The notes: generated by a model not told the origin, from the sequence alone. 52,185 bases of DNA from Chthoniobacterales bacterium (GCA_035567015.1 DATMPQ010000166.1:1-52185); one strand, 5' to 3'; shown: positions 1 to 52,185, counted from the stretch's first letter. A program made the numbers and translations.

Positions 1-2
1 CT

Positions 3-413
3 CGCAGTGAAGGCGGAAACTTGACGCTGCAAATTTACACCGAAGAAAGCCGGCGTTTGATCGGACGCGACGGCGAAACGCTCGAGGCCATTCAGTTTCT
101 CTTAAATCGGCTGTTGCAGACAAAAGACAAGGAGGCCGCAAAAGTGATTGTCGATTGCGAGCTTTACCGCTCCATGCGCGAAGACCGCATCGTCCAGCGC
201 GTCCGCGAACTGGCGGAACGCGTTCGCATCACCGGCCGTTCCCTCCAGCTTGAGCCGATGAACTCCTACGAACGGCGCATTGTGCACAACGCGTTCAAAG
301 ACGATCCGGATGTCGCGACCTGGAGCCCGTCCGATTCCGCCCGCATCAAACAGATCACATTGCTGAAGCGCCAACCGAAAAAAGAAACCGCGGAAGGAAA
401 GGCGATTTCCTAA
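3..413 (+). CDS. Jag/KhpB-type KH + R3H RNA-binding protein, C-terminal part (5' end outside window)
   Basis: The frame is open to the window edge. A KH-like LIGRDGETLEAIQFLLN is followed by the R3H signature LEPMNSYERRIVHNAF. Confidence 0.75.
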   Translation, partial: RSEGGNLTLQIYTEESRRLIGRDGETLEAIQFLLNRLLQTKDKEAAKVIVDCELYRSMREDRIVQRVRELAERVRITGRSLQLEPMNSYERRIVHNAFKDDPDVATWSPSDSARIKQITLLKRQPKKETAEGKAIS

Positions 414-438
414 TCACCCCGGTCGCCGGCGGCGACCG

Positions 439-1617
439 CTACAAATTTCCTCGAAACCGCGCAGCTTCCTTTTGCTCGCCCGCGCGCACTTCGGGCCGCC
501 AACGGAACTTCTGCAATATTGGATTCGGTTTGTTTTCGACTGCATCGGCAATGATTTCGCCCAGCACCGGCGCGAATTTGAATCCGTGGCCGCAGTCGCC
601 GGTGGCGATGACTAACCCTGGTCTTTCCGGATCGGGCGCGATCCAAAAATGTCCGTCGTGTGTGTCGCAGTACATGCAGACGCGTGTGTGAACTATTGGC
701 GCGTCTGCCAGCGCGGGAATCGCTCCCGACAAAAATTCGCGCAGATCCTTTTCCTGTGCGGACGTCGCTGCTCGGTCAGGAGAGTCGGGCGACATCTCCC
801 GGCCGGGACCGTGGTTCGCGATTTTGACGACGCCTTGATTCAGCGGGAAACCGTAATAACCCGTCGTTGAAATGTCGGCCCCGAAAAAGGGAAAACGTTC
901 GGGCGAAAAAAGTTCGGGGTCGCGCGGCTTGAGATGAAATACGGGATGGCCGGTCGCTCGAAAGAATTTTTTCGTAAACGGCAACAGATATGGAGTCCAG
1001 GCCCCAAGCGCGATAACGACCGCGTCTCCACTAATTCGATGTCGATCTTCGAGGACAACGCCTTTAACACGATCGTTACCTTCATCAAGCGAGACGAACT
1101 TGACGCCTTGACGTAATTCAACGCCGCACGATTTCGCGCGCTCGGCAAGCATTGCAACGACGCGACCGCTTTCAACGTAGCCCGCATCCGGATCAAGAAA
1201 GCCGTCTTGAAACCGTTCCGCATTAAAGGCGGGAAAACGTTCGCGCAGCTTCGCCGAACCGATGCGCTCGAACTTGTGTCCGCGCTTTTCCAACACCTTG
1301 CAGCTCTCATATTCAAAGTCACCGGGTTCCAGCGGTCGCCTTCGCAGGAACAAAACGCCCGTCTCGTGATACAATTCGACTCCCAGTTCCTGGTTCCATT
1401 TTCGCCAGATCGGGATCGAGCGTTCGGCCAGCGTAGTATAATCTTCGTCGGTCCCGTAAGCCGCGCGCACGGCCTTGCTGATATCGGTTGAGGCGGCGAG
1501 GGGATGCGGTAGTGGCCCCGGATCAATTAGAAGTACTTTGTGACCGCGCTTTTTTAACTCAATCGCGGAAGTAACGCCGTTAATGCCTGCACCAACTATG
1601 ATTACTTCTAGCATCAT
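439..1617 (-). CDS. FAD-dependent oxidoreductase (DAO / sarcosine-oxidase-like family)
   Basis: N-terminal dinucleotide fold MMLEVIIVGAGINGVTSAIELKKRGHKVLLID and C-terminal GDCGHGFKFAPVLGE block. Start moved to the ATG pair at 1617/1614 just before the GxGxxG motif. Confidence 0.75.
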   Translation of the reverse strand: MMLEVIIVGAGINGVTSAIELKKRGHKVLLIDPGPLPHPLAASTDISKAVRAAYGTDEDYTTLAERSIPIWRKWNQELGVELYHETGVLFLRRRPLEPGDFEYESCKVLEKRGHKFERIGSAKLRERFPAFNAERFQDGFLDPDAGYVESGRVVAMLAERAKSCGVELRQGVKFVSLDEGNDRVKGVVLEDRHRISGDAVVIALGAWTPYLLPFTKKFFRATGHPVFHLKPRDPELFSPERFPFFGADISTTGYYGFPLNQGVVKIANHGPGREMSPDSPDRAATSAQEKDLREFLSGAIPALADAPIVHTRVCMYCDTHDGHFWIAPDPERPGLVIATGDCGHGFKFAPVLGEIIADAVENKPNPILQKFRWRPEVRAGEQKEAARFRGNL

Positions 1618-1706
1618 TGTGAATTGTGAGGATCGCGCGTTTGTAGCCACGGCGCTCGGTCACCGTCAATGGATTTGGGCGCAGACGCCTCGCCAGAGCG
1701 AGGCGA

Positions 1707-2705
1707 CTACAAATTGTTAAACTCGAAAACAATCTTGCCGCTGCGTTTGCCTTGCGCGGCGTGCGCGACTGCCGCGTTTACTTCGCTGAGTGGATAGGTT
1801 TTTTCCACTTTGGTTTTTAGTAATCCGCGTTTCGCCATTTCAAAGAGCTGCCGAAACGCTTCCATGCGTTCCGGCATCGTCGCGTTGTCATACCATTTAT
1901 TGATCCAGATTCCGCGGAAGCGCAGATCTTTGAAAATGAGAAGGCCATTCGGAATTTTCAGCGGCTGCAAACTCATTGCCCCGAAAGTCACCATCGTCGA
2001 TTCGGGTGCAAGGCAATTTGCGAGACGCAGGGCGCTCTCGCCGCCTACCGCATTTAGACCCAAACGAATCGGCGCACCGCTCGTCGCATTTTTTACTTCC
2101 TCGCGAAGAGTCTCGCCATCGACAAGCACGACATCGCCGCCGTCGGCGCGCAACTCATCGATTAATTCGGCGCGACGAACAACGTTTACAGTCTTGTAAG
2201 CGAGATCGTGCGCGATCTGAATCACCGCGCGGCCAGCGGCGGAGTTCGCGGCGTTCTGAATCAACCAATCGCCGCGCTTCAACCCGACGTAATCGTGCAA
2301 CAATCGCCACGCAGTCATCGGATTGATTTTCAACATCGCCGCTTGTGCCGGCTCAATTTCCGGCGGAACCGCAACAAGCTCGCTCGCTTTTACCGAGAGC
2401 GCCTCGCGCCACGTGCCAATGTTGTGCGGCAAAATCACCAGCGCACCAATCGCGACGTTCGTGACTTCCGCGCCAAGATCGACAATTACTCCTGCGCCCT
2501 CAAATCCCGGCGTCGCGGGAAGAGCCGGCCGCACCGGATATTTTCCTTCGATTGCATTCAAGTCCGCTGGATTAATCGGCGCGGCGCGCATTTGCACGAC
2601 CGCTTCATCCGACCGCGCTTTCGGCCGCGGCTGGGTCTCAATGCGCAAAACGTCCGCCGGATTTCCGTGCGTTTCGTAAACGGCTGCGATTATATTTTTG
2701 GTCAT
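1707..2705 (-). CDS. MDR-superfamily NADPH-dependent 2-enoyl thioester reductase / quinone oxidoreductase-like protein
   Basis: AAPINPADLNAIEGKYP and NAANSAAGRAVIQIA blocks resemble Etr1/MECR-type enoyl reductases. Start set at MTKNIIAAVYETHG (ATG 2705); the upstream part of the ORF overlaps the divergent gene. Confidence 0.7.
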   Translation of the reverse strand: MTKNIIAAVYETHGNPADVLRIETQPRPKARSDEAVVQMRAAPINPADLNAIEGKYPVRPALPATPGFEGAGVIVDLGAEVTNVAIGALVILPHNIGTWREALSVKASELVAVPPEIEPAQAAMLKINPMTAWRLLHDYVGLKRGDWLIQNAANSAAGRAVIQIAHDLAYKTVNVVRRAELIDELRADGGDVVLVDGETLREEVKNATSGAPIRLGLNAVGGESALRLANCLAPESTMVTFGAMSLQPLKIPNGLLIFKDLRFRGIWINKWYDNATMPERMEAFRQLFEMAKRGLLKTKVEKTYPLSEVNAAVAHAAQGKRSGKIVFEFNNL

Positions 2706-3618
2706 GTCGCCGGCGCAGCAGCCTACATCGAACGTTACCGCCAGCAATCTGCAAGCTGGCGCCCGCCTCGCTCTCATCGGCATGATTGTCAATGTCGCGT
2801 TCGCGATTATCAAAATCACCGCTGGCGTTTTTGGAAATGCTTATGCCCTCATCGCGGATGGAATTGAATCTTCTCTCGATGTGGCGGGCTCGATTGTGAT
2901 CTGGGGCGGATTACGCTTCGCCGCGCGGCCTCCGGACGCCACGCATCCGTACGGTCACGGCAAAGCGGAACCGCTCGCCGCGATTTTTGTCGCGCTCGGC
3001 GTTCTCGCGGCCGCGGTTTTGCTCGCGGTGGAGAGCACTCGGACAATTCTTCTGCCGCATCGCGCGCCCGCCCCCTTCACTTTGGCGGTGCTTCTCACGG
3101 TCGTCGCCGTAAAAGAAACTCTCTTCCGTTACGTCGTCCGCTTTGGCCGTTCCATCAAAAGCATCGCCGTTGAAGCCGACGCATGGCGTCATCGTGCCGA
3201 TGTGCTCACGTCCGTGGCTGCGTTTATTGGAATTTCGATTGCCTTGATCGGCGGCGAAAAGTGGCGAAGCGCGGATAACTGGGCCGCGATTTTTGTTTGC
3301 CTCATCATCGCCACCATCGGCGTGCGTCTGCTCGGGCCCGCGCTGCACGATATTCTCGACACCGCACCGCGCGGCGAAATTATCGATCTTGTCCGCAAGG
3401 CGGCTGCCTCTGTTCCGCGGGTGATCGAGATCGACAAATGTCTCGTGCGAAAAATGGGTTTGGAGTTTTATGTCGATCTCCACGTAAAAGTAGACGGCAG
3501 TATTTCTGTGCGCGAAGGTCATCACATCGCGCATCAGGTGAAAACCGCCATCCAACAAACCGACCCGCGCATTGCCGATGTCCTTGTTCACATCGAGCCC
3601 GCGCAAACAAATCCGTAA
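2704..3618 (+). CDS. Cation diffusion facilitator (CDF) family metal efflux transporter
   Basis: Six predicted TM helices, metal-site-like IADGIESSLDV and HRADVLTSV, and a C-terminal cytoplasmic domain (YVDLHVKVDGSISVREGHHIAHQV). Confidence 0.8.
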   Translation: MSPAQQPTSNVTASNLQAGARLALIGMIVNVAFAIIKITAGVFGNAYALIADGIESSLDVAGSIVIWGGLRFAARPPDATHPYGHGKAEPLAAIFVALGVLAAAVLLAVESTRTILLPHRAPAPFTLAVLLTVVAVKETLFRYVVRFGRSIKSIAVEADAWRHRADVLTSVAAFIGISIALIGGEKWRSADNWAAIFVCLIIATIGVRLLGPALHDILDTAPRGEIIDLVRKAAASVPRVIEIDKCLVRKMGLEFYVDLHVKVDGSISVREGHHIAHQVKTAIQQTDPRIADVLVHIEPAQTNP

Positions 3619-3665
3619 TCTGCAGGGGAAGCAGTTTGCTTCTCCAGGGACGACAACGTCGTTCG

Positions 3666-4367
3666 CTAGAGATCTTGAAGCATCACAATGATGGCGTTAG
3701 TCAAAGTTCGGCGCGCTCGCGCGATCCGATTGGCGAAGCGAATGAAACCCACGATGTGAGTTGGGCGCTTCAAAAAATATAACACAAGTTTAGCCGGTTT
3801 CGTTCGCTGTCGCTCGAGGTCGAATAAAAGATGCGGTGGAGCGGGGAATGGTTCGTCTAGACTGTCGCTGATCGCGCGCAACGAAAGCAGTCGAATGCGG
3901 CGCGCGATGCATGCTCGCGCAATGGTTTCGGTTTCCATGTCGATGGCGAGCGCACCCTGTGCGCGCGCGATCTCATTTCGTTGCTCAGCCGAATCGACGA
4001 TCGTTGTCGATGTAAAAAGTTTGGCCGCACGCACGTTTTGGTCGCCGAGAAGGCGCTGAGCGACGGAAAGTAATTCTCGGTCGGAGAAATTTTCCCCGAG
4101 AAACAAATCGCCAACTCTCAGATTTTCGCCGACGCCGCCAGCGAAGCCGCTGCTGATCCAAATATCCGGATGTTCGACCCGCAGGAAATTATCGATGTTT
4201 GCCTGGCAGGCTTTTTGGCCAATACCCGTGTGAAAGGTCGTGACTGGTCGCTGATTGATCTCTCCGTAAATGATTTCAGTGTCGCCGCTCACTGCGCGCC
4301 GTTTGTTTCGCACAAGAGCGACGAATCCCGAACTCTCCGCCGGCAAAGCGAACGTGATCGCGATCAT
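3666..4367 (-). CDS. Nucleoside phosphorylase family protein (PNP_UDP_1, MTA/SAH-nucleosidase-like)
   Basis: TGIGQKA, SSGFAGG and AIDMETETIA blocks. Start chosen at MIAITFALPAES (ATG 4367); the ORF extends to 4439. Confidence 0.6.
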   Translation of the reverse strand: MIAITFALPAESSGFVALVRNKRRAVSGDTEIIYGEINQRPVTTFHTGIGQKACQANIDNFLRVEHPDIWISSGFAGGVGENLRVGDLFLGENFSDRELLSVAQRLLGDQNVRAAKLFTSTTIVDSAEQRNEIARAQGALAIDMETETIARACIARRIRLLSLRAISDSLDEPFPAPPHLLFDLERQRTKPAKLVLYFLKRPTHIVGFIRFANRIARARRTLTNAIIVMLQDL

Positions 4368-4505
4368 CGCGCCCTCCGGTTTTGCAATAATGTTCCGATA
4401 CTCTGCATGGAGTTTGGAAATAGCCTGAAGCGCAATCAAGGAGGGCGCCTTCCAAGCCGCCCTTTTCGGCGGACCGGAGACTGCCGCTCCCTGAAAGACG
4501 CTCAG

Positions 4506-5201
4506 CTATGGCGGAGACTCGATGATTTGTACGGCAAAACTCTTTTTCTCAGCGCCTGGTGCGGCCGTTTCGTTAGGCGACGGCAAAGGTGAGGGTGAGC
4601 TCGGAGCGCCGCCGGTGATTGTCGAAATCGCCGCCCGAAATTCCATCTCTCGATTCGCGGGAAGATCGATAAGGAGGCCGACACGATGTTGCTCCGGAAT
4701 TCCTTTCGTGGCGGAACCGCCAAGCTGCTGGGTAACCGCGGCGACTTCGTTCGCAACCGCATCCAGTCGCCCGGGCGCTGCCGTTATCGTGATCTCGCTC
4801 ACGCCCAGCGGCGCGGGTGTGAGCGCAGTCGCCGCAGCATGTTCAAGAGATTTCGCTAGTTGCTGGCGCATTTGCGCTTCGAGCAATTCGCGATTCGGAT
4901 TTTTCGTTTCGTGTCGTGCGATCAGCCATAGGCCAACGCCCACGTTTGCTGCCATGAGAATAATGAAGGCTACGCCCACGCGGCGCGCCATTTTTCGGCC
5001 GCGTTCCGAAACATCCGCTTCGGCTGGCAGCAAAACCTCGCGTCCCGCAGTCGCGGAACCGCGCATACTCGCATGAATTTGGCGCGCTACCGCGAGCTCG
5101 CGTTGCAATTGCTGATCCGAAGTCAGCTGCTGCTCCACCTCGGCGCGTTCCCTGGCGGAGAGCTTACCCTCGAGATAATCGAAGAGCTTGTCAGGATTCA
5201 T
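4506..5201 (-). CDS. Hypothetical single-pass membrane protein with anti-sigma-like N-terminus
   Basis: 231-aa ORF with an N-terminal helical region (LSARERAEVEQQLTSDQQLQRELA), one TM segment (VGVAFIILMAANVGVGLWLIA) and a Pro/Ser-rich tail. No partner sigma gene is adjacent. Confidence 0.45.
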   Translation of the reverse strand: MNPDKLFDYLEGKLSARERAEVEQQLTSDQQLQRELAVARQIHASMRGSATAGREVLLPAEADVSERGRKMARRVGVAFIILMAANVGVGLWLIARHETKNPNRELLEAQMRQQLAKSLEHAAATALTPAPLGVSEITITAAPGRLDAVANEVAAVTQQLGGSATKGIPEQHRVGLLIDLPANREMEFRAAISTITGGAPSSPSPLPSPNETAAPGAEKKSFAVQIIESPP

Positions 5202-5305
5202 ATGGCAGCGGAGAAAGCGTGACGCCGGACGCGTTCATGCGCAATGCCGAACTCCGCGGCCGAGTGATTTGCTCTTTCCCCTCGTGGAAATAGTGTACCG
5301 CCCTC

Positions 5306-8300
5306 GTGGGCGAAGATGGCCAGGCAAAATTCCAGAGGCGTGGGAAATGGCGGGGCCGTGCGCTCATTGCCTTGGCTGTGCTCTTCGGATTGGTTCTAAT
5401 CTTTCATCGACCCTTATTGCTGGGCTTGGGCCGGCAGATTGTGCTGCATTACGCTGCGCGAGAACACGTGAAGGCCGAGTTTCGTCTCGAGGGCACGGTG
5501 TTCAACGGTTTGGTCATGCGAAATCTTCACGCCGTGCGAATCGGCCCTGGGCCGATCGAATCGATCGACGCGGAGACAGTGCGCGCTGATTATAGTTTGC
5601 TTGCGCTCCTCCTCCACGGCCCGTCGCAGCTGCTGCGAAATGTGGAAGTCCGCTCGGCACAGATCGTTTTGAATCCGGCCAAGGCGGCCTCAAGGCCGCA
5701 TAAGAAAATCCGGCTGCCGGCGTTGTTTCCGGAGCGTGGGAAATTTGTCGATACAACCCTGATCGTGCGAGGCGCTCCGCGCGATCTCGCGATCGAACAT
5801 GTCGATCTTGATTTGGATCCGGGCAGGCCCGGCGAATTGCGGATCGACAAGTTGCAACTGCCGGCAGGACAGAGCTGGCGAAAAATTTCGGGGCAAACTT
5901 CTTATACAAACAAGAGCCTGATTCTGCGCGATCTAGCGCTCAACGATCAAGAGCGCATTCGATTGCTAAATGTCGATGCATCGAAGATTGCCGCGAAAAC
6001 TTTGTCGATGAATCTCGAGGCAGTGATCGGGGCGGGAACGATTTCAGGTTCGATGACGCTGAATGAAACGCGTTCTTCGCTGAATACGAGGGTTCATTTC
6101 CTTGGAGAAAGGATCGAGGCAGGCGCGCTCAACAAATACCTGGGTCTGCCCGAGGGATTCATCGCCGGCCAAATCGAGCGTTTCAGTCTCGATGGAACGG
6201 GCATGCTGAACAAACCGAACTCTTGGAGCGCGACGATGTCTGCACAAGCCAACGATCTGCGCCAGCAACAGATCACCTTTGATCATTGCGTCTTCGAACT
6301 TTCCGCGCAGCAGGGGCGGGCGATTTTGCAATCAGCGGACATGGTCCAGGGCAAGAACGCGTTTCATCTCCGCGGTGCCGCCGAGCTGCCGGCCGACCTC
6401 AAACAATTCGGACGCAGCCCGGCGACACTGGAAATTACCGCTGCGGCGCTCGATCTCGAGCGATTGACGGCAGGAACGGCGCAGCCGTTGACGGGCTCGG
6501 CCCAGATTCAGGGCAAGATCGAGATCAAGAACGGGAAGATTGATGCCAACTTCATGGCGTCGGGGGGTTCGATTGGATTTGAGAACGGCACGATCGAAAA
6601 GCTCAGCGTTAAGCTTAGTACATCTAAGATAATGCCGGCGTCTAATATAAGAAAATCCTGGTTCGCCGATCTTCGCTCCGCGGTGGACCTGGAGATAACC
6701 AATGTACGTTATCGGGATTATGCGATTGATTCAGCGGAAGGAGCGCTCCGCGGCGCCGATGACGTGCTCAGGCTCGAACGCCTCAATCTAAGGCGAAACC
6801 AAAACGACCTCACTGTTCGCGGCCGATATCGGTTGCCGGAAGAGTTGCGCATGGCCGCGTCGCAGTCAGCGCAGGTGGATCTTTCGTGGAACGCGACCGA
6901 GCTCGGTGATTATTGGATCTCCGATTCGCCGGACAAGGTCACTGGGCCATTGCACATTGCAGCGCAGATTGAGCAGAAGCAGGGACTCAGTGACGGCCAA
7001 ATCACAATCTTCGGATCGAATCTTAAGATGCGAGATCTGCTCTTCAAGCAACTGAGCTTGCAATGCTCGATCTCGAACAAGGTGATTTACGTGAATGATT
7101 TCACCGCGAGTTTGAATGAACGCGATTTTATCGGCGCGAACGGGCTCGTCGATCTTCGCGGCCCGCATCGCTACCGCGGAAACGTTTCGGCGAGTGTTTC
7201 GGACCTATCGACGCTCGAACCGTTGCTCGCTGCTTATGGAAATGAGCACAAATTGGCGGGATCGTTCTTTATCAATTGGGACGGCCGTGGCGAAACAGCA
7301 ACGACGTTCCAACATTCAGGGAAACTGAAGCTTTCTCTCGAGAAAGGCCGCTACGGCGATTTGCAATCGTTGCAGGCGAATGCCGAAGCCACCTATTCGC
7401 CGGCTGGTTTGAATGTTCCGATTCTCTTTCTCGGCAGCAACAAGATGGATTTTCAAGCGATCGCTCGAGCAAGTGGGTTAACGCTTGAGCTTACAAAGAT
7501 CCAGCTTGATCAGGACGCGGCCAAATATGCTTCGGGCTATGTCTCGGTCCCGTTTATTTGGAAGAACCTTGGGACACGTGCGCCAGTATCTCCGTCTAAT
7601 GGAAAGGTGACGGCGACCTTTCAATCGGAAAACATCGACATCAAAAGGCTTTTCGAGGATGTGGGCGTAAAACCGGCGGCCTCGGGGACTGTGAATGTGA
7701 AGTTCGACGCGCAAGGAACCCTCGCGGATTTGAGCGCGCGGCTGGACGTGCAGATGCGCGATGTCCGGAGCGAGCAACTGCCCAAGTTGGAGCCGGCGAC
7801 ACTCGATCTTACCGCGCAGGCGCAACACAACCAACTGAACGTCTCAGGCAAGCTGCAACAGGCCAAAATTCAACCCCTGGAACTAACAGCGAACCTGCCG
7901 TTCAATACGGCAAAAATTCTGCGCCAGCGGAAGGTGGATGAGACCACGCCGCTTACCGCAAAAATCCGGTTGCCGCGAAGTTCAGTAAATTTCCTGCGAC
8001 AATTTGTACCCGCGATTCAGCAACTCGATGGCGACGTGGCGTTGGATGTAAATCTGGGTGGAACGATCGGGCGCCCCCTTTTCACGGGCGCCGGCGACAT
8101 GACTGTGAATCTCGCCCGGTTTAGCGATCCGACGCTGCCCGCGCTGACAAATTTCAAGGGCCGGCTCAACTTTGCACGTGACGCGTTGACCTTGGAGCGG
8201 TTCGGAGGCGAACTTGCCGGCGGCCCGTTTTCGGTGACTGGCCGCATTACATTTCCGAAACTGACCGCCGCGAATCTGGATCTGCAATTGAAAGCCAACA

Positions 8301-9175
8301 GCGCACTGCTCGCGCGCAACGACACATTGACCGCACGAGCGGACGCGAACATCAAAGTCGCCGGACCGATCAGCAGCGCAACTGTCACAGGCAATGTCGC
8401 GCTGACCAACAGTCAGTTCCTCAAGAATATCGATTTGATCCCAATCGGTCTGCCGGGCCGGCCCGCGCCGCAGCCGCCGTCGTCGCGCCCGGATTTTTCC
8501 TTCCCGCAACCGCCGATCCGCGATTGGAAATTTGATGTCGCGATTAAGACGAAGGACGCGGTGCTCATTCGCGGTAACCTGGCCAACGGCGGGGCCGTGA
8601 GCGATCTGAAATTGAGCGGCACGGGGCTGCATCCGGGGTTGCAAGGCCTGGTTCGACTCAACGATGTGGAAGCGACGCTTCCGTTCAGTCGTCTCGAAAT
8701 CGCCTCCGGTTTTCTTTATTTTGATCCAAGCGATTCGATGAATCCGAAGATTGATTTGCATGGCACTTCGTTGCTCCGCGATTACACGATTCATGTTTAT
8801 GTTTACGGCACCCTACTGGCGCCGGAGGCGCTGTTCTCGAGCGAACCGCCGCTTCCCCAGGAAGAAGTCATCTCGCTCCTCGCAACTGGAGCGACGCGAG
8901 AAGAACTTACTGCCAATAACAACGTGCTGGCCGGGCGCGCCGCGACGTTGCTGGTGCAACAGCTTTATCGGAAAATTTTCAAGAAAGGCCAGCCGACAAA
9001 AGGCGAGTCGGTCTTCAATCGCCTGGACGTGGACTTTGGCACGGTTGATCCACGGACCGGCCAGCAAAAAGCCACAGCGCGTTTCAAGGTCAACCAGCAC
9101 TTCCTTCTCATCGGCGACCTCGGCGTCGGCGGAGATTTTCGCGGCCTGGTAAGATATCTCATCCGCTTCCGCTGA
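5306..9175 (+). CDS. tamB: Translocation and assembly module protein TamB-like (DUF490 C-terminus)
   Basis: 1289 aa with an N-terminal membrane anchor ALIALAVLFGLVLIF, a long beta-rich body and a C-terminal LLATGATREELT...FKVNQHFLLIGDLGVGGDFRGLVRYLIRFR block. GTG start. It sits directly upstream of an Omp85 gene. Confidence 0.8.
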   Translation: MGEDGQAKFQRRGKWRGRALIALAVLFGLVLIFHRPLLLGLGRQIVLHYAAREHVKAEFRLEGTVFNGLVMRNLHAVRIGPGPIESIDAETVRADYSLLALLLHGPSQLLRNVEVRSAQIVLNPAKAASRPHKKIRLPALFPERGKFVDTTLIVRGAPRDLAIEHVDLDLDPGRPGELRIDKLQLPAGQSWRKISGQTSYTNKSLILRDLALNDQERIRLLNVDASKIAAKTLSMNLEAVIGAGTISGSMTLNETRSSLNTRVHFLGERIEAGALNKYLGLPEGFIAGQIERFSLDGTGMLNKPNSWSATMSAQANDLRQQQITFDHCVFELSAQQGRAILQSADMVQGKNAFHLRGAAELPADLKQFGRSPATLEITAAALDLERLTAGTAQPLTGSAQIQGKIEIKNGKIDANFMASGGSIGFENGTIEKLSVKLSTSKIMPASNIRKSWFADLRSAVDLEITNVRYRDYAIDSAEGALRGADDVLRLERLNLRRNQNDLTVRGRYRLPEELRMAASQSAQVDLSWNATELGDYWISDSPDKVTGPLHIAAQIEQKQGLSDGQITIFGSNLKMRDLLFKQLSLQCSISNKVIYVNDFTASLNERDFIGANGLVDLRGPHRYRGNVSASVSDLSTLEPLLAAYGNEHKLAGSFFINWDGRGETATTFQHSGKLKLSLEKGRYGDLQSLQANAEATYSPAGLNVPILFLGSNKMDFQAIARASGLTLELTKIQLDQDAAKYASGYVSVPFIWKNLGTRAPVSPSNGKVTATFQSENIDIKRLFEDVGVKPAASGTVNVKFDAQGTLADLSARLDVQMRDVRSEQLPKLEPATLDLTAQAQHNQLNVSGKLQQAKIQPLELTANLPFNTAKILRQRKVDETTPLTAKIRLPRSSVNFLRQFVPAIQQLDGDVALDVNLGGTIGRPLFTGAGDMTVNLARFSDPTLPALTNFKGRLNFARDALTLERFGGELAGGPFSVTGRITFPKLTAANLDLQLKANSALLARNDTLTARADANIKVAGPISSATVTGNVALTNSQFLKNIDLIPIGLPGRPAPQPPSSRPDFSFPQPPIRDWKFDVAIKTKDAVLIRGNLANGGAVSDLKLSGTGLHPGLQGLVRLNDVEATLPFSRLEIASGFLYFDPSDSMNPKIDLHGTSLLRDYTIHVYVYGTLLAPEALFSSEPPLPQEEVISLLATGATREELTANNNVLAGRAATLLVQQLYRKIFKKGQPTKGESVFNRLDVDFGTVDPRTGQQKATARFKVNQHFLLIGDLGVGGDFRGLVRYLIRFR

Positions 9176-9176
9176 A

Positions 9177-11348
9177 ATGCGACGCGCCATTCGTCTTATT
9201 CTGTGCAACGCATTGGCCGGGTCCGCGCTGCTCGCGCAGAACGCCGTCGATCTGCCGCAACAGGAAGAAAGGGACAAAGCGAAACGGGCGGTCGCGAAGC
9301 AGCAGGAGAAGCAGGCGCAGCACGCCAGCGTGATCGAATTTCGCGGCCAGCACGCGTTTGATGAAAAGGAATTGCGATCGCAATTAAAAGAGCAGATCAC
9401 GACGATCAATGATTTCGGACTAACCGCAGCGCGCGGAGATGATCTCGCTTTTTTTCTCGCTGTTTTTTACCGGAAACATGGCTACGCGAAAGTGGACGTG
9501 CGTTATGTGATCGAAGCGGGTGATCGTTTGCGTCTGGAAATCAACGAAGGCCCCCTCCTGACGTTGGGGAATGTGATTTTTGACGGCAACGCAAAAGAAC
9601 CGGCAGATAAGCTATTCGCGTACGCGGTCGGGCCGACCCGCGAACGCTATTCGAAATTGCAAAGAAATCTCCCTTTCGTCGCTGCCGATATTCAAGAAGG
9701 CGCCGATCTTGTCCACCGGTTCTATATCGCGGAAGGGTTCCTCGATGCCGTGATCGATCCTCCGCGCTACACCTATCGCGAGCAAAGCAACCAGGTGGAC
9801 GCGACCATCCCGATTCACGAAGGAAAGCAATATTTTTTCGGCGAAGTCTCATTTACCGGGCGGGCCATTTACGACGCGGAAACGTTGCGCGGGCAAATGC
9901 TCGATCTCTTGCAGCAACCGTACACCGATGCACGCGTCGCCGATATCCCGCGCCGTTTGCAGACCTACTTTAAGACGCGCGGTTACTATGATGTGAAAGT
10001 CGAAGCTACTGGTGCGCCGGAGCAGGCTGTGAATGGTCGCGTGCCGGTCGAGATCGCGATTACAGCCGGACCGCTTTACCATTTTGACGGCGTGACGGTG
10101 AGAGGACTGGATCGTCTGCACCCCAGTTATGTGATCAAGCGATTTAGCAAGCTGAACGGCCAAACCTATAGTCCCGACGTTCTCGACGAGAGATTCCGCA
10201 CGTTGATGCGAACAGGTCTCTTCAACGTCCTGCAAATTAAACCGGTGCCGGTCGATGGAAATCTATTGCGGCTCGACATCTCGGCGGAAGAAGCCAAGAG
10301 CAAGGAGTTCGGTTTTTCCATCGGCTACGGCTCATACGAAGGTGGGATTTTCGGCGTGCAATTTCGCGATCGCGATCTCTTCGGTTACGGGCGTCCCTTC
10401 ACCACCTCGATTGAAGTGTCGCAGCGAGGTTACAAAGGCGAAATTGCCTACGAAGACCCGTTCTTTTTCGACACCGATTTTGCTTTCAAAACGCGGCTGG
10501 CGGCTTTGACTTTCGATTTCGACGGCTATTCCAAGTTCGAGCTGGGCGGCCGCCTCGAGTTGACGCGCAAGATTACAAAACAGGACGAGGCTGGCGTGAT
10601 CTTTGCCGTTCGACGTGTCGAAATAACCACCGCCGAGATCAAGCCCGTTTTCCTGGGTGAGACGCCATATTTGGTGAACACGCTGGGCTTCACGAACACG
10701 TTTGATCTGCGTGAGAGCCCTCTCGTGTCGCCCCGGGGCCTCGTCATCAATAACACCCTCGACTTGGCGTTGAGCGCATTCGGGAGCGAGATCGAATTCG
10801 TCCGCGGCACAGGCCGGGTCGGCTATTATCTTCCTTTTGGACCAAAGCCGCTCGTTCCTGGTGTGGTGGAAGATAATACGGACAGCGGTTTGCAGCGCTG
10901 GTTCCGGCAGTCCTCCCTCGCGTTCGGCGCCCGCGCCGGCATTATTCATTCGCTCACGACCAGCGGAGCAAACGAGGCGACGGCGATCCCGATCGACGAA
11001 CGCTTTTTCAATGGCGGCGGCAATACGGTGCGAAGCTTCGGCGAGCGCGACCTCGGCCCACACGATCACCGAGGTCATCCACTAGGGGGCGAATTTTTTA
11101 CGGTCTTTAACATTGAGTACACCTTTCCGATTTTCGGTGAATTGGAGGGAGCGCTATTCACCGATGCCGGTAATCTTTTACCGAGTGCGGAGGAACCCGG
11201 CCTCAACGAGATGCGTTACGCGCTCGGCGCCGGCTTGCGCTACAAGTTGCCCATTGGACCAGTCCGCCTTGATTATGGAGTTAATCCTAATCCGCAGAAT
11301 GGCGAAGATTCCGGCGCATTCCATTTCAGTTTTGGCTTTGCTTTCTGA
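9177..11348 (+). CDS. Omp85-family outer membrane protein (TamA/BamA-like, POTRA + beta-barrel)
   Basis: Signal peptide, POTRA-like repeats, a barrel region with RFFNGGGNTVRSFGERDLGP and a terminal aromatic beta-signal FHFSFGFAF. The start is 1 nt after the tamB stop. Confidence 0.8.
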   Translation: MRRAIRLILCNALAGSALLAQNAVDLPQQEERDKAKRAVAKQQEKQAQHASVIEFRGQHAFDEKELRSQLKEQITTINDFGLTAARGDDLAFFLAVFYRKHGYAKVDVRYVIEAGDRLRLEINEGPLLTLGNVIFDGNAKEPADKLFAYAVGPTRERYSKLQRNLPFVAADIQEGADLVHRFYIAEGFLDAVIDPPRYTYREQSNQVDATIPIHEGKQYFFGEVSFTGRAIYDAETLRGQMLDLLQQPYTDARVADIPRRLQTYFKTRGYYDVKVEATGAPEQAVNGRVPVEIAITAGPLYHFDGVTVRGLDRLHPSYVIKRFSKLNGQTYSPDVLDERFRTLMRTGLFNVLQIKPVPVDGNLLRLDISAEEAKSKEFGFSIGYGSYEGGIFGVQFRDRDLFGYGRPFTTSIEVSQRGYKGEIAYEDPFFFDTDFAFKTRLAALTFDFDGYSKFELGGRLELTRKITKQDEAGVIFAVRRVEITTAEIKPVFLGETPYLVNTLGFTNTFDLRESPLVSPRGLVINNTLDLALSAFGSEIEFVRGTGRVGYYLPFGPKPLVPGVVEDNTDSGLQRWFRQSSLAFGARAGIIHSLTTSGANEATAIPIDERFFNGGGNTVRSFGERDLGPHDHRGHPLGGEFFTVFNIEYTFPIFGELEGALFTDAGNLLPSAEEPGLNEMRYALGAGLRYKLPIGPVRLDYGVNPNPQNGEDSGAFHFSFGFAF

Positions 11349-11423
11349 TTGCCAGGCAGGGACGCGCGTCCGTCGATTCCTTTTCGCAGAGAAGAATCGT
11401 GCGACAACTTCTCGGCCTCAGAA

Positions 11424-12929
11424 ATGAAAGAACCACAATCAAATTTGCACACTGGTCTGAGTGAACTCGGCGATGTTCCGCCGGCGGTTTTTCGCGAACA
11501 ACTTCATCAGCTCGCCGATTGGATTGCAGATTATCGGGAAACAATCGGTGAGCGTCCGGTCGCTCCAAACGCAAAGCCGGGCGCGATCCTCGCCGCATTA
11601 CCGGCGGAACCTCCTGAAGATGGCGAATCGTTTGGGAGAATTCTGGCCGACATTGATCGGGTGATCGTTCCCGGACTCGTGCATTGGGGACATCCACTCT
11701 TCATGGGTTACTTCGGCTGGACGACAACGGCACCCGGCATCCTCGGCGAAATCATTACCGCGCCGCTGAACGTAAACGCGATGACTTGGCGCACGTCACC
11801 GGCTGCGACCGAGCTGGAAACGCTGGTGATCGATTGGCTCCGCCAATGGCTGCACTTGCCGGAGGAATTTGACGGTGTCGTTTACGATACGGCCTCGGTA
11901 GGAATCATGCACGCGCTCGCGGTCGCGCGCGAGCAAGCCGCGCCCTCCACCCGCAAGCTCGGACTCGCCGGTCGCGCCGATGTCCCGCGATTTCGTATTT
12001 ACACTTCTGATCAAGCGCACAGCTCCGTGGAAAAAGCGGCGATTGCGCTTGGGCTGGGCGAGGAAAATGTGCAACGCGTTCCGAGTGACGCCGAATTTCG
12101 AATGGAAGTGGCGACATTGCGCGAAATGATTGGGCATGATCTTCGGGAAAAATTCAAGCCGCTTGCTGTCGTTGCCACAGTCGGCACAACATCGACCGCG
12201 AGCGTCGATCCAATCGCCGAGGTCGCGCGGATCTGCCGCGAACAGAAAACGTGGCTGCACATCGACGGCGCTTACGGCTCCGGACTAGCCCTTTTGCCCG
12301 AATGCAAATGGGTGACGGCGGGTTGGAGCGAAGCGGATTCGATCGTGGCCAATCCACACAAAATGCTTTTTGTGCCGCTGGATTTCAGCGTGCTTTACCT
12401 GCGGGATCTCGAACGACTCCGCCGCGTCTTTACCCTCGTGCCCGAGTATCTGCGCGGGGATACGGTGGAGGCGGAGAAAAATTACATGGATTACGGAATC
12501 CAACTTGGGAGAAGATTTCGTGCCTTAAAAGCCTGGATCGTTTTTCGCACATTTGGCCGCGCTGGAATGGCCGCGCGCATTCGCGATCATCTGCGGCTGG
12601 CTAATCTGCTGGCCGACCGGATTAAGATCGATAACCGCTTCGAGCTGGCCGCTCCGGTGGTGATGCCGGTTGTTTGTTTTCGATTCATCGCCATCGACAA
12701 AAAGGACTCCGAAAGCGTTCACCAGTCGAAGATCGACATGATAAATAGCGAGATCGTGGAGCGAATCAACGCGAGTGGGCGCGCTTATCTCACGCAAACG
12801 AAGTTGCATGGTCGAACTGTCATGCGAATCGGGTTGGGAAATGTTCTTACGACTGAGCAGCATTTGCGGAATGTGTGGGGATTAATCCAGCTCACCGCAG
12901 GCGAGATTGCAGGCAGGGCTAAGCTCTAG
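11424..12929 (+). CDS. Group II pyridoxal-dependent (aromatic-L-amino-acid type) decarboxylase
   Basis: HWGHPLFMGYF, HIDGAYGS and the PLP-lysine motif NPHKMLF. Start set at MKEPQSN (ATG 11424). Confidence 0.85.
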   Translation: MKEPQSNLHTGLSELGDVPPAVFREQLHQLADWIADYRETIGERPVAPNAKPGAILAALPAEPPEDGESFGRILADIDRVIVPGLVHWGHPLFMGYFGWTTTAPGILGEIITAPLNVNAMTWRTSPAATELETLVIDWLRQWLHLPEEFDGVVYDTASVGIMHALAVAREQAAPSTRKLGLAGRADVPRFRIYTSDQAHSSVEKAAIALGLGEENVQRVPSDAEFRMEVATLREMIGHDLREKFKPLAVVATVGTTSTASVDPIAEVARICREQKTWLHIDGAYGSGLALLPECKWVTAGWSEADSIVANPHKMLFVPLDFSVLYLRDLERLRRVFTLVPEYLRGDTVEAEKNYMDYGIQLGRRFRALKAWIVFRTFGRAGMAARIRDHLRLANLLADRIKIDNRFELAAPVVMPVVCFRFIAIDKKDSESVHQSKIDMINSEIVERINASGRAYLTQTKLHGRTVMRIGLGNVLTTEQHLRNVWGLIQLTAGEIAGRAKL

Positions 12930-14488
12930 TCCCTTTTCTCTACCGGGGGTTGTCGAACATCGTTTGCGGCAGGGAGCTGCCCGCAGATGGCGCCGGTGAA
13001 AAAATGCGAATACACGTCGCGAATGCGATCGACGTCTGGCCTGACTTCGGCGCGCGCGAAACCGGCGCGCCTAAATGCGCGGCGCCACTGATCGGCGGTG
13101 AGGAAACCCGGATTCGGACGAATTTCGGGCTCGGTATTCACGTCGGTAAAGCTGTCTAAGATCTGAAAGATCAGCTCGGCGTAGATCGGCTGATGGAGGT
13201 TCGGCCGCATGCACTCGCCGATCACCAGCCAACCTTCAACCGCGAGCGCGTCACGCGCCTGGCCCAAGCTAAATAAGAGGTTCTTAGCGACATGCAGGAC
13301 GTTAACGCCGAATACGAGATCAAATTCGCCGCGGGCCGCGCCTTGAGCTTCCCATGGCAAATTGATGTCGAGCAACGCCCACTCCAGCGGCAGATCGCAA
13401 TACTGCTTGGATAATTCACGCTGGCCGCGCCGCCGGAAAAAGGCGCTCGGTTCCGTAATGAGGTAGCGCTCTATGCGCGGCAGCAACCCGCGGTTACCAA
13501 ACCAGCGCAGCAAGATTTCGCTAGCGCTGCCAGCGCCGGCGCCGAGCTCTAAGATTCGCAGCTTGGGCCGAGTGGCCAGGCGGTCGGCAGCGAGAACCGC
13601 AGTCGCCCAGTTATTCACGGCGTAAGTCAAGTTATCATTGTGAAAATAATTCAGCCACAGCGGTATAGTCTCCGCTGCCAAGAGGCCATGCTCACCATTC
13701 TGCTCGCCGCGCGCAATCGCGGGATAAAGGTTCGCTGCCCGGTCTAACAAATCCAAAGTCGCCGCATTGGCGAAGTCGATATCAAGGCCGATTGCGCGCA
13801 AGCGTGCAAGCTCAGGTGGCCAGGGCGCATGCAGCAGACGATACGAGCGGGTCTCCCGATCCATTCGCGCCCCGATGCAACCGGTCTCGAGCAGACGCCT
13901 CAAAAGCCAATCCAGCGAGGAACTGAAACGTGGCTGAAATGAAAGCGCCTGACAAAGCTCGTGAGCGGATCGCCACTCACCGAGTTGGTCAATCACGCCC
14001 AATCGGCCAAGCAGATCGATCGCGAGATCGATGCTATAACGCTCTATTAGTTCCATGCTTTGATACAACCGTTCGTTGAATAGCGACGGCGGGTAACCTT
14101 GAAGCCACTGCGCCAGGCGCGGATCGTATGGTCCAGGGTTGAAAGCAGGCGGTTTGGATGACGCGGCGACCGTTATATCAGGTTCCGTGCAAACGATGTC
14201 GAGGCGGCCTTCAGCTATTACGCGGCCTTCAACACGGCAGCAAAAATCGACCTCCGTCTTCGTACCCTTCGCCGCAGTGAGACAAATGGTAAAGGGTTGC
14301 TCAGGCTTTAAGGGCAGGACAAACTTGACTGCCCTGATGCCGGTCAAGTAACAATCTTTGCGCCATTCGGCCAGAGCGGCTGCGACTTCATCGAGGATCA
14401 CTACGCCCGGCACGATAGGCGCGCCTGGGAAATGCCCGGCCAGGCTGGGATGGTCTGCGCGAATTGCCCGGCAAATTTCAAAGCTCAT
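12926..14488 (-). CDS. Fusion protein: N-terminal hot-dog (FabA/ApeP-like dehydratase) domain + class I SAM-dependent methyltransferase
   Basis: HPSLAGHFPGAPIVPGVVILDE hot-dog motif, then LRILELGAGAGSASEILL (SAM-binding GxGxG). Its stop overlaps the decarboxylase stop in a shared CTAG (12926-12929). Confidence 0.65.
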   Translation of the reverse strand: MSFEICRAIRADHPSLAGHFPGAPIVPGVVILDEVAAALAEWRKDCYLTGIRAVKFVLPLKPEQPFTICLTAAKGTKTEVDFCCRVEGRVIAEGRLDIVCTEPDITVAASSKPPAFNPGPYDPRLAQWLQGYPPSLFNERLYQSMELIERYSIDLAIDLLGRLGVIDQLGEWRSAHELCQALSFQPRFSSSLDWLLRRLLETGCIGARMDRETRSYRLLHAPWPPELARLRAIGLDIDFANAATLDLLDRAANLYPAIARGEQNGEHGLLAAETIPLWLNYFHNDNLTYAVNNWATAVLAADRLATRPKLRILELGAGAGSASEILLRWFGNRGLLPRIERYLITEPSAFFRRRGQRELSKQYCDLPLEWALLDINLPWEAQGAARGEFDLVFGVNVLHVAKNLLFSLGQARDALAVEGWLVIGECMRPNLHQPIYAELIFQILDSFTDVNTEPEIRPNPGFLTADQWRRAFRRAGFARAEVRPDVDRIRDVYSHFFTGAICGQLPAANDVRQPPVEKRD

Positions 14489-14517
14489 TTGTCGCGCACT
14501 CCCAAGACAATGATCAT

Positions 14518-14958
14518 TTAAAGCGATCGCGTGCGCAACATAATGGTAATGCGTCCGTCGGCCAAAAGAGCATCGCCGGCCACGACATGGCATTCGTAAA
14601 TTGCATTGCCGCCGTCTCCGAACAAGCGTTGCGCGCGAACCTCGAGCGGCGAATCAATGTCATCCAGGCGCACGACCTGCAAATGCGCATCCCGCAGCGC
14701 GGCGAGATAATACGGCGGCGCGGCCACACCCTCTGATCTCGCTCGCAATCCGCCGTGCACGGCAGCCGCCTGTGCACCATATTCGAAAGCATGTAACGCT
14801 GATAGCCGGCCATCACGGCGCAGCGGATTGGCCGGATCGCGATGCGTTTCACTCGTACACACAATCGACTGGTCGTCCCACTTGAGCACGCTATCCAACA
14901 GACACATAAGACCGGCATGCGGAATGAGCGTGCGAATTTCCGCTTTGATTATAGGCAT
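14518..14958 (-). CDS. Hot-dog fold 3-hydroxyacyl-ACP/thioester dehydratase-like protein
   Basis: The N-terminal LIPHAGLMCLLDSVLKWDD pattern is typical of FabZ/ApeI-like dehydratases. 146 aa, in an operon with the flanking lipid-type genes. Confidence 0.6.
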   Translation of the reverse strand: MPIIKAEIRTLIPHAGLMCLLDSVLKWDDQSIVCTSETHRDPANPLRRDGRLSALHAFEYGAQAAAVHGGLRARSEGVAAPPYYLAALRDAHLQVVRLDDIDSPLEVRAQRLFGDGGNAIYECHVVAGDALLADGRITIMLRTRSL

Positions 14959-14998
14959 ATTCGGTTAGCAGCTCTTACATTTTTTAACCGAGCGGCCG

Positions 14999-15943
14999 TT
15001 AATCCCAAAATGAATAGAAGTTAAACCAGTTATAAGGCGCAAGCCGCGTGTAATGCTCCAGGCGATCGACGTAACGTTGCATCCAGTGCTGGATGTCCTG
15101 CGCGCGCCGGTCGCGATTCAGGATTACTTCCTCAGTCAATTGCTCAAAGTAGATTTCGTAGTGGTTGCCCCCCCGGTAAAGGCCGAAAAACAGGATAACA
15201 GGGCAATGCATGACCGCGGCAAGTAGGATCGGGCCGGCCGGGAATGTAGCCGGCGCACCTAAGAACTGACATTGCGTGGTTTTGCCGTCGCTCGAGACGC
15301 GGTCGCCTAACGTGCCAATCAGAAAACCCGCGTCCAAGCCCTCTTTAACTCTAAGCGAGGCATCCGCTCGATCCGAAACGATCACTGTGTTGGCGATTTC
15401 TGGATTAAGCATATCAAGAAAGCGGGTGATGTTCTCGTTGTGCGTGGTATCCATCAGCACCTTGAGCGGAAAATCCTGCTGCGTCACGCCCATGGTACGC
15501 AACACCTCGAAACTACCCAAGTGAGAGCCCAGAACGATGCAGCCCTTTCCGCTTTCGACCTGGCGGTGTGGGATTTCTTTGTGATGAAACGTTATGTTAA
15601 AGCGCGGGAACTCGCCTTTTAGCAGATACAGCCGATCTAATACGGTGGCGGCGAAACAATGAAAATGGCGAAACACATGCCACCAGTGGACCGGGTGGCC
15701 GCACACCCGGCTTAAGTACTCACGCGATACCCGCCGCGCTGCATGTGCGCTGATCAGGAAATAAAGTGTGATAGGATACAGCAGCAGCCTCACCGCCGAG
15801 CGCCCGATGTGCTCCGCGATCCAATTGATCAGCGGCAGCATGGCGGGCGTGCCGCGCTCCGGCAAATCCGACCAACGGCGCGCGTGCAAGCCTCTGTTTA
15901 ACGTCATCGTGACAGTTTTTTCTTCTGGTTGATCGCTGAACAT
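14999..15943 (-). CDS. Lysophospholipid acyltransferase (LPLAT/LpxL-like) family protein
   Basis: Membrane-anchored N-terminus (LLLYPITLYFLI) and acyltransferase core (VLGSHLGSFEVLR). The ORF runs to a GTG at 15961; ATG alternatives are at 15943 and 15907. Confidence 0.6.
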   Translation of the reverse strand: MFSDQPEEKTVTMTLNRGLHARRWSDLPERGTPAMLPLINWIAEHIGRSAVRLLLYPITLYFLISAHAARRVSREYLSRVCGHPVHWWHVFRHFHCFAATVLDRLYLLKGEFPRFNITFHHKEIPHRQVESGKGCIVLGSHLGSFEVLRTMGVTQQDFPLKVLMDTTHNENITRFLDMLNPEIANTVIVSDRADASLRVKEGLDAGFLIGTLGDRVSSDGKTTQCQFLGAPATFPAGPILLAAVMHCPVILFFGLYRGGNHYEIYFEQLTEEVILNRDRRAQDIQHWMQRYVDRLEHYTRLAPYNWFNFYSFWD

Positions 15944-16018
15944 GGCCAGGCGTTTATCCACGCAGAGACGAAGTACACTACCCTTTGCCTAAATCTTAAC
16001 CAGACCGGAATTCGCCGG

Positions 16019-16153
16019 GTGACATTTTCTGGTCGACAGTTGCACGGTCGCACAGTCCGGCGGATCGGTTTGGGCAACGTCCGTACCACGGAGCAACACC
16101 TGCGCGACGTCTGGCAACTGATCCAGACGACAGCGACCGAAGATGCCGTCTAA
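16019..16153 (+). pseudogene. Orphan 3'-terminal fragment of a PLP decarboxylase gene (homologous to 12800-12929)
   Basis: The translation QLHGRTVRRIGLGNVRTTEQHLRDVWQLIQTTATEDAV* aligns with the C-terminus of the intact gene KLHGRTVMRIGLGNVLTTEQHLRNVWGLIQLTAGEIAG (29/38 identical). No upstream gene body is present. Confidence 0.7.
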
Positions 16154-16341
16154 TTTTGGCTAACAGGCGCTGTTCTTGCCGGCGATCCAGAGGCGGGTTT
16201 CTCTTGACAAACGGGCGTATTTATCAAACTCTGGGAAACAACTTTGAATCGGGGAGACGACGCCTCCCGGTAGGCTTCTTTCGTCCTGTTTCAGAGTTGC
16301 CACTCGCAGAATCAAGCACCGGGGAAACAAAGGAATCATAT

Positions 16342-17886
16342 ATGCATCATCTTATTCGGCTAACGAATACAAGTTCATCCGTACAAACTTCGAACCGCCC
16401 CAAATGCTTTCGGGGTTTTCTTCTCATTGCGGTCGCGTTCGTCTGCCTTGGGCTTTCGCCGACAGTGCAAGCCGTGCTTCCCTCGCCAACGCCGGACGGC
16501 GGCTATGGCGGCGGCAACACGGCCGAGGGCACGAACGCTCTCTTTAGCCGTACCACCGGCGTCTGGAATACGGCCCTGGGTTATCAAGCGCTGTATCACG
16601 TAACCACCGGCAACCAGAACACCGCGACTGGTTTTCAAACGCTCTTTAAGACCACCACCGGCAGCTTGAGCGTGGCCAACGGTTCGCAAGCGCTGTATAA
16701 CAACACCACCGGCAGCTTTAACACGGCCACCGGGTTTCGCACGCTCTACACCAACACTACTGGCAGCAATAACACGGGTAATGGGTATGAAGCGCTCGCT
16801 CTCAATACCACCGGCCAGGATAACGTTGCCAACGGTTTTTTCGCGCTCTTTAACAACACGACCGGCAACTTTAATACGGCCATCGGGTTCCAAGCGCTCT
16901 CTGCCAATACCGCTGGCATCGATAACACGGGTAGTGGGTATCAAGCGCTCGCTTCCAATACCACCGGCCAGGATAACGTCGCCAACGGTTTTCTCGCGCT
17001 TTTTAGCAACACCACCGGCAGTGATAACACGGCCAATGGAGTTCAAGCGCTCTCCTCAAATACGGCGGGTGACCATAACATGGCCACCGGGTTTCAAGCG
17101 CTCTTTAGGAACACCACCGGCTTCGCTAACACGGCCAATGGTACAGAGGCGCTCTTTGGCAACACCACCGGCAGCGATAACACGGCTAGTGGCTTTCAAG
17201 CGCTCACCTCTAATACCGCTGGCACCGATAACACGGCCAACGGTCTTGACGCGCTTTTTGGCAACACCACCGGCGCCCGTAACATTGGTTTGGGCAAAGC
17301 AGCCGGCTTTTTTCTTACTACGGGCAATGACAATATTGATATCGGCAACGTTGGTGGTACTGGCGAGTCCAGCACCATCCGCATCGGCACCGAAGGAACC
17401 CAGACGGCCACCTTTATCGCCGGCATTAGCGGGGCAACGGTTGCAGGAGGCGTAGGGGTAATTATAGATACCAACGGTCAGCTCGGCACGGTACTTTCCT
17501 CGGAGCGTTTCAAGGACGACATCAAGCCGATGGACGAGGCGAGCGAAGCGATTCTCGCGCTCAAACCGGTCACCTTCCGCTACAAGCACGAGCTTGATCC
17601 CAAAGGCATCCCGCAGTTTGGCCTCGTGGCCGAGGAAGTGGAAAAGGTCAATCCCGCTCTGGTGGCTCGCGACGGTCAGGGGAAAGTTTACACTGTGCGC
17701 TACGAGGCGGTGAACGCGATGTTGCTCAACGAGTTCCTCAAAGAACACCGCACAGTCCAAGAACAGCAGAAGGAAATTAAGGCCCTCGCCGCTCAACTAA
17801 AGGAGCAAGCGGCGCTACTCCAGAAGGTAAGCGACCGGCTCGAACTGAGCAAACCCGCTCCGCAAATGGCCGTCAATAGTCAGTAA
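16342..17886 (+). CDS. Secreted repeat protein with phage tail-fibre-like C-terminal intramolecular chaperone (peptidase S74-like) domain
   Basis: AAGGAA RBS-like sequence before ATG 16342 and a signal/anchor FLLIAVAFVCLGL. There are fifteen 17-aa repeats. C-terminal ERFKDDIKPMD...LKPVTFRYKHELDPKGIPQFGLVAEEVEKVNPALV, then a coiled coil. Confidence 0.75.
   Translation: MHHLIRLTNTSSSVQTSNRPKCFRGFLLIAVAFVCLGLSPTVQAVLPSPTPDGGYGGGNTAEGTNALFSRTTGVWNTALGYQALYHVTTGNQNTATGFQTLFKTTTGSLSVANGSQALYNNTTGSFNTATGFRTLYTNTTGSNNTGNGYEALALNTTGQDNVANGFFALFNNTTGNFNTAIGFQALSANTAGIDNTGSGYQALASNTTGQDNVANGFLALFSNTTGSDNTANGVQALSSNTAGDHNMATGFQALFRNTTGFANTANGTEALFGNTTGSDNTASGFQALTSNTAGTDNTANGLDALFGNTTGARNIGLGKAAGFFLTTGNDNIDIGNVGGTGESSTIRIGTEGTQTATFIAGISGATVAGGVGVIIDTNGQLGTVLSSERFKDDIKPMDEASEAILALKPVTFRYKHELDPKGIPQFGLVAEEVEKVNPALVARDGQGKVYTVRYEAVNAMLLNEFLKEHRTVQEQQKEIKALAAQLKEQAALLQKVSDRLELSKPAPQMAVNSQ
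16516..17280 (+). repeat. Coding tandem repeat, 15 x 51 nt (17-aa unit N-T-A-x-G-x-x-A-L-x-x-N-T-T-G-x-x)
   Basis: Counted from NTAEG (16516) to the residue before NIGLG (17281), which is exactly 15 units. It explains the long spurious antisense ORFs here. Confidence 0.85.
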
Positions 17887-17921
17887 GGTAGCGGAGCCGG
17901 ACAAGCAGCGTTTAGATTGTC

Positions 17922-17946
17922 GATGGCGGGCGACACGCCCGCCATC
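17922..17946 (+). terminator. Candidate terminator hairpin after the tail-fibre-like gene
   Basis: 11-bp perfect stem GATGGCGGGCG / CGCCCGCCATC with a 3-nt loop, 36 nt after the stop. The downstream T tract is weak (ACAGTTTG). Confidence 0.45.
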
Positions 17947-17988
17947 ACAGTTTGCCATTGAGCGCGCTCTGAAACATAGTTAGGCGCG

Positions 17989-19488
17989 ATGATCACACTT
18001 CTTCGCAAGCATCGTCAATGGCTCATGATCGTGATTGCGATCCTGGCGCTGCCGTTTTGCATCTATTTCGTGAAAACGGATTACAGCGCGATACGTCCCG
18101 ATGATTTTGGGCGTATCTATAACCGCAACATTTCGCTCGTGGAAGCACGGCGAGATGCGCGGTTATTGGATCTGGCACGGGCGCTGGGAATGTCGACCTT
18201 TGGGCGGGATCTCTCGGCCGGCGCGAAGAGCGAAGCGGAGGCTTACGTGCCATTCATCTTAAATCTTATTATTCTAAGACATGAAGCGGCGCGGCTTGGG
18301 ATCCGGCCGACGTCGTCGGAGATTGCCGATGTCGTCCGCAATTTGGAAACATTTCGCGGCCCGTCCGGTTTCGACCTTCAGAAGTACAACAACTTCACGC
18401 AAAACGTTCTTGCACCGAATGGTCTTGGCGAAGAGCAAATCGAGCAGCTAATTCGTGATCAGCTTTGCTTGAACCGAATCATAGAGCTCGTCGCGGCGGG
18501 AGCGTCTCCGCCGGAAAGCGAGAGCAAGGCAAATTACGACGAGGGTTACGGCAAACTTTTCGTGAACGTCATCCGATTGCGCTCAGCGGATTTTGCGAAG
18601 GACGTCAAAGTGACTGACGATGACGTTCGAAAATACTACGAAGCGCATAAGGCCGAATTCAAAAGTGAAGAGACGCGGAAGGTCGAGTTCGTCAGCCTTG
18701 CGTTGAATGACGAACAAAAAAAATTGAGCGGAAAAGAGCGCATCGATGCTCTGCAAAAACTGGCTGATCGCGCGAACGATTTTACACAGGCACTGCTGGA
18801 AAAAGGCGCGGATTTCAAACAAGTGGCGGCGAAATTTCAACTGCCGATTCACGTCACTGGTGAGTTCACGGCGGCGGCGCCTGATCCGCAATTGAAGGTC
18901 GATCCGCAACTTGGCGCGGCTGCTTTTGGATTAACGGTGCAGGAGCCGAACAGCGATCCGCTTCAGGTGGCGGATGGATTCCATATTTTGCATCTCGCGG
19001 GGTTGGTCGAGGCGCGTCCGTTAACAATCGAGGAGGCGAAGCCAAAGGTGGTGGAAGCAATTAAGAGCTCGCGAACAAAGGAATTGATCTCAACCAAGGG
19101 TGCCGAGGTGGCGCATCAACTGCGTGAAGCCACCGCGTCCGGTCAGCCGGTTGAAGCTGCCATCCAGAAGACGGGATTAAAAGCGGAGAAGGTACCGCCT
19201 TTTTCGCTGGTGGAAGATGCAACGGCCAAACCAGAAGAGCTAAAGCAGCCGCCCGATCTCGTCGCAATCAAAAACGCAGTGGCGCAGCTTAACCCCGGCG
19301 ACGTGAGCGACTTTTTTCCATCGGAGCAGGGTGGGCTGATTGCTGTTCTGGAAAAACGGGAACCGGCGGACCCGGCAAAGTATCCGGAAAAAAAAGCTAC
19401 GTTCGATAATCGTTATCGAGAAATTGCTTTCTACGAATGGCTGCGCGACCGGCAGCGCGACGCCGGCCTTCAACTTTCACGAGGTTAA
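17989..19488 (+). CDS. PpiD/SurA-N-like periplasmic chaperone (peptidyl-prolyl isomerase family)
   Basis: N-terminal TM anchor WLMIVIAILALPFCIYF, a SurA_N-like region, and a parvulin-like segment (DPLQVADGFHILHL). Confidence 0.65.
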   Translation: MITLLRKHRQWLMIVIAILALPFCIYFVKTDYSAIRPDDFGRIYNRNISLVEARRDARLLDLARALGMSTFGRDLSAGAKSEAEAYVPFILNLIILRHEAARLGIRPTSSEIADVVRNLETFRGPSGFDLQKYNNFTQNVLAPNGLGEEQIEQLIRDQLCLNRIIELVAAGASPPESESKANYDEGYGKLFVNVIRLRSADFAKDVKVTDDDVRKYYEAHKAEFKSEETRKVEFVSLALNDEQKKLSGKERIDALQKLADRANDFTQALLEKGADFKQVAAKFQLPIHVTGEFTAAAPDPQLKVDPQLGAAAFGLTVQEPNSDPLQVADGFHILHLAGLVEARPLTIEEAKPKVVEAIKSSRTKELISTKGAEVAHQLREATASGQPVEAAIQKTGLKAEKVPPFSLVEDATAKPEELKQPPDLVAIKNAVAQLNPGDVSDFFPSEQGGLIAVLEKREPADPAKYPEKKATFDNRYREIAFYEWLRDRQRDAGLQLSRG

Positions 19489-19519
19489 ACGTTACCTCGA
19501 CGTCGTCGATTCTGGAAAA

Positions 19520-19855
19520 ATGCAGACGCGCGACGAGATCTTCGATGACGCAAATGGCAATCTCGCCATCGGCGAGCTCGAAACCGCGGTCGAAAAATAT
19601 CGCCGCTGTGTAGAGGTCGACCCGGACTTTTTTGACGGCTGGCATGCGCTCGGGATGGCCCTGATGAAAATCGGCCGATTCACCGAAGCGATCGAGGCTG
19701 GCAAGAAAGCAGTTGAGCTTAAGCCGAACGATCAGATCGGTTGGACGAGCTTATCGTTATTTTACAATCGCGCCGGCAACATCAAGGAGGCGGAAGCTGC
19801 GGGCGCGAAAGCCAAGGTCCTTTCCTGGGGCGGCAAGATTGCGAAACAGGATTAA
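19520..19855 (+). CDS. Small tetratricopeptide-repeat protein
   Basis: TPR-like helices AVEKYRRCVEVDPDFFDGWHALGMALMKIGRFTEAIEAGKKAVELKPND. Start set at ATG 19520 to avoid overlap with the upstream gene. Confidence 0.6.
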   Translation: MQTRDEIFDDANGNLAIGELETAVEKYRRCVEVDPDFFDGWHALGMALMKIGRFTEAIEAGKKAVELKPNDQIGWTSLSLFYNRAGNIKEAEAAGAKAKVLSWGGKIAKQD

Positions 19856-19956
19856 ATGGAGTGATGGAGTAGAGGACTAATGGAGTGTTGCATCCAGGCG
19901 GATGCTACTTGCCCATCAATCCATTTTCTCCAACACTCCACAACCAATTCTAGGTG

Positions 19957-22012
19957 TCACCAGATGTTCACGCGCTTATCGGCGGCCCGCACCATCGGTG
20001 AACCGTCTGGAATCCCGAACGCCTTTTGAAATTCCGGCAAATCCGATAGCGGCCCGTTCACGCGAAAATGGGCCGGCGAATGCGGATCGGTGGTTAATCG
20101 CATCTTTTGGTCTTCGTCGCGGATCTTCGATCGCCAGATGTTGGCGAACGAAAGGAAGAAACGTTGCTCCGGCATGAAGCCGTCGATCTTCTGATCGCGC
20201 GCCTGCGGATTTTTCGCGAGCGCCTTTTGCAATGCCGCGTAAGCGAGCTTCACTCCGCCGATGTCCGCGATGTTTTCGCCCTGGGTCAACTCGCCGTTCA
20301 CGTGTTGGCCGGGCAACGGCTCGTATTCGCTGTATTGATTCACAATTGCCTGTGAGCGTTTCTTGAATTCAGCCGCCGATTGAGGCGACCACCAATCCCG
20401 CAAATTTCCGTCGGCATCGAACTGCCGCCCCTGGTCGTCGAACCCATGGGTCATTTCATGTCCAATGACGGCGCCGATTCCACCGTAGTTCACGGCGTCA
20501 TCTGCGTTGGCGTAGAAAAACGGCGGCTGCAAAATGCCCGCCGGGAAAACGATCTCGTTCCGGTTTGGTTGATAATACGCGTTCACGGTCGGGGCAGTCA
20601 TGCCCCACTCGGTCCGGTCCACCGGTTTGCCGATCTTGTTCAGCTCGCGCGTCGTTTCGAATTGCGCGGCGCGAATCCCGTTCAAGACATAGGGCCCGCG
20701 ATCGATTTTCAGCAGCGAATAATCGAGCCACTTGTCCGGATAACCGATTTTCACCTGCATCGCGGCCAGCTTCTTGAGCGCCTGCTCTTTCGTCGGCTCG
20801 TCCATCCATTCGAGCGTTTTGATCCGATCGGCCAGCGCTTCTTTCAAATTGTTGACCAGCTCAAGTGCGCGCGCCTTTGCTTCCGGCGGAAAATTGAATG
20901 CCACGTACAATTTGCCGAGCGCTTCGCCGATCGCGCCGTTCTCGGATGTGACCACGCGTTTCCAGCGCGGTTTGATCTGCTGCGCTCCGCGCATAATCCG
21001 CTCGTCAAAATTGAAATCTTCGTCCACGAAATCCTTGGAGAGCTCGCCGGCCGCGTCATTGATCAAGTGCCATCGCAGGTAGGCCTTCCAATCTTCCAGC
21101 GGCGTGCTTTTGAAAATTTCGTCGGCGGTCTTGAAAAACTCCGGTTGGTGCACGTTCACGTTCTCCGGTGTGAGGAGGCCGATGTTTTTGAAGTAATCGG
21201 TCCAGTTCCAATCCGGTGTCAGCTGCTGCAGCTCGTTGACCGTCATTTTGTTGTAGTTCTTTTGCGGATCGCGCAACTGCACCCGCGTGCGCGACGCCTC
21301 CGCCAGTTTCGTCTCGAGCGCGAGAATCTTCTTTGCGTCTTCCGATGCGCTTGTAGCCGGCTCGCCCAGAAGCGTCAGCATCTTGGCGACATGTTCGACA
21401 TATTGGTCGCGCAACTTCTTCGAAGCGTCGTCGGTCTTGGTGTAATAGTCGCGGTCCGGCAACCCGAGCCCGCCCTGGCTGGCTTGCGCGACCTCATGGC
21501 TGCTGTCCTTTGAGTCCGCGAGCGAGCCGAAATCGAACAACACGCCAGCCCCAATGGTGTGGAAATGTGCGATTTCCTTGAGCAGATCGTTGCGATCTTT
21601 GATCGCGTCGATCGCTTTGAATTCCTGATCGAGCGGTTTCGCTCGTTGCGCTTCGATCGTTCGCTCGTCCATCCCGCTCGCATAAAAATCGCCGACCTTC
21701 TCCGTTTCCGGCGCCATTCGTGAATCGACCGCCGTGTGCTGCGCTTTCTCGGCGATGTCGTGCAGCGCGTCGTTGTTCTTCTCAATCAGCTCGTTGAAGC
21801 TGCCCCAGCGCGTGTACTCGGGTGGGATTTCCGTCCGCTTGATCCAACCGCCGTCGGCGTAAAGGAAAAAATCGTCGGCTGGTTTTCACCGACGGATCCA
21901 TGTTGGTTGGATCGAGGGGCGACGGGTTTTTTTCGACCTTGGGCGCCGGTTGAGCGTGCAAGCTCAATACGCAAAAGAGAGACGCGACAACGAGTGGAGT
22001 TGTTCTAAGCAT
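19957..22012 (-). pseudogene. M13 family zinc metallopeptidase (endothelin-converting-enzyme-like), interrupted by a 1-nt frameshift
   Basis: The upstream frame carries the signal peptide MLRTTPLVVASLFCVLSLHA...NMDPSVK. The downstream frame carries ADDFFLYADGGW, NAYY, VIGHEMTHGFD (HExxH) and GENIADIGG. The two join if one A is removed from the A4 run (T4 at 21883-21886 on the + strand). Confidence 0.7.
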
Positions 22013-22245
22013 CAAAGAAGAAAGGTGAAAGCGGCGCGCTTGTCCATTCGGGCAACGCCACAAATGAAGACGTCGCCTGGGCGCGGCGCGGGTCTGTCTT
22101 GCACCGCGACCTACAACTGCTCGATCTTATAGCCGCCTGCACGCAACATCGCGCATAAAGCCCCTCCGTACCTCCCGATTTCCATGCCGCGACGTCGTCC
22201 GGAAATTGCTTTGGCATTCACTTCTGATCGTTGCTATTTGCGGCT

Positions 22246-23406
22246 ATGGCATCTTTGCGGCACCTTAAGGCACGAATGATTGTGCTGGCGAAACGTTTGC
22301 TCGCCCTCGCGTTGCTTACGGTTCCTGTTGCCCTGGCTCCGACTCCGGGGTTTGCCTCAGATGAATGGCAGGTCATCAAAGTCGGTGGTCATGATTATCT
22401 GAGTGTCGATAACATCGCTAGGTTTTACGGTTTTCCGGCCGGTGCCCCTTCGGGGGGCAGGAAAATTGGTCTCGAGGATGTAAACAGATCGATCGAGTTC
22501 ACGCCCGATAGCCGCGAAGTGATGATCAACGGCGCGCGCAATTGGTTGTGCTTCCCCGTTATCGAACGCGACGGAAAAGTTCTCGTCTCGCGCATGGACC
22601 TGGCGAAAACGATCGAGCCGCAGCTTCGTCCGCAACGCATCCCGAACGTCGATCGGATCCAAACCGTTGTTCTCGATCCGGGTCACGGTGGCTTCGACAA
22701 GGGCGCGATCAGCAGTTATGGGTGCGAGAAGGATTTTGCCCTTGATGTGGCGCGCAAAGTCCGGCCACTGCTTCAAGCTAAAGGCCTGCATGTGATCATG
22801 ACGCGCGAGAGCGACGCGTTCGTTCCTTTGGAATTGCGGGCACGCATCGCCAACGCGGCGCACAATTCCATTTTCGTGAGCATTCATTTCAACGCCACAG
22901 ACCGCGATCCGAATGCAACTGGCTTCGAGATCTATTCGCTCACTCCGCGCGGAGCGCCCTCCACCGCCGACGACTCGATGGCCTTGAGTTTCATGAACAT
23001 GCAAGCTGGCAGCCCGGTTGATGCACAAAGCGTCGAACTCTCCGCCTGCATTTACCATTCGGTCCTCGGCCACATCCCGGAATTCGACCGCGGCATCAAG
23101 CGGGCACGCTTCGCGGTTTTGCGACTGACAAAAGTTCCCGCTGTGCTCGTCGAAGGCGGCTTCCTGACGGAGCGCGGCGAGAGCCGGTTGATTGCGAATA
23201 AAGATTGGCGCGCGAAACTGGCGGAGGCAATCAGCGTCGGAATCGAGAACTACAAGGCGCTGGCCGACAACAAGCAGCGACCGCTGATCGTCGCCGATTA
23301 TCGGCGGCAACCATCGAAGGCGCAAACCACGCAAGAGCCTTCGCCAACGCCGACGCCTACTCCCAGTCCTACCCCGTCACTTCTGTCCGCCGTGATCGTT
23401 CCGTAA
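22246..23406 (+). CDS. N-acetylmuramoyl-L-alanine amidase (Amidase_3, AmiC-like)
   Basis: Signal peptide, VVLDPGHGGFDKGA, FVSIHFNA and PAVLVEGGFLT, with a Pro/Thr-rich C-terminal tail. Confidence 0.8.
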   Translation: MASLRHLKARMIVLAKRLLALALLTVPVALAPTPGFASDEWQVIKVGGHDYLSVDNIARFYGFPAGAPSGGRKIGLEDVNRSIEFTPDSREVMINGARNWLCFPVIERDGKVLVSRMDLAKTIEPQLRPQRIPNVDRIQTVVLDPGHGGFDKGAISSYGCEKDFALDVARKVRPLLQAKGLHVIMTRESDAFVPLELRARIANAAHNSIFVSIHFNATDRDPNATGFEIYSLTPRGAPSTADDSMALSFMNMQAGSPVDAQSVELSACIYHSVLGHIPEFDRGIKRARFAVLRLTKVPAVLVEGGFLTERGESRLIANKDWRAKLAEAISVGIENYKALADNKQRPLIVADYRRQPSKAQTTQEPSPTPTPTPSPTPSLLSAVIVP

Positions 23407-23431
23407 GCGCATCTTCTGTTCTTCTGTAGAG

Positions 23432-23454
23432 GCAGGCGTGTCGCCTGCATTTTT
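23432..23454 (+). terminator. Rho-independent terminator after the amidase gene
   Basis: GCAGGCG-TGT-CGCCTGC stem-loop followed by ATTTTTG. Confidence 0.65.
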
Positions 23455-23559
23455 GTAACCGCGACACCGCCGATTGCAGGGCGTTTATGTGAAACCCCGA
23501 ACCAAATTAACAGATGTCGTTGTCGTTGACTTCGCGTAGACGGGTCTTATTCTGAACGC

Positions 23560-25731
<2,172 letters not shown>

Positions 25732-25748
25732 CGTACTCTTTACGAACA

Positions 25749-25832
25749 GAATGGAGCGAATGGGTTGAGCGACATAGAAGGCAAAGCCGCGAGGGTAGCA
25801 GCGAGCGAGCATGGGCAGCGAGTGAGTTTCAA
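25749..25832 (+). repeat. 84-nt intergenic element, copy 1 (GAATGGAGCGAATGG...GAGTTTCAA)
   Basis: Aligns over its full length with 50325-50408 (same strand) and with the reverse complement of 26133-26216. Confidence 0.85.
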
Positions 25833-26132
25833 GGCAACAGAGTTTAACGAAGCCGGCGCCGAGCTGTACGCGAAGACGTAAGATCTGGGTAGCGCGCCCG
25901 TCTCGGGCGTGGGTTTCGGTGTCCCGCCGAAGCAATCTTCAGATCTCTAGCCCGCGAATCACCCGCCTTCGTCCCGCCGTTGCGGGACTACGGCGCGGCA
26001 GGCGCGAAACTTGTGGTGAGCGAAGTCGAATCCATTAACGCGAAAGGATCCGGGAGGCCTGTAGGGGAAGCTGCCAGCTTCCCATCTGATCTTGTAGCAA
26101 CGACGCGGCTAACATCGCAGGCGCGCTCGGTT

Positions 26133-26216
26133 TTGAAACTCGTTCGTTGCCCACAATCACTCGCTCCTACCCTCGTCGCTTTACCTTCTATGTCGCGTGC
26201 CCCACGCGCTCCATTC
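26133..26216 (-). repeat. 84-nt intergenic element, copy 2 (inverted relative to copy 1)
   Basis: The reverse complement reads gaatggagcgcgtggggcacgcgacatagaaggtaaagcgacgagggtaggagcgagtgattgtgggcaacgaacgagtttcaa. Confidence 0.85.
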
Positions 26217-26305
26217 GCAAAAAGGCTCGCGGCCTCCCGCCGTAAAGTTCGCGCCTGCGAACCGCTTGACATTACCCGGCGCATCGAGCAACAAAGGATC
26301 GCCGG

Positions 26306-27814
26306 ATGAACTTTCTCAAACGCCGTTTCACAGGGGCTCCGGAGGGAACGGCCGTGCTGTTCTTCATTCAAATCTTCGCGACGCTCGGCTTCGCCGTCCT
26401 CTACTCGACCCTGGTCCTCTACGCGACGAAGCATCTGCATCTCGGCGTGAAAGAGGCCACCACGTTGATGGGTGTGTTCGGCGCCTTCAACTACGGCCTG
26501 CACCTCTTCGGCGGTTACCTGGGCGGCCGCTTCCTTTCCAACCGCAACCTGTTCGTCGGGGGCATGGCGCTGCAAGTGATCGGCTGCGCCTGTATCGCGA
26601 CCGGCACCCTCGTGTTGTTCTACGTCGGCCTCGCCCTCTTCCTCACCGGCAGCGGCCTCAACGTCACTTGCATCAACATGATGCTCACGCAGCGCTTCAC
26701 CCCGGAGGACCCGCGCCGCGAAGGAGCCTTCCTCTGGAATTACGCCGGTATGAATGTCGGCTTTTTCGTCGGGTTCAGTGTCGCCGGCCATTTCCAGGCC
26801 ACCGAGAGCTACTCGAACCTCTTCATCTTCGCGACGCTCGGCAACTTCGTCGCCATCATCCTCGCCCTGTTCAACTGGAAGACGCTGACCGACCGCAACA
26901 CGCCGCTGCTCGACGCGACGCCGAAGCAGTTCCGGCTGCGGCAGCTCGTCGGCCTCGCCATTCTCATCGGCCTCGTTCCCGTCGTGTGGTTCATGCTCCA
27001 GCGGCCCGGCGGCACCGAGACGATCATCAAAGCGATCTGCGCCGCGGTCGCGCTCACGCTAATCTACCTAACGGTCCGCCACCGGGATCGCCGCGAGCGG
27101 CGGAACATGACGGCGTATCTGATTCTGACCATTGGCTCGCTGATGTTCTGGTCGCTCTACCAAATGGCACCGAACGGACTGATGCTGTTCGCGGTCAACA
27201 ATGTCAACCTGATGGTTGGTAGCGTGAGGATTCAGCCGCAGTGGATCCAGAACATCAACACTGTCATTATCGTGCTCGGCGGGCCGGTGCTCGCGGCGCT
27301 CTTCACTCGCATGCGCGGGCGTGGGTGGAGAATCGACATACCGAAGCAGTTTGCGGCGTCGCTGCTGTTGATGGCGATCGCCTTTTTTGTTCTGCCGTTC
27401 GGCATCAAGCTGGCCGGAGGCGACGGCAAGAGCGCGTTCGTGTGGCTATTCCTCAGCTACGTGCTGCAAAGCATCGGTGAGCTGCTCATCTCTCCCATCG
27501 GATACGCGATGATCGGCAAGCTCGCGCCGAGGCAGTACCAAGGAGTGATGATGGGCAGTTGGATGCTCGTCACCGGTCTCGCATCACTGTTTGCAGGCGA
27601 CTTCTCGGGCATGATCCCCGAGCCGACCGGCGCCACGGCGATTGCCACCAATGCCGGGTACGCGAAGCTGTTCGCCGAGCTTGGTGCCGGCAGCCTCGCG
27701 GTCGGTATTGCGCTCGTCGTGCTGATTCCGTTCCTGCGCAAACTGATCACCGACAAGGCCGAGACGACGCTTCCAGCGGAAGGGCCGGCCGCGACGGTTG
27801 TCCCCGTCGCTTGA
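26306..27814 (+). CDS. MFS transporter, divergent POT/PTR2 (peptide:proton symporter)-like
   Basis: About 14 TM segments. FGGYLGGRFLSNRNLFVGGMALQVIG resembles the POT GGxLADRxLG block, and an AAAGGA RBS-like sequence precedes the ATG. Confidence 0.65.
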   Translation: MNFLKRRFTGAPEGTAVLFFIQIFATLGFAVLYSTLVLYATKHLHLGVKEATTLMGVFGAFNYGLHLFGGYLGGRFLSNRNLFVGGMALQVIGCACIATGTLVLFYVGLALFLTGSGLNVTCINMMLTQRFTPEDPRREGAFLWNYAGMNVGFFVGFSVAGHFQATESYSNLFIFATLGNFVAIILALFNWKTLTDRNTPLLDATPKQFRLRQLVGLAILIGLVPVVWFMLQRPGGTETIIKAICAAVALTLIYLTVRHRDRRERRNMTAYLILTIGSLMFWSLYQMAPNGLMLFAVNNVNLMVGSVRIQPQWIQNINTVIIVLGGPVLAALFTRMRGRGWRIDIPKQFAASLLLMAIAFFVLPFGIKLAGGDGKSAFVWLFLSYVLQSIGELLISPIGYAMIGKLAPRQYQGVMMGSWMLVTGLASLFAGDFSGMIPEPTGATAIATNAGYAKLFAELGAGSLAVGIALVVLIPFLRKLITDKAETTLPAEGPAATVVPVA

Positions 27815-27874
27815 GAACCGCTTCGGTTTGCGAAGCGTTCTGTTCTCCGGGGAGCACAGGCGCCTCGCCTGTTG

Positions 27875-27896
27875 GTGATGGCGCCCTCGCCATCAC
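27875..27896 (+). terminator. Candidate terminator hairpin between convergent transporter and exonuclease genes
   Basis: GTGATGGCG-CCCT-CGCCATCAC (9-bp stem) followed by GGACTTTTCATTTG. A second imperfect hairpin lies at 27815-27840. Confidence 0.5.
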
Positions 27897-27934
27897 GGAC
27901 TTTTCATTTGATTCCCAACGCCAGTATCCCATCG

Positions 27935-28780
27935 TCATCGGCCCGCAGCCTTTTCGCAACGCTCGAGTAGTCGCGGCGCTTCGATCCGTTTCGCCCACTT
28001 CGCGAACCCCGGCGTCGCACCGCGCCAGCGCAGGGTCTCGACCTTCTTGAACAGCGGCGCATCGGTGCGCAGGGTCGCGAGATTCTTGAAGAGCAATGCG
28101 AGATCGCGCTGTTTGCCGAGAACGTTTGACGGAAACTTTTCGATCGAACCGTGACGATTCAAAAGCTGGGCGGCGGTCCTGGCGCCGATGCCAGGGATGC
28201 CGGGGTAACCGTCGGCCGCATCGCCCACGAGCGCGAGCAGATCCGGAATGAGCTGCGGGCTGACGCCGAACTTTTCGCGTACGCCAGCAGCATCGCGAAT
28301 CGTTTTGCGCCGGCCATTGATCTGCACCACGCGTGTGCCTCGCACGCATTGCGCCAGATCTTTATCGGGCGTCCAGATGGCGACTTTGTCGACCTTCTTG
28401 TCCTTCGACGCGAGATGCGCGGCCGAAGCGAGCGCATCATCCGCTTCGAGCTCGATCATCGGCCAGACGACAACGCCCATCGCCACGAGCGCCTCCTCGA
28501 GCGGATGAAATTGCGCGAGCAGGGCGGGCTCGATCCCGGCGTCGGTCTTGTAGTCCGCCCAAAGCCGATTGCGAAACGACTCGATCACGTGGTCGGTGGC
28601 GACACCGAGATAAGTGTCACCGTTCTCCAGCATTTGCAGAACGGTCTGCAGCACACCGACGACCGCGCCGTAAGGCCGGTCGACGCCACGTGAGGCGGAG
28701 CCTTTTACGTGGGTAAACCGGCGCAAACCGTAGAAGTGACGGAAGAGTTCGTAGGTGCCGTCAACGAGGTGGACGATCAT
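27935..28780 (-). CDS. Stand-alone 5'-3' exonuclease / flap endonuclease (PIN-like 53EXO + H3TH)
   Basis: MIVHLVDGTYELFRHFY N-terminus, acidic-cluster blocks (VATDHVIESFR, ELEADDALAS) and H3TH DGYPGIPGIGARTAAQLL. Start set at ATG 28780. Confidence 0.8.
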   Translation of the reverse strand: MIVHLVDGTYELFRHFYGLRRFTHVKGSASRGVDRPYGAVVGVLQTVLQMLENGDTYLGVATDHVIESFRNRLWADYKTDAGIEPALLAQFHPLEEALVAMGVVVWPMIELEADDALASAAHLASKDKKVDKVAIWTPDKDLAQCVRGTRVVQINGRRKTIRDAAGVREKFGVSPQLIPDLLALVGDAADGYPGIPGIGARTAAQLLNRHGSIEKFPSNVLGKQRDLALLFKNLATLRTDAPLFKKVETLRWRGATPGFAKWAKRIEAPRLLERCEKAAGR

Positions 28781-28844
28781 TTTGGTTAACGTTTTCTTCG
28801 CGCAGTCCGTGGCTTGCCGTAGCTTTAGCGTAGGTGGGTGCCCA

Positions 28845-28940
28845 ATGAAAATCACCGAAGAAGAAGCGTTACAAGTTGGTCTCGAGCAAAAAGCCAAGGA
28901 GTTTGTGAAAAAAGGCTCGGAGGTTTACGTGAAAGCGTAG
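28845..28940 (+). pseudogene. Orphan 3'-terminal fragment of thiC (homologous to 25597-25731)
   Basis: [31 protein letters not shown] versus the thiC end MKITE[13 aa][26 protein letters not shown]. 26/31 residues are identical, with an 18-nt identical core AGCGTTACAAGTTGGTCT (25656-25673 / 28865-28882). Confidence 0.75.
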
Positions 28941-28971
28941 TAAAAACGCCGACGTCGGTTCCCTCCCGATA

Positions 28972-30408
28972 ATGCGCTCTAATCTTCAGCTCGCTGCATC
29001 GACTAATGCGATGGAATCTCAGCGAAACATGCTTTTCATCAGTCATGCTACGCCCGAAGACAATGAATTCGCGCGCTGGCTCGCTTTGCAGCTAGGTAAG
29101 GAAGGATTTCCAGCCTGGTGCGATCAGACGAAGCTCTTGGGTGGTGAGCCTTTTTGGGAAGAGATTGAAGACGCCATTCGAAACCGAACTCGGCGTTTTC
29201 TTTTTGTTCAGTCGCGCAACTCTAATCAAAAAGACGGCTCGTTAGATGAACTCGCACTGGCGAAGACCATCGGAAAGCAGCTTGGGGATAGCCATTTTAT
29301 CACAGCGATCAGGATCGATGACTTGCCGTTTGCAGAGTTCAACATCCGTCTACACAAACTCAACTCTGTTGACTGCGCTCGGAATTGGCTGGCGGGCTTT
29401 AAGCAGTTGATCAAACGTCTGCAGGAAGACGGTATCGAAAAGGACAAAAGATTTACTCCGGATAGCATCGCGGTTTGGTGGCGCGAAAACTTCGGAGAAG
29501 AAGAAGGTGTTTCGGAAGAGACGGACTTTTACTGCTCGAATCGACTTCGACTACTCAGTCTTCCTCCGCAGATAAACATTATTAAACTCGAGCACGCGTT
29601 GCCCGAAGACACCGACGTCACGACTGCACCGTTTCCAATTTCGCCTCATGGTCGGCTTCTCGTGTCCTTCGCGACCTTTCGGGATTTATTACCGTTCTTT
29701 GAAACTACGCATGTTGGAAACGACGGTACCGAGACGATGGCCACAGCGCATCTTCTAGAGAACGGCCTTGTTCCTGCGATGGAGAGCCGAGCTGCGCGTA
29801 ATCACGTCACTTTTTTATTGCGACAAGCATTTCAGCGATTCGCGATATCACGTGGATTGCACGAATACGCACTAACTGGAAATAGGCGCTTCTTTTGGTT
29901 TCCGAACGATCTTGTTGAGAAGGATCGAATCAGTTTTAAAGCGCTAGACGGCAGCAATACTTGGAAGGCCGTAGTCGGTTTCAAATCGTTGAAGAGTAAA
30001 GAGGAGCAGATTCGGATTCGCAATTGGCACTTCGGAATCGAAGGCCTCCCGCATATCGGGTTCGATCGATATTTGAGCGTCTTACCTCACGTGGCGTTTT
30101 CGGAAAACGGTGAACTGTATGAGAGTGCAAGAAAGCAGCATGCCTATCGAAGGAGCCAATGTCGAAGCTGGTACAACGATGATTGGCGTGATCGATTACT
30201 CGCGACCCTCACCTTTCTAACAGGCGCGGGCGCTGAGTTGAGTATCCCGTTGGCTCCGGATTGCAGCGCAACGTTTGAAGCTCTGCCGGAAGTCATAGAA
30301 AGCCCGGTGACGTACGTACGAACAGCGGACGTTGACGAAAGTGAGGTGGCAGAAGAAGACGGGGAATTCGAGACCGAGGGTATCGAGGAGGATGAGGACG
30401 AGCTATGA
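28972..30408 (+). CDS. TIR-APAZ protein (NADase effector subunit of a SPARTA-type short-Argonaute system)
   Basis: TIR block MLFISHATPEDNEFARWLALQL...FLFVQS...SLDELALA. APAZ-like blocks WHFGIEG and SWYNDDWRDRLLATLTFL, and an acidic tail EVAEEDGEFETEGIEEDEDEL. Alternative starts at 29011 and 29029 would give the usual short N-terminus before FISHA. Confidence 0.9.
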   Translation: MRSNLQLAASTNAMESQRNMLFISHATPEDNEFARWLALQLGKEGFPAWCDQTKLLGGEPFWEEIEDAIRNRTRRFLFVQSRNSNQKDGSLDELALAKTIGKQLGDSHFITAIRIDDLPFAEFNIRLHKLNSVDCARNWLAGFKQLIKRLQEDGIEKDKRFTPDSIAVWWRENFGEEEGVSEETDFYCSNRLRLLSLPPQINIIKLEHALPEDTDVTTAPFPISPHGRLLVSFATFRDLLPFFETTHVGNDGTETMATAHLLENGLVPAMESRAARNHVTFLLRQAFQRFAISRGLHEYALTGNRRFFWFPNDLVEKDRISFKALDGSNTWKAVVGFKSLKSKEEQIRIRNWHFGIEGLPHIGFDRYLSVLPHVAFSENGELYESARKQHAYRRSQCRSWYNDDWRDRLLATLTFLTGAGAELSIPLAPDCSATFEALPEVIESPVTYVRTADVDESEVAEEDGEFETEGIEEDEDEL

Positions 30409-31928
30409 CGTCCATGGTTCGGATACGTGAGCCGCGATTGGAGTTCGCATTCGGTCAACAACTCGAAGATCCACGCGACGGTTTAACGATGTTTGGTCCG
30501 TATGATCATGGGCAAGGCGGCGCGTACGGGATTCGTGCAGGCGTGATCGGCACAAAACAGGGGATTGAACGCTTTGGAAAATGGGTGAACTCAATTCAAC
30601 GAGCCGTCGGGTTACGGGATGCAGCGAGATTTCGTCCGCCATTTCCTGGCTTTGAAGCAGCGTTTCAAATCGCTTGGAGTCCGAAACCTGCGCTCGCCAT
30701 TACGATCGATGGAAATCATCTCGATCGGTTAATTAGGGTCGATGACAAATACAAACGCATTTACGGCACGGTCGACTATTTCGCGTCGAAGCTAATCGAA
30801 GCTAAAACGGCCGAAGAGGAAAAACCCGATCTTTGGTTTGTCGTCATACCAGACGAAGTGCACAAACTTTGCCGACCTGAGTCGATCGTGCCACGGCTGG
30901 GCCGAGTGCAGGCGGAAGATCGAATGAAACCGTCGATGGCGCGCGCCTTCATTCGTCAGAGACCATTGTTCGCTGAGTGGGAGGAGCAAGCCGAACCGTA
31001 TTATTATGAGCCAGATTTCCGACAGCAACTAAAAGGTCGACTTTTGTGGGACGGAATTCTGACACAAATAGTCAAAGAGAGTACAATCGCGCCATTTGAC
31101 TTTCTTAATGCATTTGGATATCCCATTCGAAATCTCGGCAAACGGGGCGCCGAGGTTGCATGGAACATGGCGTCAGCGGCGTACTACAAGGCGGGTTCTC
31201 GGCCATGGAAGCTCGCAGGTGTGCGGCCAGGCGTCTGCTATCTCGGTTTGGTTTTCAAGAACGACGAAAAAAATGTCGATCAGTCCGCAGCCTGCTGCGC
31301 GGCACAGATGTTTTTGGATTCCGGCGATGGCGTAGTCTTCAAGGGTCGCGTTGGTCCTTGGTATACGGGAAAGCGGGGCCGCTATCATTTGTCGGCGGCA
31401 GCGGCGAAGGAACTTCTCGAGAAAGCAATCGCAGATTACAAATTAAAAAGGGGAGTTTTGCCGGAAGAGATTTTCATCCACGCGCGGACACGCTTCGATG
31501 ATGAAGAATGGAAAGGATTTCTTAAGGCTGCCGCGGACGGGACGAGAGTTGTCGGGGTTACAATCCGAAGGACACAAGATTACCGCCTGTTTCGTCGCGA
31601 CAGCAACCTGCCAATCCTTCGCGGACTGGCGCTGATCGACAGCGACCGTCACGCGTTCCTGGCCGCAAGTGGTTTTGTGCCGCGTCTGCAAACGTATTAT
31701 GGTTCAGAAGTCCCTGTCCCTTTATCAATTTCCGTGAATCGCGGCGATGCGGACATTCACGTCGTGCTTCAAGACATCCTCGGACTTACAAAGTTGAACT
31801 ACAATTCATATCGTCATTCCGATGGAATGCCGGTCACCCTTAAGTTCGCGGATGCTGTCGGCGAGATTCTTATAAGTGGCCCGCCGCGTGACGAAGATCC
31901 GCCATTGCCATTCCGGCATTACATTTAA
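30405..31928 (+). CDS. Short prokaryotic Argonaute (MID + PIWI only, predicted catalytically inactive)
   Basis: 507 aa. REPRLEFAFGQQLEDPRDGLTMFGP, MID-pocket region DLWFVVIPDEVHKLCRP / NMASAAYYKAGSRPWKL, PIWI blocks VCYLGLVFK, CCAAQMFLDSGDGVVFKG, IFIHARTRF, LTKLNYN, PVTLKFAD and C-terminal PFRHYI. ATGA start/stop overlap with the TIR-APAZ gene. Confidence 0.9.
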   Translation: MTSMVRIREPRLEFAFGQQLEDPRDGLTMFGPYDHGQGGAYGIRAGVIGTKQGIERFGKWVNSIQRAVGLRDAARFRPPFPGFEAAFQIAWSPKPALAITIDGNHLDRLIRVDDKYKRIYGTVDYFASKLIEAKTAEEEKPDLWFVVIPDEVHKLCRPESIVPRLGRVQAEDRMKPSMARAFIRQRPLFAEWEEQAEPYYYEPDFRQQLKGRLLWDGILTQIVKESTIAPFDFLNAFGYPIRNLGKRGAEVAWNMASAAYYKAGSRPWKLAGVRPGVCYLGLVFKNDEKNVDQSAACCAAQMFLDSGDGVVFKGRVGPWYTGKRGRYHLSAAAAKELLEKAIADYKLKRGVLPEEIFIHARTRFDDEEWKGFLKAAADGTRVVGVTIRRTQDYRLFRRDSNLPILRGLALIDSDRHAFLAASGFVPRLQTYYGSEVPVPLSISVNRGDADIHVVLQDILGLTKLNYNSYRHSDGMPVTLKFADAVGEILISGPPRDEDPPLPFRHYI

Positions 31929-31966
31929 GTAGAAGATCTAAAGCGTACCTGGTTGGTCAAAGCAGT

Positions 31967-33061
31967 TCACTTTCGCGTGCTCGGGTCCTCAGCGAGAATG
32001 CGCGTGCCATAGTCAACAGGGTCTACGCCAACGAAATCTTCCATTCCAAGTTGCTCAGGAGTGACATCACGTGAAGGAATTATTCCGTCCATCCAGGCCT
32101 TTTCAGCAAGGCGGCTAAGAAAATCTTTTGCGACACCTTCAACTCGCGTTTGATTTGCCATTGGCGCAAAGGCATAACCTGCCATTCCCGCAAAGAGGTC
32201 GGCCATTTGGACGCTGTGCGATGAATGGGATGTTGTGGTTACAATGTCGGCGACTTTCAACGGATAGGTGACGTTCCGCGTTGGGGAACCCGCGATGTGT
32301 TCGCGAAGACCTTCATCCGAAAATCGAAGGAGTAGATCGCGTTCTTGCGCTAGCGTCTTCGATTCGTCGGCTAGGATGATAAATCTCTCGTCCAAAGTTT
32401 TACCCCAAACATCGGACAGCGTGTGATAAGCCGGAATAAGTGGATCGAGTTCACTCGCTGATAGGTGCGGCAGCCACGTGTTCGGGCGCTCACAAGCCAT
32501 AATTATTGGGGCGAAAAATTCTCCGATCGTGTGCGGAAAACGATGTTGTAAGTGAGCGAGAGCGGACACCGCCTCGCGATGAAATTGCTGAAGCGTGTCT
32601 GTATCTCTTTGTCGAACAAGGCGGACAAATAGATTCGTAAAACGATCAGCGCGCGTCTTACCGAGATAAACAGGCAGCGTCAACGTAAGGAGATTTGCAA
32701 GCCCGCGCGCCGCGCCTTGCTCGTACAGATTGACGCCGAAAGAACGGGCGCTTGGCTCGTGAATCAAGTCAACGAGCTTGGTCATTGCCATGTATCTCTT
32801 GAAGATTACGAATATCTTCACATTCGCTGGCGTTACCCAATCCATCTCCAGCAACTTCGAGAGCAACTGCAACTGTTTCGGATTCCGTCGCATCTTGCTA
32901 AATTTCCACTCGGTCGTTTTGACAGAGCTTAGAAGTTGGGTCACTTCCGCGATCTCGTGCTCGCCGGCGCGAACGGAGGCGAGGCAGAACACTGGCTGAT
33001 CCGCAGTAATCAGGTCGCTGCCTGTATTGCCGGTCTCGTCGAAAGCGATTTGCTGCACCAA
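31967..33061 (-). CDS. DUF3800 domain-containing protein
   Basis: N-terminal IAFDETGNTG (DESG-type motif) and C-terminal SHSSHSVQMADLFAG (xQxAD motif) match the two conserved DUF3800 signatures as I recall them. Non-ATG start (TTG 33061 or GTG 33058). Confidence 0.65.
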   Translation of the reverse strand: MVQQIAFDETGNTGSDLITADQPVFCLASVRAGEHEIAEVTQLLSSVKTTEWKFSKMRRNPKQLQLLSKLLEMDWVTPANVKIFVIFKRYMAMTKLVDLIHEPSARSFGVNLYEQGAARGLANLLTLTLPVYLGKTRADRFTNLFVRLVRQRDTDTLQQFHREAVSALAHLQHRFPHTIGEFFAPIIMACERPNTWLPHLSASELDPLIPAYHTLSDVWGKTLDERFIILADESKTLAQERDLLLRFSDEGLREHIAGSPTRNVTYPLKVADIVTTTSHSSHSVQMADLFAGMAGYAFAPMANQTRVEGVAKDFLSRLAEKAWMDGIIPSRDVTPEQLGMEDFVGVDPVDYGTRILAEDPSTRK

Positions 33062-33361
33062 CTAAGATAGCACGCGGTCGTCGATCTTGCGCGCGGTTGC
33101 ACGCTGGTCGTTTTCGTTTTTCTTGAAGCATGCTACTCGCTTGGTTCCACGCAGTGTGAGGCGCGGCCTGTCTTCAGCGTGTGAACGACACCCTGCAGTT
33201 TCGCGATTTAACCTAAAAGAAACCAGAAGGCAGTCGCCGGGGTCACTTCTAGATCTGACCCCAACTGTTTGCCTTGCAAAATGGGAACGGAGCCCCTGGG
33301 CCCCATAATTCCACGATAGGCTGACCGTCAGCCGTGATGATTTCGGCGCTCTTTACCTTGC

Positions 33362-34825
33362 TTAACTGCCCAATAAGATCGACTGCGGAGCCAAAGAGTT
33401 TTCTGTTTCTCTCCGGCGGGCTAGAAGCGCGAGGAGGGGCCCGGTCATGATCGTTGTTACCAAGGCCATGATGACTAGCATCGTAAATATGCGTTGCGAT
33501 AGGATACCGAGGTCGTAGCCGATATTCAGCGCGATCAGTTCCATTAGGCCCCGTGTGTTCATTAACGCACCAAGCTGCATCGACTCGCGCCAGTCTAGTC
33601 CCGTCAGCTTTGCGGCGAAGGCACTGCCGCCCAGCTTGCCGAGGGTAGCGACGCCGATGATAACAAGGCAAACCATCCATTCGTGTGTGCCAGAGATAAG
33701 GCCAATCCGAGTCCGCAGCCCGGTAAAGGCGAAGAAGACCGGCAGCAGTAACACTGAACTGAGGTGCTCGACACGAATGCCCAGTTTCTCGCGGAAACCA
33801 CCGATCGACGGCATCACTGTCCCTGCCAAAAACGCTCCGAAGAGGGCGTGAATACCGATCAACTCGGTGCAGAAGGCGGAGATAAGGACCAGGCCAACTA
33901 CGGCCGTTAAGAGGCTAGCGCTCGGTTCTTCCCGCTCCAGCGCTTCCCGGCCCATCCAACTCGGCAGACTTGGCCGGATAACAAATAGCATCAGGCCGAC
34001 GAAAACTACGACCAACAGGAAAGTAAAAACGCCGCCGCCAACGCTTGTCGCGCGCGCGATTGCGACGACAAAGGCGAGAATGGTCCAGGCTGTAACATCA
34101 TCCACCGCCGCGCACGCCGTCGCGGTGCTACCGAGCGCCGTCTTAAAGATGTTACGGTCCTTCAGGATCCGCACCAGCACCGGGAAAGCAGTAATGCTCA
34201 TGCTAATTCCCATGAATAACGCAAACGCGATAAAGCTGGCGCCTGGTTGCGCCAGTTCATGATAAAGAAACCACGCCAGCGCGACCCCGAGCAGGTAAGG
34301 AATAACAATGCTCGAGTGACTCACCACGATCGCAGTCGGCACCTTTTGCTTCAGTTGGAGAACGTCCAGTTCCATCCCGACGGCAAACATAAAGAGGCAG
34401 ACACCGATCTGACTAAACAATCTGAGCGGCTCGAAAGAGGAGGTGGGAAAGACAAACTGAAACGCCGCGGGAGCGATCCACCCAAAGAGCGACGGGCCGA
34501 GCAGAATACCAACAACCATTTCTCCTACGACGGCCGGCTGCCCTAACCGTCGTGCTATTCTGCCGGCCAGTCCCGCTGCGGTGATGATAATGAAAACTTG
34601 GAGCAACAGCCGACTAAGCGGGCTCGTGCCGTTTTGCCAAAGGCTGGTCTTTGCGGCGGAAAGGAAATCAGCGCCGGCTGGAGCGGCATGCTCGACCTGT
34701 ACCGGCGCAACCGCTCCCGCAGCGGCCACGGGCGGCGCGAGGTGAGTGCCCGCCTGCAGGATGAAGAAAATGGCCAGGCCGGCGATGCTGACAACAACGA
34801 GATACAACTGTGCTTTACGTTTCAT
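33362..34825 (-). CDS. Cation:proton antiporter (CPA2 / Na_H_Exchanger family)
   Basis: About 12-13 TM helices (GQPAVVGEMVVGILLGPS, MELDVLQLK). The ATG overlaps the stop of the upstream LysR gene (ATGA). Confidence 0.8.
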   Translation of the reverse strand: MKRKAQLYLVVVSIAGLAIFFILQAGTHLAPPVAAAGAVAPVQVEHAAPAGADFLSAAKTSLWQNGTSPLSRLLLQVFIIITAAGLAGRIARRLGQPAVVGEMVVGILLGPSLFGWIAPAAFQFVFPTSSFEPLRLFSQIGVCLFMFAVGMELDVLQLKQKVPTAIVVSHSSIVIPYLLGVALAWFLYHELAQPGASFIAFALFMGISMSITAFPVLVRILKDRNIFKTALGSTATACAAVDDVTAWTILAFVVAIARATSVGGGVFTFLLVVVFVGLMLFVIRPSLPSWMGREALEREEPSASLLTAVVGLVLISAFCTELIGIHALFGAFLAGTVMPSIGGFREKLGIRVEHLSSVLLLPVFFAFTGLRTRIGLISGTHEWMVCLVIIGVATLGKLGGSAFAAKLTGLDWRESMQLGALMNTRGLMELIALNIGYDLGILSQRIFTMLVIMALVTTIMTGPLLALLARRRETENSLAPQSILLGS

Positions 34826-35751
34826 AGTCTGGTAGCGCTGTTTGGCTTGATTAGTTTTGGAACAACCGCGCGTGCAAGGCGGTCGAAAGCTTGTACGGTG
34901 CTGTTACCGGCCGAGCCCTTTAGACGCAGAAGCCCAATCTCGAGCTTCAGGTTTTTGCCGCGAAGACGAATCGCTTTCAGTTTGAGGCCGTGCATTCCTA
35001 GCAGCGCAATTTTCGGCATTAGCGCAGCAGCCTTCAAAGGTGCTAATGATCGAAGAAGCGTCTCAATTGCACTGACTTCTGCGATCGTTTTCGGGCGGAC
35101 CTGATGATTTCGACAGAGTTCATCTGTCATCCGGCGCGTCACGAAGCTATCCGGCAATTGAACGAGTCTCTGCTGATGGATTTCGGGTAAGTCAATAACC
35201 TGCCGGTTCCACCACGGGTGCGCTTTAGGAACGATCAGAGCAAATTCGTCACTGCAGAGACGTTCGTAACGTAGATTTGGCGAGTGGCGCGTGATGAAAC
35301 CGAAGCCAAGGTCCATTCGGCCTTCTTCCAATGCGGTCTCAATCTCGGTAGAAGAGACTTCTTTAACACTCACGCTGATACTCGGATGGCGAGCCGCGAA
35401 TTCGCCCAGCAACGTAGGCACCAGGGCTGTGTCGAGGACAGGCACGACTCCCAAGCACAACGTGCCATGTAGTTGCTCTGGCCCACTACCGACCTCTTGG
35501 AGGAAAATCTCATACTGCCGAAGAAGTGAACGGGCGTGCTCTTGAAAAACTCGGCCCGCGGCGGTGAGAAGAATGCGTTTTCCGCGACGCTGAAATAAGG
35601 TGACTCGAAGCCGGGCCTCTACGTCTCGCATTTGTTGGGAGATGCTCGGTTGCGAACTGCCAAGATGATCTGCCGCGCGGCTGAAGCTGCCGGCTTCGGC
35701 GATTGCCAGGAAGTAACGCAGGTGGCGAATCTCAACTGGATCGTGAATCAT
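34822..35751 (-). CDS. LysR-family transcriptional regulator
   Basis: N-terminal wHTH IRHLRYFLAIAEAGSFSRAADHLGSSQPSISQQMRDVE plus a LysR substrate-binding domain. Confidence 0.85.
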   Translation of the reverse strand: MIHDPVEIRHLRYFLAIAEAGSFSRAADHLGSSQPSISQQMRDVEARLRVTLFQRRGKRILLTAAGRVFQEHARSLLRQYEIFLQEVGSGPEQLHGTLCLGVVPVLDTALVPTLLGEFAARHPSISVSVKEVSSTEIETALEEGRMDLGFGFITRHSPNLRYERLCSDEFALIVPKAHPWWNRQVIDLPEIHQQRLVQLPDSFVTRRMTDELCRNHQVRPKTIAEVSAIETLLRSLAPLKAAALMPKIALLGMHGLKLKAIRLRGKNLKLEIGLLRLKGSAGNSTVQAFDRLARAVVPKLIKPNSATRL

Positions 35752-35783
35752 TGCACTTAACGCTCCTCAAACACTCGGAATAA

Positions 35784-35802
35784 ATCGATAGATATTTTCG
35801 AT
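35784..35802. promoter_or_regulatory. Possible LysR-type T-N11-A dyad in the LysR promoter region
   Basis: ATCGATAGATATTTTCGAT is an imperfect inverted repeat (ATCGATA / TTTCGAT) 33 nt upstream of the LysR start. TTTTCGATAG recurs at 35816-35825. Confidence 0.3.
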
Positions 35803-35993
35803 GGTTGCATTTATTTTTTCGATAGTAAAGATTTGTTTTTCTCTTCTGGGTTTGCCCTCACGTGCCAATTTGGAAAGCGGCGGATTAACCTGATCCGTTT
35901 TGCTGGTTCACAGGAACGCCGGGCCCTCACCGGGCAGCCGGAGGCAGCCGGGGTCACATCTAAAGGACGTAAAGCGGTGCCACGTCCTGACAC

Positions 35994-36036
35994 AGTGACC
36001 AGCCTTCGCCAAGGCTACGGCCTGGCAAGCGGGTGA
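35994..36036 (+). repeat. CCTTCGCCAAGGCTACGGC-TGGCAAG family element
   Basis: agtgaccagccttcgccaaggctacggcctggcaagcgggtga. It overlaps the last codons of the POT gene. Confidence 0.7.
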
Positions 36037-37406
36037 AGCGCCCGATCGAGCCGGCGACCGAATAACAGGACAAGCAGGCCGCCGCCGGCGGCGATGGCTG
36101 CGTGCATTGCCCAAAACTCGGCGGGCGTCATTTTCTCGTAAAAGCCGCCGATCCAGCCGATCAAGGTGTTCGAAACAAACAGACTCATAAAGACCAGCCC
36201 CATCAGGGTGGCGTTCACTTTGGCCGGCGCCGCTTGCGAAACCAGTGCGAGAAGCGTGGGCCAGTAGTAGAGGAAGGAAATTCCCAACCCAGCGCTATAG
36301 AGAAACGGCACGACCGGATGAACTAACGAGTTGCCCGCAACAAAGATTCCGGCCACCAGGATCAGGTTGCTCGCCGCAGCGATCCACGCGCCCGTGCGGA
36401 TCTTTGCCAGATCGTCCGCCTCTCGTCGCCGCAATGCCTGACGACGCCAGATCCAGAGTACCAGCGGGACTCCGACGATGCTGAAGATCGAATTGATTGA
36501 TTGAAACCAGGGGACCGGGATCCGGAAAGTACCAAGGTTTAGCGCGACATGCTGTTGAATCCAGATCGAATTCACGTTGAAGACCTGATAGAAGGCCGTT
36601 GACTGAAAAATCGTGATGATGATTACGGCAATGAGCGCATAGACGATGCGCCGCTCGGCGGCGGTGAGTCGAGTGCCCTCGAACTTGCGCCGTTCCACGC
36701 GCGCCGGCAGGTAGCGGTATCCATATAGATAAGTGGCAAGACCGAGGAGCATGAAGATCGCGGCGATGCCGAAGCCGTAGTGCCACCCGTAAACCTGAGC
36801 GAGCAGACCACAGAGCAAAGGTCCAATGACTGCTCCGATGTTGATTGCAGTCGAGAAGATCACAAAACCGCGAGTCCGCCACGCTTCGTCCTCCGGCGGA
36901 TAAAGGGCCCCCACTTGCGCCGAAATATTTCCCTTCAGAAAACCCGAGCCGACGACGAGCAAAAGAAGAGCGAGGAGGAACGACTGGTCAAAAGCCATGG
37001 CGACATGACCGGCACTCATCGAGAGGGCGCCGATCACGACGGCGTTGCGCTGTCCGATCCAACGATCGGCGATCATGCCGCCGAGGAGCGGCGTGAAGTA
37101 AACGAAACCGGAGTAGAGCCCAAAAATTTGCGACGCCAGCGCCTGCGTTGAGAGCGGGCCGACGATCGATTCTACCGCCGCGCGGAATCCAGGAAATCCG
37201 GCGATGTGTTCGACATGTCCCGGCAGCAGCAACTGATTGACCATGAAAAGGACGACCAGCGCCGTCATTCCATAATAGGAAAAGCGTTCCCATGCTTCGG
37301 TGAAAGCGAGATACAAAAGACCCTTGGGATGACCCAGGAATGTCGCGCCGCGAGCGCGCGTCGAAGTTGCTGCGCCCGCGGTCATCGTGTCGTGTTGGCC
37401 TTTCAT
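36015..37406 (-). CDS. POT/PTR2 family di-/tripeptide:proton symporter
   Basis: Canonical FTEAWERFSYYGM (ExxERFxYYG) and GGMIADRWIGQRNAVVIGALSMSAGH motifs. Confidence 0.85.
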   Translation of the reverse strand: MKGQHDTMTAGAATSTRARGATFLGHPKGLLYLAFTEAWERFSYYGMTALVVLFMVNQLLLPGHVEHIAGFPGFRAAVESIVGPLSTQALASQIFGLYSGFVYFTPLLGGMIADRWIGQRNAVVIGALSMSAGHVAMAFDQSFLLALLLLVVGSGFLKGNISAQVGALYPPEDEAWRTRGFVIFSTAINIGAVIGPLLCGLLAQVYGWHYGFGIAAIFMLLGLATYLYGYRYLPARVERRKFEGTRLTAAERRIVYALIAVIIITIFQSTAFYQVFNVNSIWIQQHVALNLGTFRIPVPWFQSINSIFSIVGVPLVLWIWRRQALRRREADDLAKIRTGAWIAAASNLILVAGIFVAGNSLVHPVVPFLYSAGLGISFLYYWPTLLALVSQAAPAKVNATLMGLVFMSLFVSNTLIGWIGGFYEKMTPAEFWAMHAAIAAGGGLLVLLFGRRLDRALHPLARP

Positions 37407-37426
37407 TTGCGCGGAGACAGATTTTC

Positions 37427-37457
37427 AACCACCAATGGACACGAATAAACACGAATC
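37427..37457 (+). repeat. Short intergenic word element AACCACCAATGGACACGAATAAACACGAATC
   Basis: Internal ACACGAAT duplication. It lies in the POT upstream region, next to a GGGGTCGTATC motif at 37491-37506. Confidence 0.5.
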
Positions 37458-37585
37458 TGTGGTCTCTTCCTTAGTGCCCATTGGGGAAGAGAAATGGGGT
37501 CGTATCATTCAGCGACGGAGCCGCTGATAGCTAGGAGCTGGGAGAAAGCGGCGAAAACTGAAAAGCTGAAACGCGGAAATCAGAG

Positions 37586-38053
37586 TCAGCGGGTGACGAA
37601 GAGGTAGGCGAGTCCGATCGTGACCAAGTCTTCCAGTAAGGCGATGAAAGTATCTTTGATGTTCAGCGCGGCGACCAATTTTCTCCGGACTTCGTAACCG
37701 GCAAATGCTCCAATTAGTCCGCCGACCGCGCCAAGAATCGCCCCAAGGATTAGCGATTGATTGCTTGCCGCGCAAACACAGGCGCCGCAAAGACCGCCCG
37801 TGAGAATCCGAGCCCCGAGTGGCATCGGCGCTGTTCGTTTCGTTGTTGAAGGTCGCAGATCGCCGATTAACTCGACGGCCGCCAGGAGCGAAAAGATCAC
37901 AACGGTGATGATCGATCCCATAAAGGCGAGCGGGGAATTGTTGAGATTCAGCCAACTAAGATTAGCGGCCCATGCCACTGCAGCCGGCGTTACTAATGCG
38001 CGCAAGCCTGCCGCGAAACCGATACCCAACGCAAACGCGAAGATGTAGTTCAT
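37586..38053 (-). CDS. DUF4126-like integral membrane protein
   Basis: Four hydrophobic helices, and the N-terminal FALGIGFAAGLRALVTPAAVAW pattern is recalled as DUF4126-like. ATG 38053 preferred over the GTG at 38083. Confidence 0.5.
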   Translation of the reverse strand: MNYIFAFALGIGFAAGLRALVTPAAVAWAANLSWLNLNNSPLAFMGSIITVVIFSLLAAVELIGDLRPSTTKRTAPMPLGARILTGGLCGACVCAASNQSLILGAILGAVGGLIGAFAGYEVRRKLVAALNIKDTFIALLEDLVTIGLAYLFVTR

Positions 38054-38100
38054 TGAGAATCGATCTTGTAACAGATCGAACACAGACGACGAAACCGAAA

Positions 38101-38130
38101 AACGTGAAAAGAGATGCGGGGCGTCGCATC
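38101..38130 (-). terminator. Candidate terminator for the esterase gene
   Basis: GATGCG...CGCATC hairpin (38113-38130) followed on the minus strand by TCTTTTCACGTTTTT. Confidence 0.4.
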
Positions 38131-38170
38131 CAAAGGACGTTTTGAAAAACTGAAATGCCGAAAGCTGATC

Positions 38171-38231
38171 CTCCTTCGCGCAAGGCTTCCATCTTCGCTG
38201 AAGCTACGGCGTGACAGGACGGCGCGACAAG
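38171..38231 (+). repeat. Tandem CCTTCGC...GCTACGGCG-GACAAG family element
   Basis: ctccttcgcgcaaggcttccatcttcgctgaagctacggcgtgacaggacggcgcgacaag. Confidence 0.6.
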
Positions 38232-38245
38232 AACGCTGAAATCGA

Positions 38246-39031
38246 CTAGTAGTGCGCGCCGACGTACGCCCACATCTGGTGATGCCAGTACGGCCATTCG
38301 TGTCCGCCCTCCGCGCCCCAGTCGTCCAGATGATGAGCAATGCCGCGATTCCTTAGGATCTCGGACATTCGATAGGTCGGCCCGCTGTTCTCCCATGGAC
38401 CACAGCCGGTCACGAGCCGGATGTCGCAACTCGCATACTGATCGAGAAACCAGGGATCACTCTGGTTAGCGATATAGTCGACCGGGTTATTGAAGTAAAA
38501 GTTGTCGTCGTACATCCCGTCCATGGAGTCGCGCATGTCGTAGATGCCCGAAAGCGCATAGCAGCGTTTCACGTGGTCGGGATGCTTGAAGAGAGTGTTG
38601 GCCGCGTGATAGGCACCGAGCGATGCGCCCAGCGTGGCAATCCCGATGCCCGGCGTCTGGCACTGGGAGTCAATGAATGGGAAAACTTCGTTCGCCACAT
38701 AGGCGTCGTATTGTGCCTGCATCCAGCTGCGATGGAAGGGGTGCGCTCCGTTGTTGGAGAACGAATCGCTCTGCACGCCGTTGATGCAGAAGATTCGGAT
38801 TCGCCCCTGCTCGAGGTAGGGGCTGAGGGTGCCGATCATGCCCTGACCTTCCTGCTCCCACTCGTCGCCAGCACTCGTCGGGAAGGCGAGGATGGGCGCG
38901 CCGTAATTGCCGTAAATGGCGACGCCCATGTCCCGATTGAGACGGTGCGAGTACCAACGCTGATGGTCACGATGCATGGCTGGGAAGGATAGCGGGTGGG
39001 CGGCCGGGCTCAAGTGCAGTTCCACGAGCAC
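38246..39031 (-). CDS. Esterase family protein (alpha/beta hydrolase, esterase D / putative-esterase type)
   Basis: GASLGAYHA nucleophile elbow (GxSxG), plus FPTSAGDEWEQEG and WPYWHHQM blocks. Confidence 0.7.
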   Translation of the reverse strand: MLVELHLSPAAHPLSFPAMHRDHQRWYSHRLNRDMGVAIYGNYGAPILAFPTSAGDEWEQEGQGMIGTLSPYLEQGRIRIFCINGVQSDSFSNNGAHPFHRSWMQAQYDAYVANEVFPFIDSQCQTPGIGIATLGASLGAYHAANTLFKHPDHVKRCYALSGIYDMRDSMDGMYDDNFYFNNPVDYIANQSDPWFLDQYASCDIRLVTGCGPWENSGPTYRMSEILRNRGIAHHLDDWGAEGGHEWPYWHHQMWAYVGAHY

Positions 39032-39076
39032 GAGAGATTTCGGCGGCGCGTCGGTGCTCGAAGCGACGATGTGAAG

Positions 39077-39107
39077 AAAAACGGCCGAACGTCTTCACGT
39101 TCGGCCG
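39077..39107 (-). terminator. Rho-independent terminator of the 39168-39632 gene
   Basis: 10-bp perfect stem CGGCCGAACG / CGTTCGGCCG with a 6-nt loop, followed on the minus strand by TTTTTC. It lies 60 nt after the stop. Confidence 0.7.
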
Positions 39108-39167
39108 CTGTTAATTCAACTTATCGTCGGCAGAAAATGCGCAGGCATTTTACCGCCGAATTACAGG

Positions 39168-39632
39168 TTACGACTTGTCGTAAGCTAAGGTGCTCGTGAC
39201 CTTCACGCCCTTGGCGTTCGTCATCGTGCTGGTAACCGTTCGGCTCTTTCGATCGGCGGCCACGACGATCGTGCCGTCACCAACAGTCTTGCCATCCTTC
39301 TTAGTCACCATCTCGATGGTGTTTTCATCACTCTTCTTGAATGAGCGTTGATCGGCCTGCGGATCGCCGGTAATCGCATAGAATTTGCCGTCGAGCTTTC
39401 CGCTCCACTCGCTGTGAGTTTTCTTACCGTCAGCGTCAGTTCCATCGACCGTGCATTTCTGCTGGCCGCCAACTTTCTCCCACACCACGAGCGTGGTTTT
39501 ACCGGCCCCGTCGCCGAAGGTGGATTTGCTTTCGTTCAGTTTCCACGTGCCCAACGTTGGGTTGTTCGCGAAACACATTGCGGCTGCCGCGACTGAAAGC
39601 AGCACGCCCAAACCAATTGCTTTTGTTTTCAT
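39168..39632 (-). CDS. Small secreted beta-rich protein of unknown function (lipocalin-like GTWKLN start)
   Basis: Signal peptide MKTKAIGLGVLLSVAAAAMCFA, then NPTLGTWKLNESKS, with its own terminator. Confidence 0.6.
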   Translation of the reverse strand: MKTKAIGLGVLLSVAAAAMCFANNPTLGTWKLNESKSTFGDGAGKTTLVVWEKVGGQQKCTVDGTDADGKKTHSEWSGKLDGKFYAITGDPQADQRSFKKSDENTIEMVTKKDGKTVGDGTIVVAADRKSRTVTSTMTNAKGVKVTSTLAYDKS

Positions 39633-39903
39633 TATTTTTTCTTTTCTATCTAAGTACGGGGGAAAACCCCGTGTGTTTTGAGTGGACCATGCCCAATGTT
39701 TAGACCGCGACGAACAACGGTCGTTGCTATTGCCGCCGAACCGGTTGAGAAACCGGATGCTCGCTTGCTGGGCGTTAGACCCCGATAGTCCACGCTACCG
39801 GTAAGTCAATCGGTTTCACCGAACTATCTGATATCGCGGTGCGATTTTAGATATAAAGGAACTGGACGGGTGGTCGCGTCTAAACGTTTAACATGGGGCG
39901 CAT

Positions 39904-40031
39904 TCACTCCTTCGCGCGATCGCACTCTGGCGCTCGCAAGACGTATTTCTGAATTTTGCCGGTCGCAGTCTTGGGAAGAGTTCTTTGATGAAGCTGACGC
40001 TGTGCGGCGCCTTGTCGGCTTGTCTGACCAT
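39904..40031 (-). pseudogene. Orphan, frameshifted 3'-terminal fragment of an AMP-binding acyl-CoA synthetase gene
   Basis: The minus strand reads MVRQADKAPHSVSFIKEL then, after a 2-nt shift, PKTATGKIQKYVLRAPECDRAKE*. ELPKTxTGKIQKxxLR is the classic C-terminal signature of the family. Confidence 0.6.
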
Positions 40032-40080
40032 AGCGGTCTCAGCTTAATTGTGCGTTGACGATTTAGCTGAAGCGAGTGCC

Positions 40081-40145
40081 CAGTGACGGGTGCCAGGTGA
40101 CGAGTGACGAGCGGATTCCAGAGGTCAGAAGTCAGAGGTCAGCAC
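40081..40145 (+). repeat. Word-repeat cluster (GTGACG(A/G) and GTCAGA(A/G) units)
   Basis: cagtgacgggtgccaggtgacgagtgacgagcggattccagaggtcagaagtcagaggtcagcac. Confidence 0.75.
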
Positions 40146-41033
40146 TCAATGAGTTAACTGACAGTCCGGCCATGTGGGTGAGTCGGGTGCGTTGAGGGAA
40201 CTCATCGGTGCGGGCACAGGCACGGTTGGATCAAGCACGCCGATGCGCTTGTTAACCCAGTGCGTTTGGTAGGCCCAGGCGGGCAGCGGCGCGGCCTTCG
40301 TCGTGCACGACCAGTTGTTGAAGTGGAGGTTTACCAGATAAAAGTGCCGCCTCAATTTCCGTAACACCTCGACAATTTTCGGGTCGTCGTATCCGTGCAT
40401 CTCCATCGAGATTTGTGGAATCGACGCCAGCAGTTCGTCAGACGTCGCGAGGAGCGCATCCCATTCTGCGCCCTCGATATCCATCTTGATGATCACGCGC
40501 CGGCCCGACTCGGGCGGATCGCCGTTTTTCCGCATCTGGTTTTCGAGCGTGTCGAAGAAGCGCGATGCCCGCTCGCCGGTCCGGTCGCCGATGCATTCGT
40601 TGTGGAATATCAGCGTGCCGCCATTGCAGGTCGGCCGCGCCGGATCAAAACAGTCGTACTCATGGACCGGAACGTGATACCGGCGCGACACCTCGCATCC
40701 CCAGTCATCGTTACTGCCAACGCCGTAGGAATAGGCCGCATCGATCGGCTCGATCAGGTTCTCGCACATCAGGTATCCGCCATCATTCGCGCTGCCGAAG
40801 CGTTCCAGCGTGCAGTTTTTCAATGTGACCGGCTGAAGCTCGGCCAGAATTGCTTCCCGCAATCTGCGCCCGCGCGCTTCGCGCACGAGATCAGCAACGA
40901 TCAGAGCGCCGAGCGCGAGAGCGATAATGACAAATAAGAGGCGAATTGAGCGATGTTTCACCAGTGAAGCGGACTCAAGAGATCGAAAGGGGGCAGGCTG
41001 CCTTCGGCCAAAGCTCTTCGCCAAGTTTCTCAC
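40146..41033 (-). CDS. FkbM-family methyltransferase with N-terminal membrane anchor
   Basis: FGSANDGGYLMC and IIKMDIEGAEWDAL blocks (Methyltransf_21-like). TM LLFVIIALALGALIV. GTG start. Confidence 0.65.
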   Translation of the reverse strand: MRNLAKSFGRRQPAPFRSLESASLVKHRSIRLLFVIIALALGALIVADLVREARGRRLREAILAELQPVTLKNCTLERFGSANDGGYLMCENLIEPIDAAYSYGVGSNDDWGCEVSRRYHVPVHEYDCFDPARPTCNGGTLIFHNECIGDRTGERASRFFDTLENQMRKNGDPPESGRRVIIKMDIEGAEWDALLATSDELLASIPQISMEMHGYDDPKIVEVLRKLRRHFYLVNLHFNNWSCTTKAAPLPAWAYQTHWVNKRIGVLDPTVPVPAPMSSLNAPDSPTWPDCQLTH

Positions 41034-41078
41034 TGTCCGTCAATTCAATGCAACCTAATATTTAAACAATTACGCGAC

Positions 41079-41160
41079 ATGACGAGTGACCCGCCGCGGC
41101 GGGCAGGCTATGTGACCAGTGATGAGTCGGGAGCTGAGAGCTGATTGTTGAGAGTTGAGG
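41079..41160 (+). repeat. Word-repeat cluster plus CCCGCCGCGGCGGG palindrome
   Basis: catgacgagtgacccgccgcggcgggcaggctatgtgaccagtgatgagtcgggagctgagagctgattgttgagagttgagg. Confidence 0.7.
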
Positions 41161-41263
41161 GATGAACCTTTCTCGAAAATCTGGCAGCGCGATCATTACA
41201 CTGACGCCGGGTGAAGCGTCTGATCGGGCGATTGTCACGGCTTACGCATTGTCACTCTCAGAG

Positions 41264-41400
41264 GAAGTTGATTGTTGATAGTTGAGAGGTTGAGAAAAAG
41301 CGGAAAACTGAAAACTGATTCGGAAGTGACGAGTGACATGTGACCGCGTAAAGCTGCGCCAAACCAGCGTTGAGAGGTTGAGAAGTTGAGAGGTTGATGG
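41264..41400 (+). repeat. Word-repeat cluster (GTTGAGA/GTTGATA, CTGAAAA, GTGACGA units)
   Basis: gaagttgattgttgatagttgagaggttgagaaaaagcggaaaactgaaaactga...gtgacgagtgacatgtgac...gttgagaggttgagaagttgagaggttgatgg. It creates a false N-terminal extension of the next ORF. Confidence 0.8.
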
Positions 41401-41456
41401 ATGGTGAGTTTTATTGGTCATCCGAAAGCCAAAACAATTCTTCGAGACAAACGCGC

Positions 41457-42236
41457 ATGAATAACAAAATGAAGATCGTTGTTATTGGCGGCACCGGGCT
41501 CATTGGAGCAAAGGTGGTGAGCTATCTTCGCCAACGCGGCCATGAGGTAGTGGCAGCGTCACCTTCTACCGGTGTGAATACGATCACGGGTGCGGGATTG
41601 GCGGAAGCGTTAGCGGGCGCTCAGGTGGTGGTTGACGTGGCGAACTCGCCCTCCTTCGAAGACAAACCTGCGATGGATTTCTTCGAAACGTCAGGTCGCA
41701 ATCTTCTTGCCGCGGAAAAGGCCGCCGGCGTGAAACATCACGTGGCGCTGTCGGTCGTCGGCACCGATCGCCTGACTGGAAGTGGGCCCGGTTCCTTGAG
41801 TGGTTACTTCCGCGCAAAGATGGCCCAGGAAAATCTGATCGAGGCTTCCGGGATTCCGTTTACGATCGTGCACGCAACGCAGTTTTTCGAATTCGTGAAG
41901 AGCATCGCTCAACCGGCGGTCGGCGGCGCAACGATTCGGTTATCGTCAGTCCTAATGCAGCCAATCGCTTCGGATGATGTCGCTACCGCAATCGCAGAAG
42001 TAGCCCTTGGGCAACCGGTGAGTGGCATGATCGAAGTGGCTGGGCCTGATCGAATCCGGCAGGATGAACTTGTCCGGCAGTATTTAAGTGCGACGAGCGA
42101 TACTTGGAAGGTGGTCACCGATGACAATGCGGGCTACTTCGGCATAAAGGTGAACGATCAAAGCCTCGTTCCTGGAAATAATCCCCGGCTCGGTCCGACG
42201 CATTACGAGGACTGGCTCAAACGTTCCGCAGCTTAG
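41457..42236 (+). CDS. NmrA-like / atypical SDR NAD(P)H-binding protein
   Basis: MNNKMKIVVIGGTGLIGAKVV Rossmann start. Start set at ATG 41457 (alternative 41469). Confidence 0.75.
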   Translation: MNNKMKIVVIGGTGLIGAKVVSYLRQRGHEVVAASPSTGVNTITGAGLAEALAGAQVVVDVANSPSFEDKPAMDFFETSGRNLLAAEKAAGVKHHVALSVVGTDRLTGSGPGSLSGYFRAKMAQENLIEASGIPFTIVHATQFFEFVKSIAQPAVGGATIRLSSVLMQPIASDDVATAIAEVALGQPVSGMIEVAGPDRIRQDELVRQYLSATSDTWKVVTDDNAGYFGIKVNDQSLVPGNNPRLGPTHYEDWLKRSAA

Positions 42237-42372
42237 GGGAAACTCAGCAACGAAATAGGAACAGAAAAGATGGCGAACTTTAATCGCCTTCGCTTTCGCT
42301 CAGCAACCGTTCCATCAGACGATCGTGAGGGGGAAACCGGGGTCGTATCTAAAGACTCAAGATTCACAGAAC

Positions 42373-42489
42373 GTTGAGTCGTTTAGCGGTTGAGGAGTTG
42401 AGTCGTTGAGCGGAAAACTGAAAAACTGAAGAAGAAGTGACGAGTGGCGAGTGAACAAGAAGTTGAGTCGGTGAGGAGTTGAGTCGTGG
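42373..42489 (+). repeat. Word-repeat cluster (GTTGAGTCG, CTGAAAA, GTGACGA/GTGGCGA units)
   Basis: gttgagtcgtttagcggttgaggagttgagtcgttgagcggaaaactgaaaaactgaagaagaagtgacgagtggcgagtgaacaagaagttgagtcggtgaggagttgagtcgtgg. Confidence 0.8.
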
Positions 42490-42504
42490 GCGCTTGATTG
42501 GAGG

Positions 42505-42972
42505 CTAGATTTTTTCCCAAGCCCGCTCGGCCACAGGGTCCCGGTCTTCGTCGAATTCGATGTGGTCGATGAGGGTTTCGATCGGTTTTCCGGTGAGACC
42601 GCTTTCCTGGATGCGCTGGGGGAGAACGTGGCTGCGTTCGTCGCGCCAGCCAAGCTTGGCGATGAAGCGGTTCCAGACGTGGCATTCTTCGTCGGTGCGC
42701 GGCGTGCCGTGGGCATGCGCCCACGCCAGCACGGCTTCATCGTTCTCGCCGGCGAGCGCGCGACGCTTGATCTCGGAGTAGGAGACGCCGAGAAAGCGGC
42801 AGCAACGTCCATCGAGGGTGAAGAATTGCGCGTCGCCCAGGTAATCGTGGTACCCGGGTGGAAGGTGGCCCGCGGCGCGGAGGCGGATTTTGTCCAGCAT
42901 CCGCCCGAAATAAATGAGGCGCCCTACTTTATCGTAGCAACTGCGCAGGCCAGGAACATTCGGCATGACCAA
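42505..42972 (-). CDS. DUF5069-like protein
   Basis: The VPGLRSCYDKVGRLIYFGRMLDKIRL N-terminal pattern is recalled as DUF5069. 155 aa, soluble. Confidence 0.5.
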   Translation of the reverse strand: MVMPNVPGLRSCYDKVGRLIYFGRMLDKIRLRAAGHLPPGYHDYLGDAQFFTLDGRCCRFLGVSYSEIKRRALAGENDEAVLAWAHAHGTPRTDEECHVWNRFIAKLGWRDERSHVLPQRIQESGLTGKPIETLIDHIEFDEDRDPVAERAWEKI

Positions 42973-43061
42973 ACGTCGGTCAGGGCAGGCGCGGTTTCCA
43001 GCTTTGAAATTGGTTAGACGGGCAAGGGAAAGAGGAAATCGGGGTCGTATCTCTAGAAGAA

Positions 43062-43098
43062 GGTTGATAGCTGAGAGTTGAGAGACGGAGGTCAGAAG
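43062..43098 (+). repeat. Word-repeat cluster
   Basis: ggttgatagctgagagttgagagacggaggtcagaag, preceded by GGAAATCGGGGTCGTATC (43034-43051). Confidence 0.7.
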
Positions 43099-43158
43099 CC
43101 GGAAAGCACGTTGTTTCAGGTGAAAACAATGTCGTCCCCATCACTTGGCCACATGCGA

Positions 43159-43785
43159 TCACGACTTCCGAATTTCTTCGACCTGGAGTTGAGCAAATCC
43201 GTCGCGAGCCGTTTCCTTGCCTCTGATAGTAACGGTCTTGGCCGCGTAGTCAGCCAACTGCGCGTTCACGGACTCTCCGGGTTGGGCGGTCAGCAAATAA
43301 ACCTTTCCATCTTGAGCCTTGATTCCAACGGGACCACCGTTTCTGATGCACACTCTCGCGCACTCGGCGTGATCGGGACCGCTCAAGTGGTAGGCGATGT
43401 AGCAAGTCATATCGAGCACTTCGCCAGTCACCAGAATTTCCTGCGCGCCCGCGACAGAACGGTGGGGGCGCTCCGACCATTTCATCAGCAGCGCCGTGAC
43501 ACTAGCCGAGATGAGGATGGCGGCAGCGAGCTGACCAATGCGCGACCAATCGCGCGGAAACGGAATCGGTCGTCTGCGCACAATTTTCTCAGACAGTCCG
43601 AGCGGCGGTTCGATTGCGCGAAGCTTCGACCGAACCGTATCGTAACACTTGGTTTGCTCTCGCAACCATTGGCCAAGCTCGGGATCGGTTTTGGCATAAT
43701 CCAACGCCGCGCGAAATTGCGGATCCGAGTCGTCGATCGTTCCTCGATAGAGAAGGAGGATTTCTTTGGCTTCGCGCGTATTCAT
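43159..43785 (-). CDS. Putative anti-sigma factor (single TM, periplasmic C-terminal domain)
   Basis: 4-nt overlap with the upstream ECF sigma gene. One TM helix (IGQLAAAILISASVTALLM) separates the N- and C-terminal domains. Confidence 0.6.
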   Translation of the reverse strand: MNTREAKEILLLYRGTIDDSDPQFRAALDYAKTDPELGQWLREQTKCYDTVRSKLRAIEPPLGLSEKIVRRRPIPFPRDWSRIGQLAAAILISASVTALLMKWSERPHRSVAGAQEILVTGEVLDMTCYIAYHLSGPDHAECARVCIRNGGPVGIKAQDGKVYLLTAQPGESVNAQLADYAAKTVTIRGKETARDGFAQLQVEEIRKS

Positions 43786-44297
43786 TTGGCCTGCTCAAGC
43801 GGCAAATTGGTTTCACTCAACCGGCGCAAAAGCTGAATTTTTGCGCGCGCGATACGCGACTGTACCGTCCCGAGCGGAAGCGCCAGGACATCGGCGATTT
43901 CTTTATAGGACAAATCCTCCATATAATAGAGCACAAGCGGCGCACGAAAATCTTCGCCGATTTCGCCCAAAATGCGAAGCAACGTTCGAGAATCGGCTCG
44001 CTCCGCGCAGTTCGCCGGTATGTTCGGCAAATCCCCCGTGCTTTCGTCGATTGATTCATCTGAAAAACGATTTCGGCGGCGACAGGTTTTGAGAAACTCG
44101 CGGTGCAACGTCGTGAAGAGCCAACTTTTCACGCTCGCCGCCTTCTGGAGCTGGTGACCTTTGTTCGCCCAAATGTAGAAAGTCTCCTGCGTCAGATCAG
44201 CCGCATCGGCTTCGCTTCCGGTCAAACTCAAGCCAAACCGATACAGATCGCGATAGTAAAGTCTCACAAGATTTTCAAACTCAAGGTCGGCGGACAT
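43782..44297 (-). CDS. ECF-type RNA polymerase sigma-70 factor
   Basis: Region 2 LYYRDLYRFGLSLTGSEADAADLTQETF and region 4 EDLSYKEIADVLALPLGTVQSRIARAK. Confidence 0.85.
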   Translation of the reverse strand: MSADLEFENLVRLYYRDLYRFGLSLTGSEADAADLTQETFYIWANKGHQLQKAASVKSWLFTTLHREFLKTCRRRNRFSDESIDESTGDLPNIPANCAERADSRTLLRILGEIGEDFRAPLVLYYMEDLSYKEIADVLALPLGTVQSRIARAKIQLLRRLSETNLPLEQAK

Positions 44298-44315
44298 TTC
44301 GCCGTTATCCCAAAA

Positions 44316-44344
44316 TGGGAGTCCTCAGGTGGCCATTTGTTCCC
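44316..44344 (-). promoter_or_regulatory. Candidate ECF-type autoregulatory promoter (GGGAACAA-N16-TCCCA)
   Basis: The minus strand reads GCGGGAACAAATGGCCACCTGAGGACTCCCA, ending 19 nt before the sigma start codon. Confidence 0.45.
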
Positions 44345-44414
44345 GCAGCTGACAGAGAAAAAGCCGCGATCCCACTGCTTTTTCGATCAGACCCTAAAGT
44401 TTTTTTCAACCGGC

Positions 44415-44443
44415 GGGAACAATTGTGATTCTCATGCATCTGA
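44415..44443 (+). promoter_or_regulatory. Candidate ECF-type promoter (GGGAACAA-N16-TCTGA) for the 44503 operon
   Basis: The plus strand reads GCGGGAACAATTGTGATTCTCATGCATCTGA, 60 nt before ATG 44503. It has the same GCGGGAACAA -35 as the divergent promoter. Confidence 0.5.
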
Positions 44444-44502
44444 TCAATGACAACCGTGATATCTGCACAACCCAAAAAAATAAACACAAGAAAGGCAATC
44501 GC

Positions 44503-44946
44503 ATGAGCAAATCCTTAGTAATTAGTATTAGCATCGCTCTATCCACGCTATTCAGTGGCGTCTGTTTTGGCCAAAGTGACGCTCCTTATACAGAGGGGCC
44601 GGTCTGGTCAATAACAATGGTCAGGACCAAGCCGGGAATGGAGGATGATTACCTTAAAAAGCTGGCCAAGATATACAAAGCCACTAATGACGAAGAGAAG
44701 AAGCAAGGCATAATCATGGATTACAAAATCCTCTTTGGTAACGCTTCAAGTCCACACGATTTTGACATTTTAATCATGACTGAATTTAAAAACATGGCTG
44801 CGTTCGATGGATTGCGTGAAAAAGAAGATCCAATCGTCAACAAGATATTTGGTAACGCGGATGTGCAGCGTCAGGGCGCAATTGAACGGATGGAGGTTCG
44901 GGAAATCCTGGGCGATAAGCTGATGCGTGAGATCACGCTGAAATAA
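44503..44946 (+). CDS. Small secreted protein of unknown function
   Basis: AAAGG RBS-like sequence and signal peptide MSKSLVISISIALSTLFSGVCFG. 147 aa. Confidence 0.55.
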   Translation: MSKSLVISISIALSTLFSGVCFGQSDAPYTEGPVWSITMVRTKPGMEDDYLKKLAKIYKATNDEEKKQGIIMDYKILFGNASSPHDFDILIMTEFKNMAAFDGLREKEDPIVNKIFGNADVQRQGAIERMEVREILGDKLMREITLK

Positions 44947-44979
44947 CTGAACGCAGCCCAATTCATTCACGGTTAGCCG

Positions 44980-45948
44980 ATGAGCGACTGGCAAATGAAT
45001 TTGAATCCGACACGATCGATAGTTGCACTGTTGTTACTGTATGCGGGCGGCATGTTCGCCCTCATCGCTGCGCTGGCGAATGAGCCGGCGGCGGAGAAGC
45101 CTGCTGCTGGCAAACCGGGGAACGTATTCCGCGATTGCCCAGAATGCCCGGAGATGGTGGTAATCCCCGGTGGTTCGTTCACGATGGGCTCATCGGCGTC
45201 GGAAAAAGTGTGGGCAACGCAACACGGCGCTTCAGTCGAAGCGGTTTCCGATGAAGCCCCTCAACGTACTGTCAATGTGCGGGCGTTCGCGATTGGCAAG
45301 TACGACGTAACACGCGCCGAGTACGCCGCTTTCGCTCGCGAAGCTTTCTACCCGCTCGGTGATGGATGTGGCAAAGACAGTTTCAAATGGAACAAGCAAC
45401 CGGATTTGAATTGGAAAAATCCAGGATTCAATCAATTCGACCGCGACCCGGTCGTGTGTGTCAGTTGGAATGATGCGCAGGCTTACGTGTCATGGTTGAA
45501 CCACAAATTACACAATGACGCTTCAACCTCTGGCAAAGGACCGTACCGATTGCCAAGCGAAGCTGAATGGGAATACGCCGCGCGGGCTGGAACGACTACG
45601 AGCTTTTGGTGGGGCGACGACGATGCTGCTGCGGCTGGTCACGCCTGGTTCAAGAACAATTCCGATGGTCATTCGCATCCTGTCGGAGCGAAGGACGCGA
45701 ACGCGTTCGGACTTTACGATATCGTCGGGAACGTCTGGCAATGGACGGAAGATTGTTACGCCGAGAACTACGCGAAAGCACCGACGAATGGCAGCGCGAG
45801 CGAGAGCCCGAATGGTTGCATGCGGGTTGATCGCGGTAGTTGCTGGTTGTTTCGGAGCTGGCTTTTGCGCTCAGCCACGCGGGAAAGAAATCCACCTGAT
45901 TTTCGCGACGTCATCATGGGATTTCGCGTCGCAGAGACTCTCCCCTGA
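44980..45948 (+). CDS. Formylglycine-generating enzyme (FGE/SUMF1) family protein
   Basis: YRLPSEAEWEYAARAG, GNVWQWTEDCY, RVDRGSCW and GFRVA blocks, with an N-terminal anchor. Confidence 0.85.
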   Translation: MSDWQMNLNPTRSIVALLLLYAGGMFALIAALANEPAAEKPAAGKPGNVFRDCPECPEMVVIPGGSFTMGSSASEKVWATQHGASVEAVSDEAPQRTVNVRAFAIGKYDVTRAEYAAFAREAFYPLGDGCGKDSFKWNKQPDLNWKNPGFNQFDRDPVVCVSWNDAQAYVSWLNHKLHNDASTSGKGPYRLPSEAEWEYAARAGTTTSFWWGDDDAAAAGHAWFKNNSDGHSHPVGAKDANAFGLYDIVGNVWQWTEDCYAENYAKAPTNGSASESPNGCMRVDRGSCWLFRSWLLRSATRERNPPDFRDVIMGFRVAETLP

Positions 45949-45965
45949 AATCACAGATCAATTTT

Positions 45966-47216
45966 ATGAAACAGACAGCATTTATCTTCGTATCCGCCTT
46001 CATTCTCGTGGCGGCAGTTTTGGCGGAGCACAAATCGAACAGCGCGCAGGCTGTCGATCTTAAGGCAACCGACGGCACGATTTTAAAAGGAACTTACTTC
46101 GCCGCGGCAAAGCCGGGCCCTGGCGTGTTGTTGTTTCATCAAAGCAACCGCATGCGCAAATCGTGGGATGATGTGGCCGCGCGGTTGGCGACGGCTGGCA
46201 TCAATACCCTTACTGTCGACAGCCGGGGATTTGGTGATAGCGGCGGCACACCTGACTACAAGGTGCCGGACGCGGAGTGGGCAAAGGTACGCAACCTCTA
46301 TAAGGCCGATCTTGACACTGCATTTCAATATTTAATTTCGCAGCCAGGCGTTACTCGCGATTCTATCGGCATAGGGGGAGCTGGGGTAATCGGCGTTGAG
46401 AATTCTGTTGAAAACGCGCGCCGGCATTCCGCCCAAGTGAAGTCTCTGGTCTTGCTTTCAGGCGAAACCTCTCGGCCAGGTCTCCAATTCCTGCACGACT
46501 CGCCCGGACTTCCCGAGCTGTTCGTCGTCTCTGATGATGACGAGTATTCGCCCATCGAAGAGGCAATGCAGCTGCTTTACGCCAGCGCCTCCAGCCCGAG
46601 TAAGAAACTCGTGCATTACGTAGAGCCAGAAGAAGCACCCTGGCTTTGGTATGAGCCATTCGATATCGGCAAAGTCCCCGCCCACGGTGGCCATGGAACC
46701 GACATGTTCAAGCCCCATCCCGAGCTTCCCGGCATCATCGTGCATTGGTTCGTTACCACACTGCTCAAGACTCCCGGCCACGCGCCGGCGGACGCGGTAG
46801 CAGCCGCGCCAATCCTCGAGCAGGTCGAGTTCGAAAACGGAGTGCCGCAGATAACGCAGCAGCTCCTGGAAGCGCGCAAACGCGATCCAGGGGTTCAGCT
46901 GTGGCCTGAAATCAGCATGACTACCATTGGCGAGGGCTTCATGCGCGATGGCGATCCGAAGTCTGCAATCGCGGTGTTAAAGCTGAACCTTCTCGCCTAC
47001 TCCGATTCGGCTGACGTCTACGAGAACCTCGCCGAAGCATACTTGAAGGACGGGCAAAAAGATTTGGCGCGGGAGCATGCCGAAAAAGCGTTGGCTCTTC
47101 TTGATTCTCATAGGTTGCCGGCGTCGTCGTGGACAGATACAGAGCAGTACCGCGGAGAGATTCGTCGCGGCGCGGAAAAAGTTCTCAAGCAGCTGAAACC
47201 ACGGCGAGCAGGCTAA
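45966..47216 (+). CDS. Secreted alpha/beta-hydrolase-fold-like protein with C-terminal TPR-like domain
   Basis: Signal peptide. Dienelactone-hydrolase-like GVLLFHQSN...TVDSRGFGDSGG. The elbow position reads IGIGGAGVIG with no Ser. C-terminal AIAVLKLNLLAYSDSADVYENLAEAYLKDGQKDLAREHAEKAL. Confidence 0.5.
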   Translation: MKQTAFIFVSAFILVAAVLAEHKSNSAQAVDLKATDGTILKGTYFAAAKPGPGVLLFHQSNRMRKSWDDVAARLATAGINTLTVDSRGFGDSGGTPDYKVPDAEWAKVRNLYKADLDTAFQYLISQPGVTRDSIGIGGAGVIGVENSVENARRHSAQVKSLVLLSGETSRPGLQFLHDSPGLPELFVVSDDDEYSPIEEAMQLLYASASSPSKKLVHYVEPEEAPWLWYEPFDIGKVPAHGGHGTDMFKPHPELPGIIVHWFVTTLLKTPGHAPADAVAAAPILEQVEFENGVPQITQQLLEARKRDPGVQLWPEISMTTIGEGFMRDGDPKSAIAVLKLNLLAYSDSADVYENLAEAYLKDGQKDLAREHAEKALALLDSHRLPASSWTDTEQYRGEIRRGAEKVLKQLKPRRAG

Positions 47217-47332
47217 GTGACCCGCCATTGCGGAGAAGGATTAAATCGAGCGGATTATATTATCGTCTGATTCCGCCTAACGGCTTCAATGGCTTCGTCG
47301 TAGCGGCATCCGATTTTACCCGAGATCGGCCC

Positions 47333-47797
47333 TTACGAGATGCGTTCCCAAGTCAAAATGTACTTCAATGATTCGCCACCGGATACGATCGGAGGGCTGG
47401 AGAGCAACAGGCGAGAGCCCTCGAACTTGAACTGACGGACCTGATCGTTGCCGATCCAATTCGGGTACGATGCACCCCCAACGTGATGGGTTACAGTTTT
47501 GCTCGCCGGATCAATCGTGTAGGTGCCGAAATAGGAAGTGTGACCGTCGAATGCCGCTCGGACTTCCGCATCTGTGCCGCGACCGGGATCGTTTGCGGCG
47601 AAGAGCCGACGGTCATTCCTCATGACATGGGCGGACATGTTGCCGCCGGCGTCATAAAACAACTGGCCGAACACCTCTTTTCCTAATGGAAACTGAAGCT
47701 GACCGTTCGAATCGCGCGCTTCAAATGATACCAGTCGCCACGTTCCCAGCAGGCTTGGAGTGGGATGTGACTGAGCCATGTTTGGAGACGCGATCAT
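47333..47797 (-). CDS. Lipocalin-like domain protein
   Basis: LLGTWRLVSFEARDSNGQ start and YFGTYTIDP block, typical of the lipocalin-like (PF13924-type) family. Confidence 0.6.
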   Translation of the reverse strand: MIASPNMAQSHPTPSLLGTWRLVSFEARDSNGQLQFPLGKEVFGQLFYDAGGNMSAHVMRNDRRLFAANDPGRGTDAEVRAAFDGHTSYFGTYTIDPASKTVTHHVGGASYPNWIGNDQVRQFKFEGSRLLLSSPPIVSGGESLKYILTWERIS

Positions 47798-47935
47798 CGC
47801 ACCCGCTGCGACATAACAAAAGCTGATTTCAATTCGCGACGAATAGTTCAGCGGAGGTTGAATTGACTTAGCGATCTGGCGATGAAAATTGAATGACGAT
47901 TTTGAAGGACGCGAACGTAATAAGGGTCGTGTCTA

Positions 47936-48081
47936 AACTCCGAAAGCTTTCGCCCGCCACGGCGGGCAGGCTGAGCAGGCCATTTAACATTCGCTTCGTG
48001 AAACGCTGCCGCCTTTGCGCAAGGCTACAGCGTGGCAAGCCAGTGACGACATCAGATGTCAGAAGTCAGATGTCACAAGTC
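47936..48081 (+). repeat. Composite repeat: 58-nt hairpin element + CCTTTGCGCAAGGCTACAGCGTGGCAAG element + GTCAGA(A/T) words
   Basis: 47936-47993 is 56/58 identical to 50254-50311 and contains the stem GCCCGCC-AC-GGCGGGC. It is followed at 48008-48041 and 48041-48081 by the other two families. Confidence 0.85.
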
Positions 48082-48096
48082 ATTAAGAACCGTTCT

Positions 48097-48597
48097 TCAA
48101 GGCGTCGTCGCCGGAATTTCCTCAAACTCGCCGTGTTTGCGATTTTTCCGGACACGGTCCCACGGAAAACATTTGCCGTTCATGGCAATGTAAACTCCGG
48201 GAGGAAGCGCCTGCACGAACGAGAGCGCGCTGCCCAGATTGAAGAGGCCGTCGGAACTGCCGAAGGCGTAGGGGATCATCGCTCCAGTTAGCACGACTGT
48301 TTTCCCGGTGACAGTGCCAGCTACTGCAGCCGCGGTTTCCGTCATTGTGTCGGTGCCGTGAGTGATCACGATGCGACTCTCGGCCGATTGCAGGCAGTTT
48401 TGCACGATGAGAGCTCGATCCGTGTCGGTCATCTCCAGGCTATCGGTCATCATGACGGTGCGAACGGCAACTTCCACCTGCGACCTTCCTAACCGGAGCA
48501 TCTCGGCGATGTGAGTATCCTTGAAATAGAGCTGGCCGGTCCGTTCGTTGTATTCCTTATCGAACGTACCGCCGGTAACGAGGATTCGAATGGCCAT
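48097..48597 (-). CDS. Asparaginase N-terminal-domain-only protein
   Basis: ILVTGGTFDK and ITHGTDTM motifs of the L-asparaginase/glutaminase family. Only 166 aa, about half of a normal asparaginase. Confidence 0.65.
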   Translation of the reverse strand: MAIRILVTGGTFDKEYNERTGQLYFKDTHIAEMLRLGRSQVEVAVRTVMMTDSLEMTDTDRALIVQNCLQSAESRIVITHGTDTMTETAAAVAGTVTGKTVVLTGAMIPYAFGSSDGLFNLGSALSFVQALPPGVYIAMNGKCFPWDRVRKNRKHGEFEEIPATTP

Positions 48598-48769
48598 GGA
48601 AATGTTTGCGCGAAACGAGTGCATGTTAGCGTTCGGGTGGGCTTATCGCAATCGCGCGCAAGTGTTCATCCCGAAACGTAACTGATATCGCGCGACGGAA
48701 TGGGAAGAGAAGCGGCCAGATCTAAATATTTAATATTTGCGCTGTCGCGGACGTGATCCGTGAATCGTT

Positions 48770-48834
48770 CCGCCTTCGCCGACCAGCCTTCGCGTAAAGC
48801 TACGGCGTGTCGAGAGGCTACGGCGCGACAAGTG
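48770..48834 (+). repeat. Tandem CCTTCGC...GCTACGGCG-GACAAG family element
   Basis: ccgccttcgccgaccagccttcgcgtaaagctacggcgtgtcgagaggctacggcgcgacaagtg. Confidence 0.65.
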
Positions 48835-48867
48835 AAACCTTACAGCAGAAGCGGGTGAAAACATGGA

Positions 48868-49074
48868 CTCGCTGCGGAGCGATCGCAGGCCGTTGCGCTC
48901 TCAAAACATATTTTTGAATCTTGCCGGTCGCTGTTTTGAGTAGCTCTTTGACGAAGGTCACACTGTGCGGCGCTTTGAAGTACGCGAGTTCACGCGCGCA
49001 AACTCGCGTAGCTCGCGTTCATCGGCGCGCGCGCCTTCCTTCAGAACAAAAGGGGCGTGCGGCGCCTCGCCCCA
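48868..49074 (-). pseudogene. Orphan, frameshifted 3'-terminal fragment of an AMP-binding acyl-CoA synthetase gene (paralogous to 39904-40031)
   Basis: The minus strand reads WGEAPHAPFVLKEGARADERELREFAR and, after a 1-nt shift, ELAYFKAPHSVTFVKELLKTATGKIQKYVLR. A stop lies immediately upstream of the W codon and there is no gene body. Confidence 0.65.
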
Positions 49075-49161
49075 TTATTCACGAATTCGATTTTCGCTCG
49101 ATTCAGATTGCTACCTGAGCGGGCGCTCGCAGCCTGCGCGAAGCGTGCTTAGACTGGAGCG

Positions 49162-50187
49162 ATGCGCACGGCTTGGAAAAAGATTCGCTACCGTCTGGAG
49201 TGGCTGGCGCTCAAATCCGCCACGAAATTCCTTCCGCTTTTGTCGCGCAAAGCTTGTTATCGGCTGGCCCTTTTGCTCGGCTCGCTCGGCGCCATGCTCG
49301 ATCGTCGGGGCCGGTGCGTTGCGCTGAGTAATCTGCGCGTGGCCTTTGGCGATGAGATTTCAAGCGAGCGCCGCGCGCAGATAGTGCGTGAATCCTATCA
49401 GCATTTTGCCCGCACCATGCTCGATTTTTTTTGGAGCCCGCGCCTAACGAGTCAAAATTTCTCGCGTTACGTTGAGTTCGAGAATCGCGAGAGATGGGAT
49501 GAGGAAGACACGCGCCCGGGCAAGCCAGTCGTTGTCGGTTGCTATCATTACAGCAACTTCGAATGGCTCAGCATTGTCTCGGCCTTCGCCGGTCTCGAAG
49601 GCGTCGTCATCGCGCAGCAATTCAAGAATCCACTGCTCGATCCGATCTTCCTGGAGTTGCGCCAGAGAAGCGGCCATCGCGTGGCACCGCGCGAAGGCGC
49701 CCTCAAGCATCTGTACAGGGCCCTGCGCCGCGGCGAACGCTTCGCCTTGCTCGTCGATCTGACAATTTCGGCGAAACTTCCGACCGTGGCGATTAAGTGC
49801 TTCGGGCTTGAACGCTGCGTCACCTTTGCTCACGTTTGGCTGCACCAGCGCACGGGCGCGCCACTCATCAACGTCCATTGCGAGCCGCTGCCTGGCGGGC
49901 GTTACCGCGTGGTTTTTCATCCCCCTATTGAATTTCCCGCCGGCGCTTCGCTCCAGGAAATGGCGCAAGCTTGCTGGGACCAGTTCGAGCCGGTTGTCCG
50001 GAAAAATCCCGCCCCCTGGCTCTGGATGTACAAGCATTGGCGTTACCGCCCGCTGGCGGCGAATCTGGCAGCGTATCCGTTCTACGCGAATATCTCGGAA
50101 GATTTCGAGCGCCGTCTCGATGAAGGCGCGCGCAAACTTCCGCCGATGACTTCGAAAGTGAAGCTGCCGATGGTTGCGCCCGCATAA
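49162..50187 (+). CDS. LpxL/HtrB-like lipid A biosynthesis (lauroyl/KDO-dependent) acyltransferase family protein
   Basis: N-terminal membrane helix and VVGCYHYSNFEW (HX4E/D acyltransferase motif). The length and layout fit PF03279-type LPLATs. Confidence 0.7.
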   Translation: MRTAWKKIRYRLEWLALKSATKFLPLLSRKACYRLALLLGSLGAMLDRRGRCVALSNLRVAFGDEISSERRAQIVRESYQHFARTMLDFFWSPRLTSQNFSRYVEFENRERWDEEDTRPGKPVVVGCYHYSNFEWLSIVSAFAGLEGVVIAQQFKNPLLDPIFLELRQRSGHRVAPREGALKHLYRALRRGERFALLVDLTISAKLPTVAIKCFGLERCVTFAHVWLHQRTGAPLINVHCEPLPGGRYRVVFHPPIEFPAGASLQEMAQACWDQFEPVVRKNPAPWLWMYKHWRYRPLAANLAAYPFYANISEDFERRLDEGARKLPPMTSKVKLPMVAPA

Positions 50188-50253
50188 TGCAAGGCAAAAG
50201 CCCGCTTCCGCATGGTGCGGGTCACCGGCGCAAAAGCGGCGGCGTCAGATCTC

Positions 50254-50311
50254 AACTCCGAAAGCTTTCGCCCGCCACGGCGGGCAGGCTGAGCAGGCTA
50301 TTTGACATTCG
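50254..50311 (+). repeat. 58-nt hairpin element, second copy
   Basis: aactccgaaagctttcgcccgccacggcgggcaggctgagcaggctatttgacattcg, with 2 mismatches to 47936-47993. Confidence 0.85.
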
Positions 50312-50324
50312 TCCCCGAAAAGCT

Positions 50325-50408
50325 GAATGGAGCGAATGGGGTGAGCGACATAGAAGGTAAAGTGACGAGGGTAGGAGCGAGTGAGCGCGGGCAGCGAGCG
50401 AGTTTCAA
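50325..50408 (+). repeat. 84-nt intergenic element, copy 3
   Basis: gaatggagcgaatggggtgagcgacatagaaggtaaagtgacgagggtaggagcgagtgagcgcgggcagcgagcgagtttcaa, followed by CTGAAAG words up to 50447. Confidence 0.85.
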
Positions 50409-50447
50409 ATGCTGAAAGCTGAAATTCTGAGAAGTTGAAACCGGAAC

Positions 50448-51341
50448 TCAGGAAGAGGGAGCGACGTCAGACTCGCCGGCGCGGCGAAGTAGGACGACGC
50501 CAAACAGAAACGGGATAATGAATGGGACCGCTGGTATCCCGACAATGAAGCCAGGACTAGTGTACCATGGCGTGGAGAGCGCGCGCGGATCGGGGAAGTG
50601 CAGACCCCGGATTACGAGCAACAACAGCGCGACCAGATTAACGATCGTGAATGCGCGCGCGGCGCCGCGCCCAATCCATTGAGCTCGGCCGAGAGAAACC
50701 GCAAACGCAGCGGTCGCAATATAAGTCAGCGCGCCGGCCAGAAACAGGATCATATCGATCACCGCATTCAGATCGTGAAATGCTGGCGGTGTTTCGCCAC
50801 CGTGTAATCTGACGGTCGATATTCCGAACCCGAAGGCGTCGAAGATCAGGTAGAGCGGACCCGCGAGCAGGATTGCTGCGAAGCCAACATTCGGACGAAA
50901 CTTTTCATCCGCTTCGGCGAGCGCTTCTCTGAGCACCACGAATCCGACGACGATCACGATCGCCATGGCGGTGAGAACCAGATATCGCATCTGGTTCTCG
51001 GCCGATGTTGCCTGCCACGGTGGGCCAAGGCCGACCCAGAGAAGAGCCAACAGAGCAAATGGCGTGATCAGAAAAATTCCGGCCAGCGCGAGCAACCGCG
51101 GCTCGCGAGCGTCGTTCGTGATCGCGCGGGCGCCGAGAGTCCATGCCGCCCAGACCATCGACGCGAACTGGATCACTCCGGTCACCTGATACGCAGGCGA
51201 CACACGCAACGGGCGGATAGCACTGATGACGATTGCCACAATGAAAATGGCAATGAGGAACCAGTAACTGAAACGACGAGTCACCGAGTGACGGTCTATC
51301 GATTTGCTGAGCGAAAGGCAACGGATAAAGCACGCTAACAT
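50448..51341 (-). CDS. Multi-pass integral membrane protein of unknown function
   Basis: About 8 hydrophobic helices. Start set at ATG 51341 because the first 14 codons of the ORF are read out of a repeat element. Confidence 0.5.
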   Translation of the reverse strand: MLACFIRCLSLSKSIDRHSVTRRFSYWFLIAIFIVAIVISAIRPLRVSPAYQVTGVIQFASMVWAAWTLGARAITNDAREPRLLALAGIFLITPFALLALLWVGLGPPWQATSAENQMRYLVLTAMAIVIVVGFVVLREALAEADEKFRPNVGFAAILLAGPLYLIFDAFGFGISTVRLHGGETPPAFHDLNAVIDMILFLAGALTYIATAAFAVSLGRAQWIGRGAARAFTIVNLVALLLLVIRGLHFPDPRALSTPWYTSPGFIVGIPAVPFIIPFLFGVVLLRRAGESDVAPSS

Positions 51342-51348
51342 ATGAAGC

Positions 51349-51400
51349 AGTGACCCGCCTTCGCCAAGGCTTCGGCGTGGCAAGGAGTTGAGAGGCTGAA
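51349..51400 (+). repeat. CCTTCGCCAAGGCTTCGGCGTGGCAAG element + GTTGAGA word
   Basis: agtgacccgccttcgccaaggcttcggcgtggcaaggagttgagaggctgaa. Confidence 0.7.
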
Positions 51401-51546
51401 TTCAGGCAAACGCCGAACCGATCCGCGATGTTTTGCGCAAGCTCGTCTGATACGCCCGCATTCGCGCTTCGCCGTAAACGGAAGGGGCAGAACTTACTAT
51501 CGACACTTCGCCGCGCTGAGAACGCGGGCGACGGAAATCCCGACGC

Positions 51547-51921
51547 TCAGCAATGCGGAAAGCGCCCGCGGCAAGTGAAGCGCTCGGACAAACGAGCTTT
51601 GCGAAAATTGGAGTCGTTAGGCCAGAAACAAATGCGCTTGTCGTTGCCCGCGATCGCGATGATGCGGCCATCGCCCAGCACTTCGGTGACACGAAGATAA
51701 TCGATGATGCTGTAATAGTAATATTCGCCGCGGGTTGCCGGGCGAATATCGCGTGCGGCCGCAGTCGGGCTAGTCGACGCCACTTCCTGCCGGTAAATAA
51801 CAGCTGCGCCAATACTAAAGGCCGGCGTGGTAGGAAAACGAAGCGAGTGCGAGGCTTCAGAGATTAAGGCGGCGGCCGCCGGCAGCAAAACAAGAAGCGC
51901 GAAAAGAGACAGAACAAACAT
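51547..51921 (-). CDS. Small membrane-anchored hypothetical protein
   Basis: MFVLSLFALLVLLPAAAAL anchor. Start set at ATG 51921 because the upstream part of the ORF is translated repeat sequence. Confidence 0.4.
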   Translation of the reverse strand: MFVLSLFALLVLLPAAAALISEASHSLRFPTTPAFSIGAAVIYRQEVASTSPTAAARDIRPATRGEYYYYSIIDYLRVTEVLGDGRIIAIAGNDKRICFWPNDSNFRKARLSERFTCRGRFPHC

Positions 51922-51964
51922 GGCGATTTTCGAGCAAACAGCGTGCCTCGCGCGCAGAGCGGCA

Positions 51965-52100
51965 AGATTGAGGGTTGAGTGCAAACCGGAAACGCCGAGG
52001 TTCAGAGCACAGAGATTAAGCGAAGCCGCGCGGGAAGTTGATTGTTGAAAGTTGAGAGCGTAAAGCTCCGTTGGAGCCACGCTCCTTTACGGAGTTGAGA
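51965..52100 (+). repeat. Word-repeat cluster
   Basis: Contains gaagttgattgttgaaagttgagag, nearly identical to gaagttgattgttgatagttgagag at 41264-41288, plus gattgagggttgagtg and ggagttgagaag. Confidence 0.75.
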
Positions 52101-52107
52101 AGAAAAT

Positions 52108-52185
52108 ATGGAAATTAAAAGGAAAGGATCGCAGGCTTCGAACGAGGGACGGGCGGATTGGTTTACGGGTACCGTTCGAATTGAC
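52108..52185 (+). CDS. Cupin-domain protein, N-terminal 26 codons (3' end outside window)
   Basis: MEIKRKGSQASNEGRADWFTGTVRID. The WFTGTVRID pattern is typical of small cupin_2 proteins, and the frame is open to the window end. Confidence 0.5.
   Translation, partial: MEIKRKGSQASNEGRADWFTGTVRID

Follow-up and report, generated by a model that had tools for sequence, protein, structure and literature searches.

A probable SPARTA defence operon on the chromosome of a Chthoniobacterales soil bacterium

A two-gene locus in the 52,185-nt stretch of DNA analyzed here (the window) is very probably a canonical SPARTA system, consisting of a clade S2A short prokaryotic Argonaute (pAgo) and a TIR-APAZ protein, and lies within a small, horizontally acquired defence islet of low GC3 in the chromosome of a soil bacterium of the Chthoniobacterales. 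The system appears to be intact. By homology, it would act against plasmids or phages, and its NADase output, its guide type and the formation of a complex between its two proteins would be those of its relatives. It is a new copy, yet it is entirely canonical within a well-studied and very large family, with more than 4,200 homologues. The identical locus was found in three independent metagenome assemblies.

The preliminary description of this DNA reported two open reading frames of 478 aa and 507 aa that overlap by ATGA, and both were found in place, with the overlap at 30405-30408. Each protein was matched to known SPARTA components along its length. The PADLOC model Aga_TIR-PNTD1-PNTD2 matched TIR-APAZ at full length (1.8e-118, aa 17-469), and phmmer aligned the protein end to end with the PDB SPARTA chains 8qlo_A (3.7e-58), 8fex_A (1e-57) and 8ifk_A (7.6e-54). 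For the Ago, PADLOC pAgo_I gave 3.5e-189, with residues 3-507 aligned to 3-493 of the 493-position profile. The short pAgo chains 8fex_B (2e-147), 8qlo_B (2.4e-147) and 8ifk_B (8.3e-146) were also matched by phmmer, and residues 2-507 align to residues 2-507 of the solved 507-aa short pAgos. We take 8fex, like 8ffi, 8i87 and 8oz6, to be a structure of MapSPARTA (Maribacter polysiphoniae), and the 8qlo and 8ifk chains to be BabSPARTA (Bacillales bacterium) and CrtSPARTA (Crenotalea/Thermoflavifilum thermophila). The scores with BabSPARTA and CrtSPARTA were as strong as those with MapSPARTA for both window proteins. A block-for-block match to the Maribacter and Crenotalea systems had been noted earlier, and all the peptide blocks cited at that time are present, each within a block conserved with the solved SPARTA proteins. 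Gene order and the Ago length of 507 aa are shared with MapSPARTA, as are the F/E/aromatic site of the TIR domain, the acidic C-terminal tail, the K211/Q222/K263 pocket, the C-terminal Ile and the loss of the DEDX tetrad. In contrast, sequence identity to MapSPARTA is moderate (46.1% for Ago and 31% for TIR-APAZ), and the host belongs to the Verrucomicrobiota rather than the Bacteroidota. The features of the operon are as follows:

28972-30408, plus strand: TIR-APAZ gene, longest open reading frame 478 aa, stop codon TGA at 30406-30408
29035-29412, plus strand: TIR NADase domain (aa 22-147; Pfam TIR_2 1.1e-17) with an S24-H25 motif
29152-29154 and 29329-29331, plus strand: TIR NAD-stacking residues F61 and F120 (codons verified), equivalent to Map F45 and Y105
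29248-29250, plus strand: TIR catalytic Glu, E93 (codon verified), equivalent to Map E77
29482-30315, plus strand: APAZ domain (approximately aa 171-448), from alignment to solved TIR-APAZ chains
30316-30405, plus strand: acidic C-terminal tail (aa 449-478, VRTADVDESEVAEEDGEFETEGIEEDEDEL), 16 D/E and 1 K/R in 30 residues
30405-31928, plus strand: short pAgo gene, 507 aa, MID and PIWI only, no N or PAZ
30873-31190, plus strand: MID pocket for the guide 5' end (R157, R206, K210, Q221, K224, T227 and K262; codons verified)
31251-31853, plus strand: PIWI counterparts of the slicer tetrad (V283, Y327, R361 and D483), with a single acidic residue
31923-31925, plus strand: C-terminal Ile507, Ile in 179/183 family members

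The TIR-APAZ protein probably starts at Met14 (ATG at 29011), giving 465 aa. This start is favored because homology with the closest relative, L086, whose gene encodes 464 aa, begins there (29009-29011). The Glu of the DELA motif, proposed earlier as the catalytic residue, is supported in that role by alignment of E93 (LDELA) with E77 of MapTIR-APAZ; of the 62 TIR-APAZ sequences in the alignment, 61 have Glu in this column and one has a gap. E77 is essential in MapTIR-APAZ (PMC10355822, PMC10899771), and the roles of F45, E77 and Y105 in the TIR active site have been described (PMC10355822).

The APAZ domain contains the conserved blocks WHFGIEG and SWYNDDWRDRLLATL and, relative to MapAPAZ, an insertion of about 18 aa (aa ~320-345). 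Its entry helix carries the basic residues R394 and R398, which align with R362 and K366 of BabSPARTA, the basic residues that touch the acidic tail in that system (PMC10899771). The tail of the window protein was rightly singled out as highly acidic. Its net charge of -15 equals the family median, and 61/62 family tails are net negative. That such a tail occupies the nucleic-acid channel also agrees with the literature, since it fills this channel in Bab, Map and Crt SPARTA (PMC10899771; bioRxiv 10.1101/2023.07.12.548734), and an acidic C-terminal tail has been reported to be specific to SPARTA (bioRxiv 10.1101/2023.07.12.548734). By analogy, aa 449-478 are predicted to be an autoinhibitory plug of the guide/target channel.

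Gene 2 encodes, as first described, a MID and PIWI protein. It is a full-length short pAgo in which the MID pocket and the C-terminal Ile are conserved. The slicer positions were mapped through Map V284/Y328/R362/N484, which stand in for CbAgo D541/E577/D611/D727 (PMC11156904). The tetrad columns of the window Ago are V283/Y327/R361/D483, in accord with the GLV and HARTRF segments that had been assigned to two of the slicer Asp sites, and all 183 family members have either no acidic residue or one in these columns. Because the tetrad reads V/Y/R/D, the window Ago is predicted to be unable to slice. Long active pAgos such as CbAgo and TtAgo have homologous MID and PIWI domains and likewise bind the guide 5'-phosphate in a metal-dependent manner, and PADLOC long-pAgo profiles match the window Ago at aa ~250-490. 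However, these proteins have a D/E/D/D tetrad and cleave their targets, whereas the output of SPARTA is NAD(P)+ depletion by the partner protein, and the window Ago has no N or PAZ domain. The PIWI half also weakly matches profiles and chains of SPARSA and SPARDA (PADLOC Aga_SIR2-PNTD 2.8e-24; 9jsb, 9qbl and 8in8). SPARSA (SIR2-APAZ) and SPARDA (DREN nuclease-APAZ) also combine a dead short pAgo with an APAZ-fused effector and guide-dependent activation by a target, but the effector in the window is a TIR domain rather than SIR2 or a nuclease.

Profile matches were anticipated in the preliminary description and were obtained with TIR_2 (1e-17) and PADLOC, but Pfam Piwi (PF02171) did not match gene 2 even at E<=10. 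A precomputed Pfam domain was also lacking in all 120 of the homologues listed. The absent match reflects limited coverage of short pAgos by the Pfam model and is no argument against PIWI homology. Because Pfam finds nothing, the case for this homology is built on PADLOC pAgo profiles and on the PDB chains named "Piwi domain-containing protein". For the same reason, such Ago genes are annotated as "hypothetical protein" in public records, and the locus is an example of how Pfam-based annotation is blind to this Ago family.

The pocket was mapped using Map residues R152/H207/K211/Q222/R225/T228/K263 (PMC10355822). The pocket K, Q and K are invariant or nearly so in the family, while the preceding position is H in 122/183 sequences and R in 61/183. 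The carboxylate of the C-terminal Ile coordinates the Mg2+ that grips the guide 5'-phosphate (PMC10474274). The window Ago has R206, K224 and E250 where MapSPARTA has H207, R225 and H251, and its MID "insert" region is 7 aa shorter. Judging by these residues, its guide preference could differ from that of Map, although each is a common family variant. A more drastic change of input or output would be a preference for DNA or 5'-OH guides, or a signalling nucleotide made by the TIR domain in place of NAD depletion. The three departures from the Map guide contacts would fit a changed input. At K224 the window protein lacks the Arg that reportedly senses the guide 2'-OH (PMC10355822), and activation of SPARTA by ssDNA guides has been published (PMC11851103). 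We nevertheless consider such a change very improbable: K is found at the position of K224 in 32/183 family members, the position of E250 is more often occupied by E than by any other residue (183 sequences), the phosphate-binding K/Q/K and the C-terminal Ile are intact, and the operon has no downstream gene for a signal-receptor effector.

Among the few interface sites that were mapped, K140 and D142 occupy the positions of the Bab K135/D137 Ago-Ago salt bridge, and Y261 that of Y262. At the C-terminus, R504 and H505 stand where BabSPARTA has K504 and Y505, and in the family H is found at the latter position more often than any other residue. These five window residues would be compatible with the interfaces described for Ago-Ago dimerization and TIR tetramerization.

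The layout of the canonical two-gene system is conserved in its relatives. TIR-APAZ lies immediately 5' of Ago in 75/80 related genome loci, and in the gene pairs that were extracted, start and stop are most often spaced at an offset of -3, a 4-nt overlap. The ATGA overlap is kept as (A/G)TGA at each of the 12 junctions read directly, the one in the window counted in. This conserved translational coupling, together with homology, leads us to infer a 1:1 heterodimer. The operon genes are under strong purifying selection (dN/dS of 0.04 for Ago; dN of 0.12 for TIR-APAZ, with saturated dS). It is most unlikely that the operon is a decaying or silent relic, intact in sequence but no longer expressed or functional in its host. 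A relic would be consistent with the pseudogene fragment upstream, a thiC tail, and with the lack of promoter-like or terminator-like sites near the operon, where a scan for sigma-70 promoters and terminators gave nothing convincing and no more sites than shuffled sequence, using a consensus that is not calibrated for Verrucomicrobiota. Uninterrupted reading frames, the retention of all the functional residues and the strength of purifying selection argue against it.

The flanks of the operon contain the following:

27935-28780: FEN-like 5'-3' exonuclease
28849-28940, plus strand: thiC 3' remnant, 31 codons plus stop, detected as a direct repeat and by blastn
31967-33061, minus strand: DUF3800 gene, 363/364 aa, of a family with an RNase H-like fold (Pfam DUF3800 1.2e-7; phrog_12991 1e-33)

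The thiC remnant is 80-82% identical to the end of the resident thiC (25640-25731) and is absent from L086 and from L092, a sister strain. It is of foreign origin, occupies a strain-variable slot just 5' of SPARTA and is probably non-functional. In L092, a HEPN gene fills the slot of SPARTA between FEN and DUF3800, and the FEN-DUF3800 interval is therefore an exchange point for defence cassettes. L090 and L091, antiporter relatives compared as possible empty sites, share only LysR and the antiporter with the window and were uninformative. No further member was found in the 90% cluster of either FEN or ThiC. No integrase, tRNA or terminal inverted repeats were found bounding the island, and no Rfam RNA, DUF3800-associated or other, was detected in it at E<=1. 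Across the window, Rfam matched only the TPP riboswitch ahead of thiC.

The thiC fragment, the DUF3800 gene and the FEN nuclease had been named earlier as the context of the operon. All of them are real, but a contextual significance was not supported for FEN, thiC or the POT transporter. None of the 80 other SPARTA loci examined carries any of them, and FEN is kept in L092, which lacks SPARTA.

The DUF3800 protein has an N-terminal DE motif and a C-terminal QxxD motif (QMAD at aa 285), its dN/dS is 0.12-0.18, and only one weak match to it was found in sequenced phages. The gene is convergent with Ago across a 38-nt spacer. One possible reading is a three-gene variant, in which DUF3800 is a functional accessory of SPARTA or a constant partner of interchangeable nucleic-acid-sensing defence cassettes. 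With its RNase H-like fold, the protein might have RNA:DNA hybrids as substrates, processing or clearing them, for example during guide supply, guide removal or resetting of the complex. TIR-APAZ, Ago and DUF3800 are all low in GC3 and form one 4.07-kb block shared with L086 at 78% nucleotide identity, with the same 38-nt spacer and unrelated flanks. DUF3800 proteins are also found with other defence systems that are guided by nucleic acids or based on RT, namely retron type VII, Cas12a2/a3 and Cas13 CASK (PMC7736814, PMC10910872, PMC13594972, bioRxiv 10.64898/2026.08.25.746378). In addition, a defence-type gene lies convergent to it, no more than 38 nt away, in three contexts: SPARTA in the window, and in L092 and L093 a zinc-finger/HEPN protein and a nuclease plus TPR protein, respectively. 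If true, this would make the locus a three-component SPARTA variant, tied to the unexplained association of DUF3800 with retrons, Cas12a2/a3 and Cas13.

However, the suggestion that DUF3800 matters to the system was not upheld, since its linkage with SPARTA was seen only in L086, a very close relative. DUF3800 is absent from 80/80 other genome loci (tblastn) and from 106/106 flanking ORFs (Pfam), which rules against a general SPARTA partner, and it does not accompany the Agos of L083, L084 and L087-L089, which are 75-84% identical. Copies of DUF3800 that are at least 90% identical exist without SPARTA, beside other cassettes (L092 and L093). Convergent orientation also means separate transcripts, and two genes suffice for function in Map, Crt and Bab SPARTA (PMC10899771). 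We therefore find a three-gene variant very improbable; DUF3800 is a neighbor and probably an independent defence-type gene.

As a canonical two-gene SPARTA, the locus would be expected to work as follows. Homology to Map, Crt and Bab SPARTA suggests that the two translationally coupled genes produce a 1:1 TIR-APAZ/Ago heterodimer. In the resting state, the acidic tail (aa 449-478) would block the guide/target channel, which is basic, with TIR restrained by the MID domain. The Ago would take up 5'-phosphorylated small RNAs, with the phosphate gripped by R206, K210, Q221 and K262 and by a Mg2+ that the carboxylate of Ile507 coordinates. Once the guide pairs with complementary ssDNA of a multicopy invader that is strongly transcribed, the tail would be expelled and the PIWI sensor loop remodeled. 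Ago-Ago dimerization and later tetramerization could then build composite TIR active sites around E93 that hydrolyze NAD(P)+. The cell would be arrested or die, and the invader would be lost from the population.

SPARTA is well characterized in structure and mechanism, and all its known functional residues are kept here, which gives this copy little import beyond cataloguing. The locus does provide a clean natural case of cassette exchange at a fixed chromosomal slot, where SPARTA and HEPN alternate between the same flanking genes. It also records SPARTA in Chthoniobacterales, an abundant uncultured soil lineage, within a subclade that shares only 46%/31% identity with the systems studied so far and that could add to the variety on which SPARTA-based tools for nucleic-acid detection can draw.

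By its sequence, the locus at 28972-31928 is a canonical SPARTA system: all of the defining features that sequence can test were found, and the observation and the SPARTA interpretation of the preliminary description were both supported. The two reading frames lie at exactly the positions it had given, overlap by an ATGA stop/start and contain every peptide block that it had quoted:

28972..30408, + strand, TIR-APAZ ORF, 478 aa
30405..31928, + strand, short pAgo ORF, 507 aa

A PADLOC profile search bore out the TIR-APAZ and short Argonaute call, with full-length matches for both genes (Aga_TIR-PNTD1-PNTD2, 1.8e-118; pAgo_I, 3.5e-189). Residues 22-147 of the first protein match Pfam TIR_2 (1e-17), and residues 17/18 to 421/473 align with the solved TIR-APAZ chains 8qlo_A (E = 4e-58) and 8fex_A (1e-57). 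Residues 2-507 of the Argonaute align to 2-507 of the solved 507-aa short pAgos 8qlo_B and 8fex_B (E ~2e-147). BLASTP identity to the Maribacter proteins, whose sequences were rebuilt from alignments, is 46.1% for Ago and 30.7% for TIR-APAZ. The significant Piwi profile match on which the preliminary description had made its reading depend did not appear in Pfam for the Argonaute, even at E ≤ 10, and a precomputed Pfam domain is absent from all 120 listed homologues. This reflects a blind spot of the Pfam model; the PIWI half is matched by PADLOC long-pAgo profiles, and the PDB relatives bear the name "Piwi domain-containing protein".

Functional residues were assessed by aligning 183 Ago sequences and 62 TIR-APAZ sequences, with residue roles taken from structural papers. 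Maribacter (Map) numbering is valid here, as E77 and each of the seven published Ago residues land on the right letters. The TIR active site, Map F45/E77/Y105, corresponds to F61/E93/F120 (roles from PMC10355822). At the column of the catalytic residue (E93 in ORF numbering, E80 counted from Met14), 61 of 62 sequences carry Glu. The 30 residues after APAZ (aa 449-478) form an acidic tail with 16 D/E and one K/R; at -15, its net charge equals the median of the family. The basic residues that contact the tail are kept as R394 and R398. In SPARTA this tail plugs the guide/target channel, and activation needs its expulsion (PMC10899771; bioRxiv 10.1101/2023.07.12.548734).

In the MID 5'-phosphate pocket, Map H207/K211/Q222/K263 become R206/K210/Q221/K262. 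The K, Q and K positions are invariant or nearly so, and Arg at the first position is a normal variant since it occurs in 61/183 sequences (His in 122/183). Ile507, the C-terminal residue, is conserved; its carboxylate binds Mg2+ in the family (PMC10474274). Among the other guide contacts, Map R152 and T228 are R157 and T227, Map R225 is K224 (K in 32/183), and Map H251 is E250, the commonest family residue there. The slicer tetrad positions read V283/Y327/R361/D483, confirming the "GLV" and "HARTRF" described earlier at the slicer Asp sites. These are the positions reported to replace CbAgo D541/E577/D611/D727 (PMC11156904), and across the four columns every family member has at most one acidic residue. 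The mechanism would be the published SPARTA mechanism carried over by homology, with the complex, NADase activity and phenotype as predictions.

The operon architecture is also that of the family. TIR-APAZ lies directly upstream of Ago in 75 of 80 loci from species-representative genomes, and in the 74 pairs with both genes extractable the commonest start/stop spacing is an offset of -3, a 4-nt overlap. All 12 directly read junctions, the window's included, carry (A/G)TGA, and four of them have no Met at position 4. Together these support Ago Met1 at 30405 and translational coupling; the junction pattern disfavors the 504-aa Ago version of one database record. For TIR-APAZ, Met14 (465 aa) is the likelier true start, because homology with L086, the closest relative, begins exactly at the Met14 ATG (29011) and the L086 gene encodes 464 aa. 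At 30380-30404 the acidic-tail codons, rich in GAG/GAA, produce GAGGAGGA strings that resemble Shine-Dalgarno sites and lie 13-20 nt ahead of the overlapping Ago start. Relatives have similar strings, which could aid translational coupling.

The preliminary description had named a FEN nuclease, a thiC fragment and a DUF3800 neighbor as context. FEN, thiC and the POT transporter gene are absent from all of the other loci (80 surveyed), and none of the three qualifies as a SPARTA partner. DUF3800 is missing from 80/80 other genome loci and, by Pfam scan, from 106/106 flanking ORFs, and it is not beside Agos 75-84% identical to this one. It accompanies SPARTA in L086 (Ago 91% identical), within a 4.07-kb block (29009-33074) common to both at 78% nt identity, 38-nt convergent spacer included; the genes outside this block are unrelated. 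That co-inheritance would favor DUF3800 as a functional accessory of SPARTA, a reading we consider very improbable, since most of the evidence opposes it. DUF3800 is an RNase H-like domain that recurs with retron type VII, Cas12a2/a3, Cas13-CASK and several ncRNA motifs, and its mechanism is not established in the literature (PMC7736814, PMC10910872, PMC13594972, bioRxiv 10.64898/2026.08.25.746378, PMC5737381). The protein here retains the family DE and QxxD motifs; no Rfam motif was found near the gene.

Copies of DUF3800 at least 90% identical were found at the following positions, where L092 is a sister strain and L093 and L094 are comparison contigs:

31967-33061, - strand, DUF3800 in the window
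L092:606-1700, DUF3800
L093:10001-11092, DUF3800
L094:8001-9092, DUF3800

FEN recurs in L092 at 84% nt identity (window 27932-28785), as does DUF3800 with the sequence upstream of it (31967-33250, 91% nt). In the interval, L092:1701-3699 stands in for window 28786-31966 (thiC tail and SPARTA); its product, 622 aa long, combines six DUF4379 zinc fingers with a HEPN_RiboL-PSP domain. Homology breaks 5 nt upstream of where FEN starts and precisely at the stop codon of DUF3800, which is where the recombination breakpoints fall. L093 and L094 share only the DUF3800 gene with the window (31963-33107, ~1.15 kb in L093). Its convergent neighbor there is a 255-aa endonuclease-type protein (PADLOC PDC-M68A, 7e-27; CBASS-effector/SduA-like), and next comes a TPR protein of 998 aa. 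DUF3800 thus stands in three contexts, always convergent and at most 38 nt away, each with a different defence-type cassette: SPARTA, the HEPN protein, or the endonuclease-like and TPR proteins. On this comparison, copies beside other cassettes argue that the FEN-DUF3800 interval is a strain-variable defence-cassette exchange slot.

Within the slot, and preceding the full-length gene, are these features:

28849-28940, thiC 3' end copy, 92 nt including a stop codon, 80-82% identity to the end of the resident thiC (25640-25731)
23559-23668, TPP riboswitch, precedes thiC

The thiC 3' copy is 31 nt upstream of the TIR-APAZ ORF, in a 223-nt stretch missing from both L086 and L092. L092:5503-5952 is an independent 149-aa thiC 3' fragment, ~5.6 kb of cargo from the full thiC. 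Fragments in both suggest that, in this lineage, insertion or recombination recurs at the thiC 3' end; a thiC tail from some other lineage probably travelled in with the SPARTA cassette. Searches around the island turned up no integrase, tRNA gene or bounding repeats. The resident thiC (23680-25731) has in-frame low-complexity repeat insertions at 24091-24341, with DNA units of type CTCTCAACTCTCGACTCTCAACCATCAAC and peptides including 19-residue and 10-residue stretches, which lengthen the protein to 681/683 aa. The POT-family transporter and FEN-like 5'-3' exonuclease genes (26306-28780) lie between the two thiC 3' ends, have GC3 of 0.84 and 0.75 (housekeeping ~0.65) and may be a separate acquisition; FEN and ThiC are each the sole member of their 90% protein cluster.

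An ~84-nt dispersed repeat occurs at 25749-25832, 26133-26216 (inverted) and 50325-50408, with 80-88% identity between copies. Two inverted copies flank 300 nt of the thiC-POT intergenic region, and in L086 two copies stand in tandem immediately upstream of SPARTA (364-442, 446-507). The repeat has no Rfam match and may be of the REP/MITE type. The genome surrounding the island is a mosaic. A LysR-K+/H+ antiporter pair (33353-35842) shares 90.6% nt identity with contigs L090 and L091, and both flanks differ.

GC is 0.49-0.53 across 29-33 kb compared with 0.56-0.61 in the surroundings, and GC3 is 0.53-0.55 in the three island genes compared with 0.64-0.65 in housekeeping genes. Against L086, Ago has dN 0.047, dS 1.20 and dN/dS 0.04, and TIR-APAZ has dN 0.12 with dS saturated; DUF3800 dN/dS is 0.12-0.18. 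Three independent metagenome assemblies contain the identical SPARTA locus. The selection values and this recurrence point to a maintained, functional-looking locus and not a relic.

The remaining window is chromosomal housekeeping sequence (TamB, Omp85-family, SurA-like, M13 peptidase, amidase and thiC behind its riboswitch). The window's BamA-like and PpiD-like proteins fall in ≥90% identity clusters with entries named "MAG: Chthoniobacterales bacterium". Amid these genes, 16156-17886 (+) encodes a 576-aa protein with a Peptidase_S74 (endosialidase chaperone) domain that strongly matches phage virion/tail-fibre PHROGs (phrog_23837, 8e-57); it could represent what is left of a prophage, or else a tail-fibre-like protein that was domesticated.

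At E ≤ 1e-30 the Ago has more than 4,238 protein matches, and its relatives span Verrucomicrobiota, Acidobacteriota, Planctomycetota, Chloroflexota, Latescibacterota, Proteobacteria and other phyla. Relatives are also carried by 101 PLSDB plasmids (52 conjugative), where the annotation is nearly always "hypothetical protein"; the closest species-representative Ago (75% identical) is from a Chthoniobacter MAG. In several genomes, among them an Akkermansia muciniphila MAG, the match covers only the C-terminal ~230-300 Ago residues (L071, L077 and L080, match at 6001-~6890; also L079); they have no detectable upstream TIR-APAZ and may hold truncated or decayed SPARTA remnants. In other genomes SPARTA has neighbors of the kind that defence islands and mobile elements usually carry: Type ISP and Type III R-M, SIR2/STALD, integrases, ParA, a T4SS coupling protein, HipA, AbiEii, HEPN and ArdA. 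Only the co-inherited DUF3800 and the slot where cassettes swap are less ordinary at this locus, and its SPARTA adds one copy to a very large known family.
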